This document shows positions 1-32,000 of a stretch of 32,000 nt of DNA, one piece after another. A program made the position numbers and the translations under genes. The DNA comes from Acaryochloris thomasi RCC1774 (GTDB lineage: Bacteria; Cyanobacteriota; Cyanobacteriia; Thermosynechococcales; Thermosynechococcaceae), in the NCBI RefSeq assembly GCF_003231495.1, contig NZ_PQWO01000019.1:1-32000 (forward strand), in the 5' to 3' direction. The first letter of the stretch is position 1; each line of letters opens with the position of its first letter. A model generated the notes under the pieces. That model had not been told where the DNA came from. It made no database searches and saw nothing but the letters and a program-made list of their open reading frames with translations.

Positions 1-672
1 AAGAGAGTTAGAGTTGCTAACGCACCCACCAGAGATGAATATGACTGGGCGTTTGAGCTTAATTAGGATAATCTAGATTCATAGCTGTGGTTCAAGAAAA
101 AATGATACCTACTACAGACACAACCCAACGATTCACATCAAAGAATCTGGCCTTTCTCGAGTCAATGTGAAGGTTAGCTGAGAAAGCCATTTTCTTGGCT
201 CCAGAATGGATGCTGAATCGCAGCACAAAAAGCTGGGCGCACCAAAATCTTTTCAAAAATCCAGAAAGTTTGAAGCTGAATGTCCTGAGAGAGTTCTCTC
301 TACATTCCCAAGTTTGGCTGCAAGCTAAGCGATGGGCTGGATCATTGCCGAAGAATTCTTATGTCCCTTAAAACCTTGATCTTGATTCATTAAGACGCAG
401 CATCCGGTTCCGAAGAGATTTAACTTCTTGGACTAAAAGCTAGCAATATAGCTGAGCCACAAACTGTGTGGGCCAAGCATTAGCCTCCCCTACAGGTGGC
501 CTCAGTTGACCTATGCGCAGATATTTTTGAAACCTTGCTGCATAAGAGGCGAAGGTCTACCGCTAGCAATCACCGGTTGCAGGAGCGTTTGTTCAGAACG
601 CCACATCCTTCATTAGCGCCATTTTGAATCGGCGTCCATTTCAAGCATTTAACCTTTCGTCTTTATTAAAAA

Positions 673-1602
673 ATGCAGTACCTCGAAGCTGAAAATATCA
701 TCAAATCTCTTCCCCAAGGGAAAACACTTTTCTATTACTTTAAAGATCGTTATGCACTCATGTTGCTGAGCTATTTCGTCAAAGCCGGGAAGAGAAAGCA
801 CGAGATACAAACCTCAGCATTCTCCAAATTGCTCACTAAACCCAACGTTAAACAGGCAATGTCAAACGCAGGGGGTAAAATCCTATCAGAAGATATTTTT
901 GACTCACAGTGGCCTTTGCAAAGCGAGTGTTATCGGCTGACCCTCGGTACCTGGGGAAGTGGTTATCAGTACTACGATCAGATGTCGCGGCAGGGTAAGA
1001 ATCTTGTCCTGCAGCTCAACTTCTCTTCCAAGCACAATCGTCCCTACCAACGGCTGATTAGACCTGACGACTTTCATCCATTTGAATACGAAGACCATCC
1101 GATCTCAGATGGTGGGCACCATACATTAGCTTGGTCCCGCATTGATTTAGATCTCAATACTGGCGAAGCCCTCATCGAAGAGATTCAGAACGATTGGATC
1201 CGATTTGCTCTCAGAAGCAAAGCTGCTGCCGATCATAAATCTGACTCTATCTACTTTCGAGGGTCTTTGCTTCGCGTCAACCAGGTAAGAGAGTATGTAG
1301 ATCAAGTCCTGCTCCCTCATATCAAGCTGTGGGATGAGGCTATGCTCGCTGCTACAATTTGGTTCCTGCGAGAAGAGCTAGGCATCAAAAAGATCTTTTA
1401 CCACACCTACGAGTCAGGAGCTACGCTGAAAAAAATAGCCGGGACATTACCTCCTAGATCGCTATACACAGCATTACCTAAAAAGTTTTGCTTCCGCGAA
1501 ACGCATGAGCAGCCAACATTCCTGAATCCTAGCGTCAGAAATAAAAAAAGAAGACAGCTATTGAGCAACGCTAGGTTTCAATTATTGAGCTGGCAATCAT
1601 AA
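673..1602 (+). CDS. uncharacterised conserved-looking protein (309 aa); no family recognised
   Basis: Long ATG-initiated ORF. A 10-bp GC-rich hairpin with a T-rich tail follows 7 nt after the stop. The only overlapping ORF is a short antisense shadow. Internal motif RIDLDLNTGEALIEEIQNDW is loosely nuclease-like. Confidence 0.6.
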   Translation: MQYLEAENIIKSLPQGKTLFYYFKDRYALMLLSYFVKAGKRKHEIQTSAFSKLLTKPNVKQAMSNAGGKILSEDIFDSQWPLQSECYRLTLGTWGSGYQYYDQMSRQGKNLVLQLNFSSKHNRPYQRLIRPDDFHPFEYEDHPISDGGHHTLAWSRIDLDLNTGEALIEEIQNDWIRFALRSKAAADHKSDSIYFRGSLLRVNQVREYVDQVLLPHIKLWDEAMLAATIWFLREELGIKKIFYHTYESGATLKKIAGTLPPRSLYTALPKKFCFRETHEQPTFLNPSVRNKKRRQLLSNARFQLLSWQS

Positions 1603-1608
1603 CCATTG

Positions 1609-1650
1609 GGCCTTATCCACACAAGGAGGATAAGGCCTCAAATTCTTTTA
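1609..1650 (+). terminator. putative intrinsic terminator
   Basis: GGCCTTATCC (1609-1618), 9-nt loop, GGATAAGGCC (1628-1637), then TCAAATTCTTTTA. Confidence 0.5.
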
Positions 1651-1792
1651 GGTGGGCAATGCCTTTTACACGGAGGAACTTCAGAACCGTTTTATCTTCA
1701 CAGGCAATAGAGCAACGATAAGAACTGGCTCGATCACTGCCCAATCGTTATGTATCTTAAACCATTACTCACTCCAGTAACTTCAGGCCGAC

Positions 1793-2449
1793 ATGCAAAA
1801 TAAAGATAAGAGCCGCAGATTTTTTTTGAAGCTGGGTCTTGCAAGCACAGCCTCGGCAGTCTTTGGGAAGTCGGTGCACGGACAATCCATCCTAAAAATC
1901 AATCCGACTCCATCCGAAATTGAAGGTCCTTTTTATCCTGTCATGGCCCAAAAGGACAAAGATTTCGACCTGACTCAAATTGAAGGAAAAGAAGGAAAGG
2001 CCAAAGGCAAAATCATCACTATCGAAGGGCAAATTACTGACACCAATGGCGTCCCCCTTGAGGATGCCACCGTAGATCTATGGCAGGCTAACAGCGCAGG
2101 CCGTTACCGCCATCCCCGTGACCCTAACGACGCACCACTCGATCCCAGCTTTCAAGGCTGGGCAATTGTTCCCAGTGGCAGGGAGGGGGGATTTCGCTTT
2201 CAGACAGTTTATCCAGGTACTTATCCAGCAGCAGCAGGCTGGACCCGCCCGCCGCATCTCCATTTCAAGGTGAGTAAATTGGGCTACGTCGAATTAATTA
2301 CTCAGATGTACTTTCCCGATCATGCTCTCAATGAGACAGATTTGCTGCTGCAAAGTAAATCAACAGAAGAGCAAAGTCTAATGATTGCTAAGCTATCGAG
2401 CAAAAGTCCTGAAACCTATCGCTACAATATTGCTCTATCAAAGGCCTAA
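1793..2449 (+). CDS. intradiol ring-cleavage dioxygenase family protein (protocatechuate 3,4-dioxygenase beta-like) with a Tat-type signal peptide
   Basis: N-terminus KSRRFFLKLGLASTASAVFG is twin-arginine-like. Family-typical motifs are present: EGPFYP, GRYRH, FQTVYPGTYP, RPPHLHFKV. Confidence 0.8.
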   Translation: MQNKDKSRRFFLKLGLASTASAVFGKSVHGQSILKINPTPSEIEGPFYPVMAQKDKDFDLTQIEGKEGKAKGKIITIEGQITDTNGVPLEDATVDLWQANSAGRYRHPRDPNDAPLDPSFQGWAIVPSGREGGFRFQTVYPGTYPAAAGWTRPPHLHFKVSKLGYVELITQMYFPDHALNETDLLLQSKSTEEQSLMIAKLSSKSPETYRYNIALSKA

Positions 2450-2474
2450 TTAAGCCTGTCGTCGGTAAGCAAAG

Positions 2475-2921
2475 ATGAACGGTCAAAACATCAAAGCGAT
2501 CTGGATAAAGCGAGCCAAACGCGGCCCAATGGATGCTGTCCAGCAAGCAGAAGCGATCGCAAGTCAAGGACTCGTAGGCAACGCCAACCAGCGAGGGCGG
2601 CGACAGGTCACTCTTCTTGATGCAGCCGTATGGCAGCAAGTCATGCAAGAACTAGGTGTGAGCCTAGATCCATCAGTGCGTCGTGCCAATATATTGGTGA
2701 GCGGCATCGACCTAGCAAAGAGCCGCAAGCGCGTCCTACAGATTGGAGAGTGTCGCATACGGATCTTCACTGAAGCCAAACCCTGCGAACGGATGGACGA
2801 AGTTTTACCAGGGCTGCAAGCTGCTCTCTACCCAAACTGGCGCGGCGGAGCCTGTGGTGAAGTGCTGCAAGGTGGAACTATCAGTGTTGGCGATCATGCT
2901 GTCTGGGCAGACACACGATAA
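2475..2921 (+). CDS. MOSC domain-containing protein
   Basis: 148 aa, resembling small single-domain MOSC proteins (...RQVTLLD..., ANILVSGIDL, KPCERMDEV with the conserved Cys). Lies 25 nt after the dioxygenase. Confidence 0.75.
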   Translation: MNGQNIKAIWIKRAKRGPMDAVQQAEAIASQGLVGNANQRGRRQVTLLDAAVWQQVMQELGVSLDPSVRRANILVSGIDLAKSRKRVLQIGECRIRIFTEAKPCERMDEVLPGLQAALYPNWRGGACGEVLQGGTISVGDHAVWADTR

Positions 2922-2976
2922 GCAGATCTAGTTTGGGCATTCTCATAATCAGAGCAATGTTTTTGAGGCCACCTCT

Positions 2977-3720
2977 ATGACGGTACCTTCAGGCTGGGAA
3001 CTCCCCCAAGCAATAAAACGACGACTAGGCCAAAAAGAAGCAGGCAAGCAACGGGCAATGGTAGCAGAGGAGCATTTGTTACTGATCCTGCACAAAGTCC
3101 CAAAGCAAGGAAGTCGCAAACGCACAGGTCTCTTCTTCTGGCGCACCCCAAACGGCAGTTGGAAATATAGCGGGGGTGGTGATGGATTGGGAAAATTACG
3201 CAGCCATGTCAAAGCTTACAGTGATGCAGAACAGGCACTGACAGCTCAGTATGAGCAAGCTGCTACAGCAGCAGACTACTTTCATCTGCTTGAAAATATT
3301 GGCCCTCTAAGTCGAGCGACAGCAAACCTTTATGCAGCATTGCAGGCCGCGCGAGAAGCCATTTCTGACGATCTCAACATCATTGACCTTCGAGATGCGG
3401 CGATTGATCTGAGCCGAACCCTAGAACTACTTTATGACGACACAAAAAATGCCCTGGATTATGCGCTAGCTAAGCAGGCTGAAGAACAAGCAAGGTTAAG
3501 TCAAAAGTCTGTACGAACGGCACAACGCCTGAATATCCTAGCTGCGATTTTCCTGCCACTGACAGCTCTTTCAAGCGTTTTTGGAATGAATCTCCATAGT
3601 GGGCTAGAGGATCAGTCCACCTCTATCTTTTGGATAGTACTGATCGCGGGTATCTTCCTTGGATTTGCCACAAGAGACTGGGTTCTACGGGGCAAAGTTA
3701 GACCTTCAAACTCTAAATGA
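2977..3720 (+). CDS. short CorA-like divalent-cation transporter family protein (GMN motif)
   Basis: C-terminus RLNILAAIFLPLTALSSVFGMNL...IFWIVLIAGIFLGF gives TM1-GMN-loop-TM2, the CorA signature. A helical cytoplasmic region lies upstream. At 247 aa it is shorter than canonical CorA. Confidence 0.65.
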   Translation: MTVPSGWELPQAIKRRLGQKEAGKQRAMVAEEHLLLILHKVPKQGSRKRTGLFFWRTPNGSWKYSGGGDGLGKLRSHVKAYSDAEQALTAQYEQAATAADYFHLLENIGPLSRATANLYAALQAAREAISDDLNIIDLRDAAIDLSRTLELLYDDTKNALDYALAKQAEEQARLSQKSVRTAQRLNILAAIFLPLTALSSVFGMNLHSGLEDQSTSIFWIVLIAGIFLGFATRDWVLRGKVRPSNSK

Positions 3721-3784
3721 GTTGAGACTAGAGCTTTGGGTTAAGATCAGACCTAATTCCTGCGTCACCAGAGATCAAGAACCC

Positions 3785-3985
3785 ATGAGTGATTTCTTCA
3801 AAAACGTCTTACTCTACCCGCGTTTTTTAGCGGGTATCATGCTAGGTGTGCTGCTGTTCGTCCTCAAGCCCTTGGCACCTTTTATGAAAAATCCGGTGAC
3901 TGCTGTTGCCCTGATTGGCTTTTTTATAGGTGGATTTGCCTTTGTTACCTTAACCTTACGCGCCATGCTGGGCTATCCGATCTAG
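3785..3985 (+). CDS. small two-TM membrane protein, Ycf33/DUF751-like
   Basis: Internal ATG at 3785 of track ORF 3659-3985; the upstream part overlaps the CorA-like gene. Sequence MSDFFKNVLLYPRFLAGIMLGVLLFVLKPL... matches my recollection of the cyanobacterial/plastid Ycf33 pattern. Confidence 0.55.
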   Translation: MSDFFKNVLLYPRFLAGIMLGVLLFVLKPLAPFMKNPVTAVALIGFFIGGFAFVTLTLRAMLGYPI

Positions 3986-4048
3986 ACTAGGCAGGGATCC
4001 TTGAGAAAAAGAGGATCGGGCGATGTGCAGTAAGAGAGGAATTCAATC

Positions 4049-4453
4049 ATGGCCACTGGACGTCGAGTTTCAAAGGTTGCCGAGCTGATCCGGCGGGAAG
4101 TCAGTCAGATGCTGCTCCATGAACTCAAGGATGAGCGCGTTGGGGCCGGTATGATTAGCGTCACCGATGTAGATGTTTCCGGCGATTTACAGCACGCGAC
4201 CGTGTTCGTCAGTATTTATGGTTCTGAAGAAGCCCAGGCCGAAACAATGGAAGGGCTTGATTCAGCCGCAGGCTACGTACGGCGAGAGTTAGGAAAGCGG
4301 GTTCGCCTGCGCCGCTCTCCCGAAATTATTTTTAAGGAGGATCGCTCCCTTGAGCGCGGCATGGGCATGGTCTCTTTGCTCAATAAAATCGGTGCAGAAC
4401 GCAAGCCCGAAGTAGCGGAAGATTCTACTCCTTCTCTAGAAACAGAAATTTAG
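4049..4453 (+). CDS. rbfA: ribosome-binding factor A
   Basis: [18 protein letters not shown]...[25 protein letters not shown] is a typical RbfA sequence. Preceded by a GAGAGGA Shine-Dalgarno-like sequence. Confidence 0.9.
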
Positions 4454-4465
4454 GCAGATTTAGCT

Positions 4466-6064
4466 TTGACTCAGCTACCCGAATTTTCCGAGCTATCTTT
4501 AGCAGCTCAAGTTGCTCAGATGCTGGTGGTGCGAGCCTCTGGTCATCTTTTTGACCATCAGATTCAATATCCGAGCTGGGAACCCCAAGCAAAACCGCTC
4601 CGCCACTGGCTTCAGGATCTCGGGGTTGGGGGCGTCATTCTTCTAGGAGGGAGCGCGGCTGAGATTGCGCTGCGCTGTCAACAGCTCCAGGAATGGTCGA
4701 AGCTACCGCTGTTCTTGACGGCTGACATCGAAGAAGGCGTGGGCCAGCGATTTTCGGGCGCGACCTGGTTCCCGCCACCGATGGCGCTGGCTGCAATCCC
4801 TGACCAAGAACAGGCGCAACGATATGCCGAACAGATGGGGGCGGTTACGGCTCAAGAGGCTCTAGCGATTGGCCTTAATTGGGTGTTGGCTCCGGTCGTA
4901 GATGTTAACAATAACCCCAAGAATCCCGTGATTAATGTGCGGGCCTTTGGTGATGATCCGCAAACGGTGGGGAAACTGGCGGCGGCTTTCATTCGCGGTG
5001 CTCAAGCTCATCCAGTGCTGACGACGGCGAAGCATTTCCCAGGGCATGGTGATACGGCGACTGACTCCCACCTTGATCTGCCGGTGGTGCCCCATACAAG
5101 GGAGCGACTGCAAAAAGTTGAGTATCCGCCGTTTAAAGATGCGATCGCATCCCAGGTTGACAGCATTATGTCGGCGCATTTGCTGATTCCAGAACTGGAC
5201 AAAAACTATCCGGCAACACTCTCCGACCGCATCTTGACGCAGGAGTTGCGGCAAAATCTTGGGTTTGAGGGATTGATTGTCACCGATGCATTGGTGATGG
5301 GTGCGATCGCAAATCAATACGGCGACAACGAAGCTGCAGTCCTAGCGGTGGAAGCCGGGGCCGATGTCTTAATGATGCCCGCCGATCCACCCGGAGCCAT
5401 AAAAGCGATTTGCGAAGCTGTCGAGACAGGCCGCATTCCAGCAGACCGCATTCACGCATCTCTAGAACGAATCTGGCAGGCCAAGAAAAAGCTCACCGCT
5501 CTTAGCGTTGAAGAGAACGATCATCAACATGCCTGGGAACTCCAGCCTCCACCCCCCATTAATCTCAATCCCCTCGCGGCCCCCGCAGCCCTCACAGCAA
5601 CGGCTGAGATCCTCAAAGCCTCTAGCAAAGTTCAGGGGCAGATCACACCATCCAATCGCCAGCGCACCGTAATTATTGTCGATGACCTGCTTAATTGCGC
5701 GGTTCTCAGTCGCAAGGCACCCGCCGTCGATATCCCACAAAAGCAGGGCTATCAGGTCCAGCTCGTTGATAGTCACACGCCCGATCCAGCTCTGAACAAC
5801 TCGGAATTTGAGGCGACGCTACTGCAGCTTTTTGTCCGAGGCAATCCCTTTCGCGGCAGTGCCGAACAGTCTCAAGTCGTCCAGACCTGGCTAGACTTTT
5901 TGCTCAATGCCCAGCAGCTTCAGGGATTAGTAATCTATGGCAGTCCGTACATCTACGAGCAATTGAAGCCCCAAGTCTCTCAGGGAACGCCCACAGCATT
6001 TTCCTACGGACAAATGCCTCTGGCTCAAACCCTCGTCTTAGAGCAGTTATTTCGTGAATCCTGA
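4466..6064 (+). CDS. nagZ: glycoside hydrolase family 3 beta-N-acetylhexosaminidase
   Basis: GH3 N-terminal domain motifs are present: GQMLVVRASG-like region, VDVNNNPKNPVINVRAFG, KHFPGHGDTATDSHLDLP, VTDALVMGAI. TTG start is proposed by the track; the exact start is uncertain. Confidence 0.85.
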   Translation: MTQLPEFSELSLAAQVAQMLVVRASGHLFDHQIQYPSWEPQAKPLRHWLQDLGVGGVILLGGSAAEIALRCQQLQEWSKLPLFLTADIEEGVGQRFSGATWFPPPMALAAIPDQEQAQRYAEQMGAVTAQEALAIGLNWVLAPVVDVNNNPKNPVINVRAFGDDPQTVGKLAAAFIRGAQAHPVLTTAKHFPGHGDTATDSHLDLPVVPHTRERLQKVEYPPFKDAIASQVDSIMSAHLLIPELDKNYPATLSDRILTQELRQNLGFEGLIVTDALVMGAIANQYGDNEAAVLAVEAGADVLMMPADPPGAIKAICEAVETGRIPADRIHASLERIWQAKKKLTALSVEENDHQHAWELQPPPPINLNPLAAPAALTATAEILKASSKVQGQITPSNRQRTVIIVDDLLNCAVLSRKAPAVDIPQKQGYQVQLVDSHTPDPALNNSEFEATLLQLFVRGNPFRGSAEQSQVVQTWLDFLLNAQQLQGLVIYGSPYIYEQLKPQVSQGTPTAFSYGQMPLAQTLVLEQLFRES

Positions 6065-6068
6065 AAAT

Positions 6069-7253
6069 ATGACTCATTCGTCTGTAAAGACACAAACGCT
6101 AGAAGAACATCGGCAGCAGTTTCCCGCCCTGCAGAATAAACTCTATTTCAACTATGGCGGCCAGGGTCCACTCTCTCAGCCTGCTTTGGATGCCATTCAA
6201 TCAGCGTATATTGAAGTCCAGGAAATTGGACCCTTTACTGGGGCTTCTAATAAATGGATTACGCAGCAGGTTGAAGGAGCTAGGGATGCGATCGCAACCG
6301 AACTCAACGTCGCCTCCAGCACCATTACCCTCACCGACTCCGTTTCCACCGGCTGCAACATCGCCCTCTGGGGCATTAATTGGAAAGCCGGAGATCACCT
6401 ACTTCTATCAGACTGCGAACATCCCAGCGTGATCGCCACCGCCCAACAGCTCCAGCGTCGCTTCGGCATCGAATTTTCCACTTGCCCTATCCTAGAAACC
6501 CTCAACGCAGGTGATCCCATCGCAGCCGTCCTTGAACACCTGCGTCCTCAGACCAAAATGCTGGCGATCAGCCATATTCTTTGGAACACTGGCCAAGTTC
6601 TGCCGCTACAGTCCCTCATTCAGGCGTGCCGACAGCAAAAACCCGAAATTTTAATCCTAGTGGATGCCGCTCAGTCCGTGGGCGTGCTCCCCCTCTCCCT
6701 CGCAGAACTAGATGTTGATTGCTACGCCTTCACCGGCCACAAATGGTGGTGCGGTCCCGACGGCCTCGGTGGACTCTACGTCAGTCCCAACGCTTTAGAG
6801 AAGCTAGAACCCACTTACATGGGCTGGCGCGGCGTCACCGTTAGTTCCTCCGGTTACCCCACAGGCTGGCAACCCGATGGCCGCCGCTTTGAAATTGCCA
6901 CCTCAGCCTATCCTCTGTTTGTCGGCCTGACGGCAGCCCTAAAGCATCAGCAGCAATGGGGGACCGCCCAAGATCGCTATCAGCGCATCCTACAGCTGAG
7001 CCAAAAACTATGGCAGCAGATGCGTCAAATCCCTGGTATCCATTGTCTTCGCTCTGCTCCCCCTGAATCGGGCTTAGTTTCCTTCCAATGTGCAGAACAC
7101 CGAAAGCTGGTTCAAGACCTCGAACACCATCAGATGATGGTCCGGTTAATTGCCGATCCCCAATGCGTACGGGCCTGTGTCCACTACTTAACACTAGACT
7201 CCGAGATCGATCAGCTGACAGCGCAAATTTCTCAAATCATGAGTACGCGATAA
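6069..7253 (+). CDS. aminotransferase class V-fold PLP-dependent enzyme (cysteine desulfurase/epimerase-like)
   Basis: Contains DAAQSVG and the FTGHKWWCGPDGLGGLY PLP-lysine motif. ATG at 6069 lies 4 nt after the nagZ stop. The track's GTG start at 6054 is the alternative. Confidence 0.8.
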   Translation: MTHSSVKTQTLEEHRQQFPALQNKLYFNYGGQGPLSQPALDAIQSAYIEVQEIGPFTGASNKWITQQVEGARDAIATELNVASSTITLTDSVSTGCNIALWGINWKAGDHLLLSDCEHPSVIATAQQLQRRFGIEFSTCPILETLNAGDPIAAVLEHLRPQTKMLAISHILWNTGQVLPLQSLIQACRQQKPEILILVDAAQSVGVLPLSLAELDVDCYAFTGHKWWCGPDGLGGLYVSPNALEKLEPTYMGWRGVTVSSSGYPTGWQPDGRRFEIATSAYPLFVGLTAALKHQQQWGTAQDRYQRILQLSQKLWQQMRQIPGIHCLRSAPPESGLVSFQCAEHRKLVQDLEHHQMMVRLIADPQCVRACVHYLTLDSEIDQLTAQISQIMSTR

Positions 7254-7678
7254 TATGCCCACTCTCAGACCTCTCCTCGGCCTAAATCTCTCAATTGAAG
7301 TCACAAAAGTACAACATCTCCGTAGAGTCACAGAACTTTAGCAAGGGAATTTACATAAGTTCCGTGTAATTACTGAAGAGACTCTACGTGAATATTCGGT
7401 ACTGTTTGATTACAGGCGTGACGTAATCCAATCATGCTTGTTTCAGCACCTTCATGACATTTTCGTCTTGACTTGCTGAGTTTAAGGGGGGATTAAGTTC
7501 ATCGGCCACACCACCGTGGCCATTCATCTTTACTCATCCCAACAGGGACCGTTATATCTTTCTGCTTTGCTGATAGCTCTACGCTGATTGTCAAAGCATT
7601 TTGGCTTGTCAACATTTTCGGCCTCAGGGACTCAATATTCACCCCACTGCTCATACCCACCTCACCCTCTCAAAAACT

Positions 7679-7852
7679 ATGATGACCGAAAAAAGCATTA
7701 GAGATACCCGTGGCAACGGCCATGAAGCCTCAGCAGAAAGCAAACAGCTCGCCATCAGCTTGAAGTTTCACTATGCTGAAACGCTACGCAACATGACCCT
7801 ACAAGAAACGCTTCAGACCATCGCCGAAGTGTGGGAAACCTGCAATCGTTAG
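7679..7852 (+). CDS. possible small protein (57 aa), unknown function
   Basis: ATG-ATG start inside track ORF 7601-7852. Ends just before an 11-bp inverted repeat shared with the ridA 3' end. No family recognised, so coding status is uncertain. Confidence 0.3.
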   Translation: MMTEKSIRDTRGNGHEASAESKQLAISLKFHYAETLRNMTLQETLQTIAEVWETCNR

Positions 7853-7893
7853 CGATTTGCGGTGGCCTATTTCAGGAATTGGACAACTCGTTG

Positions 7894-8280
7894 CTAATGG
7901 GCCACCGCAACACAGTCAATTTCCACCAACACATCCTTCGGGAGCCGAGCCACCTCAACACAGGCTCGGGCAGGGGCAGTTGCCTCATCAAAGTACTGTG
8001 CATAAATCTGATTGACCGTCGAGAAATCATTCATATCGGCCAGAAAAACCGTTGTCTTCACCACCTGCGGCCAACCCACACCTGCTGCTGCTAGCACTGC
8101 CGCCAGGTTCTTCATCACTTGCTCAGTTTGTTGGCTCACGCCTGTCCCCACGATCGTCCCATTGACGGGATCAAGCGCAATTTGCCCAGAGACAAAGATC
8201 ATCCCAGCAGCTTGAACAGCCTGATTGTAAGGCCCCACGGGAGCCGGAGCATGATCGGTATGGATAATAGAGTGAGACAT
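7894..8280 (-). CDS. ridA: RidA family reactive-intermediate deaminase (YjgF/TdcF/L-PSP)
   Basis: APAPVGPYNQAV...GMIFVSGQIALDP...QTEQVMKNL.AVL.AAG...VVKTTVFLADMNDF..VN.IY..YF...PARACVEVARLP is a canonical RidA sequence. Confidence 0.9.
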   Translation of the reverse strand: MSHSIIHTDHAPAPVGPYNQAVQAAGMIFVSGQIALDPVNGTIVGTGVSQQTEQVMKNLAAVLAAAGVGWPQVVKTTVFLADMNDFSTVNQIYAQYFDEATAPARACVEVARLPKDVLVEIDCVAVAH

Positions 8281-8445
8281 AGTGCTTCGATAGTCAGAGC
8301 ACTACTCACAATAGCATTCGCTTCCTCTGCGATAATAAGCAACAGAGGCAGGCTAAAAGTATCTGCTGAGGACAGTTCTCCTTGCGCAATCGCTACTCGC
8401 TATGGGAGCATCCTACTTTCGCTCAAGTATTGCACGGCCCTCACC

Positions 8446-8541
8446 TTAAGTCCCTCTCCCAATTTTGGGCGAGGGACTTTGAGTACTTTTATCTTGTTCC
8501 CCTCTTCTTCCAAGGTTGGAAGAAGGGGCTGGGGAATGAGG
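8446..8541. repeat. double-hairpin small dispersed repeat (MITE/REP-like), copy 1
   Basis: Hairpin 1: AAGTCCCTC..GAGGGACTT (8448-8456 / 8471-8479). Hairpin 2: TTCTTCCAA-GG-TTGGAAGAA plus C/G extension (about 8499-8528). By-eye identity of about 75-80% to 22824-22920. Confidence 0.6.
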
Positions 8542-8613
8542 GCCAAGTGCAACTGGGATACTTCCATCGCTGCTAGCAAAGGCATGATTCAGCCCACTCA
8601 ATGAGCACAAAAC

Positions 8614-9600
8614 CTATTGCGACTCTAGCCAGCGAGCCGCATCTTTAGCGTGGTAGGTCAAGATTAGGTCTGCGCCCGCTCGCTTAAAGCTGGTCAGCGT
8701 TTCCATGACCACTCGTTCTTCGTCAACCCAGCCGTTGAGGGCTGCAGCCTTCACCATCGAATACTCACCCGACACGTTATAGGCCGCCACCGGCACATTG
8801 CAGGCCTGCTTTACCTGCCAAATGATATCCATATAGGCCAAGGCAGGTTTCACCATCAGCATGTCGGCTCCTTCGTGGAGGTCTAGCTCGATCTCTTTGA
8901 TCGCTTCTCTAGAATTAGCCGGATCCATCTGATAGGTGCGGCGGTCGCCAAACTGAGGCGCTGAATCCGCCGCATCTCGGAAAGGTCCGTAGTAGGCAGA
9001 AGAGTACTTAGCGGCATAGGAAAGAATCGGCAAATCCTCAAATCCAGAGGTATCTAGCCCCTCTCGAATCGCTTGCACAAACCCGTCCATCATGCCCGAA
9101 GGAGCGATGATATCGGCCCCAGCCTTAGCTTGAGACACTGCCGTTTTCTTCAGCAGCTCCAGCGTCGGGTCGTTGAGAACTCGCCCCGTCAAGTCGCCTG
9201 TTTCTAAATAGCCGCAGTGACCGTGCTGGGTATACTCGCACAGACAGGTATCGACAATCACCACCAGATCCGGCACCGCCTCTTTGACGGCTGCCGATGC
9301 CTTTTGCACAATGCCGTGATCATGCCACGCCCCTGTCGCTTCAGAGTCCTTATCATCTGGAATCCCAAACAGAATTATAGATGGGATGCCAAGGTCGTAG
9401 ACTTCTTTAGCTTCTTCTACAATCTTGTCCACCGATAGCTGATAGACTCCCGGCATCGATGTCACTTCTTGGGAAACGCTTTCCCCTGGTACCGCAAAGA
9501 GAGGATAGATCAGGTCACTAGTGGTGACGACGGTTTCTTGAACCATGCGACGCAGCTGCGGATGACTGCGGAGCCTGCGGGGACGATGTTTGGGGAACAT
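8614..9600 (-). CDS. hemB: porphobilinogen synthase (delta-aminolevulinic acid dehydratase), Zn-type
   Basis: [20 protein letters not shown] start at the internal ATG (9600) of track ORF 8614-9669. Cys-rich metal site [14 protein letters not shown]. Active-site region [11 protein letters not shown]. Confidence 0.9.
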
Positions 9601-10152
9601 GATTTTTAGCAACAATACGGTAGATAGGTTGAGCTTTGCTGAAGAAATGCAGAGTAGATGCGACAGCAAAAAGACAACACCCTATACTCTACTGTTGCAC
9701 TCGACCCCTTTCAATTCCGCGATTGTTTCTATATATTCACAGATCGATTTCAGAGTCCCTTGACGATCCATTTCTCCGAGGCTAGGATGGACGCCTACTC
9801 GGCACTGATCCCCCCTAAGTCGCCCTGTAGCTGGCTCTCGAAAGGGTACCTTGCATCGAAAGGGCAAGACACAAATTAGCAGGCCTAAGCTTTACAGTAT
9901 GGTGGCTGCTAGTGCCGAAGGGCCTTTACAAAATTTTTCTCAGACGAAGAGTGGTTACCCTTAACTCTCAAGTGGGTCATCATTCAGCATTTAATCCAAA
10001 AGCCTTTTCGTTGGGAGCTTCCGATGCTATCCTGACCCCGAGTTGAGTGCTGTAGCGTAGCTGTCTGGATTGAAAGCCTACTTCTTGTGAACAGGTCAGT
10101 TGAGTCTTCTATATAGTTTAGAGCAGCAGAAAAGACAGAAACATCTCGAAGT

Positions 10153-10199
10153 TTTTCTTCTCTTGGGGGCACTCTAAAAGCACCCCCAAGAGAAGAAAA
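10153..10199 (+). promoter_or_regulatory. 17-bp perfect stem-loop ending 5 nt upstream of the YHYH-protein start codon
   Basis: TTTTCTTCTCTTGGGGG (10153-10169), 13-nt loop, CCCCCAAGAGAAGAAAA (10183-10199). The 3' arm covers the purine-rich region where a ribosome-binding site would sit. No U-tail on either strand. Confidence 0.4.
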
Positions 10200-10204
10200 T
10201 CCCT

Positions 10205-11299
10205 ATGCACGTTAGCCAGGAGTGTCTCGTGAGCATCGGTCGGCAATCGGGTCGATTACTGCTGTCGGTTATTCTTACTTTTTCCACTAGCGGAGAAACC
10301 TACGGTGACACAACTTCTCACAATCACAAGTATTCAACGCAAAAACTGAGTCAGGCTTCTGTCAATACGAATCAGGTCAGAATCCAACTGGAAGGGGACA
10401 GCCGCTACATATACGCTAACGGCATTCCAGATCATACCCATGGTTCATTTCCCAATCCTGGCAATCCCAATAGCATCTCGCCGCAAACCTATCGATTTCG
10501 AGTACCGACAACCCCCAAATTAGCAACCCAAATAACGGCACTGCGTGGGAGCCTGTTTGGTGTCGCACTCAATGGTATTCCTTTGGATCCAGGAACAGCA
10601 GAGGTTTGGACATCTCAGGGACCCAGCCATGCTTTTAGTGCACAGAATAAAGCAGAATGGCGCTATGAAGCCCTATCAGGCCGCATTAATCTTGGGATTG
10701 ATCAAAGCCATGCTCACGTTCAGCCAACGGGTGCTTATCATTACCACGGCTTGCCGCTAGGTCTTATCCAGCAGCAAGGTCGCGATCAGCCCATCATCTT
10801 CATCGGGTATGCTGCAGATGGCTTTCCTATCTACGCTTCATCTGGAAACACTGCAGCAGTCTCAAGCTACCGAGTTAAGCAAGGACAACGCCCCAGTGGC
10901 CCAGGAGGACGCTATGATGGCACCTTTGTTCAGGACCACGAATTTATAGCTGGGCTAGGCAATCTCGATCAGTGTAATGGACGTCAGGGAAAAACCCCTG
11001 AGTATCCACAGGGGATCTATCACTACTTCATCACGACGACGTTTCCTTTCATTCCCCGTTGTTTTCGCGGCACTCCTGATATCAGCTTTAGACATCAAAA
11101 ATCTGCTGGACTGAGACAGTTTCCATCCCGTCCAAAGTCACGTCCTGCGGCCCACATAAAGCAACAGCCCCAACAACGCTTAGATCAGAATCATCGGCCA
11201 TCAGCAGGCGGGCGGCGACCGCCCTTTCCGCCTTCTGGGCATCATCATCCGTTTTCGCCACCTCACGGTTCCCCGCATCGGCATCATCCCCCTCACTAG
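10205..11299 (+). CDS. YHYH domain-containing protein with a C-terminal His/Pro/Arg-rich low-complexity tail
   Basis: Contains the AYHYHGLP motif, GIPDHTHG, GYAADGFPIY, the YHYF..T..FPFIPRCFRG ending typical of the YHYH family, and an N-terminal hydrophobic segment. Tail: ...RRPPFPPSGHHHPFSPPHGSPHRHHPPH. Confidence 0.75.
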   Translation: MHVSQECLVSIGRQSGRLLLSVILTFSTSGETYGDTTSHNHKYSTQKLSQASVNTNQVRIQLEGDSRYIYANGIPDHTHGSFPNPGNPNSISPQTYRFRVPTTPKLATQITALRGSLFGVALNGIPLDPGTAEVWTSQGPSHAFSAQNKAEWRYEALSGRINLGIDQSHAHVQPTGAYHYHGLPLGLIQQQGRDQPIIFIGYAADGFPIYASSGNTAAVSSYRVKQGQRPSGPGGRYDGTFVQDHEFIAGLGNLDQCNGRQGKTPEYPQGIYHYFITTTFPFIPRCFRGTPDISFRHQKSAGLRQFPSRPKSRPAAHIKQQPQQRLDQNHRPSAGGRRPPFPPSGHHHPFSPPHGSPHRHHPPH

Positions 11300-11390
11300 C
11301 CAATGACGTGGAGATAAATTGAGTTCCTTAGCGAAGTTGGGAATACTAGGGGCAACTGTCAACCGTACTCACCCTGAACGTTTCCTCTAG

Positions 11391-13142
11391 TTGTCTAGCT
11401 ATCAGAGAGCCATCACAGACGTAATGGAACAGGCGATTACTAAAGCTTATTCAAGATGTCAGCCGCCCGAGCAATTTAAGAACTTAGGTATGGACCTTTC
11501 TGCGATGGATAGGGCGAGACAATCTTTCTCTGGAGGGCGGTTACCAAAGATTGAGTTCCCCGGAGGGGCCGTTCCACTCAGTTCATCGCTTTATATCAAG
11601 CGTTCTAATATTGAGCAGCTAGCCTATCAAGAGCTTGACCAACCCGGTAGTTTGATCCGCATCCAGGCTCCTCAAGGAATGGGGAAACGCTCGCTTCTAT
11701 TGCGATTAATGGCCTATGCCAAGGTTCAGGATTACCAGACGGTCAGGGTCAACTTTCAGACGGCAGAGCAATCCGTTTACACAAGCTTAGATAAATTTCT
11801 CCGCTGGTTTTGTGCGAATGTAGCACGGCAGTTGAAGCAAGCAGCCTGTCTCGATCAGTACTGGGATCCAGAGATTGGGGCTAAGCTAAGCTGCACGCTC
11901 TATTTTGAAGAGTATTTACTGGAAGCCATTGAGAGTGAGATCGTTTTGGCTCTCAGTCATGTCGAGCAGATCTTCGAGCACCCTAAAATTGCGCAAGAAT
12001 TTTTGCCCATGCTGCGGTTCTGGCATGAACAGGGTAAACAGGCTGAAGCATTTCAGAAATTACGGCTGATTGTCCTCCATGCCACAGATGTCTATGTGCC
12101 TCTGCAGGTGCATCAGTCTCCGTTTAACGTTGGGCTACCGCTGCAGCTATCGCCGTTCTCCTTAAAAGATATTCAGACTTTGGCGCATCGCCACGGACTC
12201 GATTGGGACCAAAATCTGGCTCGACCGCTCATGGAGATGGTTAGCGGCCATCCGTATCTGGTGAGGCTAGCAATGTACCACATCAGCCAACAAAATATGA
12301 CCTTAGCAAAGGTGTTGGAAGAGGCTCCTACTCAGGGGGGGATTTATAATCAGCATCTGAGAGGGCTGCTAAAAACGCTGCAGCAACAGCCGGCTCTAGC
12401 GCAAGCTTTCAAAAAAGTCGTCACTTCTATCGATAGCGTGGAGCTTGAGACAATCTTGGCCCACAAGCTTAATCGTCTAGGGCTTGTACTTCTGAGAGGG
12501 AACCGATGCATCATTTCATGTGAGCTTTACCGCCTGTACTTTGCACAGCAAAAGTTAGGTCCAGTCGATGAGTGGCGGATTCGGCTTGAGCAGCTTGAGC
12601 AAGAGAATATTCATCTCAGAGCATTAGTGAACCTAGACGGTCTCACACAGATTGCAAATCGTCGTTCTTTTGATGATTATCTTGATTCTCAGTGGAAGAA
12701 TCTGACGGAGATCAAGGCTCCACTGGGTCTACTTTTACTAGATGTTGATCACTTCAAGCAATACAACGATACCTACGGCCATCCAGCAGGGGATCAGTGC
12801 CTGCAGCAGGTAGCTCAAGTTCTCCAGCGCTGTGCCAAACGCTCTTCTGATTTGGTCGCTCGCTACGGTGGTGAAGAGTTCGCCGTGGTTCTACCCCTCA
12901 CAAATGCTCAAACCTCAGCCAGACTCGCCGAGGAAATTCGGATTCAGCTAGGATTGCTTGAGATTGCCCACGAAACCTCTAGCCTTGAGGCGGGCATTGT
13001 GACGGTCAGTATTGGCGTTATCAGCGTTGTTCCTGGATCGGAGGGTAGCCCTGAAAAGCTGATTCAGGCTGCAGATAAGGCACTCTATCGAGCTAAAAAG
13101 GAAGGGCGAGACCGCATCTACACTCACTCCTCCTCAGGATAG
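11391..13142 (+). CDS. AAA-like (AAA_35/STAND-type) domain protein fused to a GGDEF diguanylate cyclase domain
   Basis: The N-terminal roughly 380 aa are paralogous to the next gene. P-loop-like APQGMGKRS (K99). A coiled-coil stalk is followed by a GGDEF domain (about 12630-13120) with GGEEF at 12867-12881 and RSSD five residues upstream. Start is uncertain: TTG at 11391 or ATG at 11424. Confidence 0.85.
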   Translation: MSSYQRAITDVMEQAITKAYSRCQPPEQFKNLGMDLSAMDRARQSFSGGRLPKIEFPGGAVPLSSSLYIKRSNIEQLAYQELDQPGSLIRIQAPQGMGKRSLLLRLMAYAKVQDYQTVRVNFQTAEQSVYTSLDKFLRWFCANVARQLKQAACLDQYWDPEIGAKLSCTLYFEEYLLEAIESEIVLALSHVEQIFEHPKIAQEFLPMLRFWHEQGKQAEAFQKLRLIVLHATDVYVPLQVHQSPFNVGLPLQLSPFSLKDIQTLAHRHGLDWDQNLARPLMEMVSGHPYLVRLAMYHISQQNMTLAKVLEEAPTQGGIYNQHLRGLLKTLQQQPALAQAFKKVVTSIDSVELETILAHKLNRLGLVLLRGNRCIISCELYRLYFAQQKLGPVDEWRIRLEQLEQENIHLRALVNLDGLTQIANRRSFDDYLDSQWKNLTEIKAPLGLLLLDVDHFKQYNDTYGHPAGDQCLQQVAQVLQRCAKRSSDLVARYGGEEFAVVLPLTNAQTSARLAEEIRIQLGLLEIAHETSSLEAGIVTVSIGVISVVPGSEGSPEKLIQAADKALYRAKKEGRDRIYTHSSSG

Positions 13143-13145
13143 GCC

Positions 13146-16100
13146 ATGCGCTATCAAATTGGCGGTAGCCTGACGGCCAACGCACCCAGCTATATCGCAC
13201 GACAGGCGGATGAAGATTTATACGAAGCGCTACGGCAGAATTCATTCTGCTACGTTCTTAATGCTCGCCAGATGGGCAAATCATCGCTGTTGGTGAACAC
13301 CCGACATCGGCTGCAGCAGCAGGGCTACCGATGCGCCGTGATCGACATGACGAATCTGGGGAGCGAAAATATCTCTCCGCTGCAGTGGTACAAGGGCATC
13401 ATTAAAGATCTCTGCCGCAGTTTTAAGCTCCGCAAAGTTTTTGATTTCCAAAGCTGGTGGCAAGAAGAAGCAGATATTTCACTACTCCAGCGCTTCAGTC
13501 GCTTCATTGGAGATGTTCTGCTGCCTCAGTTTCCTGATCAGAACCTGGTGATTTTCATTGATGAAATTGACAGCATTCTGAGCCTGCCGTTTTCGGTCGA
13601 TGACTTTTTTGCCCTGATCCGCTTTTGCTATAACCAGCGAGCGATTGATCCCAGCTATGAGCGGATTAATTTTGCGATTTTTGGGGTGGCTACGCCCTCG
13701 GATTTGATTTGCGATCGCAACCGCACCCCCTTCAATATCGGCACCTCCATTCACCTAAGCGGCTTTACCCTAGAGCAGTCTCAAACCCTAGCTCAGACCC
13801 TACCGCTCTATAAGGGCAGCAACTCTGAAATCCTCAAAGCCGTCCTTCACTGGACCAACGGACAGCCATTCTTAACGCAAAAGCTCTGTCAGCTCGTGAT
13901 TCAGTCTAGCCAAGATGCAGTAAGCGGTGGCTTATCCATCCCGCCAGGAACAGAGAGCTACTGGGTCGAGCAAATCGTTCAGCAACACATCATCTCAGAA
14001 TGGGAATCGCAGGATGAGCCAGAACATCTGCGAACAATCCGCAATCGAGTGTTGATGGACCAAGGAGCCGTGGGGCGTCGTTTGGGACTGTATCAGCAGA
14101 TTCGTCAAGGCAAGACTGTTCCCAGTGATGACAGTCGTGATCAAGTTGAATTAGTGCTGTCAGGTTTAGTCATTCGGTCTTATGGGCAGCTCCAGGTCAA
14201 AAATGAAATCTATGCAGCCGTCTTTGATTTAACCTGGGTGGAGAATCAATTGGCCCAACTACGGCCCTATGCAAGACTACTAGCGACCTGGGTCGAGTCA
14301 GCAAAAACAGATGAATCTCGGCTGCTGCGCGGGCAGGCCCTCAAAGATGCTCAGCTTTGGTCTCAGGGGAAACGGCTGAGCGATCTGGACTATCAGTTTT
14401 TAGCAGACTCAGTGGAGTGCGATCGCAACCAAGTTCAGCAAGCGCTCGAAGCCGATCGCGTCAAAGCCATCGAAGCCCAACTGATCCAGGAAAAGAGAGT
14501 CGTTAAACAACAGCGCCGCTTTTCAGTCCTATTGACCCTTGCTTTTTTAGGAGCATTGGGCTTGGGGGGAGCCACCTTCCTGCAAAATCGGCAGGCCCGT
14601 CGCCATGCCCAAACGGCTAGGGTCAGCGAAGTTAAGGCACTGATGTCCTCCGCTGAAGGAAACTTCGACTCTCATCGTCAACTAGAGGCCTTAACTCTGG
14701 CTATTTCAGCGACGCGTAAAGCGCAATTGCTAAAAGACAAACCACTACAGCAGCAGAGCCAAACCGTTCTTCGCCAGACTCTTTACGGCCTAGAAGAAGC
14801 AAACCGTTTGCCCACCGTCACTGGAGCCAGAGCCGTTTCGACGAGTCCTGACGGTCAATTCATTGTCAGTGGCCTATCCAACGGTTTGATCTACCTTTGG
14901 AGACAAGATGGAACGGTCGTCAAGACGTGGACCGGACACTCATCCAGGATTAACGACATTACCTTCAGCCCAGACCAGCAATACATACTCACAGCTTCTG
15001 CCGATCGGACCGTCAAAATGTGGCGGTTAGACGGCACTCTTATTCGGACCTTCTCTGGCCATAGGGAGGGAGTCACGGGTGTTCAAATCAGTCCTGATGG
15101 CACCTTGATTGCCTCTAGTTCCTCCAAGCAAGGCATCAAATTATGGGGCGTTGATGGAACCCTAGTTCAGGACATTCCCAAGAAAGGAGCAGCGGGCTTT
15201 AGCCCAGACAGCCAATGGTTCGTCACCTCTGGAAAGAATCATCCACTACAGATTTGGGGACGAGATGGCAAACTCAACAAAACACTCCCCCATGTGGGCC
15301 GGCCAATTCATCGCCTCACGGTTAGTCCAGATGGGCAACTGATTGCTGCAGCCTGCATTGATAAAACAGTTCGACTCATTCATATCGATGGTCGTTCCTA
15401 CAAAACGTTTACGGGACATCAGGCTCTGGTCCGCGATGTTACCTTCAGTCCTGATGGTCAACAGGTTGCATCGGTGGCAGGCGACAAGACCGTCAAGGTG
15501 TGGCAAACGCACGGCGAACTGCTGAAGACCTTTGAGGGACACCGGGCATCGGTATGGAGCATTGATTTCACCCCAGACGGGCGGCAAATTGCCTCAGCTT
15601 CAGAGGATGGCACCGTTCGGCTCTGGCAGCTTCAGAATCCGCTCCTGACCCAACTCGTGGGCAATACTGATTTCATTCCGAACCTAGCAATGAGTGCAGA
15701 TGGTCGATCCGTGGCAACAGTGGGTCCTGGCAGCGGCATTTTGCTGTGGAAGCAGGGACCAAAGGGGAAATTTTCACCCTTGCCGTACCTCCACATCAAG
15801 GGTCCAAAAGCCCATAGAGCTCCTATTCACGGGGTTGCTTTTACCCCCGATGGGAAGCAATTTGTCACGGTTGCGCGGGACGGCCTAGCGAAATTTTGGG
15901 ATCTAAACGGCACTCTTTTGCAAACATTGAAGGTGGATAAACCACTGTGGCGAGTGGCCTTTAGCGCCGATGGAGAGAGGGTTGCGATCGCAACCAGCGA
16001 CAAAACTGTCAAACTCTGGCAGCGGAATCAACAGGGGCAATTCCCCAATCAACCGACTCAGGTTCTCAAAGGCCATACTGCGATGCTCCGCACCGTCACC

Positions 16101-16652
16101 TTTAACGACAGAGATGACTTACTCGCCTCCGGCTCAGCAGATACAACGGCCAAAATCTGGCACCGCGATGGTTCCTTAAAGGCAACCTTAAAGGGACATA
16201 CTGATACGGTCCGCGGCTTAGCCTTTAGTCCCACCTCACCTCACCTTATCTCTGCCTCAAATGACAATACACTCAAACTCTGGCAGCTAGACGGAACCCT
16301 AGTCAGAACATTTATCGGTCACGATTCTAGCGTCCGGGACGTTGCTTTCCATCCCGATGGAAAGCTATTAGCTTCTGCATCAATGGACGGTACTGTAAAG
16401 GTTTGGCGCACGGATGGAACGTTGCTGCGTTCTTTAACCCACGATGCTGCAGTGCGATCGCTCACCTTTAGCCCAGACGGTCAAACTATCATTTCCGCAG
16501 GGGAAGACCAAACCGTACATCTCTGGAACTGGTCAAAAATTAAAGCTTTAGATGAACTGAACTATGCGTGTACGTGGGCGCACAACTATCTCGCCCATAA
16601 CTTAAAGGATGAACAGAGCAATCTATGTCCATCCTCTTCAGAAGGGAATTAG
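13146..16652 (+). CDS. AAA-like (AAA_35/STAND-type) NTPase with coiled coil, one hydrophobic helix and 14 WD40 repeats
   Basis: Walker A ARQMGKSS (G44-K45-S46). Walker B VIFIDEID (D139-E140). Hydrophobic helix FSVLLTLAFLGALGLGGATFL (aa 459-479, nt 14520-14582). 14 WD40 units of the form SPDG..ASAS.D.TVKLW (nt about 14818-16530). ATG lies 3 nt after the upstream stop. Confidence 0.9.
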   Translation: MRYQIGGSLTANAPSYIARQADEDLYEALRQNSFCYVLNARQMGKSSLLVNTRHRLQQQGYRCAVIDMTNLGSENISPLQWYKGIIKDLCRSFKLRKVFDFQSWWQEEADISLLQRFSRFIGDVLLPQFPDQNLVIFIDEIDSILSLPFSVDDFFALIRFCYNQRAIDPSYERINFAIFGVATPSDLICDRNRTPFNIGTSIHLSGFTLEQSQTLAQTLPLYKGSNSEILKAVLHWTNGQPFLTQKLCQLVIQSSQDAVSGGLSIPPGTESYWVEQIVQQHIISEWESQDEPEHLRTIRNRVLMDQGAVGRRLGLYQQIRQGKTVPSDDSRDQVELVLSGLVIRSYGQLQVKNEIYAAVFDLTWVENQLAQLRPYARLLATWVESAKTDESRLLRGQALKDAQLWSQGKRLSDLDYQFLADSVECDRNQVQQALEADRVKAIEAQLIQEKRVVKQQRRFSVLLTLAFLGALGLGGATFLQNRQARRHAQTARVSEVKALMSSAEGNFDSHRQLEALTLAISATRKAQLLKDKPLQQQSQTVLRQTLYGLEEANRLPTVTGARAVSTSPDGQFIVSGLSNGLIYLWRQDGTVVKTWTGHSSRINDITFSPDQQYILTASADRTVKMWRLDGTLIRTFSGHREGVTGVQISPDGTLIASSSSKQGIKLWGVDGTLVQDIPKKGAAGFSPDSQWFVTSGKNHPLQIWGRDGKLNKTLPHVGRPIHRLTVSPDGQLIAAACIDKTVRLIHIDGRSYKTFTGHQALVRDVTFSPDGQQVASVAGDKTVKVWQTHGELLKTFEGHRASVWSIDFTPDGRQIASASEDGTVRLWQLQNPLLTQLVGNTDFIPNLAMSADGRSVATVGPGSGILLWKQGPKGKFSPLPYLHIKGPKAHRAPIHGVAFTPDGKQFVTVARDGLAKFWDLNGTLLQTLKVDKPLWRVAFSADGERVAIATSDKTVKLWQRNQQGQFPNQPTQVLKGHTAMLRTVTFNDRDDLLASGSADTTAKIWHRDGSLKATLKGHTDTVRGLAFSPTSPHLISASNDNTLKLWQLDGTLVRTFIGHDSSVRDVAFHPDGKLLASASMDGTVKVWRTDGTLLRSLTHDAAVRSLTFSPDGQTIISAGEDQTVHLWNWSKIKALDELNYACTWAHNYLAHNLKDEQSNLCPSSSEGN

Positions 16653-16682
16653 CACAGACTTTTTCTTTGCACTCAGCTCTCT

Positions 16683-17912
16683 TTACTCAGGGTCAACCCA
16701 ACGGTCATCTGACTTAATCAGATCAATAAGGGCTGCGACTCCCTGATCTTCAGGGACTTTGTTTACTTCGTCGCGACCTCGATAGAGCGAGATATAGCCC
16801 GGTTGCTTGCCCACATAGCCATAGTCCGCATCCGCCATTTCACCTGGACCGTTAACAATACAGCCCATCACGGCGATATCCAGCCCCGTGAGATGATTGG
16901 TCGCCTCACGGACTTTATGTAATACCTCTTCCAAATTAAATAGAGTCCGCCCACAGGAAGGACAGGCAACGTATTCCACCATCGTCTTGCGGAGACCCAA
17001 TGCCTGCAGAATGCTGTAGCAAACCGGGATTTCTTTCTCCGGGGCTTCAGTCAACGAGACCCGCAGCGTGTCTCCAATCCCTTCAGCTAATAATGTGCCG
17101 ATGCCTGCAGTGGACTTGATTCGACCATATTCGCCATCACCGGCTTCGGTAACGCCGAGATGTAAAGGGTAGTCCATGCCTTCAGCATCCATGCGCTTTG
17201 CCATCAAGCGATAGGCGGCAAGCATCACCGGGACACGGGAGGCTTTCAGGGAAATCACGAGATTTCTAAAGTCGAGTGATTCACAAATACGAATAAACTC
17301 AAGGGCCGACTCCACCATGCCTTCGGGAGTGTCGCCGTAGGTAAACAGCATCCGCTCAGCTAGGGAGCCATGATTAACGCCAATTCGCATCGCCTTATTT
17401 TGATCTCGCAGAGAAATCACCAGCGGCTCTAGGGTTTCGCGGATCTTGTTACCAACATCGTCAAACTCAGCCTGCGTAAACTCAGTGCGATCGCTTCTCG
17501 GTTTTTCAAAGACGTATAGCCCCGGATTAATCCGCACCTTATCGACATGCTTGGCAACTTCGAGGGCAATCTTCATACCGTTATGGTGAACATCTGCCAC
17601 CAACGGCACAGCTTGATAGGTGTCAATCAGCTTTTGTCTAATTTCTGCTAGCGCCTTAGCGTGTCCCATACTGGGCACCGTGACCCGGACAATCTCGCAG
17701 CCCAGCTCATGGAGGCGACGAATCGCTGCGACAGATCCTTCTATATCTAAGGTGTCTTCATTAATCATTGATTGCACAACGACAGGCTGTCCACCGCCAA
17801 TGGTAATGTTACCCACAGGCACGGCTCGGGTTTTTCGACGCGGGATCGTAGTGTCAACGTGTTCGAGAGGACTGGCAACAGGCTGTGACAGGGTCTGCAT
17901 GAATTGAAGCAT
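16683..17912 (-). CDS. ispG: 4-hydroxy-3-methylbut-2-en-1-yl diphosphate synthase (MEP pathway)
   Basis: Full-length GcpE-type sequence: [47 protein letters not shown]. An alternative ATG lies at 17900. Confidence 0.92.
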
Positions 17913-18082
17913 TTAGACAGCAACCCGATCATACTGCAATCCCTTTACCTGAGGGTTAACAGATTAGAAGAGAGTGTCAGCAACTACCTGAAGCTCTCTC
18001 CAGCAGCATCACAATGAGAGGCCTTCTTGCTCAGCATGAACTGCGAAGAAGGGAGATGGGTAGCCTATAAGCAGTAGAGTCT

Positions 18083-18907
18083 GTGGAGCACACAATGGCA
18101 ATTGTTGGCGGAATTTTGCTTGTAGTCAGTGTTGTGTTGTTCTTTGTCCAACGCAATGCCAAGCAAAAGTTAGCCAGTATTCGACAGGCGCGTCACGGCA
18201 CAATTGCCGATCTGCAGCGCACAGCTCAAGAGATTGCGGCTGAAATCGGATCTGGGAGCTGGCGCGACTATGTCAAAGTTCGTGGCGATATCCAGTGCGC
18301 TCGCCCTCTGACCTCTGAACTAAAGCAGGTTCCCTGCGTCTACTACAAAATGACGGTGGAGCGCGAGTACGAAGAAACCGTTACCAAGCGCGATGACGAA
18401 GGACGAACGAGACAAGAAACGGAACGAAGCTCTGAAATCGTCTCTCAGAATCAGCGATCCACGCCTTTTATGCTGAGCGACAGTACAGGCGAGATTCTGG
18501 TCAATCCAAGCGATGCGTCAATTGAAACGGTTTCAATTCTCGATGAGTTTCGGGCAGAGTCATCAATGAATAGCTCCCTCTCCTTTGGGGGCTTTTCGCT
18601 ATCAATCGGAGGGGATAGAGCCGGTCGTCGCACCTTGGGCTATCGCTATCGAGAATCTATTTTGCCATTGGACCAAAAAGTTCTGGTCCTAGGACAGGTA
18701 ACGGACGCTCAAGGACCATCCGGCAGTTATGAGAACACCTGCCTAGCCATTGAAAAACCCACCGAGAAGAAGCAGAGATTTATAGTTTCTCTGAAATCAG
18801 AGGAGCAACTGCAGCAGGGCGTTTCAAGTACGGCGAAGTACGCTTTTTACGGCATGCTTTCGACTTTCGTCGCCGGTACTATTTTGCTGGGCGCTGGACT
18901 TGCATAA
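18083..18907 (+). CDS. GIDE-domain membrane protein (bacterial homologue of the MUL1/GIDE family fold)
   Basis: N-terminal TM (IVGGILLVVSVVLFF). Followed by ...PLTSELKQVPCVYYKMTVEREYEE... and PFMLSDSTGEILVNPSDASIE, a pattern typical of GIDE (PF12483-like). C-terminal TM. Start is GTG 18083 or ATG 18095. Confidence 0.6.
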   Translation: MEHTMAIVGGILLVVSVVLFFVQRNAKQKLASIRQARHGTIADLQRTAQEIAAEIGSGSWRDYVKVRGDIQCARPLTSELKQVPCVYYKMTVEREYEETVTKRDDEGRTRQETERSSEIVSQNQRSTPFMLSDSTGEILVNPSDASIETVSILDEFRAESSMNSSLSFGGFSLSIGGDRAGRRTLGYRYRESILPLDQKVLVLGQVTDAQGPSGSYENTCLAIEKPTEKKQRFIVSLKSEEQLQQGVSSTAKYAFYGMLSTFVAGTILLGAGLA

Positions 18908-19214
18908 ATAGGACAAACAGCGTCTCGATTTAACAGCGATTCTTTCAAGAAGAAGACGCAGTCTAGACTGAGACAGGGAAATTAGAGTGCACTAGATGAG
19001 ATCGCATCTCTAAAACTCCACCAGAACTCACAAAGCCTTCTTAGCACAAGCCGAGTGAGAAACAGCCAGCCTACCGTTCTCATCAAGCCTAAATTATTCT
19101 ACCGCGAGATTTTATTGAGGCCAGCGACAAGAACAAACAGATTAAAACCATCTCCCAGATAGATTTCCAGCTACTTTGATATTTTCAGAGCATTTTACTA
19201 TTCAGGCCAAAAAA

Positions 19215-19228
19215 GTAGCGCACACTAC
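19215..19228 (+). promoter_or_regulatory. candidate NtcA binding site upstream of amt1
   Basis: Perfect GTA-N8-TAC (GTAGCGCACACTAC), 154 nt upstream of the amt1 ATG. The downstream -10 is imperfect: TAGACA/GACACT at 20-22 nt spacing. Confidence 0.5.
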
Positions 19229-19381
19229 AGTAACGGTCAAGAAAAAGTTAGACACTACACTCCAGAATTGACCTTGCAAGCATGTGTAAGCTAAGTTCTC
19301 GTCTACCCAAGCCGTTAGGAATTGGGAGCATTCTTAATGTGTGCAGATTGGTAGAGACTCACTAGAGAAAGCAGGATTGAT

Positions 19382-20806
19382 ATGCAGACTTCACGATCAA
19401 ATATTTCAATTCCTGAGCCAATCAGGGATGTATTTAGCTCTTTTTCACCTCGCTGGTTAGCCTGTATTCCCTTATCGGCTCTTATTGTAGTCGCTTGGCA
19501 TACAGCTGCTGTCGCTCAAGGTTTCGAGGCTCCAGCGGATATAGACGAACTAAGAGTCGTTTTAGATTCAATTTTTCTTTTATTTTGTTCCGTCCTGGTC
19601 ATTTTCATGAACGCCGGCTTCGGAATGCTAGAAGCCGGTTTCTGTCGCCAGAAAAATGCGGTCAACATTTTGGCGAAAAACCTGATTGTGTTTGGGCTTG
19701 CAACACTGGCCTACTGGGCAATTGGCTACGGCCTCATGTATGGCGAAGGAACGCAATTTATCGGTACCAGTGGCTTCTTCTTCAGTGGTGATCCCGCAGC
19801 ATACGGCAACGATGCCTACCCTGCCGCCGTCCCCGAAGCCATTTCCTTTCTCTTTCAGGTTGCCTTCGCCGCCACCGCCGCCACCATTGTGTCCGGTGCA
19901 GTCGCAGAGCGGATTAAATTTGGCGCCTTCATGATCTTCAGCGTTCTGCTCGTCGCAATTTCTTACCCGATTACCGGACACTGGGTCTGGGATGGTGGCT
20001 GGTTAGCTGAAATGGGTTTCTCTGACTTTGCGGGTTCAACGGTCGTACACTCCGTTGGTGGCTGGGCCGCTTTAGTGGGTGCAGTGATTTTAGGCCCCAG
20101 GCTCGGCAAATTCCAAGATGGTCGACCCAGCGCGATTCCTGGCCACAATATGGGTTTCGCGACCCTGGGTTGCCTCATTCTTTGGATCGGCTGGTTTGGC
20201 TTCAACCCTGGTTCTGAGTTAGCAGCCACCGCGAACGTTCCTTATATTGCCGTTACCACCAACTTGGCAGCAGCAGCAGGAGCCGTCACAGCCACCTTCA
20301 CCGCCTGGTTAAAAGATGGCAAGCCTGACCTATCAATGATTATCAATGGCGTTTTGGCAGGCCTAGTGGGCATTACCGCTGGCTGTGCAGACGTAAACTA
20401 CTTATCTGCCGTTATCATTGGTGCGATTGCAGGCGTCATTGTCGTCTTCTCGGTTTCCATCTTTGACAGCCTTAAGGTTGACGACCCCGTAGGTGCAATT
20501 TCAGTTCACCTCGTTTGCGGTATTTGGGGCACTTTAGCCGTCGGCATCTTTGGTACCGGCAGCATCGTCACTCAAATCATTGGCATTCTAGCCATTGGAG
20601 CCTTCACCGTCGTCTTCAGCGCCATTGTCTGGACCGTGCTCAAAGTCACAATAGGCATTCGAGTCACGGCTGAAGAAGAATCAATCGGCCTCGACATCAG
20701 CGAACATGGCATGGAAGCCTACAGCGGATTTGTCAAAGAAGCCGGTGTATTTGGTAGCTCTGGTGCAGCCCCATCCAGCTCAGGCATGGGAGCAACTTTC
20801 AAATAA
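19382..20806 (+). CDS. amt1: ammonium transporter (Amt family)
   Basis: Signal peptide plus 11-TM Amt sequence: [60 protein letters not shown]. Confidence 0.92.
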
Positions 20807-20856
20807 GCCGGAACACAGCTTTCTTCTATACCCAATAGAAACTTAAAGCATATTCT

Positions 20857-20894
20857 CCGAAGTAGCTAACTCATCAGGCTACTTCGGATTTTTT
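20857..20894 (+). terminator. rho-independent terminator of amt1
   Basis: CCGAAGTAGC (20857-20866), 11-nt loop, GCTACTTCGG (20878-20887), then ATTTTTTG. Confidence 0.75.
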
Positions 20895-21036
20895 GTGAGT
20901 ATTCATGCAGACAGAAAATTCGCAAAAACACACCGAAATTTGAAGGTCAGTAGACTATAATTAAGTTTTATTTCAGTCCACGGATTTACATGAACAGAGA
21001 TTCCGTGACGCTTGCCCACCCCCATCGGAGTCCTGA

Positions 21037-22746
21037 ATGCTACGCCTAGAGCACATCAGCAAAATTTATCCCACTGGCGAAATTCTCAAAGATATCAACT
21101 GGGAGCTGAAACCTGGCGATCGCATCGGCCTCGTGGGCGTCAACGGAGCCGGGAAATCGACCCAGCTCAAGATCATTGCCGGTGAGCTAGAGCCAACCGC
21201 TGGCGAAGTCATTCGACCCAATAGCCTGCACATTGCCTATCTCAACCAAGAATTCAATGTTCAGCCCAGCAATACAGTCCGTGAAGAGTTTTGGACCGTT
21301 TTTAGTGAAGCAAGCCAGGTACAGCACAAGCTGACCGAAGTTCAGCAGCAAATGGAATCGGCTGAACTGGATGACTTAGATGCTTTAATCAACAAGCTAG
21401 ACAAACTACAGCGCCAGTTTGAAGCCCTTGACGGCTACGGACTCGAAACTCGAATTGAAAAGATCCTGCCGGAGATGGGTTTTTCTGACGAAGACGGCGA
21501 TCGTCTGGTGAGTGCCTTCAGTGGCGGCTGGCAGATGCGGATCTGTCTCGGAAAGATTCTTCTGCAAAGCCCAGACATTTTGCTACTGGACGAACCCACC
21601 AACCATCTTGATCTTGAGACCATCGAGTGGCTAGAAACCTATCTGAAAGGATTAACCACCCCAATGGTGATTGTCTCCCACGACAGAGAATTCATGGATC
21701 GCCTGTGTACCAAGATTGTCGAAACCGAGCGCGGCGTCTCAACTACTTATTTAGGCAACTATTCCGCTTACTTAGCGCAAAAGGCCGAGGCCCAGGCGGC
21801 CCAGTTAAGTGCTTATGAACATCAACAGAAAGACATCCAAAAGCAAGAGGTCTTTGTAGAACGATTCCGGGCCAGTGCAACCCGCAGCACCCAGGCAAAA
21901 AGTCGAGAGCGTCAGCTCGATAAGATAGAACGCATTGACGCCCCCATTGCCAATGTCCGCACGCTGAAATTTCAGTTTCCACCCTCTCCTCGCAGCGGTC
22001 GAGAGGTGATCATCATCGAAGATTTAGTAAAAAGCTACGGCGAAGATATTCTATTTCTAGGCGCGAACTTACTGATCGAAAGAGGCGATCGCATCGCTAT
22101 TTTGGGTCCCAACGGTTCCGGGAAATCAACGCTGCTGCACATGCTGACTGGATCTGAGACACCAGATGAAGGCGGCATCCGGTTCGGCGAACACAACGTC
22201 ATTCCAGGATATTTTGAGCAGAACCAGGCAGAAGCGCTAGACCTCAACAGAACCGTGATGGAAACGATCCATGACGCAGTCCCTGACTGGAAGAACGAAG
22301 CTGTTAGAACGCTACTGGGTCAATTTCTATTTCGTGGCGAGACCGTCTTCAAAAAAGTCATGGCGCTTAGCGGTGGCGAGAAGGCCCGTTTAGCCCTCGC
22401 AAAGATGCTGTTGCGGCCCGTGAATCTGCTCATTCTAGATGAGCCCACCAATCATCTCGATATCCCTGCCAAAGAGATGCTGGAGTCTGCCCTGCAAGAC
22501 TATGACGGTAGCGTAGTAATCGTATCCCACGACCGCTACTTTATCTCTCAGGTCGCCACTAAGATTGTCGAAATTCGGGACGGTGAACTTCATCTCTTTC
22601 ACGGCGACTATCACTACTATCTAGAAAAGCTAGAGCAGGAGCAAGAGCAGGCTCGATTGACCAAGATAGCGGCAGAAAAAGCAGAAAAAGCTGCCGCTAA
22701 GCGGGAGAAGAAAAACAACAAGAAAAAGTCAAAAGCTAAGCTGTAA
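21037..22746 (+). CDS. ABC-F family ATPase (two ABC cassettes, no TM domain, Lys-rich C-terminal tail)
   Basis: Two Walker A motifs (GVNGAGKST, GPNGSGKST), two signature motifs (FSGGWQMR, LSGGEKAR) and two Walker B motifs (LLLDEPTNHLD, LILDEPTNHLD). An inter-domain linker is present. Tail: EKAAAKREKKNNKKKSKAKL. Confidence 0.9.
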   Translation: MLRLEHISKIYPTGEILKDINWELKPGDRIGLVGVNGAGKSTQLKIIAGELEPTAGEVIRPNSLHIAYLNQEFNVQPSNTVREEFWTVFSEASQVQHKLTEVQQQMESAELDDLDALINKLDKLQRQFEALDGYGLETRIEKILPEMGFSDEDGDRLVSAFSGGWQMRICLGKILLQSPDILLLDEPTNHLDLETIEWLETYLKGLTTPMVIVSHDREFMDRLCTKIVETERGVSTTYLGNYSAYLAQKAEAQAAQLSAYEHQQKDIQKQEVFVERFRASATRSTQAKSRERQLDKIERIDAPIANVRTLKFQFPPSPRSGREVIIIEDLVKSYGEDILFLGANLLIERGDRIAILGPNGSGKSTLLHMLTGSETPDEGGIRFGEHNVIPGYFEQNQAEALDLNRTVMETIHDAVPDWKNEAVRTLLGQFLFRGETVFKKVMALSGGEKARLALAKMLLRPVNLLILDEPTNHLDIPAKEMLESALQDYDGSVVIVSHDRYFISQVATKIVEIRDGELHLFHGDYHYYLEKLEQEQEQARLTKIAAEKAEKAAAKREKKNNKKKSKAKL

Positions 22747-22823
22747 AAATAGGCAGAGAGAACTGACTATTTTTTACAGGTCGGGTGAATCCCACTTTTT
22801 TGAAAATCCTGTATGGCCCCTTA

Positions 22824-22920
22824 TCCTAAATCCCTTGCCCAATTCTGGGCGAGGGACTTTTATGTCCTTTATCTTGCCCCCCTTCTCCCCAAGTTGGGAG
22901 ACGAAGCAGGGGGATGAAGG
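22824..22920. repeat. double-hairpin small dispersed repeat (MITE/REP-like), copy 2
   Basis: ...CCCAATTCTGGGCGAGGGACTTT...TATCTTGCCCCCCTTCTCCCCAAGTTGGGAGA... aligns with 8446-8541. Track ORF 22835-23041 is a translation of this element. Confidence 0.6.
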
Positions 22921-23010
22921 TTATTTACAAAAGTGGGATAAACTCTGCAGGTCTGCTTGCAGCAGAAGAATATTGCAATTAGAATCGCGGCTGTATGGGG
23001 CAATCAAGAT

Positions 23011-23046
23011 AAAAAATGATGCTCAAGTTAGTAAGGCTTGAGCATC
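23011..23046 (-). terminator. rho-independent terminator of the porin gene
   Basis: On the minus strand: GATGCTCAAG (23046-23037), 9-nt loop, CTTGAGCATC (23027-23018), then ATTTTTTAT. Lies about 50 nt downstream of the porin stop. Confidence 0.7.
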
Positions 23047-23094
23047 ACTCTATTATTGTTCAAATCTATGAGTGAGGAGATTGAACAATAAAAT

Positions 23095-24891
23095 CTAGAA
23101 AGAGAACACGACCCGAACCAAGCCTTGATACAGGTCTGACTCAGCACTGCTGTTGTTGGGGTTAAGAATAGCCGAGAAAATCGGGCTAATCGTAATGTTG
23201 TCATTAACAGGGAAGCGATAAAACATTTCGATGTTTATCTGCTCTTCGTCGTTAACACCTGCAGCAGGTGAATCAATGCTGTTAATGAACGGCATGCCCA
23301 CAGCAGCAGCCAACTGAGAACCAGGAATCAAGAGATCGTCAACGCCAATACCTGCCTGCCAAGTTTGGGCATCAAACTCCCCTCTTTGAACGGTATCAAA
23401 TGGAATTGGGGTTGTTTCGCCGTTGGCATTGGCGAAGGAGAATCCATAGCGGCCGAAGATACCAAACCGGCCAAACTTGGCCTCAGCATTAACGCCAATG
23501 ACGTCTTGCTCAATCTCGCTAACGGCTGAGTTTGTATACTGCAAACGAATCGCACCATCAATAGCGCCAAAAGTGTTTGCGTACTCAATTTCGGCTGTTG
23601 CCTGATAAGGGTCACCAAATAGGCCGCCGTCATTATCGACTTGAACTGCAGAGAATCCATTGACCGCAGTGTAAGCACCTCTAAACGAAAGAGGTCCACC
23701 GCCAGGATTGAAGTCAAAACCACCACCAGCACCACCGGTAAAGTTAGTGGCGAAGGGAGTAATGAGAGGATTGTTGACAAAGAACCAAGTACTGAAACCC
23801 GTGAAAGGACTTGTGAAGCTGTTGCCATCAATAATATCTGTGGGGTAGAACAAAGGGGCTACCGTGACAGCCAAATCTTCAATCGGTTTGAAAGTGTAGG
23901 CCAATCGATAGAGCAGAGCTTCAGTACCCACACCTGCAAAGTAGTTCTGACTGGGGTTCAGGAACTGACGATCACCAGTAAGCGGAGAAGCAACGCCGTT
24001 TGCTGAAGTTGTATCACCAATGGAAGCCTCGGTGAAAATATCCGTTCCTCCATTACCGAAGAACAGAGTTGTCTCTAGTAAATCGTCTCCAGAGAAGCTC
24101 GTATTAAAGCTCATGTAGACGGCAGCGATCGCACTGGCACGGGAATCGCCTAGCTGATCGAGACCTGGATCTCTACCGTCAGTAGAAATATCGAATGCGC
24201 TTGAAGAGTCGCCAAATTGGCCCAAGAATACTGCGGTTGCACTCAATTTGGTGGTTGTAGAAAACTGTTGCGCTTCTACTGTATCCACTCGAGCTTCTAG
24301 GCCATCAACTCGACCTCTGAGGGTCGCTAATTCAGCCGCAAATTCATCCTGCAGCGCTTTAACTGCATCTAAGTCAGCTTTGGAAGCGAAGCGATCGCTA
24401 ATCTGGTCGAGACAAGCATTGAGAGCCGCAGCCATTTCGTAACGAGTGGCAGACCGGTTTCCCCTAAAGGTTCCGTTGGGATACCCTGCAATACAGCCGT
24501 AGCGCTCCACTAGAGACTGCAGGGCTTGGAAAGCCCAATCTGTCGGCTGCACGTCAGAAAGCTGTGAGACAGAGGTCACCTGCCCCACTGAATCAGATTT
24601 TGTTGATTCAACTAAATCCGAGACAGAGGTGGTTTGCCCAATGGACTGATCGGCAAGGGTGAAAGGCTGCTCAACACTAGAAAGACTGGATATCTCAGCA
24701 TTTGCTTGAGCAGTCTCTTCTACTGGATTTGACAGTGACTCAGCGGTTATCGGAGACAGCGCGGGAACTTCCTGCGCTTGCGACGCGTCCGTAACTTTAT
24801 CTTCGGCGTTAGCAGGAACAGCCGCTGCTAAGTAAACAGGTAGCAGCAGCGAAACTGAGAAAAGTATTCGCCCCAAATTAAGTCTAGCCAT
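23095..24891 (-). CDS. cyanobacterial outer-membrane porin (N-terminal SLH domain, coiled coil, OprB-like beta-barrel)
   Basis: Signal peptide (LLLPVYLAAAVPANA). SLH motif DVQPTDWAFQALQSLVERYGCIAGYPNGTFRGNRSATRYEMAAALNACL. Coiled coil LRGRVDGLEARVDTVEAQQFSTTTKL. Gly/aromatic-rich barrel ending ...VRVVFSF. Confidence 0.85.
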   Translation of the reverse strand: MARLNLGRILFSVSLLLPVYLAAAVPANAEDKVTDASQAQEVPALSPITAESLSNPVEETAQANAEISSLSSVEQPFTLADQSIGQTTSVSDLVESTKSDSVGQVTSVSQLSDVQPTDWAFQALQSLVERYGCIAGYPNGTFRGNRSATRYEMAAALNACLDQISDRFASKADLDAVKALQDEFAAELATLRGRVDGLEARVDTVEAQQFSTTTKLSATAVFLGQFGDSSSAFDISTDGRDPGLDQLGDSRASAIAAVYMSFNTSFSGDDLLETTLFFGNGGTDIFTEASIGDTTSANGVASPLTGDRQFLNPSQNYFAGVGTEALLYRLAYTFKPIEDLAVTVAPLFYPTDIIDGNSFTSPFTGFSTWFFVNNPLITPFATNFTGGAGGGFDFNPGGGPLSFRGAYTAVNGFSAVQVDNDGGLFGDPYQATAEIEYANTFGAIDGAIRLQYTNSAVSEIEQDVIGVNAEAKFGRFGIFGRYGFSFANANGETTPIPFDTVQRGEFDAQTWQAGIGVDDLLIPGSQLAAAVGMPFINSIDSPAAGVNDEEQINIEMFYRFPVNDNITISPIFSAILNPNNSSAESDLYQGLVRVVFSF

Positions 24892-25136
24892 ACTTGAAAT
24901 TACTCCTCACGACACTGAAACGTGTTAATCGGGCTGATTGCTTGATACTTTGTATCAATTCAGCTCGTAATTATCCCACCTTCTCAAATCAACTCCAAGC
25001 AGGTCACTAGATAGAGTAGATGAGATCGCAAGTCCTCAGAATATCAAGAACAGCACCACACTCACCTCTCTGAGAACAGCATGAGAGCGAAATGAGATAT
25101 CAATATCTAGTTATAGGCATTTATCCGGCATCTTTT

Positions 25137-25150
25137 GTATTGAAGACTAC
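25137..25150 (-). promoter_or_regulatory. candidate NtcA box, possibly serving the porin gene
   Basis: Perfect GTA-N8-TAC (GTATTGAAGACTAC). On the minus strand a TATAAC hexamer (25115-25110) follows at 21-nt spacing. No acceptable -10 in the plus direction. Confidence 0.35.
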
Positions 25151-25594
25151 AAAAGATGATTAACTCACTCCATCGATTTTTCTTTTGCAGAATCTTACCC
25201 AAAGGCAACGGTGGAAGCACTTTGAGGCATCAGAGCCTATCCAAAACCTAACTCTATTGTCATGATTTCATTGCAATTAGAGTAGAGGTTAGGGTTGCTC
25301 GGCACAGGCGGCTTAAGCCGCGTCATCAGACAACTTGAGGTAGATACACGGAGATAAACAACCTCCAAGATGAAGGGAATCTGAATCTTGTATGAGAAGT
25401 CCCCCGACATCAAAACTCTATTTCCCTAACGCTTAGGATCGGGATTTTACTGAAGCCTAGCGATGACAATGAAGCACTGCTCAACGAAATTAAGAAGATA
25501 TTAAAGCCTGTGCACGAAGCTTCGCAGTGCTGGGCCTGACAAGTATTCTAGAAATCCGTTTCTATTTCCACTCTGCTATACCCATGTCTTTTTT

Positions 25595-25636
25595 GTAACA
25601 AGGATTACATTCTTAGGCAACTCTCAGCCCTAATAT
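25595..25636 (+). promoter_or_regulatory. NtcA-activated (class II) promoter of the urt operon
   Basis: GTAACAAGGATTAC (25595-25608), exactly 22 nt, then TAATAT (25631-25636). This matches the consensus GTAN8TAC-N22-TAN3T. Predicted TSS is near 25643, giving a leader of about 190 nt to urtA. Confidence 0.7.
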
Positions 25637-25833
25637 CTCAAGGAATCATAAGGAGACTGTTTCTAAAGCTCAGCAGCCCCGCAGTCTGATGTTTTTAAGA
25701 AGGAACATTAACTACTTGTGCATTTTCACAAATAGTTAGTCTAAGACGCAGTGCAAAGATGACCTTAGCGTTCAGGCTTGAGTTACGGTTTCACTGCTAA
25801 ATGGCATTTACTAATGAGGAGTAAGTCGGTTTT

Positions 25834-27117
25834 ATGGCTAGAGGATTTAACAGACGAGAATTTCTGATCATGGGTTCCGTTGCTTCCGGCAGCGTTTTGC
25901 TCAAGGCATGTACCTCCAGTCCCGAGGGCGGCAGCGGCGAAGGAGCAGCTGGCGATCCTATAAAAGTCGGAATTCTTCACTCTCTCAGTGGCACCATGGC
26001 CATTAGCGAAAAGAGTGTCGTTGATGCTGAACAACTGGCGATTAAAGAAATCAACGAAGCTGGAGGCGTTCTCGGTCGCCCCATCGAAGCTGTCATTGAG
26101 GATGGTCAGTCTGACTGGGATGTCTTCACAGAGAAGTCTAAGAAATTGATTGACCAAGACAAGGTCGCAGTCGTGTTTGGCTGCTGGACTTCGGCCAGTC
26201 GTAAAGCTGTCTTACCTGTATTTGAATCCAAAGACCATCTGCTCTTCTACCCCGTCCAGTACGAAGGCCAAGAATGTTCTAAGAACATTTTCTATACCGG
26301 AGCAGCACCGAATCAACAGATCGAGCCTTCCGTCGATTGGCTTTTGGAAGAGTACAAAGACAAGCCTTTCTTCTTGGTCGGGTCTGACTACGTTTTTCCT
26401 CGAACTGCAAACACCATTATCAAGGCTCAGCTCGAAGCCAAGGGCGGAACTGTTGTGGGTGAAGAGTACATCCAGCTGGGCAGTACGGATGTAACCCCTG
26501 TAGTGGCGAAAATTCAGCAAGCCTTACCCGACGGCGGTATCATCTACAACAGTTTGAATGGGGACACCAACGTAGCCTTCTTTAAACAGATTCAGGGTAA
26601 AGGAATGGGGCCAGACAAGTACCCTACGATGTCGGTCAGTATTGCCGAAGAAGAGGTGAAAGCAATTGGCGTAGAGTATCTCAAGGATCACTATGCAGCC
26701 TGGAACTATTTCCAAACCGTGGATACCCCCGAAAGCAAGAAATTTGTTGATGCTTTCAAGGCTGAGTATGGCGACGACCGTGTGGTCAATGACCCGATGG
26801 AAGCGGCCTACATCATGGTTTACCTTTGGAAGCAAGCCGTCGAACAGGCAGGCGGTCCAGACGATCTGGAAAAAGTGCGGGCGGCAACGATTGGTCAGGA
26901 GTTTGCAGCACCTAACGGTCCAGTGAAAGTGGCCCCTAACCACCATATTTCCAAGACTGTGCGGATCGGCAAGATTGGTGAAGACGGTCTGTTTGAGATT
27001 GTTAACGCCACAGACGGCCCTGTCGAACCGATTGCTTGGAATCAGTATGTTGCTGAAACCAAAGGATTTGCCTGTGACTGGTCTGATCCGGCGAAGGGCG
27101 AAAAGTTCAAAATTTAG
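25834..27117 (+). CDS. urtA: urea ABC transporter substrate-binding protein
   Basis: Lipoprotein-like signal (LLKACTSS). IKVGILHSLSGTMAISEKSVVDAEQLAIKEINEAGGVLGRPIE is typical of UrtA. First gene of the five-gene urt arrangement. Confidence 0.9.
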   Translation: MARGFNRREFLIMGSVASGSVLLKACTSSPEGGSGEGAAGDPIKVGILHSLSGTMAISEKSVVDAEQLAIKEINEAGGVLGRPIEAVIEDGQSDWDVFTEKSKKLIDQDKVAVVFGCWTSASRKAVLPVFESKDHLLFYPVQYEGQECSKNIFYTGAAPNQQIEPSVDWLLEEYKDKPFFLVGSDYVFPRTANTIIKAQLEAKGGTVVGEEYIQLGSTDVTPVVAKIQQALPDGGIIYNSLNGDTNVAFFKQIQGKGMGPDKYPTMSVSIAEEEVKAIGVEYLKDHYAAWNYFQTVDTPESKKFVDAFKAEYGDDRVVNDPMEAAYIMVYLWKQAVEQAGGPDDLEKVRAATIGQEFAAPNGPVKVAPNHHISKTVRIGKIGEDGLFEIVNATDGPVEPIAWNQYVAETKGFACDWSDPAKGEKFKI

Positions 27118-27177
27118 AGCCAGCCTCTAAACTCAAAACGCCATCATTCACGACTGCTTTCATAAGGAGTATCCTTC

Positions 27178-28335
27178 TTGACCGCGTTACTCGACGGCTT
27201 ATTTGATGGCATCAGCATTGGCTCAGTTCTGCTTTTAGCGGCGCTGGGCCTTGCGATTGTCTTTGGCCTCATGGGTGTCATTAACATGGCCCATGGGGAA
27301 CTGATGATGATGGGTGCCTACACGACCTTTGTCGTTCAGAATCTCTTTAAACCACTGGGCGCACCCTGGTTTGGCCTCTATATCATCGTGGCTCTGGTTG
27401 CCGCCTTCATCGTCACAGCGATTATGGGACTGATTTTAGAACGGGGCGTCATTCGCTATCTTTACGGGCGACCGCTAGAGACGCTCTTGGCAACCTGGGG
27501 CGTCAGCTTAATTTTGCAGCAGTTTGTCCGCAGCGTTAGCTGGATGCTCGTGATTGGCCTGTCGCTGTTCTGCATCTTGTTTTTTGGTGCGATGTCGTTT
27601 CTATCGCGACGGCCCAACTTTCAGCGCATTCGGAGCTGGGCACTGGTGATTTTGCTACCCCTCTCAACGGGCATTGCCTGGAATGTGGCAACCTTTATCG
27701 GAGACGTCTACAAGCTGCCAGTGACAAAGCCCTGGTTTGGTGCCCAGAACGTTGATGTAACCGCTCCAGGATGGCTCCGAGGGGGGCTTAAATTGGGAAC
27801 TTCTCAGATCCCTTACACGCGTCTCTTTATTCTGGGGCTAACGATTGTTTGTATTCTGGGCGTTTACACCTTCTTGCATCGCTCTGCCTGGGGGCTGCGA
27901 ATTCGGGCGGTGACGCAAAATCGTGAGATGAGTGCCTGTTTGGGCATTCCCACGCAAACGGTGGATGCATTGACTTTTGCCATCGGTTCAGGGCTGGCCG
28001 GAATTGCAGGCTGCGCAGTCAGCTTCCTCGGATCGGTTGGCCCAAATACAGGGCAGAACTACATTGTTGACACCTTTATGGTGGTCGTTGTTGGCGGTGT
28101 GGGTAAGTTGGTGGGCAGCATTGTGGCCGCGCTAGCGATCGGGATCGCCAACTACGTGATCGGAACTAACGCCCTTGGTCCTTTGGTTGCATCCGTTCCA
28201 TTTCTGTCTGACTTTTTTGCCTTTTTTGCCAATGCCAGTATGGCCAAGGTGATGGTGTTTGCTTTAATTATCAGCTTCCTGCAGTTCAAGCCTGCAGGGA
28301 TGTTCCCGCAGAAAGGACGGACGGTGGATGCTTAG
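27178..28335 (+). CDS. urtB: urea ABC transporter permease
   Basis: Branched-chain-type permease. TTG start is preceded by AAGGAG at 9-nt spacing. Position and size (385 aa) are typical of UrtB. Confidence 0.88.
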   Translation: MTALLDGLFDGISIGSVLLLAALGLAIVFGLMGVINMAHGELMMMGAYTTFVVQNLFKPLGAPWFGLYIIVALVAAFIVTAIMGLILERGVIRYLYGRPLETLLATWGVSLILQQFVRSVSWMLVIGLSLFCILFFGAMSFLSRRPNFQRIRSWALVILLPLSTGIAWNVATFIGDVYKLPVTKPWFGAQNVDVTAPGWLRGGLKLGTSQIPYTRLFILGLTIVCILGVYTFLHRSAWGLRIRAVTQNREMSACLGIPTQTVDALTFAIGSGLAGIAGCAVSFLGSVGPNTGQNYIVDTFMVVVVGGVGKLVGSIVAALAIGIANYVIGTNALGPLVASVPFLSDFFAFFANASMAKVMVFALIISFLQFKPAGMFPQKGRTVDA

Positions 28336-29488
28336 GGCCATTAATCAGAAAATTCAACAAAGGCCGCGTCTGTTTGAGGCAGGATTGGTCGTTGCGATCG
28401 CACTTCTAATCCTATTCGCTGCCCCTGCCATCCTTACTGCAGTGGGCCAAGAGTTTCGCGTCAACATGCTGGGACGATTTCTGGCACTTGCGATCGTCGC
28501 CCTCGGCATTGACCTGATCTGGGGCTACACCGGCATCTTAAGCTTAGGACATGGTTTATTTTTCACGCTCGGCGGCTATGCCCTAGCCATGTACCTGAAG
28601 CTGCAGCTCCCAGAGGGAGAACTGCCTGAGTTTTTTACCCTCTACGGCGTCACTGAACTGCCTTGGTTCTGGAAGCCGTTTTATTCATTTCCATTTGCAT
28701 TGGCGGCCACCGTTTTCGTGCCAATGCTAATTGCCACATTGTTGGGCTATCTGGTGTTCCGAAATCGGATCCGGGGGGTTTACTTTTCAATCTTGACCCA
28801 GGCCGCCCTGATCGTTTTCTTCAACTTCTTCAATAGTCAGCAAAAGCTGATCAATGGCACTAACGGTCTAAAGACAGACACGACCAAGATCTTCGATATG
28901 TACGTAGGGTCAGACGATGTACAAAGAGTTCTGTACATCCTGAGTGTGGTGTTCTTGATCTTAGCCTATTGTTTGAGCCGCTGGCTCACCAGTGGTCGCT
29001 TAGGTCGCCTACTGATTGCCATTCGAGATGACGAAAGCCGGGTTCGATTTTCAGGCTATGACCCGACCGGCTTCAAGGTGCTTGTCTTTGCAGTGTCGGC
29101 GGGACTAGCAGGGATCGCCGGTGCTCTCTATGCAGCCCAATCCGGCGGCATTTCGCCGAAAACCATGGACATTGCCTTCTCTATTGAGATGGTGATTTGG
29201 GTCGCCGTGGGGGGGCGGGCCAGCTTGGTCGGTGCTGTTTTGGGCGCAATTCTAGTCAACTTTTCTAAAAGTATTCTGAGCGAGCAGTTCCCGCAGGTGT
29301 GGCTATTTTTCTTGGGCGGATTGTTTTTGACGGTGGTGACGGTTTTGCCTGATGGGTTTGTGGGTTGGATACGGACAACGGGTGTGGAACAGGTGCGATC
29401 TCGTCTAGGCCGTCGTCGGCTCTTAACTTACCCCAGCTTGTCAGAAGATCCAGAGGTAGAATATGAGCGCCAAAATCTTAGAAATTGA
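28328..29488 (+). CDS. urtC: urea ABC transporter permease
   Basis: LivM-type permease (LSLGHGLFFTLGGYALAMYL, IRDDESRVRFSGY). 8-nt overlap with urtB. Confidence 0.88.
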   Translation: MLRAINQKIQQRPRLFEAGLVVAIALLILFAAPAILTAVGQEFRVNMLGRFLALAIVALGIDLIWGYTGILSLGHGLFFTLGGYALAMYLKLQLPEGELPEFFTLYGVTELPWFWKPFYSFPFALAATVFVPMLIATLLGYLVFRNRIRGVYFSILTQAALIVFFNFFNSQQKLINGTNGLKTDTTKIFDMYVGSDDVQRVLYILSVVFLILAYCLSRWLTSGRLGRLLIAIRDDESRVRFSGYDPTGFKVLVFAVSAGLAGIAGALYAAQSGGISPKTMDIAFSIEMVIWVAVGGRASLVGAVLGAILVNFSKSILSEQFPQVWLFFLGGLFLTVVTVLPDGFVGWIRTTGVEQVRSRLGRRRLLTYPSLSEDPEVEYERQNLRN

Positions 29489-30221
29489 AGATCTGACCGT
29501 TAGCTTTGATGGCTTCAAAGCCTTAAATCAGCTCAACTTCAGCATGGATCCAGGAGAGTTGCGCGTCATTATTGGACCCAATGGCGCGGGCAAGACCACC
29601 TTTTTGGATGTGATTACGGGTAAGGTACAGCCCACCATCGGCTCCGCCCGTTTCAAAGGTAAAAACCTCAAGGCACGCTCTGAACATCAGATCTGTCGCA
29701 TGGGTATTGGCCGTAAATTTCAAACGCCGCGTATCTTCCTGAAACTGACGCCGCGAGAGAACCTTAGCTTAGCGGGCAATCGATATAAGGGTGTATTTTC
29801 GACCTTGCTCAACAAAAAGCCCGCTGGTGAGCGGCAAACGATTGGGGGACTGCTAGAAACCATTGGCTTGACGGCCAAAGCCGATATCTCAGCAGAACTG
29901 CTCTCCCACGGCGAAAAGCAGCGGCTAGAAATTGGGATGCTGGTTGCCCAATCTCCGGACTTACTGCTCGTTGATGAACCCGTGGCAGGCCTCACAGATG
30001 AAGAGACAGAGAATGTCGGGAACTTGCTGCTTGACTTAGCTGAGAGCCATTCCATTATTGTGATTGAGCATGATATGGAGTTTGTGCGCCAGATTGCCCG
30101 CCAGCAGGTCACGGTTCTCCATCAGGGTAGCGTGCTGTGCGAAGGCAAGATGAGCGACGTTCAAAACGATCCCCGCGTCATTGAGGTTTACCTGGGCGAA
30201 GCACCTTCAATGGATGAATGA
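29463..30221 (+). CDS. urtD: urea ABC transporter ATP-binding protein
   Basis: ILEIEDLTVSFDGFKALN. Walker A GPNGAGKTT. Signature LSHGEKQRLEIG. Walker B LLLVDEP. Confidence 0.9.
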   Translation: MSAKILEIEDLTVSFDGFKALNQLNFSMDPGELRVIIGPNGAGKTTFLDVITGKVQPTIGSARFKGKNLKARSEHQICRMGIGRKFQTPRIFLKLTPRENLSLAGNRYKGVFSTLLNKKPAGERQTIGGLLETIGLTAKADISAELLSHGEKQRLEIGMLVAQSPDLLLVDEPVAGLTDEETENVGNLLLDLAESHSIIVIEHDMEFVRQIARQQVTVLHQGSVLCEGKMSDVQNDPRVIEVYLGEAPSMDE

Positions 30222-30985
30222 TGAATAGTACCTCTCCTAAAGCTGAACACGCCATGCAAATGCCTAATGACCTAGAGACCCCACCGATGCTCGGCATTTC
30301 TGGCCTCAACTTTTATTACGGTGAAAGTCACATTCTGCGAGGGATTGACATGACCGTTGCGCCGGGGAAAATGGTTTGCCTAATCGGACGCAATGGCGTC
30401 GGCAAAACCACGCTGCTCAAAAATATTCTCGGCTTACTTAAACCCAGAACCGGCACTCTAACAATGGACGGGAATCCTATGACCCGGAAGACCCCAGACC
30501 AGCGGGCCAGAATGGGCGTTGGCTATGTTCCTCAAGGACGGGAGATTATCCCTGGGTTGACGGTAAAAGAAAATCTGATTCTGGGCCTAGAGGCACGCCC
30601 CAACAAAAGAGGCAAGGCCAAAATCCCTGATCTGGTCTTCGAGCTTTTCCCGGTTTTGAACACCATGCTAGAGCGGATGGGAGGAGATTTAAGCGGAGGG
30701 CAGCAGCAGCAGCTTGCGATCGCACGTGCCTTGGTCGGTGAACCCAGGCTTTTAGTCCTAGATGAACCCACCGAAGGCATTCAACCCTCGATTATTTTAG
30801 AGATCGAAGCCGCAGTGCGACAGATTATCGAAACCACCGGTATTTCTGTACTCCTAGTGGAGCAGCACCTTCATTTCGTCCGGCAGGCAGATTGGTACTA
30901 CGCCATGCAAAAAGGCGGCATTGTCGCCTCTGGTCCCACAGATGAACTCAGCAACGAAGTTATCCAAGAATTTTTAGCCGTCTAG
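30218..30985 (+). CDS. urtE: urea ABC transporter ATP-binding protein
   Basis: LNFYYGESHILRGI. Walker A GRNGVGKTT. Signature LSGGQQQQLAIARAL. Walker B LLVLDEP. 4-nt overlap with urtD; the exact start among several ATGs is uncertain. Confidence 0.9.
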   Translation: MMNSTSPKAEHAMQMPNDLETPPMLGISGLNFYYGESHILRGIDMTVAPGKMVCLIGRNGVGKTTLLKNILGLLKPRTGTLTMDGNPMTRKTPDQRARMGVGYVPQGREIIPGLTVKENLILGLEARPNKRGKAKIPDLVFELFPVLNTMLERMGGDLSGGQQQQLAIARALVGEPRLLVLDEPTEGIQPSIILEIEAAVRQIIETTGISVLLVEQHLHFVRQADWYYAMQKGGIVASGPTDELSNEVIQEFLAV

Positions 30986-31056
30986 GTTGCTTTGTTGCGA
31001 TCGCAAACACTTGCCCCATTGTCAGAAAAATATCTTACCTCTCTAGACACCACCGT

Positions 31057-31272
31057 ATGCCAGAAACCTCAAGTCATCCAACAAACTCTTCAGCCACCTT
31101 CGAAGTCAAAGCTTACGTCACTCAGACCGCAAAACTGCTGGGCCTTTCTATTCCTCCTGAACAGATGGGAAGCGTAGTCGAAAACTTCGAAAGCATCCAA
31201 ACTATCGCCCAACCAGTGCTGGATTTTCCATTACCTGACACTCTAGAAGCGGCCCCCACCTTCGAGCCATAA
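31057..31272 (+). CDS. small AtzG-like/DUF4089-like protein (GatC-like partner of the downstream amidase)
   Basis: 71-aa ORF whose stop overlaps the amidase start by 1 nt (ATAATG). Size and position match the small-subunit plus amidase-signature-enzyme arrangement. I cannot verify sequence-level family membership. Confidence 0.55.
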   Translation: MPETSSHPTNSSATFEVKAYVTQTAKLLGLSIPPEQMGSVVENFESIQTIAQPVLDFPLPDTLEAAPTFEP

Positions 31273-32000
31273 TGCACACGGCAGCCGAGATCGTTCAGAA
31301 AATTCATCAGGGGGAGACGACAGCCCAAACTATCGTGCAGGCCACCCTAACGCGCATCTCGCAGCAGGATGAGCACCGGAACTGCTTTACAACCGTCTTG
31401 AACTCATCGGCATTGGAAGCGTCAGCCGAGATTGACCGCAAGATTGCCGCAGGTGAAACCGTTGGCCCCTTAGCGGGCGTTCCCTTCGCGGTCAAAAATC
31501 TCTTTGATATTGCCGGAACGGTCACGCTAGCCGGTTCAAAAATCAATCAGGATCACCCTCCAGCAAAGCAGGATGCCACCGCCATTGCGCGTCTCAAAGC
31601 AGCAGGGGCGATTCTGATCGGGGCACTCAACATGGATGAGTATGCCTACGGCTTTGTCACTATCAATCACCACTATGGGGTGACGCCCAACCCCCACGCT
31701 CCGTCTCGAATTTCCGGCGGATCATCCGGCGGGTCTGCGGCATCAGTAGCTGCAGGGTTAGTCCCTCTAGCGCTGGGGTCAGATACGAACGGCTCCATTC
31801 GGGTGCCGGCCTCTTTGTGCGGGGTCTATGGTTTTAAGCCCACCTATGGACGTCTCTCGCGGGCAGGGGCTTTTCTATTTTCCAGCAGCCTGGATCATAT
31901 TGGTCCCTTCGCGCAAACCGTACAGGATATAGCAACCACATTTGAGGTGCTACAAGGCCCAGATCACAGAGATCCGATCTGCACACACCGTCCTGCCATC
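31272..32000 (+). CDS. amidase-signature family amidohydrolase (AtzE/GatA-like), 3'-truncated by the window end
   Basis: My own translation from ATG 31272 is open to base 32000 (243 codons, so absent from the stop-bounded ORF track). Catalytic Lys context GVPFAVKNLF. Signature SRISGGSSGGSAASVAAG and GSDTNGSIRVPA. Confidence 0.85.
   Translation, partial: MHTAAEIVQKIHQGETTAQTIVQATLTRISQQDEHRNCFTTVLNSSALEASAEIDRKIAAGETVGPLAGVPFAVKNLFDIAGTVTLAGSKINQDHPPAKQDATAIARLKAAGAILIGALNMDEYAYGFVTINHHYGVTPNPHAPSRISGGSSGGSAASVAAGLVPLALGSDTNGSIRVPASLCGVYGFKPTYGRLSRAGAFLFSSSLDHIGPFAQTVQDIATTFEVLQGPDHRDPICTHRPAI

Follow-up and report, generated by a model that had tools for sequence, protein, structure and literature searches.

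A widespread cyanobacterial pair of AAA_35 genes that may divide sensing from cyclic-di-GMP output in Acaryochloris thomasi

Analysis of the window, a 32,000-nt stretch of contig NZ_PQWO01000019.1 of Acaryochloris thomasi RCC1774, revealed a same-strand string of genes encoding a YHYH-domain protein, A and B, headed by a riboswitch:

9835..9919, + strand: c-di-GMP-I (GEMM-I) riboswitch aptamer (Rfam RF01051, 44.4 bits against a gathering threshold of 35, full model 1-87)
10205..11299, + strand: YHYH-domain protein gene C1752_07253 (Pfam YHYH, 213.6 bits)
11391..13142, + strand: gene A (WP_199464482.1), A-type AAA_35 NOD, coiled-coil stalk and predicted GGDEF diguanylate cyclase
13140..13148, + strand: A/B junction, TAG gcc ATG, 3 nt between the ORFs
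13146..16652, + strand: gene B (WP_110988201.1, C1752_07255), B-type AAA_35 NOD, linker/coiled coil, TM helix and 14 WD40 blades

The ORFs of A (583 aa counted from TTG) and B (1168 aa) were present where the original prediction had placed them, and the 3-nt junction was as described. AGGA lies 6 nt ahead of the ATG of B, within the 3' end of the A coding sequence, and A and B may be translationally coupled. The start of A was probably misplaced: given that RefSeq calls a protein of 550 aa, that the YHYH-to-A gap is 165 nt in relatives and that A homologues start just ahead of the EFPGG motif, the true start is probably ATG 11490 (M34) and not TTG 11391. The locus is neighbored by the housekeeping genes hemB, ispG and amt, and its synteny is stable within the genus. 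The relatives L165, L169 and L170 share the gene order YHYH, A(GGDEF), B(WD40); YHYH was absent at A/B loci other than those of the Acaryochloris clade. A promoter-like site was found at 9760-9788. The riboswitch, which was not detected in L169 and L170, is a candidate feedback input that may be part of the system.

Gene A carries the following features:

11559..12560, + strand: A-type NOD, residues 57-390, nucleotide-binding, helical and winged-helix parts (Pfam AAA_35; hhalign span 58-390)
11676..11693, + strand: Walker A, GMGKRS, with Arg replacing Ser/Thr after the Lys
11946..11969, + strand: Walker-B-equivalent strand, LALSHVEQ, with Ser-His in place of the family's Asn/Asp-Glu (Asp-Glu in B)
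12243..12263, + strand: GxP motif of the helical domain, SGHPYLV, aligning with GQPFLT of B
12570..12632, + strand: helical stalk from NOD to GGDEF, residues 394-414 (AF2 helix H394-414)
12630..13115, + strand: GGDEF domain, residues 414-575 (Pfam GGDEF, 173 bits; TIGR00254, 167 bits)
12840..12851, + strand: I-site, RSSD
12867..12881, + strand: active site, GGEEF

Pfam AAA_35 matched residues 57-385 of A over the full model (460 bits), and the AF2 model of the protein had a mean pLDDT of 87. The stalk and GGDEF domain expected at its C-terminus were both found; their best structural matches were the coiled-coil GGDEF proteins WspR-GCN4 and DgcB, and the GGDEF domain, 45-48% identical to that of WspR, retains the guanine-specifying N459 and D468. 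Within the NOD, G286 and P288 of the GxP motif are invariant in the A family. The Arg following the Walker A Lys occurs in A of A. thomasi alone among the homologues examined, the family consensus being GK[ST]S and the sequence in Acaryochloris relatives GKSS. The Walker B of A-type proteins is usually N-E and is S/Q-H throughout the Acaryochloris clade (QH or SH in L165, L169 and L170), where A/B pairing is 4/4. We infer that A is a soluble paralogue with a NOD devoid of catalytic Walker residues and an intact predicted diguanylate cyclase with its I-site. As both Walker motifs are degenerate, the NOD of A may not bind nucleotide and could be a constitutive scaffold, and the degeneration of these motifs in the clade alters the mechanism that hetero-oligomerisation would require.

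Gene B carries, in addition to its NOD, a predicted membrane helix and a WD40 array:

13161..14243, + strand: B-type NOD, residues 6-366 (AF2 mean pLDDT 83.5)
13266..13286, + strand: Walker A, RQMGKSS
13548..13574, + strand: Walker B, VIFIDEIDS
13857..13877, + strand: GxP motif, NGQPFLT
14316..14519, + strand: conserved linker, SRLLRGQAL..W..GK.LSDLDYQFLA.S, then a long coiled-coil helix toward the membrane
14520..14582, + strand: predicted single TM helix, FSVLLTLAFLGALGLGGATFL, residues 459-479 (Kyte-Doolittle 19-mer 2.04)
14826..16532, + strand: 14 WD40 blades (two seven-bladed propellers), residues 561-1129 (Pfam WD40, 385 bits)

AAA_35 matched residues 7-253 of B over part of the model (113 bits). 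G44, K45, S46, S47, D139, E140 and D142 are invariant among 26 homologues, and with canonical Walker A and B motifs the NOD of B appears to be ATPase-competent. The linker columns 385-422 are nearly invariant and AF2 predicts a helix at H413-484. The single hydrophobic helix and the 14 WD40 repeats of the original prediction were both recovered, the latter as 14 [ST][PA]D[G]-type signatures at ~41-aa spacing. The helix had been regarded as incidental and an extracytoplasmic sensor was missed, yet an equivalent helix is kept in 106 of 113 B-type proteins. Its position is that of the first TM helix of CHASE2-type members, which carry a canonical TM-CHASE2-TM cluster, and the net charge of the B-type flanks (N-side +3.2 versus C-side +0.55) follows the positive-inside rule. 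Together, the conserved helix, the charge bias and the match to the CHASE2-type members suggest that the WD40 array is a putative sensor probably lying outside the cytoplasm; given that the flanks in A. thomasi B are symmetrical (+4 on either side), the topology of this protein rests on the family statistics and the CHASE2-type analogy. An extracellular WD40 part has been proposed for p20-TM-WD40 orthocaspases (PMC7475262). Divergence is faster in the WD40 region than in the NOD (29-45% versus 53-67% identity), and no DNA-level homogenisation of the B repeats was seen.

Comparison of the two NODs bore out their proposed paralogy. BLASTP aligned them at 22% identity over 245 aa (E = 3e-13) and hhalign aligned A 58-390 with B 6-366 (99% probability, E = 8e-18, ~20% identity), indicating by alignment that the ~330-aa modules are true paralogues, about the 350-380 aa originally estimated. 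The motif pairs quoted in support are real and occupy family-invariant positions, and profile-HMM searches placed AAA_35 in both proteins, next to GGDEF in A and WD40 in B, which excludes an origin of the N-terminal regions from unrelated families. The assignment to STAND-type NTPases found partial support. The NOD is STAND-like in its winged helix and GxP motif and in the absence of a box-VII arginine, no conserved copy of which was found among A-type or B-type homologues, but the best matches of the predicted fold were Cdc6/Orc1/ORC and the archaeal AAA+ SSO1545, with MalT at rank 16 and NRC2 at rank 48; the B fold also matches RuvB. The arrangement is the NBD-helical-WHD one shared by initiator AAA+ and STAND proteins that oligomerise, and the heteromeric ORC and the Orc1-1/Orc1-3 heterodimer are among the proteins with this fold. 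We place the modelled fold on the ORC/Cdc6-STAND border, and its membership of STAND is at most tentative.

The A-type and B-type NODs form two separate subfamilies in cyanobacteria. Searching with the A profile yielded 80 genome loci (75 assessable for neighbours) and with the B profile 80 metagenome loci (61 assessable). A B-type gene directly adjoined the A-type gene at 43 of the 75 A loci, in almost every case downstream and co-directional, and an A-type neighbour was present at 40 of the 61 B loci (directly upstream in 36), so the possibility that the two genes are never adjacent elsewhere was dismissed. The adjoining B accompanied 16/43 assessable A-GGDEF genes and 27/32 A-type genes without GGDEF. 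The spacer was at most 10 nt or an overlap in 16 of 72 homologous pairs and 11-50 nt in another 14, and the A-then-B order is kept across cyanobacterial orders. The proposed split of sensor and output over two proteins generalises to swappable domains: A-type outputs comprise GGDEF, CHAT, TIR, trypsin+TIR, Ser/Thr kinase and class III cyclase, and the C-terminal parts of B-type proteins are WD40 (61), CHASE2 (7), TPR or a membrane tail only (14). An enzymatic output domain was never found in B-type proteins, nor a sensor domain or TM helix in paired A-type proteins, and each therefore looks incomplete alone. Distances among A and among B proteins co-vary (Mantel r 0.87 for 72 pairs, 0.74 for 49 non-redundant pairs; 0 of 999 permutations attained either value). 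Two Nostoc pair lineages lie 0.43 (A) and 0.41 (B) apart, against 0.05-0.10 within each, and B proteins group according to which class of effector their A partner carries. These data point to A and B co-diverging as pairs, a signal partly confounded by shared species history. On this genomic evidence the pair belongs to a family of cyanobacterial gene pairs, widespread and as yet undescribed, whose outputs swap on A and sensors on B.

We hold with middling confidence that A and B are two halves of one membrane-associated NOD switch making c-di-GMP. B would be a single-pass N-in/C-out receptor with its NOD and coiled coil on the cytoplasmic face and its two propellers facing the periplasm or exterior, where they would bind a ligand. 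Ligand binding would lead to nucleotide-dependent assembly of B NODs, with which A NODs would co-assemble or onto which they would dock, as precedented by catalytically dead ORC/RFC subunits and by helper NLRs in paired-NLR complexes. The stalks and GGDEF domains of A would thereby be brought into productive dimers that make c-di-GMP, the RxxD I-site would limit the output, and in A. thomasi c-di-GMP may feed back through the riboswitch. These steps are modelled on NOD/AAA+ switches and on the stalk-type GGDEF proteins WspR, PleD and DgcB. A physical A-B interaction or hetero-oligomerisation, the direction of regulation, ligand binding and membrane topology are likewise inferred, and B could equally well inhibit A as activate it.

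It is also conceivable, though unlikely, that A and B are independent neighbours, A being a self-contained cyclase, NOD-regulated or constitutive, and B a separate receptor with its own output, with adjacency reflecting co-regulation or an old tandem duplication. Consistent with this, 27 of the 43 assessable A-GGDEF loci, including all Microcoleus and Coleofasciculus copies, have no adjoining B, 21 of the 61 assessable B loci have no adjoining A, and B-type genes occur in tandem arrays without additional A genes. The first figure indicates that A-type proteins are not obligately B-dependent, and each type, where unpaired, can presumably work alone or with partners encoded elsewhere. Independence fits poorly, however, with two proteins only ~20% identical keeping their order and tiny spacers across orders, with co-divergence even between paralogous pair lineages of one genus, and with the lack of outputs in B and of sensors or TM helices in paired A. 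An inhibitory arrangement, in which B acts on A as a negative regulator or as a chaperone-like remodeller, its ATP-hydrolysing NOD keeping A as, or restoring it to, an inactive monomer until a WD40 ligand frees A to self-associate through its own NOD and stalk, would fit a hydrolytic site that is intact in B and not in A; solo A-GGDEFs evidently function without B, suggesting self-assembly, and the fold also resembles the remodelling AAA+ RuvB and HslU. Given that pore-loop and hexameric-unfoldase signatures are absent, that initiator/STAND-type switches are the closest folds and that the conserved membrane tether of B better suits a receptor, we consider this improbable.

The original prediction had named antiviral STANDs among proteins of this architecture; for an antiviral role we found no direct support at this locus. 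In an anti-phage or cell-death conflict system, B would detect an invader or damage molecule and the c-di-GMP alarm of A would activate an effector encoded elsewhere, as in CBASS or type III CRISPR. The sister modules with CHAT, TIR, trypsin-like protease and PD-T4-6-like kinase, all classic effectors of immunity or cell death, the concentration of the family in multicellular cyanobacteria, in which it resembles the conflict systems reported by Kaur et al. 2020 (PMC7159879), the faster evolution of the sensor region and the tandem B arrays, suggestive of sensor diversification, are all in keeping with such a role. Nevertheless neither NOD subfamily matched a PADLOC model, the flanks are housekeeping genes in stable synteny, a probable extracytoplasmic sensor would be blind to phage proteins inside the cell, c-di-GMP is a general lifestyle messenger and the WD40 repeats are not homogenised at the DNA level, and we regard a conflict role as distinctly unlikely. 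Under the two-halves switch, the pair most likely serves to turn a cue from the envelope or the exterior into a second-messenger signal, and sister modules would answer such cues with proteolysis, phosphorylation or NAD-type signalling.

The pair was not described in the literature searched and no PADLOC defence model covers it, in agreement with the earlier view that no split system of this kind had been characterised. Single-chain STAND/NOD receptors (Apaf-1/CED-4, Avs, bNACHT, MalT) resemble it in their NBD-helical-winged-helix NOD with GxP, their WD40/TPR sensor, their swappable effectors (caspase-like, TIR, protease, kinase) and ligand-triggered oligomerisation, which is expected here. 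Unlike in these receptors, effector and sensor reside on two paralogous NOD proteins, the NOD is AAA_35 and not NB-ARC/NACHT/AAA_16, with its best structural matches in Cdc6/ORC, a TM helix separates NOD from sensor and one of the NODs has degenerate catalytic motifs. Paired NLRs (plant RGA4/RGA5 and RRS1/RPS4; animal NAIP-NLRC4) likewise divide sensing from execution between paralogous NODs, the sensor nucleating executor assembly and the plant pairs being genetically linked and co-evolving. They are, however, eukaryotic, cytosolic and NB-ARC/NACHT, with plant pairs head-to-head, whereas the putative partners A and B are encoded in a co-directional operon, 3 nt apart, with a predicted membrane-anchored sensor and a second-messenger cyclase output.

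The closest predicted fold is that of ORC-Cdc6, archaeal Orc1-1/Orc1-3 and RFC, assemblies of paralogous subunits, some of which have lost Walker B or hydrolysis and serve as structural partners; these work on DNA and possess arginine fingers, whereas A/B has no conserved box-VII Arg, no DNA-replication context and fusions to signalling domains. With WspR, PleD and DgcB, A shares GGEEF, the RxxD I-site five residues upstream and a helical stalk of the kind that controls productive GGDEF dimerisation, but a 330-aa NOD takes the place of a receiver domain as its input and its activation is proposed to proceed through NOD (hetero-)oligomerisation and not phosphorylation. The iSTAND of vWA-MoxR ternary systems (Kaur et al. 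2020, PMC7159879), which are multi-gene, effector-variable and enriched in multicellular bacteria, is also a catalytically inactive NOD-type protein serving as a conserved partner; it belongs to another ATPase family with other partners (MoxR, vWA), and neither AAA_35 nor CHASE2 appears in that paper. Finally, p20-TM-WD40 and p20-CHASE2 orthocaspases of the same phylum (PMC7475262) combine a cytoplasmic output and one TM with WD40 or CHASE2 proposed to be extracellular, but as single proteins without a NOD, whereas in A/B the NOD pair stands between sensor and output.

Two genes on the plus strand of the window, which is from Acaryochloris thomasi RCC1774, A (11391-13142) and B (13146-16652), encode proteins that share a ~330-aa AAA_35 module (hereafter NOD). 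Both ORFs were present where the original prediction had placed them, and their junction reads TAG gcc ATG as claimed, with AGGA 6 nt ahead of the ATG of B. A is 100% identical to WP_199464482.1, B to WP_110988201.1 (C1752_07255) and the ORF upstream of A, referred to here as YHYH, to C1752_07253. The longest ORF of A opens with TTG at 11391; RefSeq begins at ATG 11490 (550 aa), which is most likely the start. GenBank PZD71253.1 lists A as 572 aa and misnames it 'Phytochrome-like protein cph2'. Taking an HMM score above the gathering score of 27 bits as membership of AAA_35, both proteins belong to the family, and Pfam also found the expected GGDEF in A and WD40 in B:

A, residues 57-385: AAA_35 (PF14516), 460.2 bits, model positions 2-330 of 331 (full)
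A, residues 414-575: GGDEF, 173 bits
B, residues 7-253: AAA_35 (PF14516), 113.5 bits, model positions 4-245 (partial)
B, C-terminal half: WD40, 384.6 bits

In relatives of B the AAA_35 match extends over model positions 4-330. The N-terminal paralogy claimed for A and B was detected by BLASTP (22% identity over 245 aa, E = 3e-13), and family profiles of the two align with 99% probability, residues 58-390 of A with 6-366 of B, indicating that the paralogy covers the nucleotide-binding, helical and winged-helix parts. B also has the 14 WD40 repeats and the one hydrophobic helix ascribed to it: the 14 signatures are spaced ~41 aa, as in a beta-propeller built of ~40-aa blades in propeller-closing multiples, and the helix spans residues 459-479. 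Hypervariable, recombining repeats as in fungal NLRs were considered for B and rejected, since its WD40 region shows no DNA-level tandem repeat.

Homology searches revealed two large NOD subfamilies, A-type (45-57% identical to A) and B-type (50-67% identical to B), with a mutual identity of only 20-27%. The named matches were all cyanobacterial except one AAA_35-GGDEF homologue (P0011) from an Actinomycetota-labelled MAG; because all the others are cyanobacterial, this label probably stems from misbinning, not from a true occurrence outside Cyanobacteriota. Surveying the neighbours, as the original prediction had proposed, showed an adjoining partner at 43 of the 75 A loci and 40 of the 61 B loci that could be assessed:

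A-type with GGDEF (genome scan, A profile): B adjoins in 16 of 43 assessable loci, 15 downstream and 1 upstream
A-type without GGDEF (genome scan, A profile): B adjoins in 27 of 32 assessable loci, 24 downstream and 3 upstream
B-type (metagenome scan, B profile): A adjoins in 40 of 61 assessable loci, 36 directly upstream on the same strand

Among adjacent pairs B lies downstream of A on the same strand almost without exception, and the distance from the stop of A to the start of B is 10 nt or less, or the genes overlap, in 16 of 72 pairs, with 11-50 nt in another 14. The triad of YHYH, A(GGDEF) and B(WD40) is kept in three relatives of the Acaryochloris clade (L165, L169 and L170), where the A-B spacers are 4-15 nt.

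The split of output and sensor over two genes that had been claimed for A and B is kept among their relatives. A-type partner domains comprise GGDEF, CHAT, Trypsin_2 with TIR, C-terminal TIR, Ser/Thr kinase and class III nucleotide cyclase. The C-termini of B-type proteins, in the metagenome sample collected with the B profile, are WD40 (61), a short membrane tail only (14), CHASE2 (7) or another long region (4, one of them TPR), and 7 further proteins end at contig ends. Neither a TM helix nor a repeat sensor was found in the A-type proteins examined, nor an enzymatic output domain in the B-type proteins examined. This division indicates that the two-NOD chassis stays constant and that its several outputs, GGDEF among them, are interchangeable. 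Some A-type partners bear only a ~110-aa N-terminal extension, whose weak HTH matches, all below threshold, are suggestive of an 'HTH output'.

Several loci depart from the simple pair. In five of them (L062, L066, L087, L088 and L093) two to four full-length B-WD40 genes stand in tandem behind a single A-type gene, and these B genes may constitute a repertoire of alternative sensors for one shared output protein. A Tara Oceans contig (L168, 1945-5157) carries two tandem A-type genes 30 nt apart, AAA_35-GGDEF and then AAA_35 with a class III nucleotide cyclase (Guanylate_cyc), i.e. two paired output proteins with no B-type gene between them. In several Nostocales and Desertifilum (L071 at 5213-11062, likewise L001, L080 and L084) a giant upstream protein has the B-type NOD as its C-terminus and is directly followed by an A-type gene in L071, L080 and L084; its layout, Pkinase-AAA_16-GAF-...-AAA_35, was confirmed in L071 (1950 aa) and L001. 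These proteins suggest that B-type NODs can also be driven by cytosolic sensor modules.

The GGDEF domain of A (TIGR00254, 167 bits) carries GGEEF at 493-497, DVDHFKQYND...GD with N459 and D468, and RSSD at 484-487, an RxxD I-site five residues upstream of GGEEF. The I-site, GGEEF and the Asn and Asp that specify guanine are all intact, and the clade conserves them. Having the active site, the metal and GTP residues and the I-site, A is predicted to be a diguanylate cyclase. Judged by the Hypr signature, a reading of A as a Hypr-GGDEF (cGAMP synthase) was rejected, since A retains the guanine-specifying Asp (GHPAGD). NOD and GGDEF are joined by a 21-residue helix, and the structures closest to this domain are the coiled-coil GGDEF proteins WspR and DgcB, a likeness that would fit activation by stalk-mediated dimerisation. 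Sequence searches of solved structures returned only GGDEF relatives and a short P-loop match to RecA that is spurious.

A hydrophobic 19-mer (Kyte-Doolittle 1.6 or higher) is positioned ~62 aa past the NOD in 106 of 113 B-type proteins, with a net charge of +3.2 in the N-flank vs +0.55 in the C-flank of the TM helix. CHASE2-type members carry the same helix, then CHASE2 and then a cluster of TM helices, which is the canonical layout of CHASE2, an extracytoplasmic sensor domain. Positional homology within the family most likely places the WD40 array of B in the periplasm or outside the cell. The flank charges of the B in the window are symmetrical, and its topology is therefore read at the family level. 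An external WD40 array, like that predicted for B, was already proposed for cyanobacterial p20-TM-WD40 orthocaspases (PMC7475262).

The Walker A (GKSS) and Walker B (DE) motifs of B-type NODs are invariant. A-type NODs keep GK[ST] and mostly have N-E as Walker B; in the Acaryochloris clade the Walker B of A is S/Q-H, and A. thomasi alone adds GKR in Walker A. Given these degenerate motifs, the NOD of A probably does not hydrolyse ATP, and its ATP binding may be poor; the NOD of B looks ATPase-competent. Pairing shows no clear link to the Walker-B state of A, as N-E and D-E each occur in solo and in paired genes.

The original prediction assigned A and B to the STAND NTPases, whose defining features were reportedly set out by Leipe and colleagues in 2004; A and B show some of these features. 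AF2 models of the NODs (mean pLDDT 87 for A and 83.5 for B) contain an NBD, a helical bundle and a beta-hairpin WHD; both families keep GxP without exception (G286/P288 in A, G239/P241 in B), and no arginine between the sensor-1 strand and beta-5 is invariant in either, i.e. there is no conserved box-VII arginine. The tripartite NOD, the winged helix, GxP and the lack of an arginine finger are thus as in STAND proteins. Of the canonical Walker A and acidic Walker B of this class, B has both (GKSS/DE), and A has GKR and S-H; the effector, NOD and repeat sensor that a STAND-type protein, which oligomerises on binding its ligand, unites in a single polypeptide are split over two genes. Since the fold search with full-length A was dominated by GGDEF, the fold class was taken from a model of the B NOD alone. 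Foldseek gave as best matches SSO1545 (an archaeal AAA+), Cdc6/Orc1, ORC subunits and RuvB, with the STAND proteins MalT at rank 16 and NRC2 at rank 48, at low to modest TM-scores of 0.3-0.5; weak Pfam co-matches were to AAA_16, NPHP3_N and AAA_22. Because the nearest folds are initiator-AAA+ (at modest TM-scores) yet STAND-like traits are present, we place AAA_35 on the border of initiator-AAA+ and STAND and do not file it as STAND.

Ahead of the gene string lies one RNA element:

9835-9919, plus strand: c-di-GMP-I riboswitch aptamer (Rfam RF01051, 44.4 bits vs a gathering score of 35, model positions 1-87 of 87, full-length)

It sits 285 nt upstream of the YHYH gene (10205-11299, plus strand), the head of the string YHYH, A(GGDEF), B, which brings a c-di-GMP sensor and a putative c-di-GMP synthase within one gene string. 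Neither the YHYH-A nor the A-B interval showed a terminator, and riboswitch feedback by c-di-GMP on the string is therefore possible. No canonical terminator was found after the aptamer, and the leader fold was not significantly more stable than shuffles (z = -1.87). A perfect ~17-bp hairpin at 10150-10199 on the plus strand (TTTTCTTCTCTTGGGGG...CCCCCAAGAGAAGAAAA) ends 6 nt before the YHYH ATG with no T-run after it, and might either block translation initiation or belong to the riboswitch expression platform. Neither of the syntenic relatives L169 and L170, with upstream spacers of just 63-128 nt, yielded the riboswitch. As YHYH accompanies the pair only in the Acaryochloris clade and the riboswitch, among checkable loci, only in A. 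thomasi, riboswitch-YHYH-A-B was rejected as a general arrangement. At its C-terminus the YHYH protein has a low-complexity tail rich in His and Pro (…PPFPPSGHHHPFSPPHGSPHRHHPPH) that might bind metal; its homologues are common in Planctomycetota, Acidobacteriota and cyanobacteria alike. The wider flanks of A and B hold housekeeping genes (hemB, ispG, amt and an ABC-F protein). Just past ispG, an ORF at 18083-18907 on the plus strand encodes an N-terminal hydrophobic segment and a GIDE domain (PF12483, 'E3 ubiquitin ligase', 138 bits), a eukaryote-associated domain name unusual in a cyanobacterium.

The best-supported reading is that A and B form a two-protein, membrane-associated NOD switch, in which B would sense and hydrolyse, and A would be recruited so that its GGDEF domains dimerise and make c-di-GMP. 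Alternatively, A and B could be independent neighbours, which the loci without an adjoining partner would allow. The distances among A-NODs and among their partner B-NODs correlate strongly, with a Mantel r of 0.87 (72 pairs) and 0.74 (49 non-redundant pairs) that 0 of 999 permutations matched in either set, a signal inflated by shared species history. In Nostoc, two pair lineages that differ internally by 0.05-0.10 are 0.43 (A) and 0.41 (B) apart, indicating that pairs duplicate and diverge as units, and B proteins whose A partners share an effector class group together (for CHAT, distances of 0.28 within vs 0.45 between classes). Adjacency and co-divergence together describe two linked, co-evolving paralogous NOD genes, as in paired NOD receptors.

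The pair could also be a conflict or defence system, in keeping with the CHAT, TIR, protease and kinase domains fused in sister modules, which match models of PADLOC, a catalogue of anti-phage defence; the NODs of these modules never do. Against PADLOC-DB v2, A had no match and B matched only a WD40-type repeat model, so the core proteins of the pair correspond to no catalogued anti-phage system. Nothing relevant was found in literature searches for AAA_35, PF14516 or 'AAA-like domain' in cyanobacteria with WD40, in which the string 'AAA_35' was swamped by unrelated tokens, and the main surveys of conflict systems, STAND proteins, WD40 proteins and orthocaspases make no mention of the family. 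In agreement with the original prediction, no characterised split system describing an AAA_35 pair was found in the literature searched. Finally, B might be a negative regulator of A. The analysis shows the anatomy, pair conservation, co-divergence, output/sensor modularity and motif states; the physical contact of A with B, the membrane topology and the direction of control are inferred.

Extending the two-protein switch to the family, cyanobacteria may hold a large class of transmembrane NOD receptors, so far undescribed, that consist of two proteins. In these, an ATPase-active sensor NOD, anchored in the membrane and equipped with extracytoplasmic WD40 propellers, CHASE2 or TPR, would nucleate assembly of a paralogous, often degenerate cytosolic output NOD bearing a c-di-GMP synthase, caspase-like CHAT, TIR, protease, kinase or nucleotide cyclase; in the A. 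thomasi copy, c-di-GMP would be made in response to an external cue and would feed back through the riboswitch on the copy's own genes. We put the chances of this proposal somewhat below even. If it is true, hundreds of genes labelled 'AAA-like domain-containing' or 'WD-40 repeat', which abound in cyanobacterial genomes, would gain a function, and there would be a tractable bacterial model of a sensor NOD activating a catalytically dead helper NOD. The GGDEF version, with its easily measured output, offers a natural reporter in the search for the ligand of the WD40 or CHASE2 sensor.

Bacterial NOD/STAND switches are known as cytosolic single-chain receptors. The A/B family would differ from these in having two co-evolving paralogous NODs and a membrane tether, with the sensor probably outside the cell and the chassis compatible with at least six different outputs. 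Assembly logic of the apoptosome and paired-NLR types would thereby be tied to transmembrane signalling and c-di-GMP control, and the class would be a prokaryotic counterpart, working from the outside in, to apoptosomes and sensor/helper NLR pairs.

Follow-up and report, generated by a model that had tools for sequence, protein, structure and literature searches.

We found in the window (the whole 32,000-nucleotide stretch of Acaryochloris thomasi RCC1774 that was analysed) two adjacent genes for paralogous AAA_35 proteins, here called ORF A and ORF B, of which A carries a diguanylate cyclase and a degenerate nucleotide site, and B carries WD40 repeats and an intact nucleotide site. Because A adjoins this intact sister ATPase, and A-type modules are elsewhere fused with one, the sequences point to an undescribed two-protein signalling pair. 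It could well be that A is soluble and B membrane-anchored, and that an NTP-driven B switches the degenerate-site A to make c-di-GMP. The AAA_35 family comprises 4912 clusters at 50% identity, mostly from filamentous cyanobacteria. A functional study of AAA_35 was not found in the searchable literature, where it is mentioned only in a list of the accessory domains that go with sigma-70 region-4 proteins.

Domain layout and fold of ORF A

The layout of A is given below.

11391..13142, + strand: ORF A, an AAA_35 module followed by a stalk helix and a GGDEF domain; 583 aa from TTG 11391
11559..12545, + strand: AAA_35 module of A (residues 57-385), with the nucleotide-binding domain, helical domain and winged helix of the ORC/STAND-type AAA+ fold
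12567..12632, + strand: helical stalk of A between winged helix and GGDEF (residues 393-414); helix 361-380 of the AF2 model in Met34 numbering
12630..13115, + strand: GGDEF diguanylate cyclase domain of A (residues 414-575), Pfam PF00990 with 173 bits

The entry for A in the public protein collection begins at Met34 (ATG 11490, 550 aa) and this ATG is likely to be the real start. It may be noted that the Met34 start shifts the residue numbers of A by 33 and leaves the nucleotide coordinates the same; TTG numbering is used here unless stated. When both ORFs were checked again, every residue and coordinate that the initial annotation had given for A and B was correct. The Pfam match of A to AAA_35 (PF14516) covers the full length of the profile (460.2 bits, residues 57-385, profile positions 2-330 of 331), and that of B is partial (113.5 bits, residues 7-253, profile positions 4-245) and is accompanied by WD40; both scores are above the gathering score of 27 bits. 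The best match to A among species representatives is 50% identical and comes from Microcoleus.

The N-terminal module of A was modelled by AF2 with a pLDDT of 85-92. As the fold search with the full-length model was swamped by GGDEF structures, a separate model of the module was used (pLDDT 85.5). Foldseek matched this model to PABY2304, archaeal ORC/Cdc6, CED-4, Avs3, RPP1 and MalT with E values of 5e-10 to 1e-5 (structures 2qen, 1w5t, 1fnn, 8jo0, 8dgc, 7crc and 8bob). A has the three parts that define a STAND/ORC-type AAA+ protein, that is, a nucleotide-binding domain, a helical domain with GxP and a winged helix. Pfam found in A no repeat sensor domain (WD40, TPR or LRR), GGDEF being the C-terminal end, and so A is not a STAND protein in the strict sense. 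Searches of PDB sequences with the AAA_35 module, both as a single sequence and as a profile, gave no significant match to solved structures, the matches being by chance or to the P-loop only (RecA, E ~1e-8 summed over repeats). This P-loop-level RecA match had prompted a RecA/KaiC-like reading of the DFQ motif after strand beta2, which was ruled out by the ORC/STAND AAA+ result of the fold search.

The STAND/ORC-Cdc6 clade (PABY2304, ORC/Cdc6, CED-4, Apaf-1/Dark, Avs3, plant NLRs and MalT) thus has the module architecture and the GxP motif in common with A, and the DExD-type Walker B in common with B and the wider AAA_35 family. Also, STAND proteins carry WD40 repeats C-terminal to the NTPase module, as B does. 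A differs from the clade in being without sensor repeats and in having both Walker motifs degenerate.

The nucleotide site of A and its relatives

The motifs of the AAA_35 module of A are as follows.

11673..11693, + strand: degenerate Walker A QGMGKRS (residues 95-101), with K99 kept and R100 in place of the Mg2+-ligand Ser/Thr
11745..11759, + strand: RVNFQ at the end of strand beta2, with N121 in place of an Asp conserved in at least 90% (family DFQ); the change is common to relative P0003
11946..11969, + strand: degenerate Walker B LALSHVEQ (residues 186-193), with S189-H190 for the family N-E (D-E in B)
12075..12089, + strand: LHATD at the end of strand beta4, the sensor-1 region; the family consensus is VHSTE, giving E233D in A
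12243..12260, + strand: SGHPYL, the GxP motif of the helical domain (GHP being residues 286-288); GGHPYL in the family and NGQPFL in B

The Walker columns were placed in three ways, by an alignment of 120 homologues, by AF2 secondary structure and by hhalign. S189 ends strand beta3 in the AF2 model, and when the A-type and B-type profiles are aligned with each other (98.6% probability in hhalign), IFIDEIDS of B falls on the A-type consensus LALNEVnR and on LALSHVEQ of A. The Walker A pattern [AG]x4GK[ST] is absent from A, which reads APQGMGKR, and so is the Walker B pattern hhhh[D][E], for which A has LALSH, the subfamily norm being LALNE and B having IFIDE. Among 145 close A-type sequences, Ser/Thr follows the P-loop Lys in 137 and Glu occupies Walker B position 2 in 140.

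The Arg that the initial annotation had reported in place of this Ser/Thr lies at the correct column, both in the alignment of close relatives and among 298 family domains. The same annotation had also described the loss of a Walker B acidic pair. Here the column is right and the family Glu is gone, but the norm of the subfamily is Asn-Glu-x-Asn rather than an acidic pair; on these alignments the whole A-type subfamily is already non-canonical at Walker B. A conserved Walker B acid elsewhere in A, which had been named as the observation that would count against that reading, is present in part, since Glu192 (11964-11966) lies two residues downstream, at the position of the last acid in the ancestral DExD box. 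The further claim that A probably cannot hydrolyse NTP therefore stands as a likelihood, with the Walker A Ser and the Walker B Glu lost but Glu192 and K99 kept. Going by these motifs, A most likely no longer runs the Mg-NTP hydrolysis cycle, and it may have retained nucleotide binding.

The loss appears to have a history within the subfamily. In 11 of the 298 domains the P-loop Lys is followed by a residue other than Ser/Thr, and all of these belong to the Walker B class without Asp (p=0.004); for this reason a stepwise loss of the Mg2+ site in A-type sequences is suggested. Two relatives, P0002 and P0007, have GKRS together with NQVE (Asn-Gln at the Walker B pair), and P0003 has GKSS with QHVE (Gln-His). 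With the motif columns left out of the tree, these three still fall together with A (bootstrap 58/100), to which they are only 56-60% identical. Because three relatives carry the degenerate state, the site of A is, as far as the sequences tell, a stable inherited trait of the lineage and not decay.

Cyclase domain of ORF A and gene pairing with ORF B

The active-site and regulatory motifs of the GGDEF domain of A are listed here.

12741..12770, + strand: DVDHFKQYND, metal/base motif, aligned with WspR
12840..12851, + strand: RSSD, primary I-site (residues 484-487, R484 and D487), equivalent to R242xxD245 of WspR
12867..12881, + strand: GGEEF, active site (residues 493-497), starting exactly five residues after D487
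13071..13115, + strand: ADKALYRAKKEGRDR, K/R phosphate-binding motif in the C-terminal helix, aligned with WspR

The domain is 47% identical to the GGDEF domain of WspR (P. aeruginosa PA3702; E=5e-48), with DxD-FK-ND, RSSD, GGEEF and the K/R motif all matched, and its Foldseek comparison with 3i5b gave a TM of 0.94 and an rmsd of 1.3. The AF2 model of the stalk and GGDEF of A superposes on GCN4-zipper and WspR stalk-GGDEF structures. The view that the cyclase is fully equipped thus stands, GGEEF being joined by the metal, base and phosphate motifs, and so does the RxxD five residues upstream; judged by these motifs, the cyclase of A is catalytically complete and competent. It may be noted that only 20 of the 43 AAA_35-linked GGDEF domains have both GG[DE]EF and RxxD. 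A c-di-GMP output limited by feedback, as proposed in the initial annotation, agrees with the primary RxxD I-site. In WspR the secondary I-site arginine is R198 (in PleD it is R390); the residue of A that aligns with WspR R198 is Glu440, and therefore feedback of the WspR kind, by cross-linking of domains or as a tetramer, is not assured in A. A otherwise has the RSSD-x5-GGEEF arrangement, the helical stalk before the domain and the fold in common with WspR and PleD, and it differs from them in having an AAA_35 AAA+ domain as input module where they have a receiver domain.

The features of the downstream gene are given below.

13146..16652, + strand: ORF B, 1168 aa, with its start 3 nt beyond the stop of A; B-type AAA_35 paralogue with one predicted membrane helix and WD40 propellers
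13263..13286, + strand: Walker A of B, ARQMGKSS (GKSS being residues 44-47); RQMGKSSL is invariant in the B-type family
13551..13571, + strand: Walker B of B, IFIDEID (residues 136-142, D139 and E140); DExD box, invariant in the B-type family
14520..14582, + strand: predicted single transmembrane helix of B (residues 459-479, FSVLLTLAFLGALGLGGATFL), hydropathy 2.04
14823..16574, + strand: WD40 beta-propeller region of B (~residues 560-1143); 11 stretches by Pfam WD40, plus propeller models, with ~12 blade signatures

That B keeps canonical motifs is confirmed by its sequence, GKSS and DEID being present and RQMGKSSL and F.DEIDS being invariant across 120 B-type sequences. A membrane-type segment near residue 465 is found in 105 of the 108 B-type proteins. 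In B the predicted helix lies between the NTPase module and the WD40 repeats and would place the repeats across the membrane, unlike the arrangement in cytosolic STAND proteins.

A and B lie 3 nt apart. Adjacent A-type and B-type genes were found in 15 of 25 informative loci. The gene order YHYH, A, B seen here recurs at L082, and an AAA_35-GGDEF gene followed by a B-type WD40 gene was also seen in Crinalium PCC 9333 (L112) and at L004. A scan of genome contigs with full-length A gave mostly GGDEF-only matches and was useful only for L001-L004, and metagenomes were for this reason scanned with the N-terminal module alone. Tight gaps of 3-15 nt are kept between loci whose sequences are only 42-57% identical. 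Moreover, six representative proteins fuse a B-type with an A-type module, in both orders, though some of these are metagenome gene calls and the two A-then-B fusions could be neighbouring genes run together. Two of the six have a degenerate A-type half (GSTS in P0275 and GQSS in P0380), and the B-type half of P0275 is canonical. The proposal that A acts as an adaptor relying on B thus gains from the conserved gene pair and the six fusions, but most B-partnered A-types retain GKSS and NE; going by these loci, it is not only degenerate copies that pair with B.

A promoter and terminator scan of 9600-17000 gave counts equal to those of shuffled sequence and added nothing beyond the 3-nt gap. The neighbourhood is housekeeping in character (hemB, ispG, amt, a GH3 hydrolase and an ABC-F protein), and neither a MoxR nor a vWA gene was found near A and B. 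None of the defence-system models in PADLOC matches A, and B matches a repeat model only. With PADLOC blank for A and the neighbourhood of this kind, the defence-island reading was dropped.

Proposed mechanism, alternatives and related systems

In the mechanism we propose, A would be a soluble output protein made of an ORC/STAND-type AAA+ module, a short helical stalk and a WspR-like cyclase, co-transcribed and probably translationally coupled with B, which would be anchored by its one membrane helix with the WD40 propellers beyond it. B would sense the signal and act as the NTP-driven switch; once activated, it would engage A through the homologous AAA_35 modules. This contact would pair the stalk helices of A, so that two GGDEF domains meet and c-di-GMP is made, and binding of the product at RSSD would then damp the output. 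The sequences and models show the motifs, the class of fold, the conservation of the gene pair and the natural fusions, and from there we infer that hydrolysis is lost, that A and B touch, which way the signal runs and how B lies in the membrane.

Alternatively, A may still be a working NTPase, or one that at least cycles nucleotide, and may switch by itself, as is presumed of other AAA_35-GGDEF proteins; its site would be rearranged, with Glu192 replacing the Walker B Glu and Arg100 supplying the Mg2+ charge or contacting the phosphates. Glu192 does stand at an ancestrally acidic position (DExD in B and in the wider family), and the acid follows an either/or rule: an acid at one or other site, Glu in the case of Walker B position 2 and Asp/Glu in that of position 4, is found in 294 of the 298 domains, and the position-4 acid is present in 38 of the 42 domains without the position-2 Glu against 65 of the 256 with it (Fisher p=5e-16, with kinship ignored in the computation). 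The downstream position is Glu or Asp in each of the 5 close relatives that lack the Glu, and A also retains Lys99, the Gly-rich loop, the sensor-1 region and the GxP motif. But A is without both of the usual Mg2+ contacts, having neither the Ser/Thr of Walker A nor the Asp of Walker B position 1, and in P-loop NTPases substitution of the Ser/Thr at this Walker A position normally cripples the binding of Mg-NTP; R, K or G after GK is rare as well (5 of 298 domains). We therefore consider a cycling A unlikely. Far less probable, to the point of being nearly negligible, is that the module is decaying under relaxed selection as a remnant on a constitutive cyclase, or that sequencing errors are responsible. 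A deviates at 17 of the 131 positions that are at least 90% conserved (among them S100R, D121N, N189S, E190H, E233D and G285S), the median of the other members being 3. Yet 114 of the 131 are retained, and another member, L004a, has 29 deviations while keeping GKSS and QE. A pseudogene or sequencing error was ruled out by the intact ORF, the confident AF2 model (pLDDT 92) and the same state in the three relatives described above.

It could also be that A is independent of B, the AAA_35 module being a nucleotide-independent scaffold, a dimerisation domain or a ligand-binding domain that sets cyclase activity, and the adjacency of B reflecting co-regulation or shared ancestry instead of a complex. 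No adjacent B is present in 10 of the 25 A-type loci, including the Microcoleus AAA_35-GGDEF loci L001-L003 and L081, which encodes the GKRS relative P0002, and the stalk and GGDEF alone can dimerise in WspR and DgcB. As regards the two closest GKRS relatives, P0002 and P0007, no B gene comes after either of them on the short contigs of L081 and L083, and that of L083 (P0007) ends too soon for a downstream B to be judged. On the other side, the tight operons are maintained across the sequence divergence noted above and natural fusions exist in both orders, and B-type genes could lie elsewhere in genomes without adjacency. Independence of A has a low probability in our estimate.

The A-B pair is a variant of a known theme inside the uncharacterised AAA_35 family. 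In the plant NLR pairs RGA5/RGA4 and RRS1/RPS4, the P-loop of one partner is dispensable and that of the other is required (PMC9528088). These are adjacent genes for paralogous NTPases working as one unit, to which we liken the candidate pair of A and B. However, there the dispensable P-loop is that of the sensor and signalling falls to the helper, whereas here the copy with the output domain is degenerate and the copy with the repeats is canonical, and the output would be c-di-GMP, not cell death. Similarly, the MoxR-vWA ternary systems of multicellular bacteria, cyanobacteria among them, retain iSTAND, a catalytically inactive STAND-type module, as a constant companion of the active NTPases (Kaur et al. 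2020, PMC7159879). The HTH_VMAP-M9 domain of those systems is also carried by many A-type relatives, but A and B are without MoxR or vWA neighbours, and the partner of A is its own paralogue from within AAA_35. In E. coli, the diguanylate cyclase DgcE is described as being under the control of a distinct GTPase partner system, RdcA/RdcB (PMC6510439); the protein families are unrelated to those of A and B, RdcA being a dynamin-like GTPase.

More tentatively, and on balance doubtfully, A-type and B-type AAA_35 proteins may form a widespread undescribed transmembrane signalling system of cyanobacteria, in which A here would be a nucleotide-dead end-point adaptor with a feedback-limited c-di-GMP output. 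The B-type would be a canonical STAND-like NTPase anchored in the membrane, with an extracytoplasmic WD40 or CHASE2 region or a short tail. The A-type would be its soluble paralogue, driven by the B-type, with a weakened Mg2+ site (N-E-x-N) and an HTH domain, GGDEF, nucleotide cyclase or receiver domain as output. If so, bacteria would have their own counterpart of the sensor/helper NLR pairs, one whose output is a second messenger.

Since the Walker B acid follows an either/or rule, annotators should be wary of calling NTPases 'dead' when they go by the two canonical columns only. If the paired model of A and B is true, it would provide a new input route to c-di-GMP, in which a membrane-anchored NTP-driven switch acts through a paralogous adaptor, and an instance from bacteria of the pairing of a canonical with a degenerate NTPase that is known in ORC and in plant NLR pairs. 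The family would then also hold a natural series of erosion, from DExD through NExN to SHxE with GKR.

Walker motifs and fold of ORF A

ORF A encodes an AAA_35 module with degenerate Walker motifs joined to a GGDEF domain, and its features in the window, with motifs located by sequence, are as follows.

11391-13142, forward strand: ORF A, 583 aa counted from a TTG
11673-11693, forward strand: Walker A, QGMGKRS (K99, R100)
11946-11969, forward strand: Walker B region, LALSHVEQ (S189, H190)
11955-11966, forward strand: DExD-like box, SHVE

In the public protein collection A begins at Met34 (ATG at 11490, 550 aa), near which its homologues also start, and our residue numbers may be 33 too high, with nucleotide coordinates unaffected. 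Pfam matched AAA_35 over its full length to residues 57-385 (460 bits) and GGDEF to residues 414-575 (173 bits), while in ORF B, the downstream canonical paralogue, AAA_35 was matched only partially (113 bits, residues 7-253), along with many WD40/propeller models. Judged by the AAA_35 profile, A is thus a more typical member than B. The AlphaFold pLDDT was 92.2 for full-length A and 85.5 for the N-terminal module alone. Foldseek comparison of the predicted structure places the fold of the module in the ORC/Cdc6-STAND branch of the AAA+ proteins, its closest matches being PABY2304 (2qen, E=5e-10), archaeal ORC/Cdc6, CED-4, Avs3, the plant NLR RPP1, Dark and MalT. The helical domain has a GxP motif, SGHPYL in A and NGQPFL in B, and a winged helix comes after this domain.

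Three independent lines agree in fixing the Walker columns of A: the alignment of the 120 best homologues of its N-terminal module is free of gaps near both motifs; in both AlphaFold models the P-loop connects strand beta1 to helix alpha1, and strand beta3 ends with S189; and a profile-profile comparison of modules resembling A (A-type) and B (B-type) (98.6% probability, 230 columns) sets IFIDEIDS of B opposite the A-type consensus LALNEVnR and LALSHVEQ of A. MGKSSL with LALNEV[N/Q/H] predominates among 145 close A-type sequences, of which 137 have Ser/Thr after the P-loop Lys and 140 have Glu at the second of the four box positions. The initial annotation had described an acidic pair as lost from A; the Walker B Glu is indeed gone (H190), but the norm of this subfamily is Asn-Glu-x-Asn/Gln/His and not an acidic pair. 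The DExD box seen in B (DEID) is the commonest form in the wider family, as D-E-V-D (150 representatives of 50%-identity clusters, out of 4912 clusters with E<=1e-3). In A, R100 stands in place of the Ser, S189 in place of the Asn/Asp and H190 in place of the Glu. Of 131 positions conserved at 90% or more, A differs at 17, the median for other members being 3; among the differences are D121N following beta2, E233D of the sensor-1 region and G285S next to the GxP motif.

The Walker B acids of the A-type subfamily

The combination GKRS and NQVE is found in the A-type homologues P0002 and P0007, and GKSS with QHVE in P0003. When the Walker motif columns were left out of a neighbour-joining tree, A and these three proteins formed one group in 58 of 100 bootstrap replicates, and P0003 was the sister of A in 46. 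Since the state is common to relatives only 56-60% identical to A, the motif changes are old and maintained; simple decay of the module is a very unlikely alternative. A recent lesion or sequencing error was rejected, as P0002, P0003 and P0007 share the state.

All five sequences without the Glu have Glu or Asp two residues further on (SHVE in A, NQVE in P0002 and P0007, QHVE in P0003, SKVD in P0011), at position 4, where N, Q or H stands in canonical members of the subfamily. Of 298 A-type domains, 256 have the position-2 Glu (65 of them also a position-4 acid) and 42 do not; the position-4 acid is present in 38 of these 42, and just 4 domains are without either acid (Fisher p=5e-16, uncorrected for common descent). 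Judged from these sequences, Glu192 of A fits an either/or rule that holds across the family: the acid is a Glu at position 2 or else an Asp/Glu at position 4. This rule, and the location of Glu192 at the last-Asp position of the ancestral DExD box, favour a rival and less likely explanation, that the site of A is rearranged but active, using Glu192. Against it, the P-loop Lys is followed by a residue other than Ser/Thr in 11 domains (N in six, R in three, G and K in one each), and all 11 are also without the Walker B Asp (p=0.004), a pattern suggestive of Mg2+-site erosion in steps. The Walker columns of the initial annotation hold. The acid found downstream tells in part against its reading that A probably cannot hydrolyse NTP, a conserved acid elsewhere in Walker B being evidence that the annotation itself had named as contrary. 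With Ser, Asn/Asp and Glu all missing and the erosion pattern on one side, and the either/or rule on the other, we consider that A probably does not hydrolyse NTP; it could possibly still bind nucleotide via Lys99.

ORF B and its linkage to A-type genes

10205-11299, forward strand: YHYH-domain protein (PF14240), directly upstream of A, with a His/Pro-rich C-terminal tail (RPPFPPSGHHHPFSPPHGSPHRHHPPH)
13146-16652, forward strand: ORF B, 1168 aa, beginning 3 nt beyond the A stop codon
Within ORF B, forward strand: Walker motifs by sequence, GKSS (residues 44-47) and IFIDEID (D139, E140)
14520-14582, forward strand: hydrophobic segment of B, predicted membrane helix (residues 459-479, hydropathy 2.04)

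The N-terminal 460 residues of B form a large family of their own (4192 matches at E<=1e-5), in which RQMGKSSL, F.DEIDS, FGVATP, TPFN.G and GQPFLTQ vary little or not at all. Of 108 B-type members (among P0121-P0240), 105 have one strongly hydrophobic segment near residue 465, beyond which lies a short tail (~40 residues, median 41), WD40 repeats or a CHASE2 domain. If the segment of B spans the membrane, the propellers are predicted to lie on the opposite side from the NTPase, which would be unusual for STAND-like proteins.

The gene order of the window recurs at the locus L082, where a YHYH gene is followed by the AAA_35-GGDEF gene of P0003, which has 57% identity to A, and then by a B-type WD40 gene (1177 aa); the YHYH gene, at 169-1215 in L082, does not have this place in L004 or L112. 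In L004 an A-like gene (42% identical) precedes a B-like gene (55% identical), the two being set among different genes; the B-like gene is split over two reading frames at the NTPase/WD40 junction (4472-7182, metagenome-assembled genome), either by a frameshift or by an assembly error. In Crinalium epipsammum PCC 9333 (L112) a B-type WD40 gene lies 11 nt beyond an AAA_35-GGDEF gene. On fetching loci with the A N-terminal module alone, blind to B, a B-type gene adjoined the A-type gene in 15 of the 25 with enough flank to judge, and was directly downstream on the same strand in 13. Natural fusions of the two types, in both orders, were found in 6 of the 150 representatives (P0275, P0252, P0375, P0380, P0259, P0295), the B-type module scoring 380-458 bits against B (212 bits for one truncated) and the A-type module 277-351 bits against A. 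The A-type half is without the P-loop Lys in P0275 (GSTS), whose B-type half is canonical, and in P0380 (GQSS, IIGGD). Gene fusion and conserved adjacency give good evidence that A-type and B-type modules work together.

The claim that A is an adaptor relying on B gains from this conservation, but the pairing is non-specific: GKSS and NE are normal in most B-partnered A-type genes, many of which have an N-terminal HTH_VMAP-M9 domain in place of GGDEF, and neither fusions nor adjacency establish that the need for B is restricted to degenerate A-types. Alternatively, though less likely, A may act without B. No B gene was found downstream of the GKRS relative P0002, on a short contig, and the contig of P0007 ends too soon after the gene to show one.

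Other arrangements were also seen. P0241 has two A-type modules in tandem. In Nostoc (L110, 3454-8622; L111, 1426-6594) HTH_VMAP-M9-AAA_35 (468 aa), B-type (520 aa) and eCIS_core (PF13699, 609-614 aa) genes lie in a row, the last having no counterpart in the window. Two B-type genes lie back to back in Scytonema (L113, 1476-6521; 922 aa with CHASE2, and 506 aa), with no A-type gene between or beside them. The A-B neighbourhood is ordinary chromosome (hemB, ispG, ammonium transporter, GH3 hydrolase, ABC-F protein). A GIDE-domain protein (PF12483, annotated 'E3 ubiquitin ligase', 274 aa, 18083-18907, forward strand, 138 bits) adjoins the ammonium transporter gene, and a 247-aa ORF at 2977-3720 (forward strand) aligns with the C-terminal portion alone of the profile for the CorA Mg2+ transporter (positions 152-283 of 292), possibly representing a CorA-like gene that is short or has been truncated.

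Predicted cyclase output and a proposed model for the pair

12840-12851, forward strand: I-site motif RSSD, exactly five residues between D487 and G493
12867-12881, forward strand: active-site GGEEF of A

The sequence check found all motifs named for A and B in place, including the RSSD five residues before GGEEF. The C-terminal 183 residues of A match WspR (E=5e-48) and PleD (E=8e-28), the modelled GGDEF domain superposes on that of WspR (TM 0.94, rmsd 1.3 Å), and the metal-, base- and phosphate-binding motifs are complete (DVDHFKQYND, GGEEF, ADKALYRAKKEGRDR). Of the 43 AAA_35-linked GGDEF domains among P0002-P0120, GG[DE]EF is kept in 30 and together with RxxD in only 20, about a quarter having a degenerate active-site motif (GGEEL, EDDKF, EGTKF, QDDQF); all five Glu-less Walker B copies keep both GGEEF and RxxD. 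A feedback-limited cyclase had been proposed, and the RSSD does align with R242xxD245, the core of the WspR inhibitory site (PMC2270323), so that A likely binds its c-di-GMP product. Inhibition by cross-linking domains is not assured, however, because WspR R198, a second arginine with which an adjoining domain completes the site, corresponds to Glu440 in A. The initial annotation is thus confirmed in its observation and partly supported in its interpretation, which needs correcting on three points: what is normal for the family, the acid downstream and the lack of specificity in pairing.

A helix of ~20 residues (393-414) joins the winged helix of A to the GGDEF domain and aligns with the stalk of WspR and of a GCN4-WspR fusion. 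Two GTP are joined only when GGDEF domains pair, and in WspR and DgcB a parallel stalk sets this pairing. Beside the observed motifs, fold class, linkage and fusions, we infer an A-B contact, a direction of signalling, a loss of hydrolysis in A and a topology, as follows. B, with its intact site, would be the sensing, NTP-driven switch at the membrane; the AAA_35 module of A would dock on B, or co-oligomerise with it, via homologous surfaces; the contact would put two A stalks in register and turn on c-di-GMP synthesis, which RSSD would cap. The nucleotide cycle of A itself would have become dispensable in such a scheme.

The nearest parallels in mechanism are plant NLR pairs, where the P-loop of one partner is dispensable (PMC9528088), with the inactive STAND proteins of MoxR-vWA systems as a second case (PMC7159879). 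In A-B, however, it is the degenerate copy that bears the output. No MoxR or vWA gene was found near A and B, and PADLOC gave no match for A. The literature searched contained no functional study of AAA_35; its sole mention there is among the accessory domains of cyanobacterial sigma-70 region-4 proteins (PMC11119718). The pairing of a degenerate with a canonical NTPase is a known theme; what is new is such a pair in an uncharacterised, widespread cyanobacterial family, with a predicted membrane-anchored partner and c-di-GMP as the predicted output.
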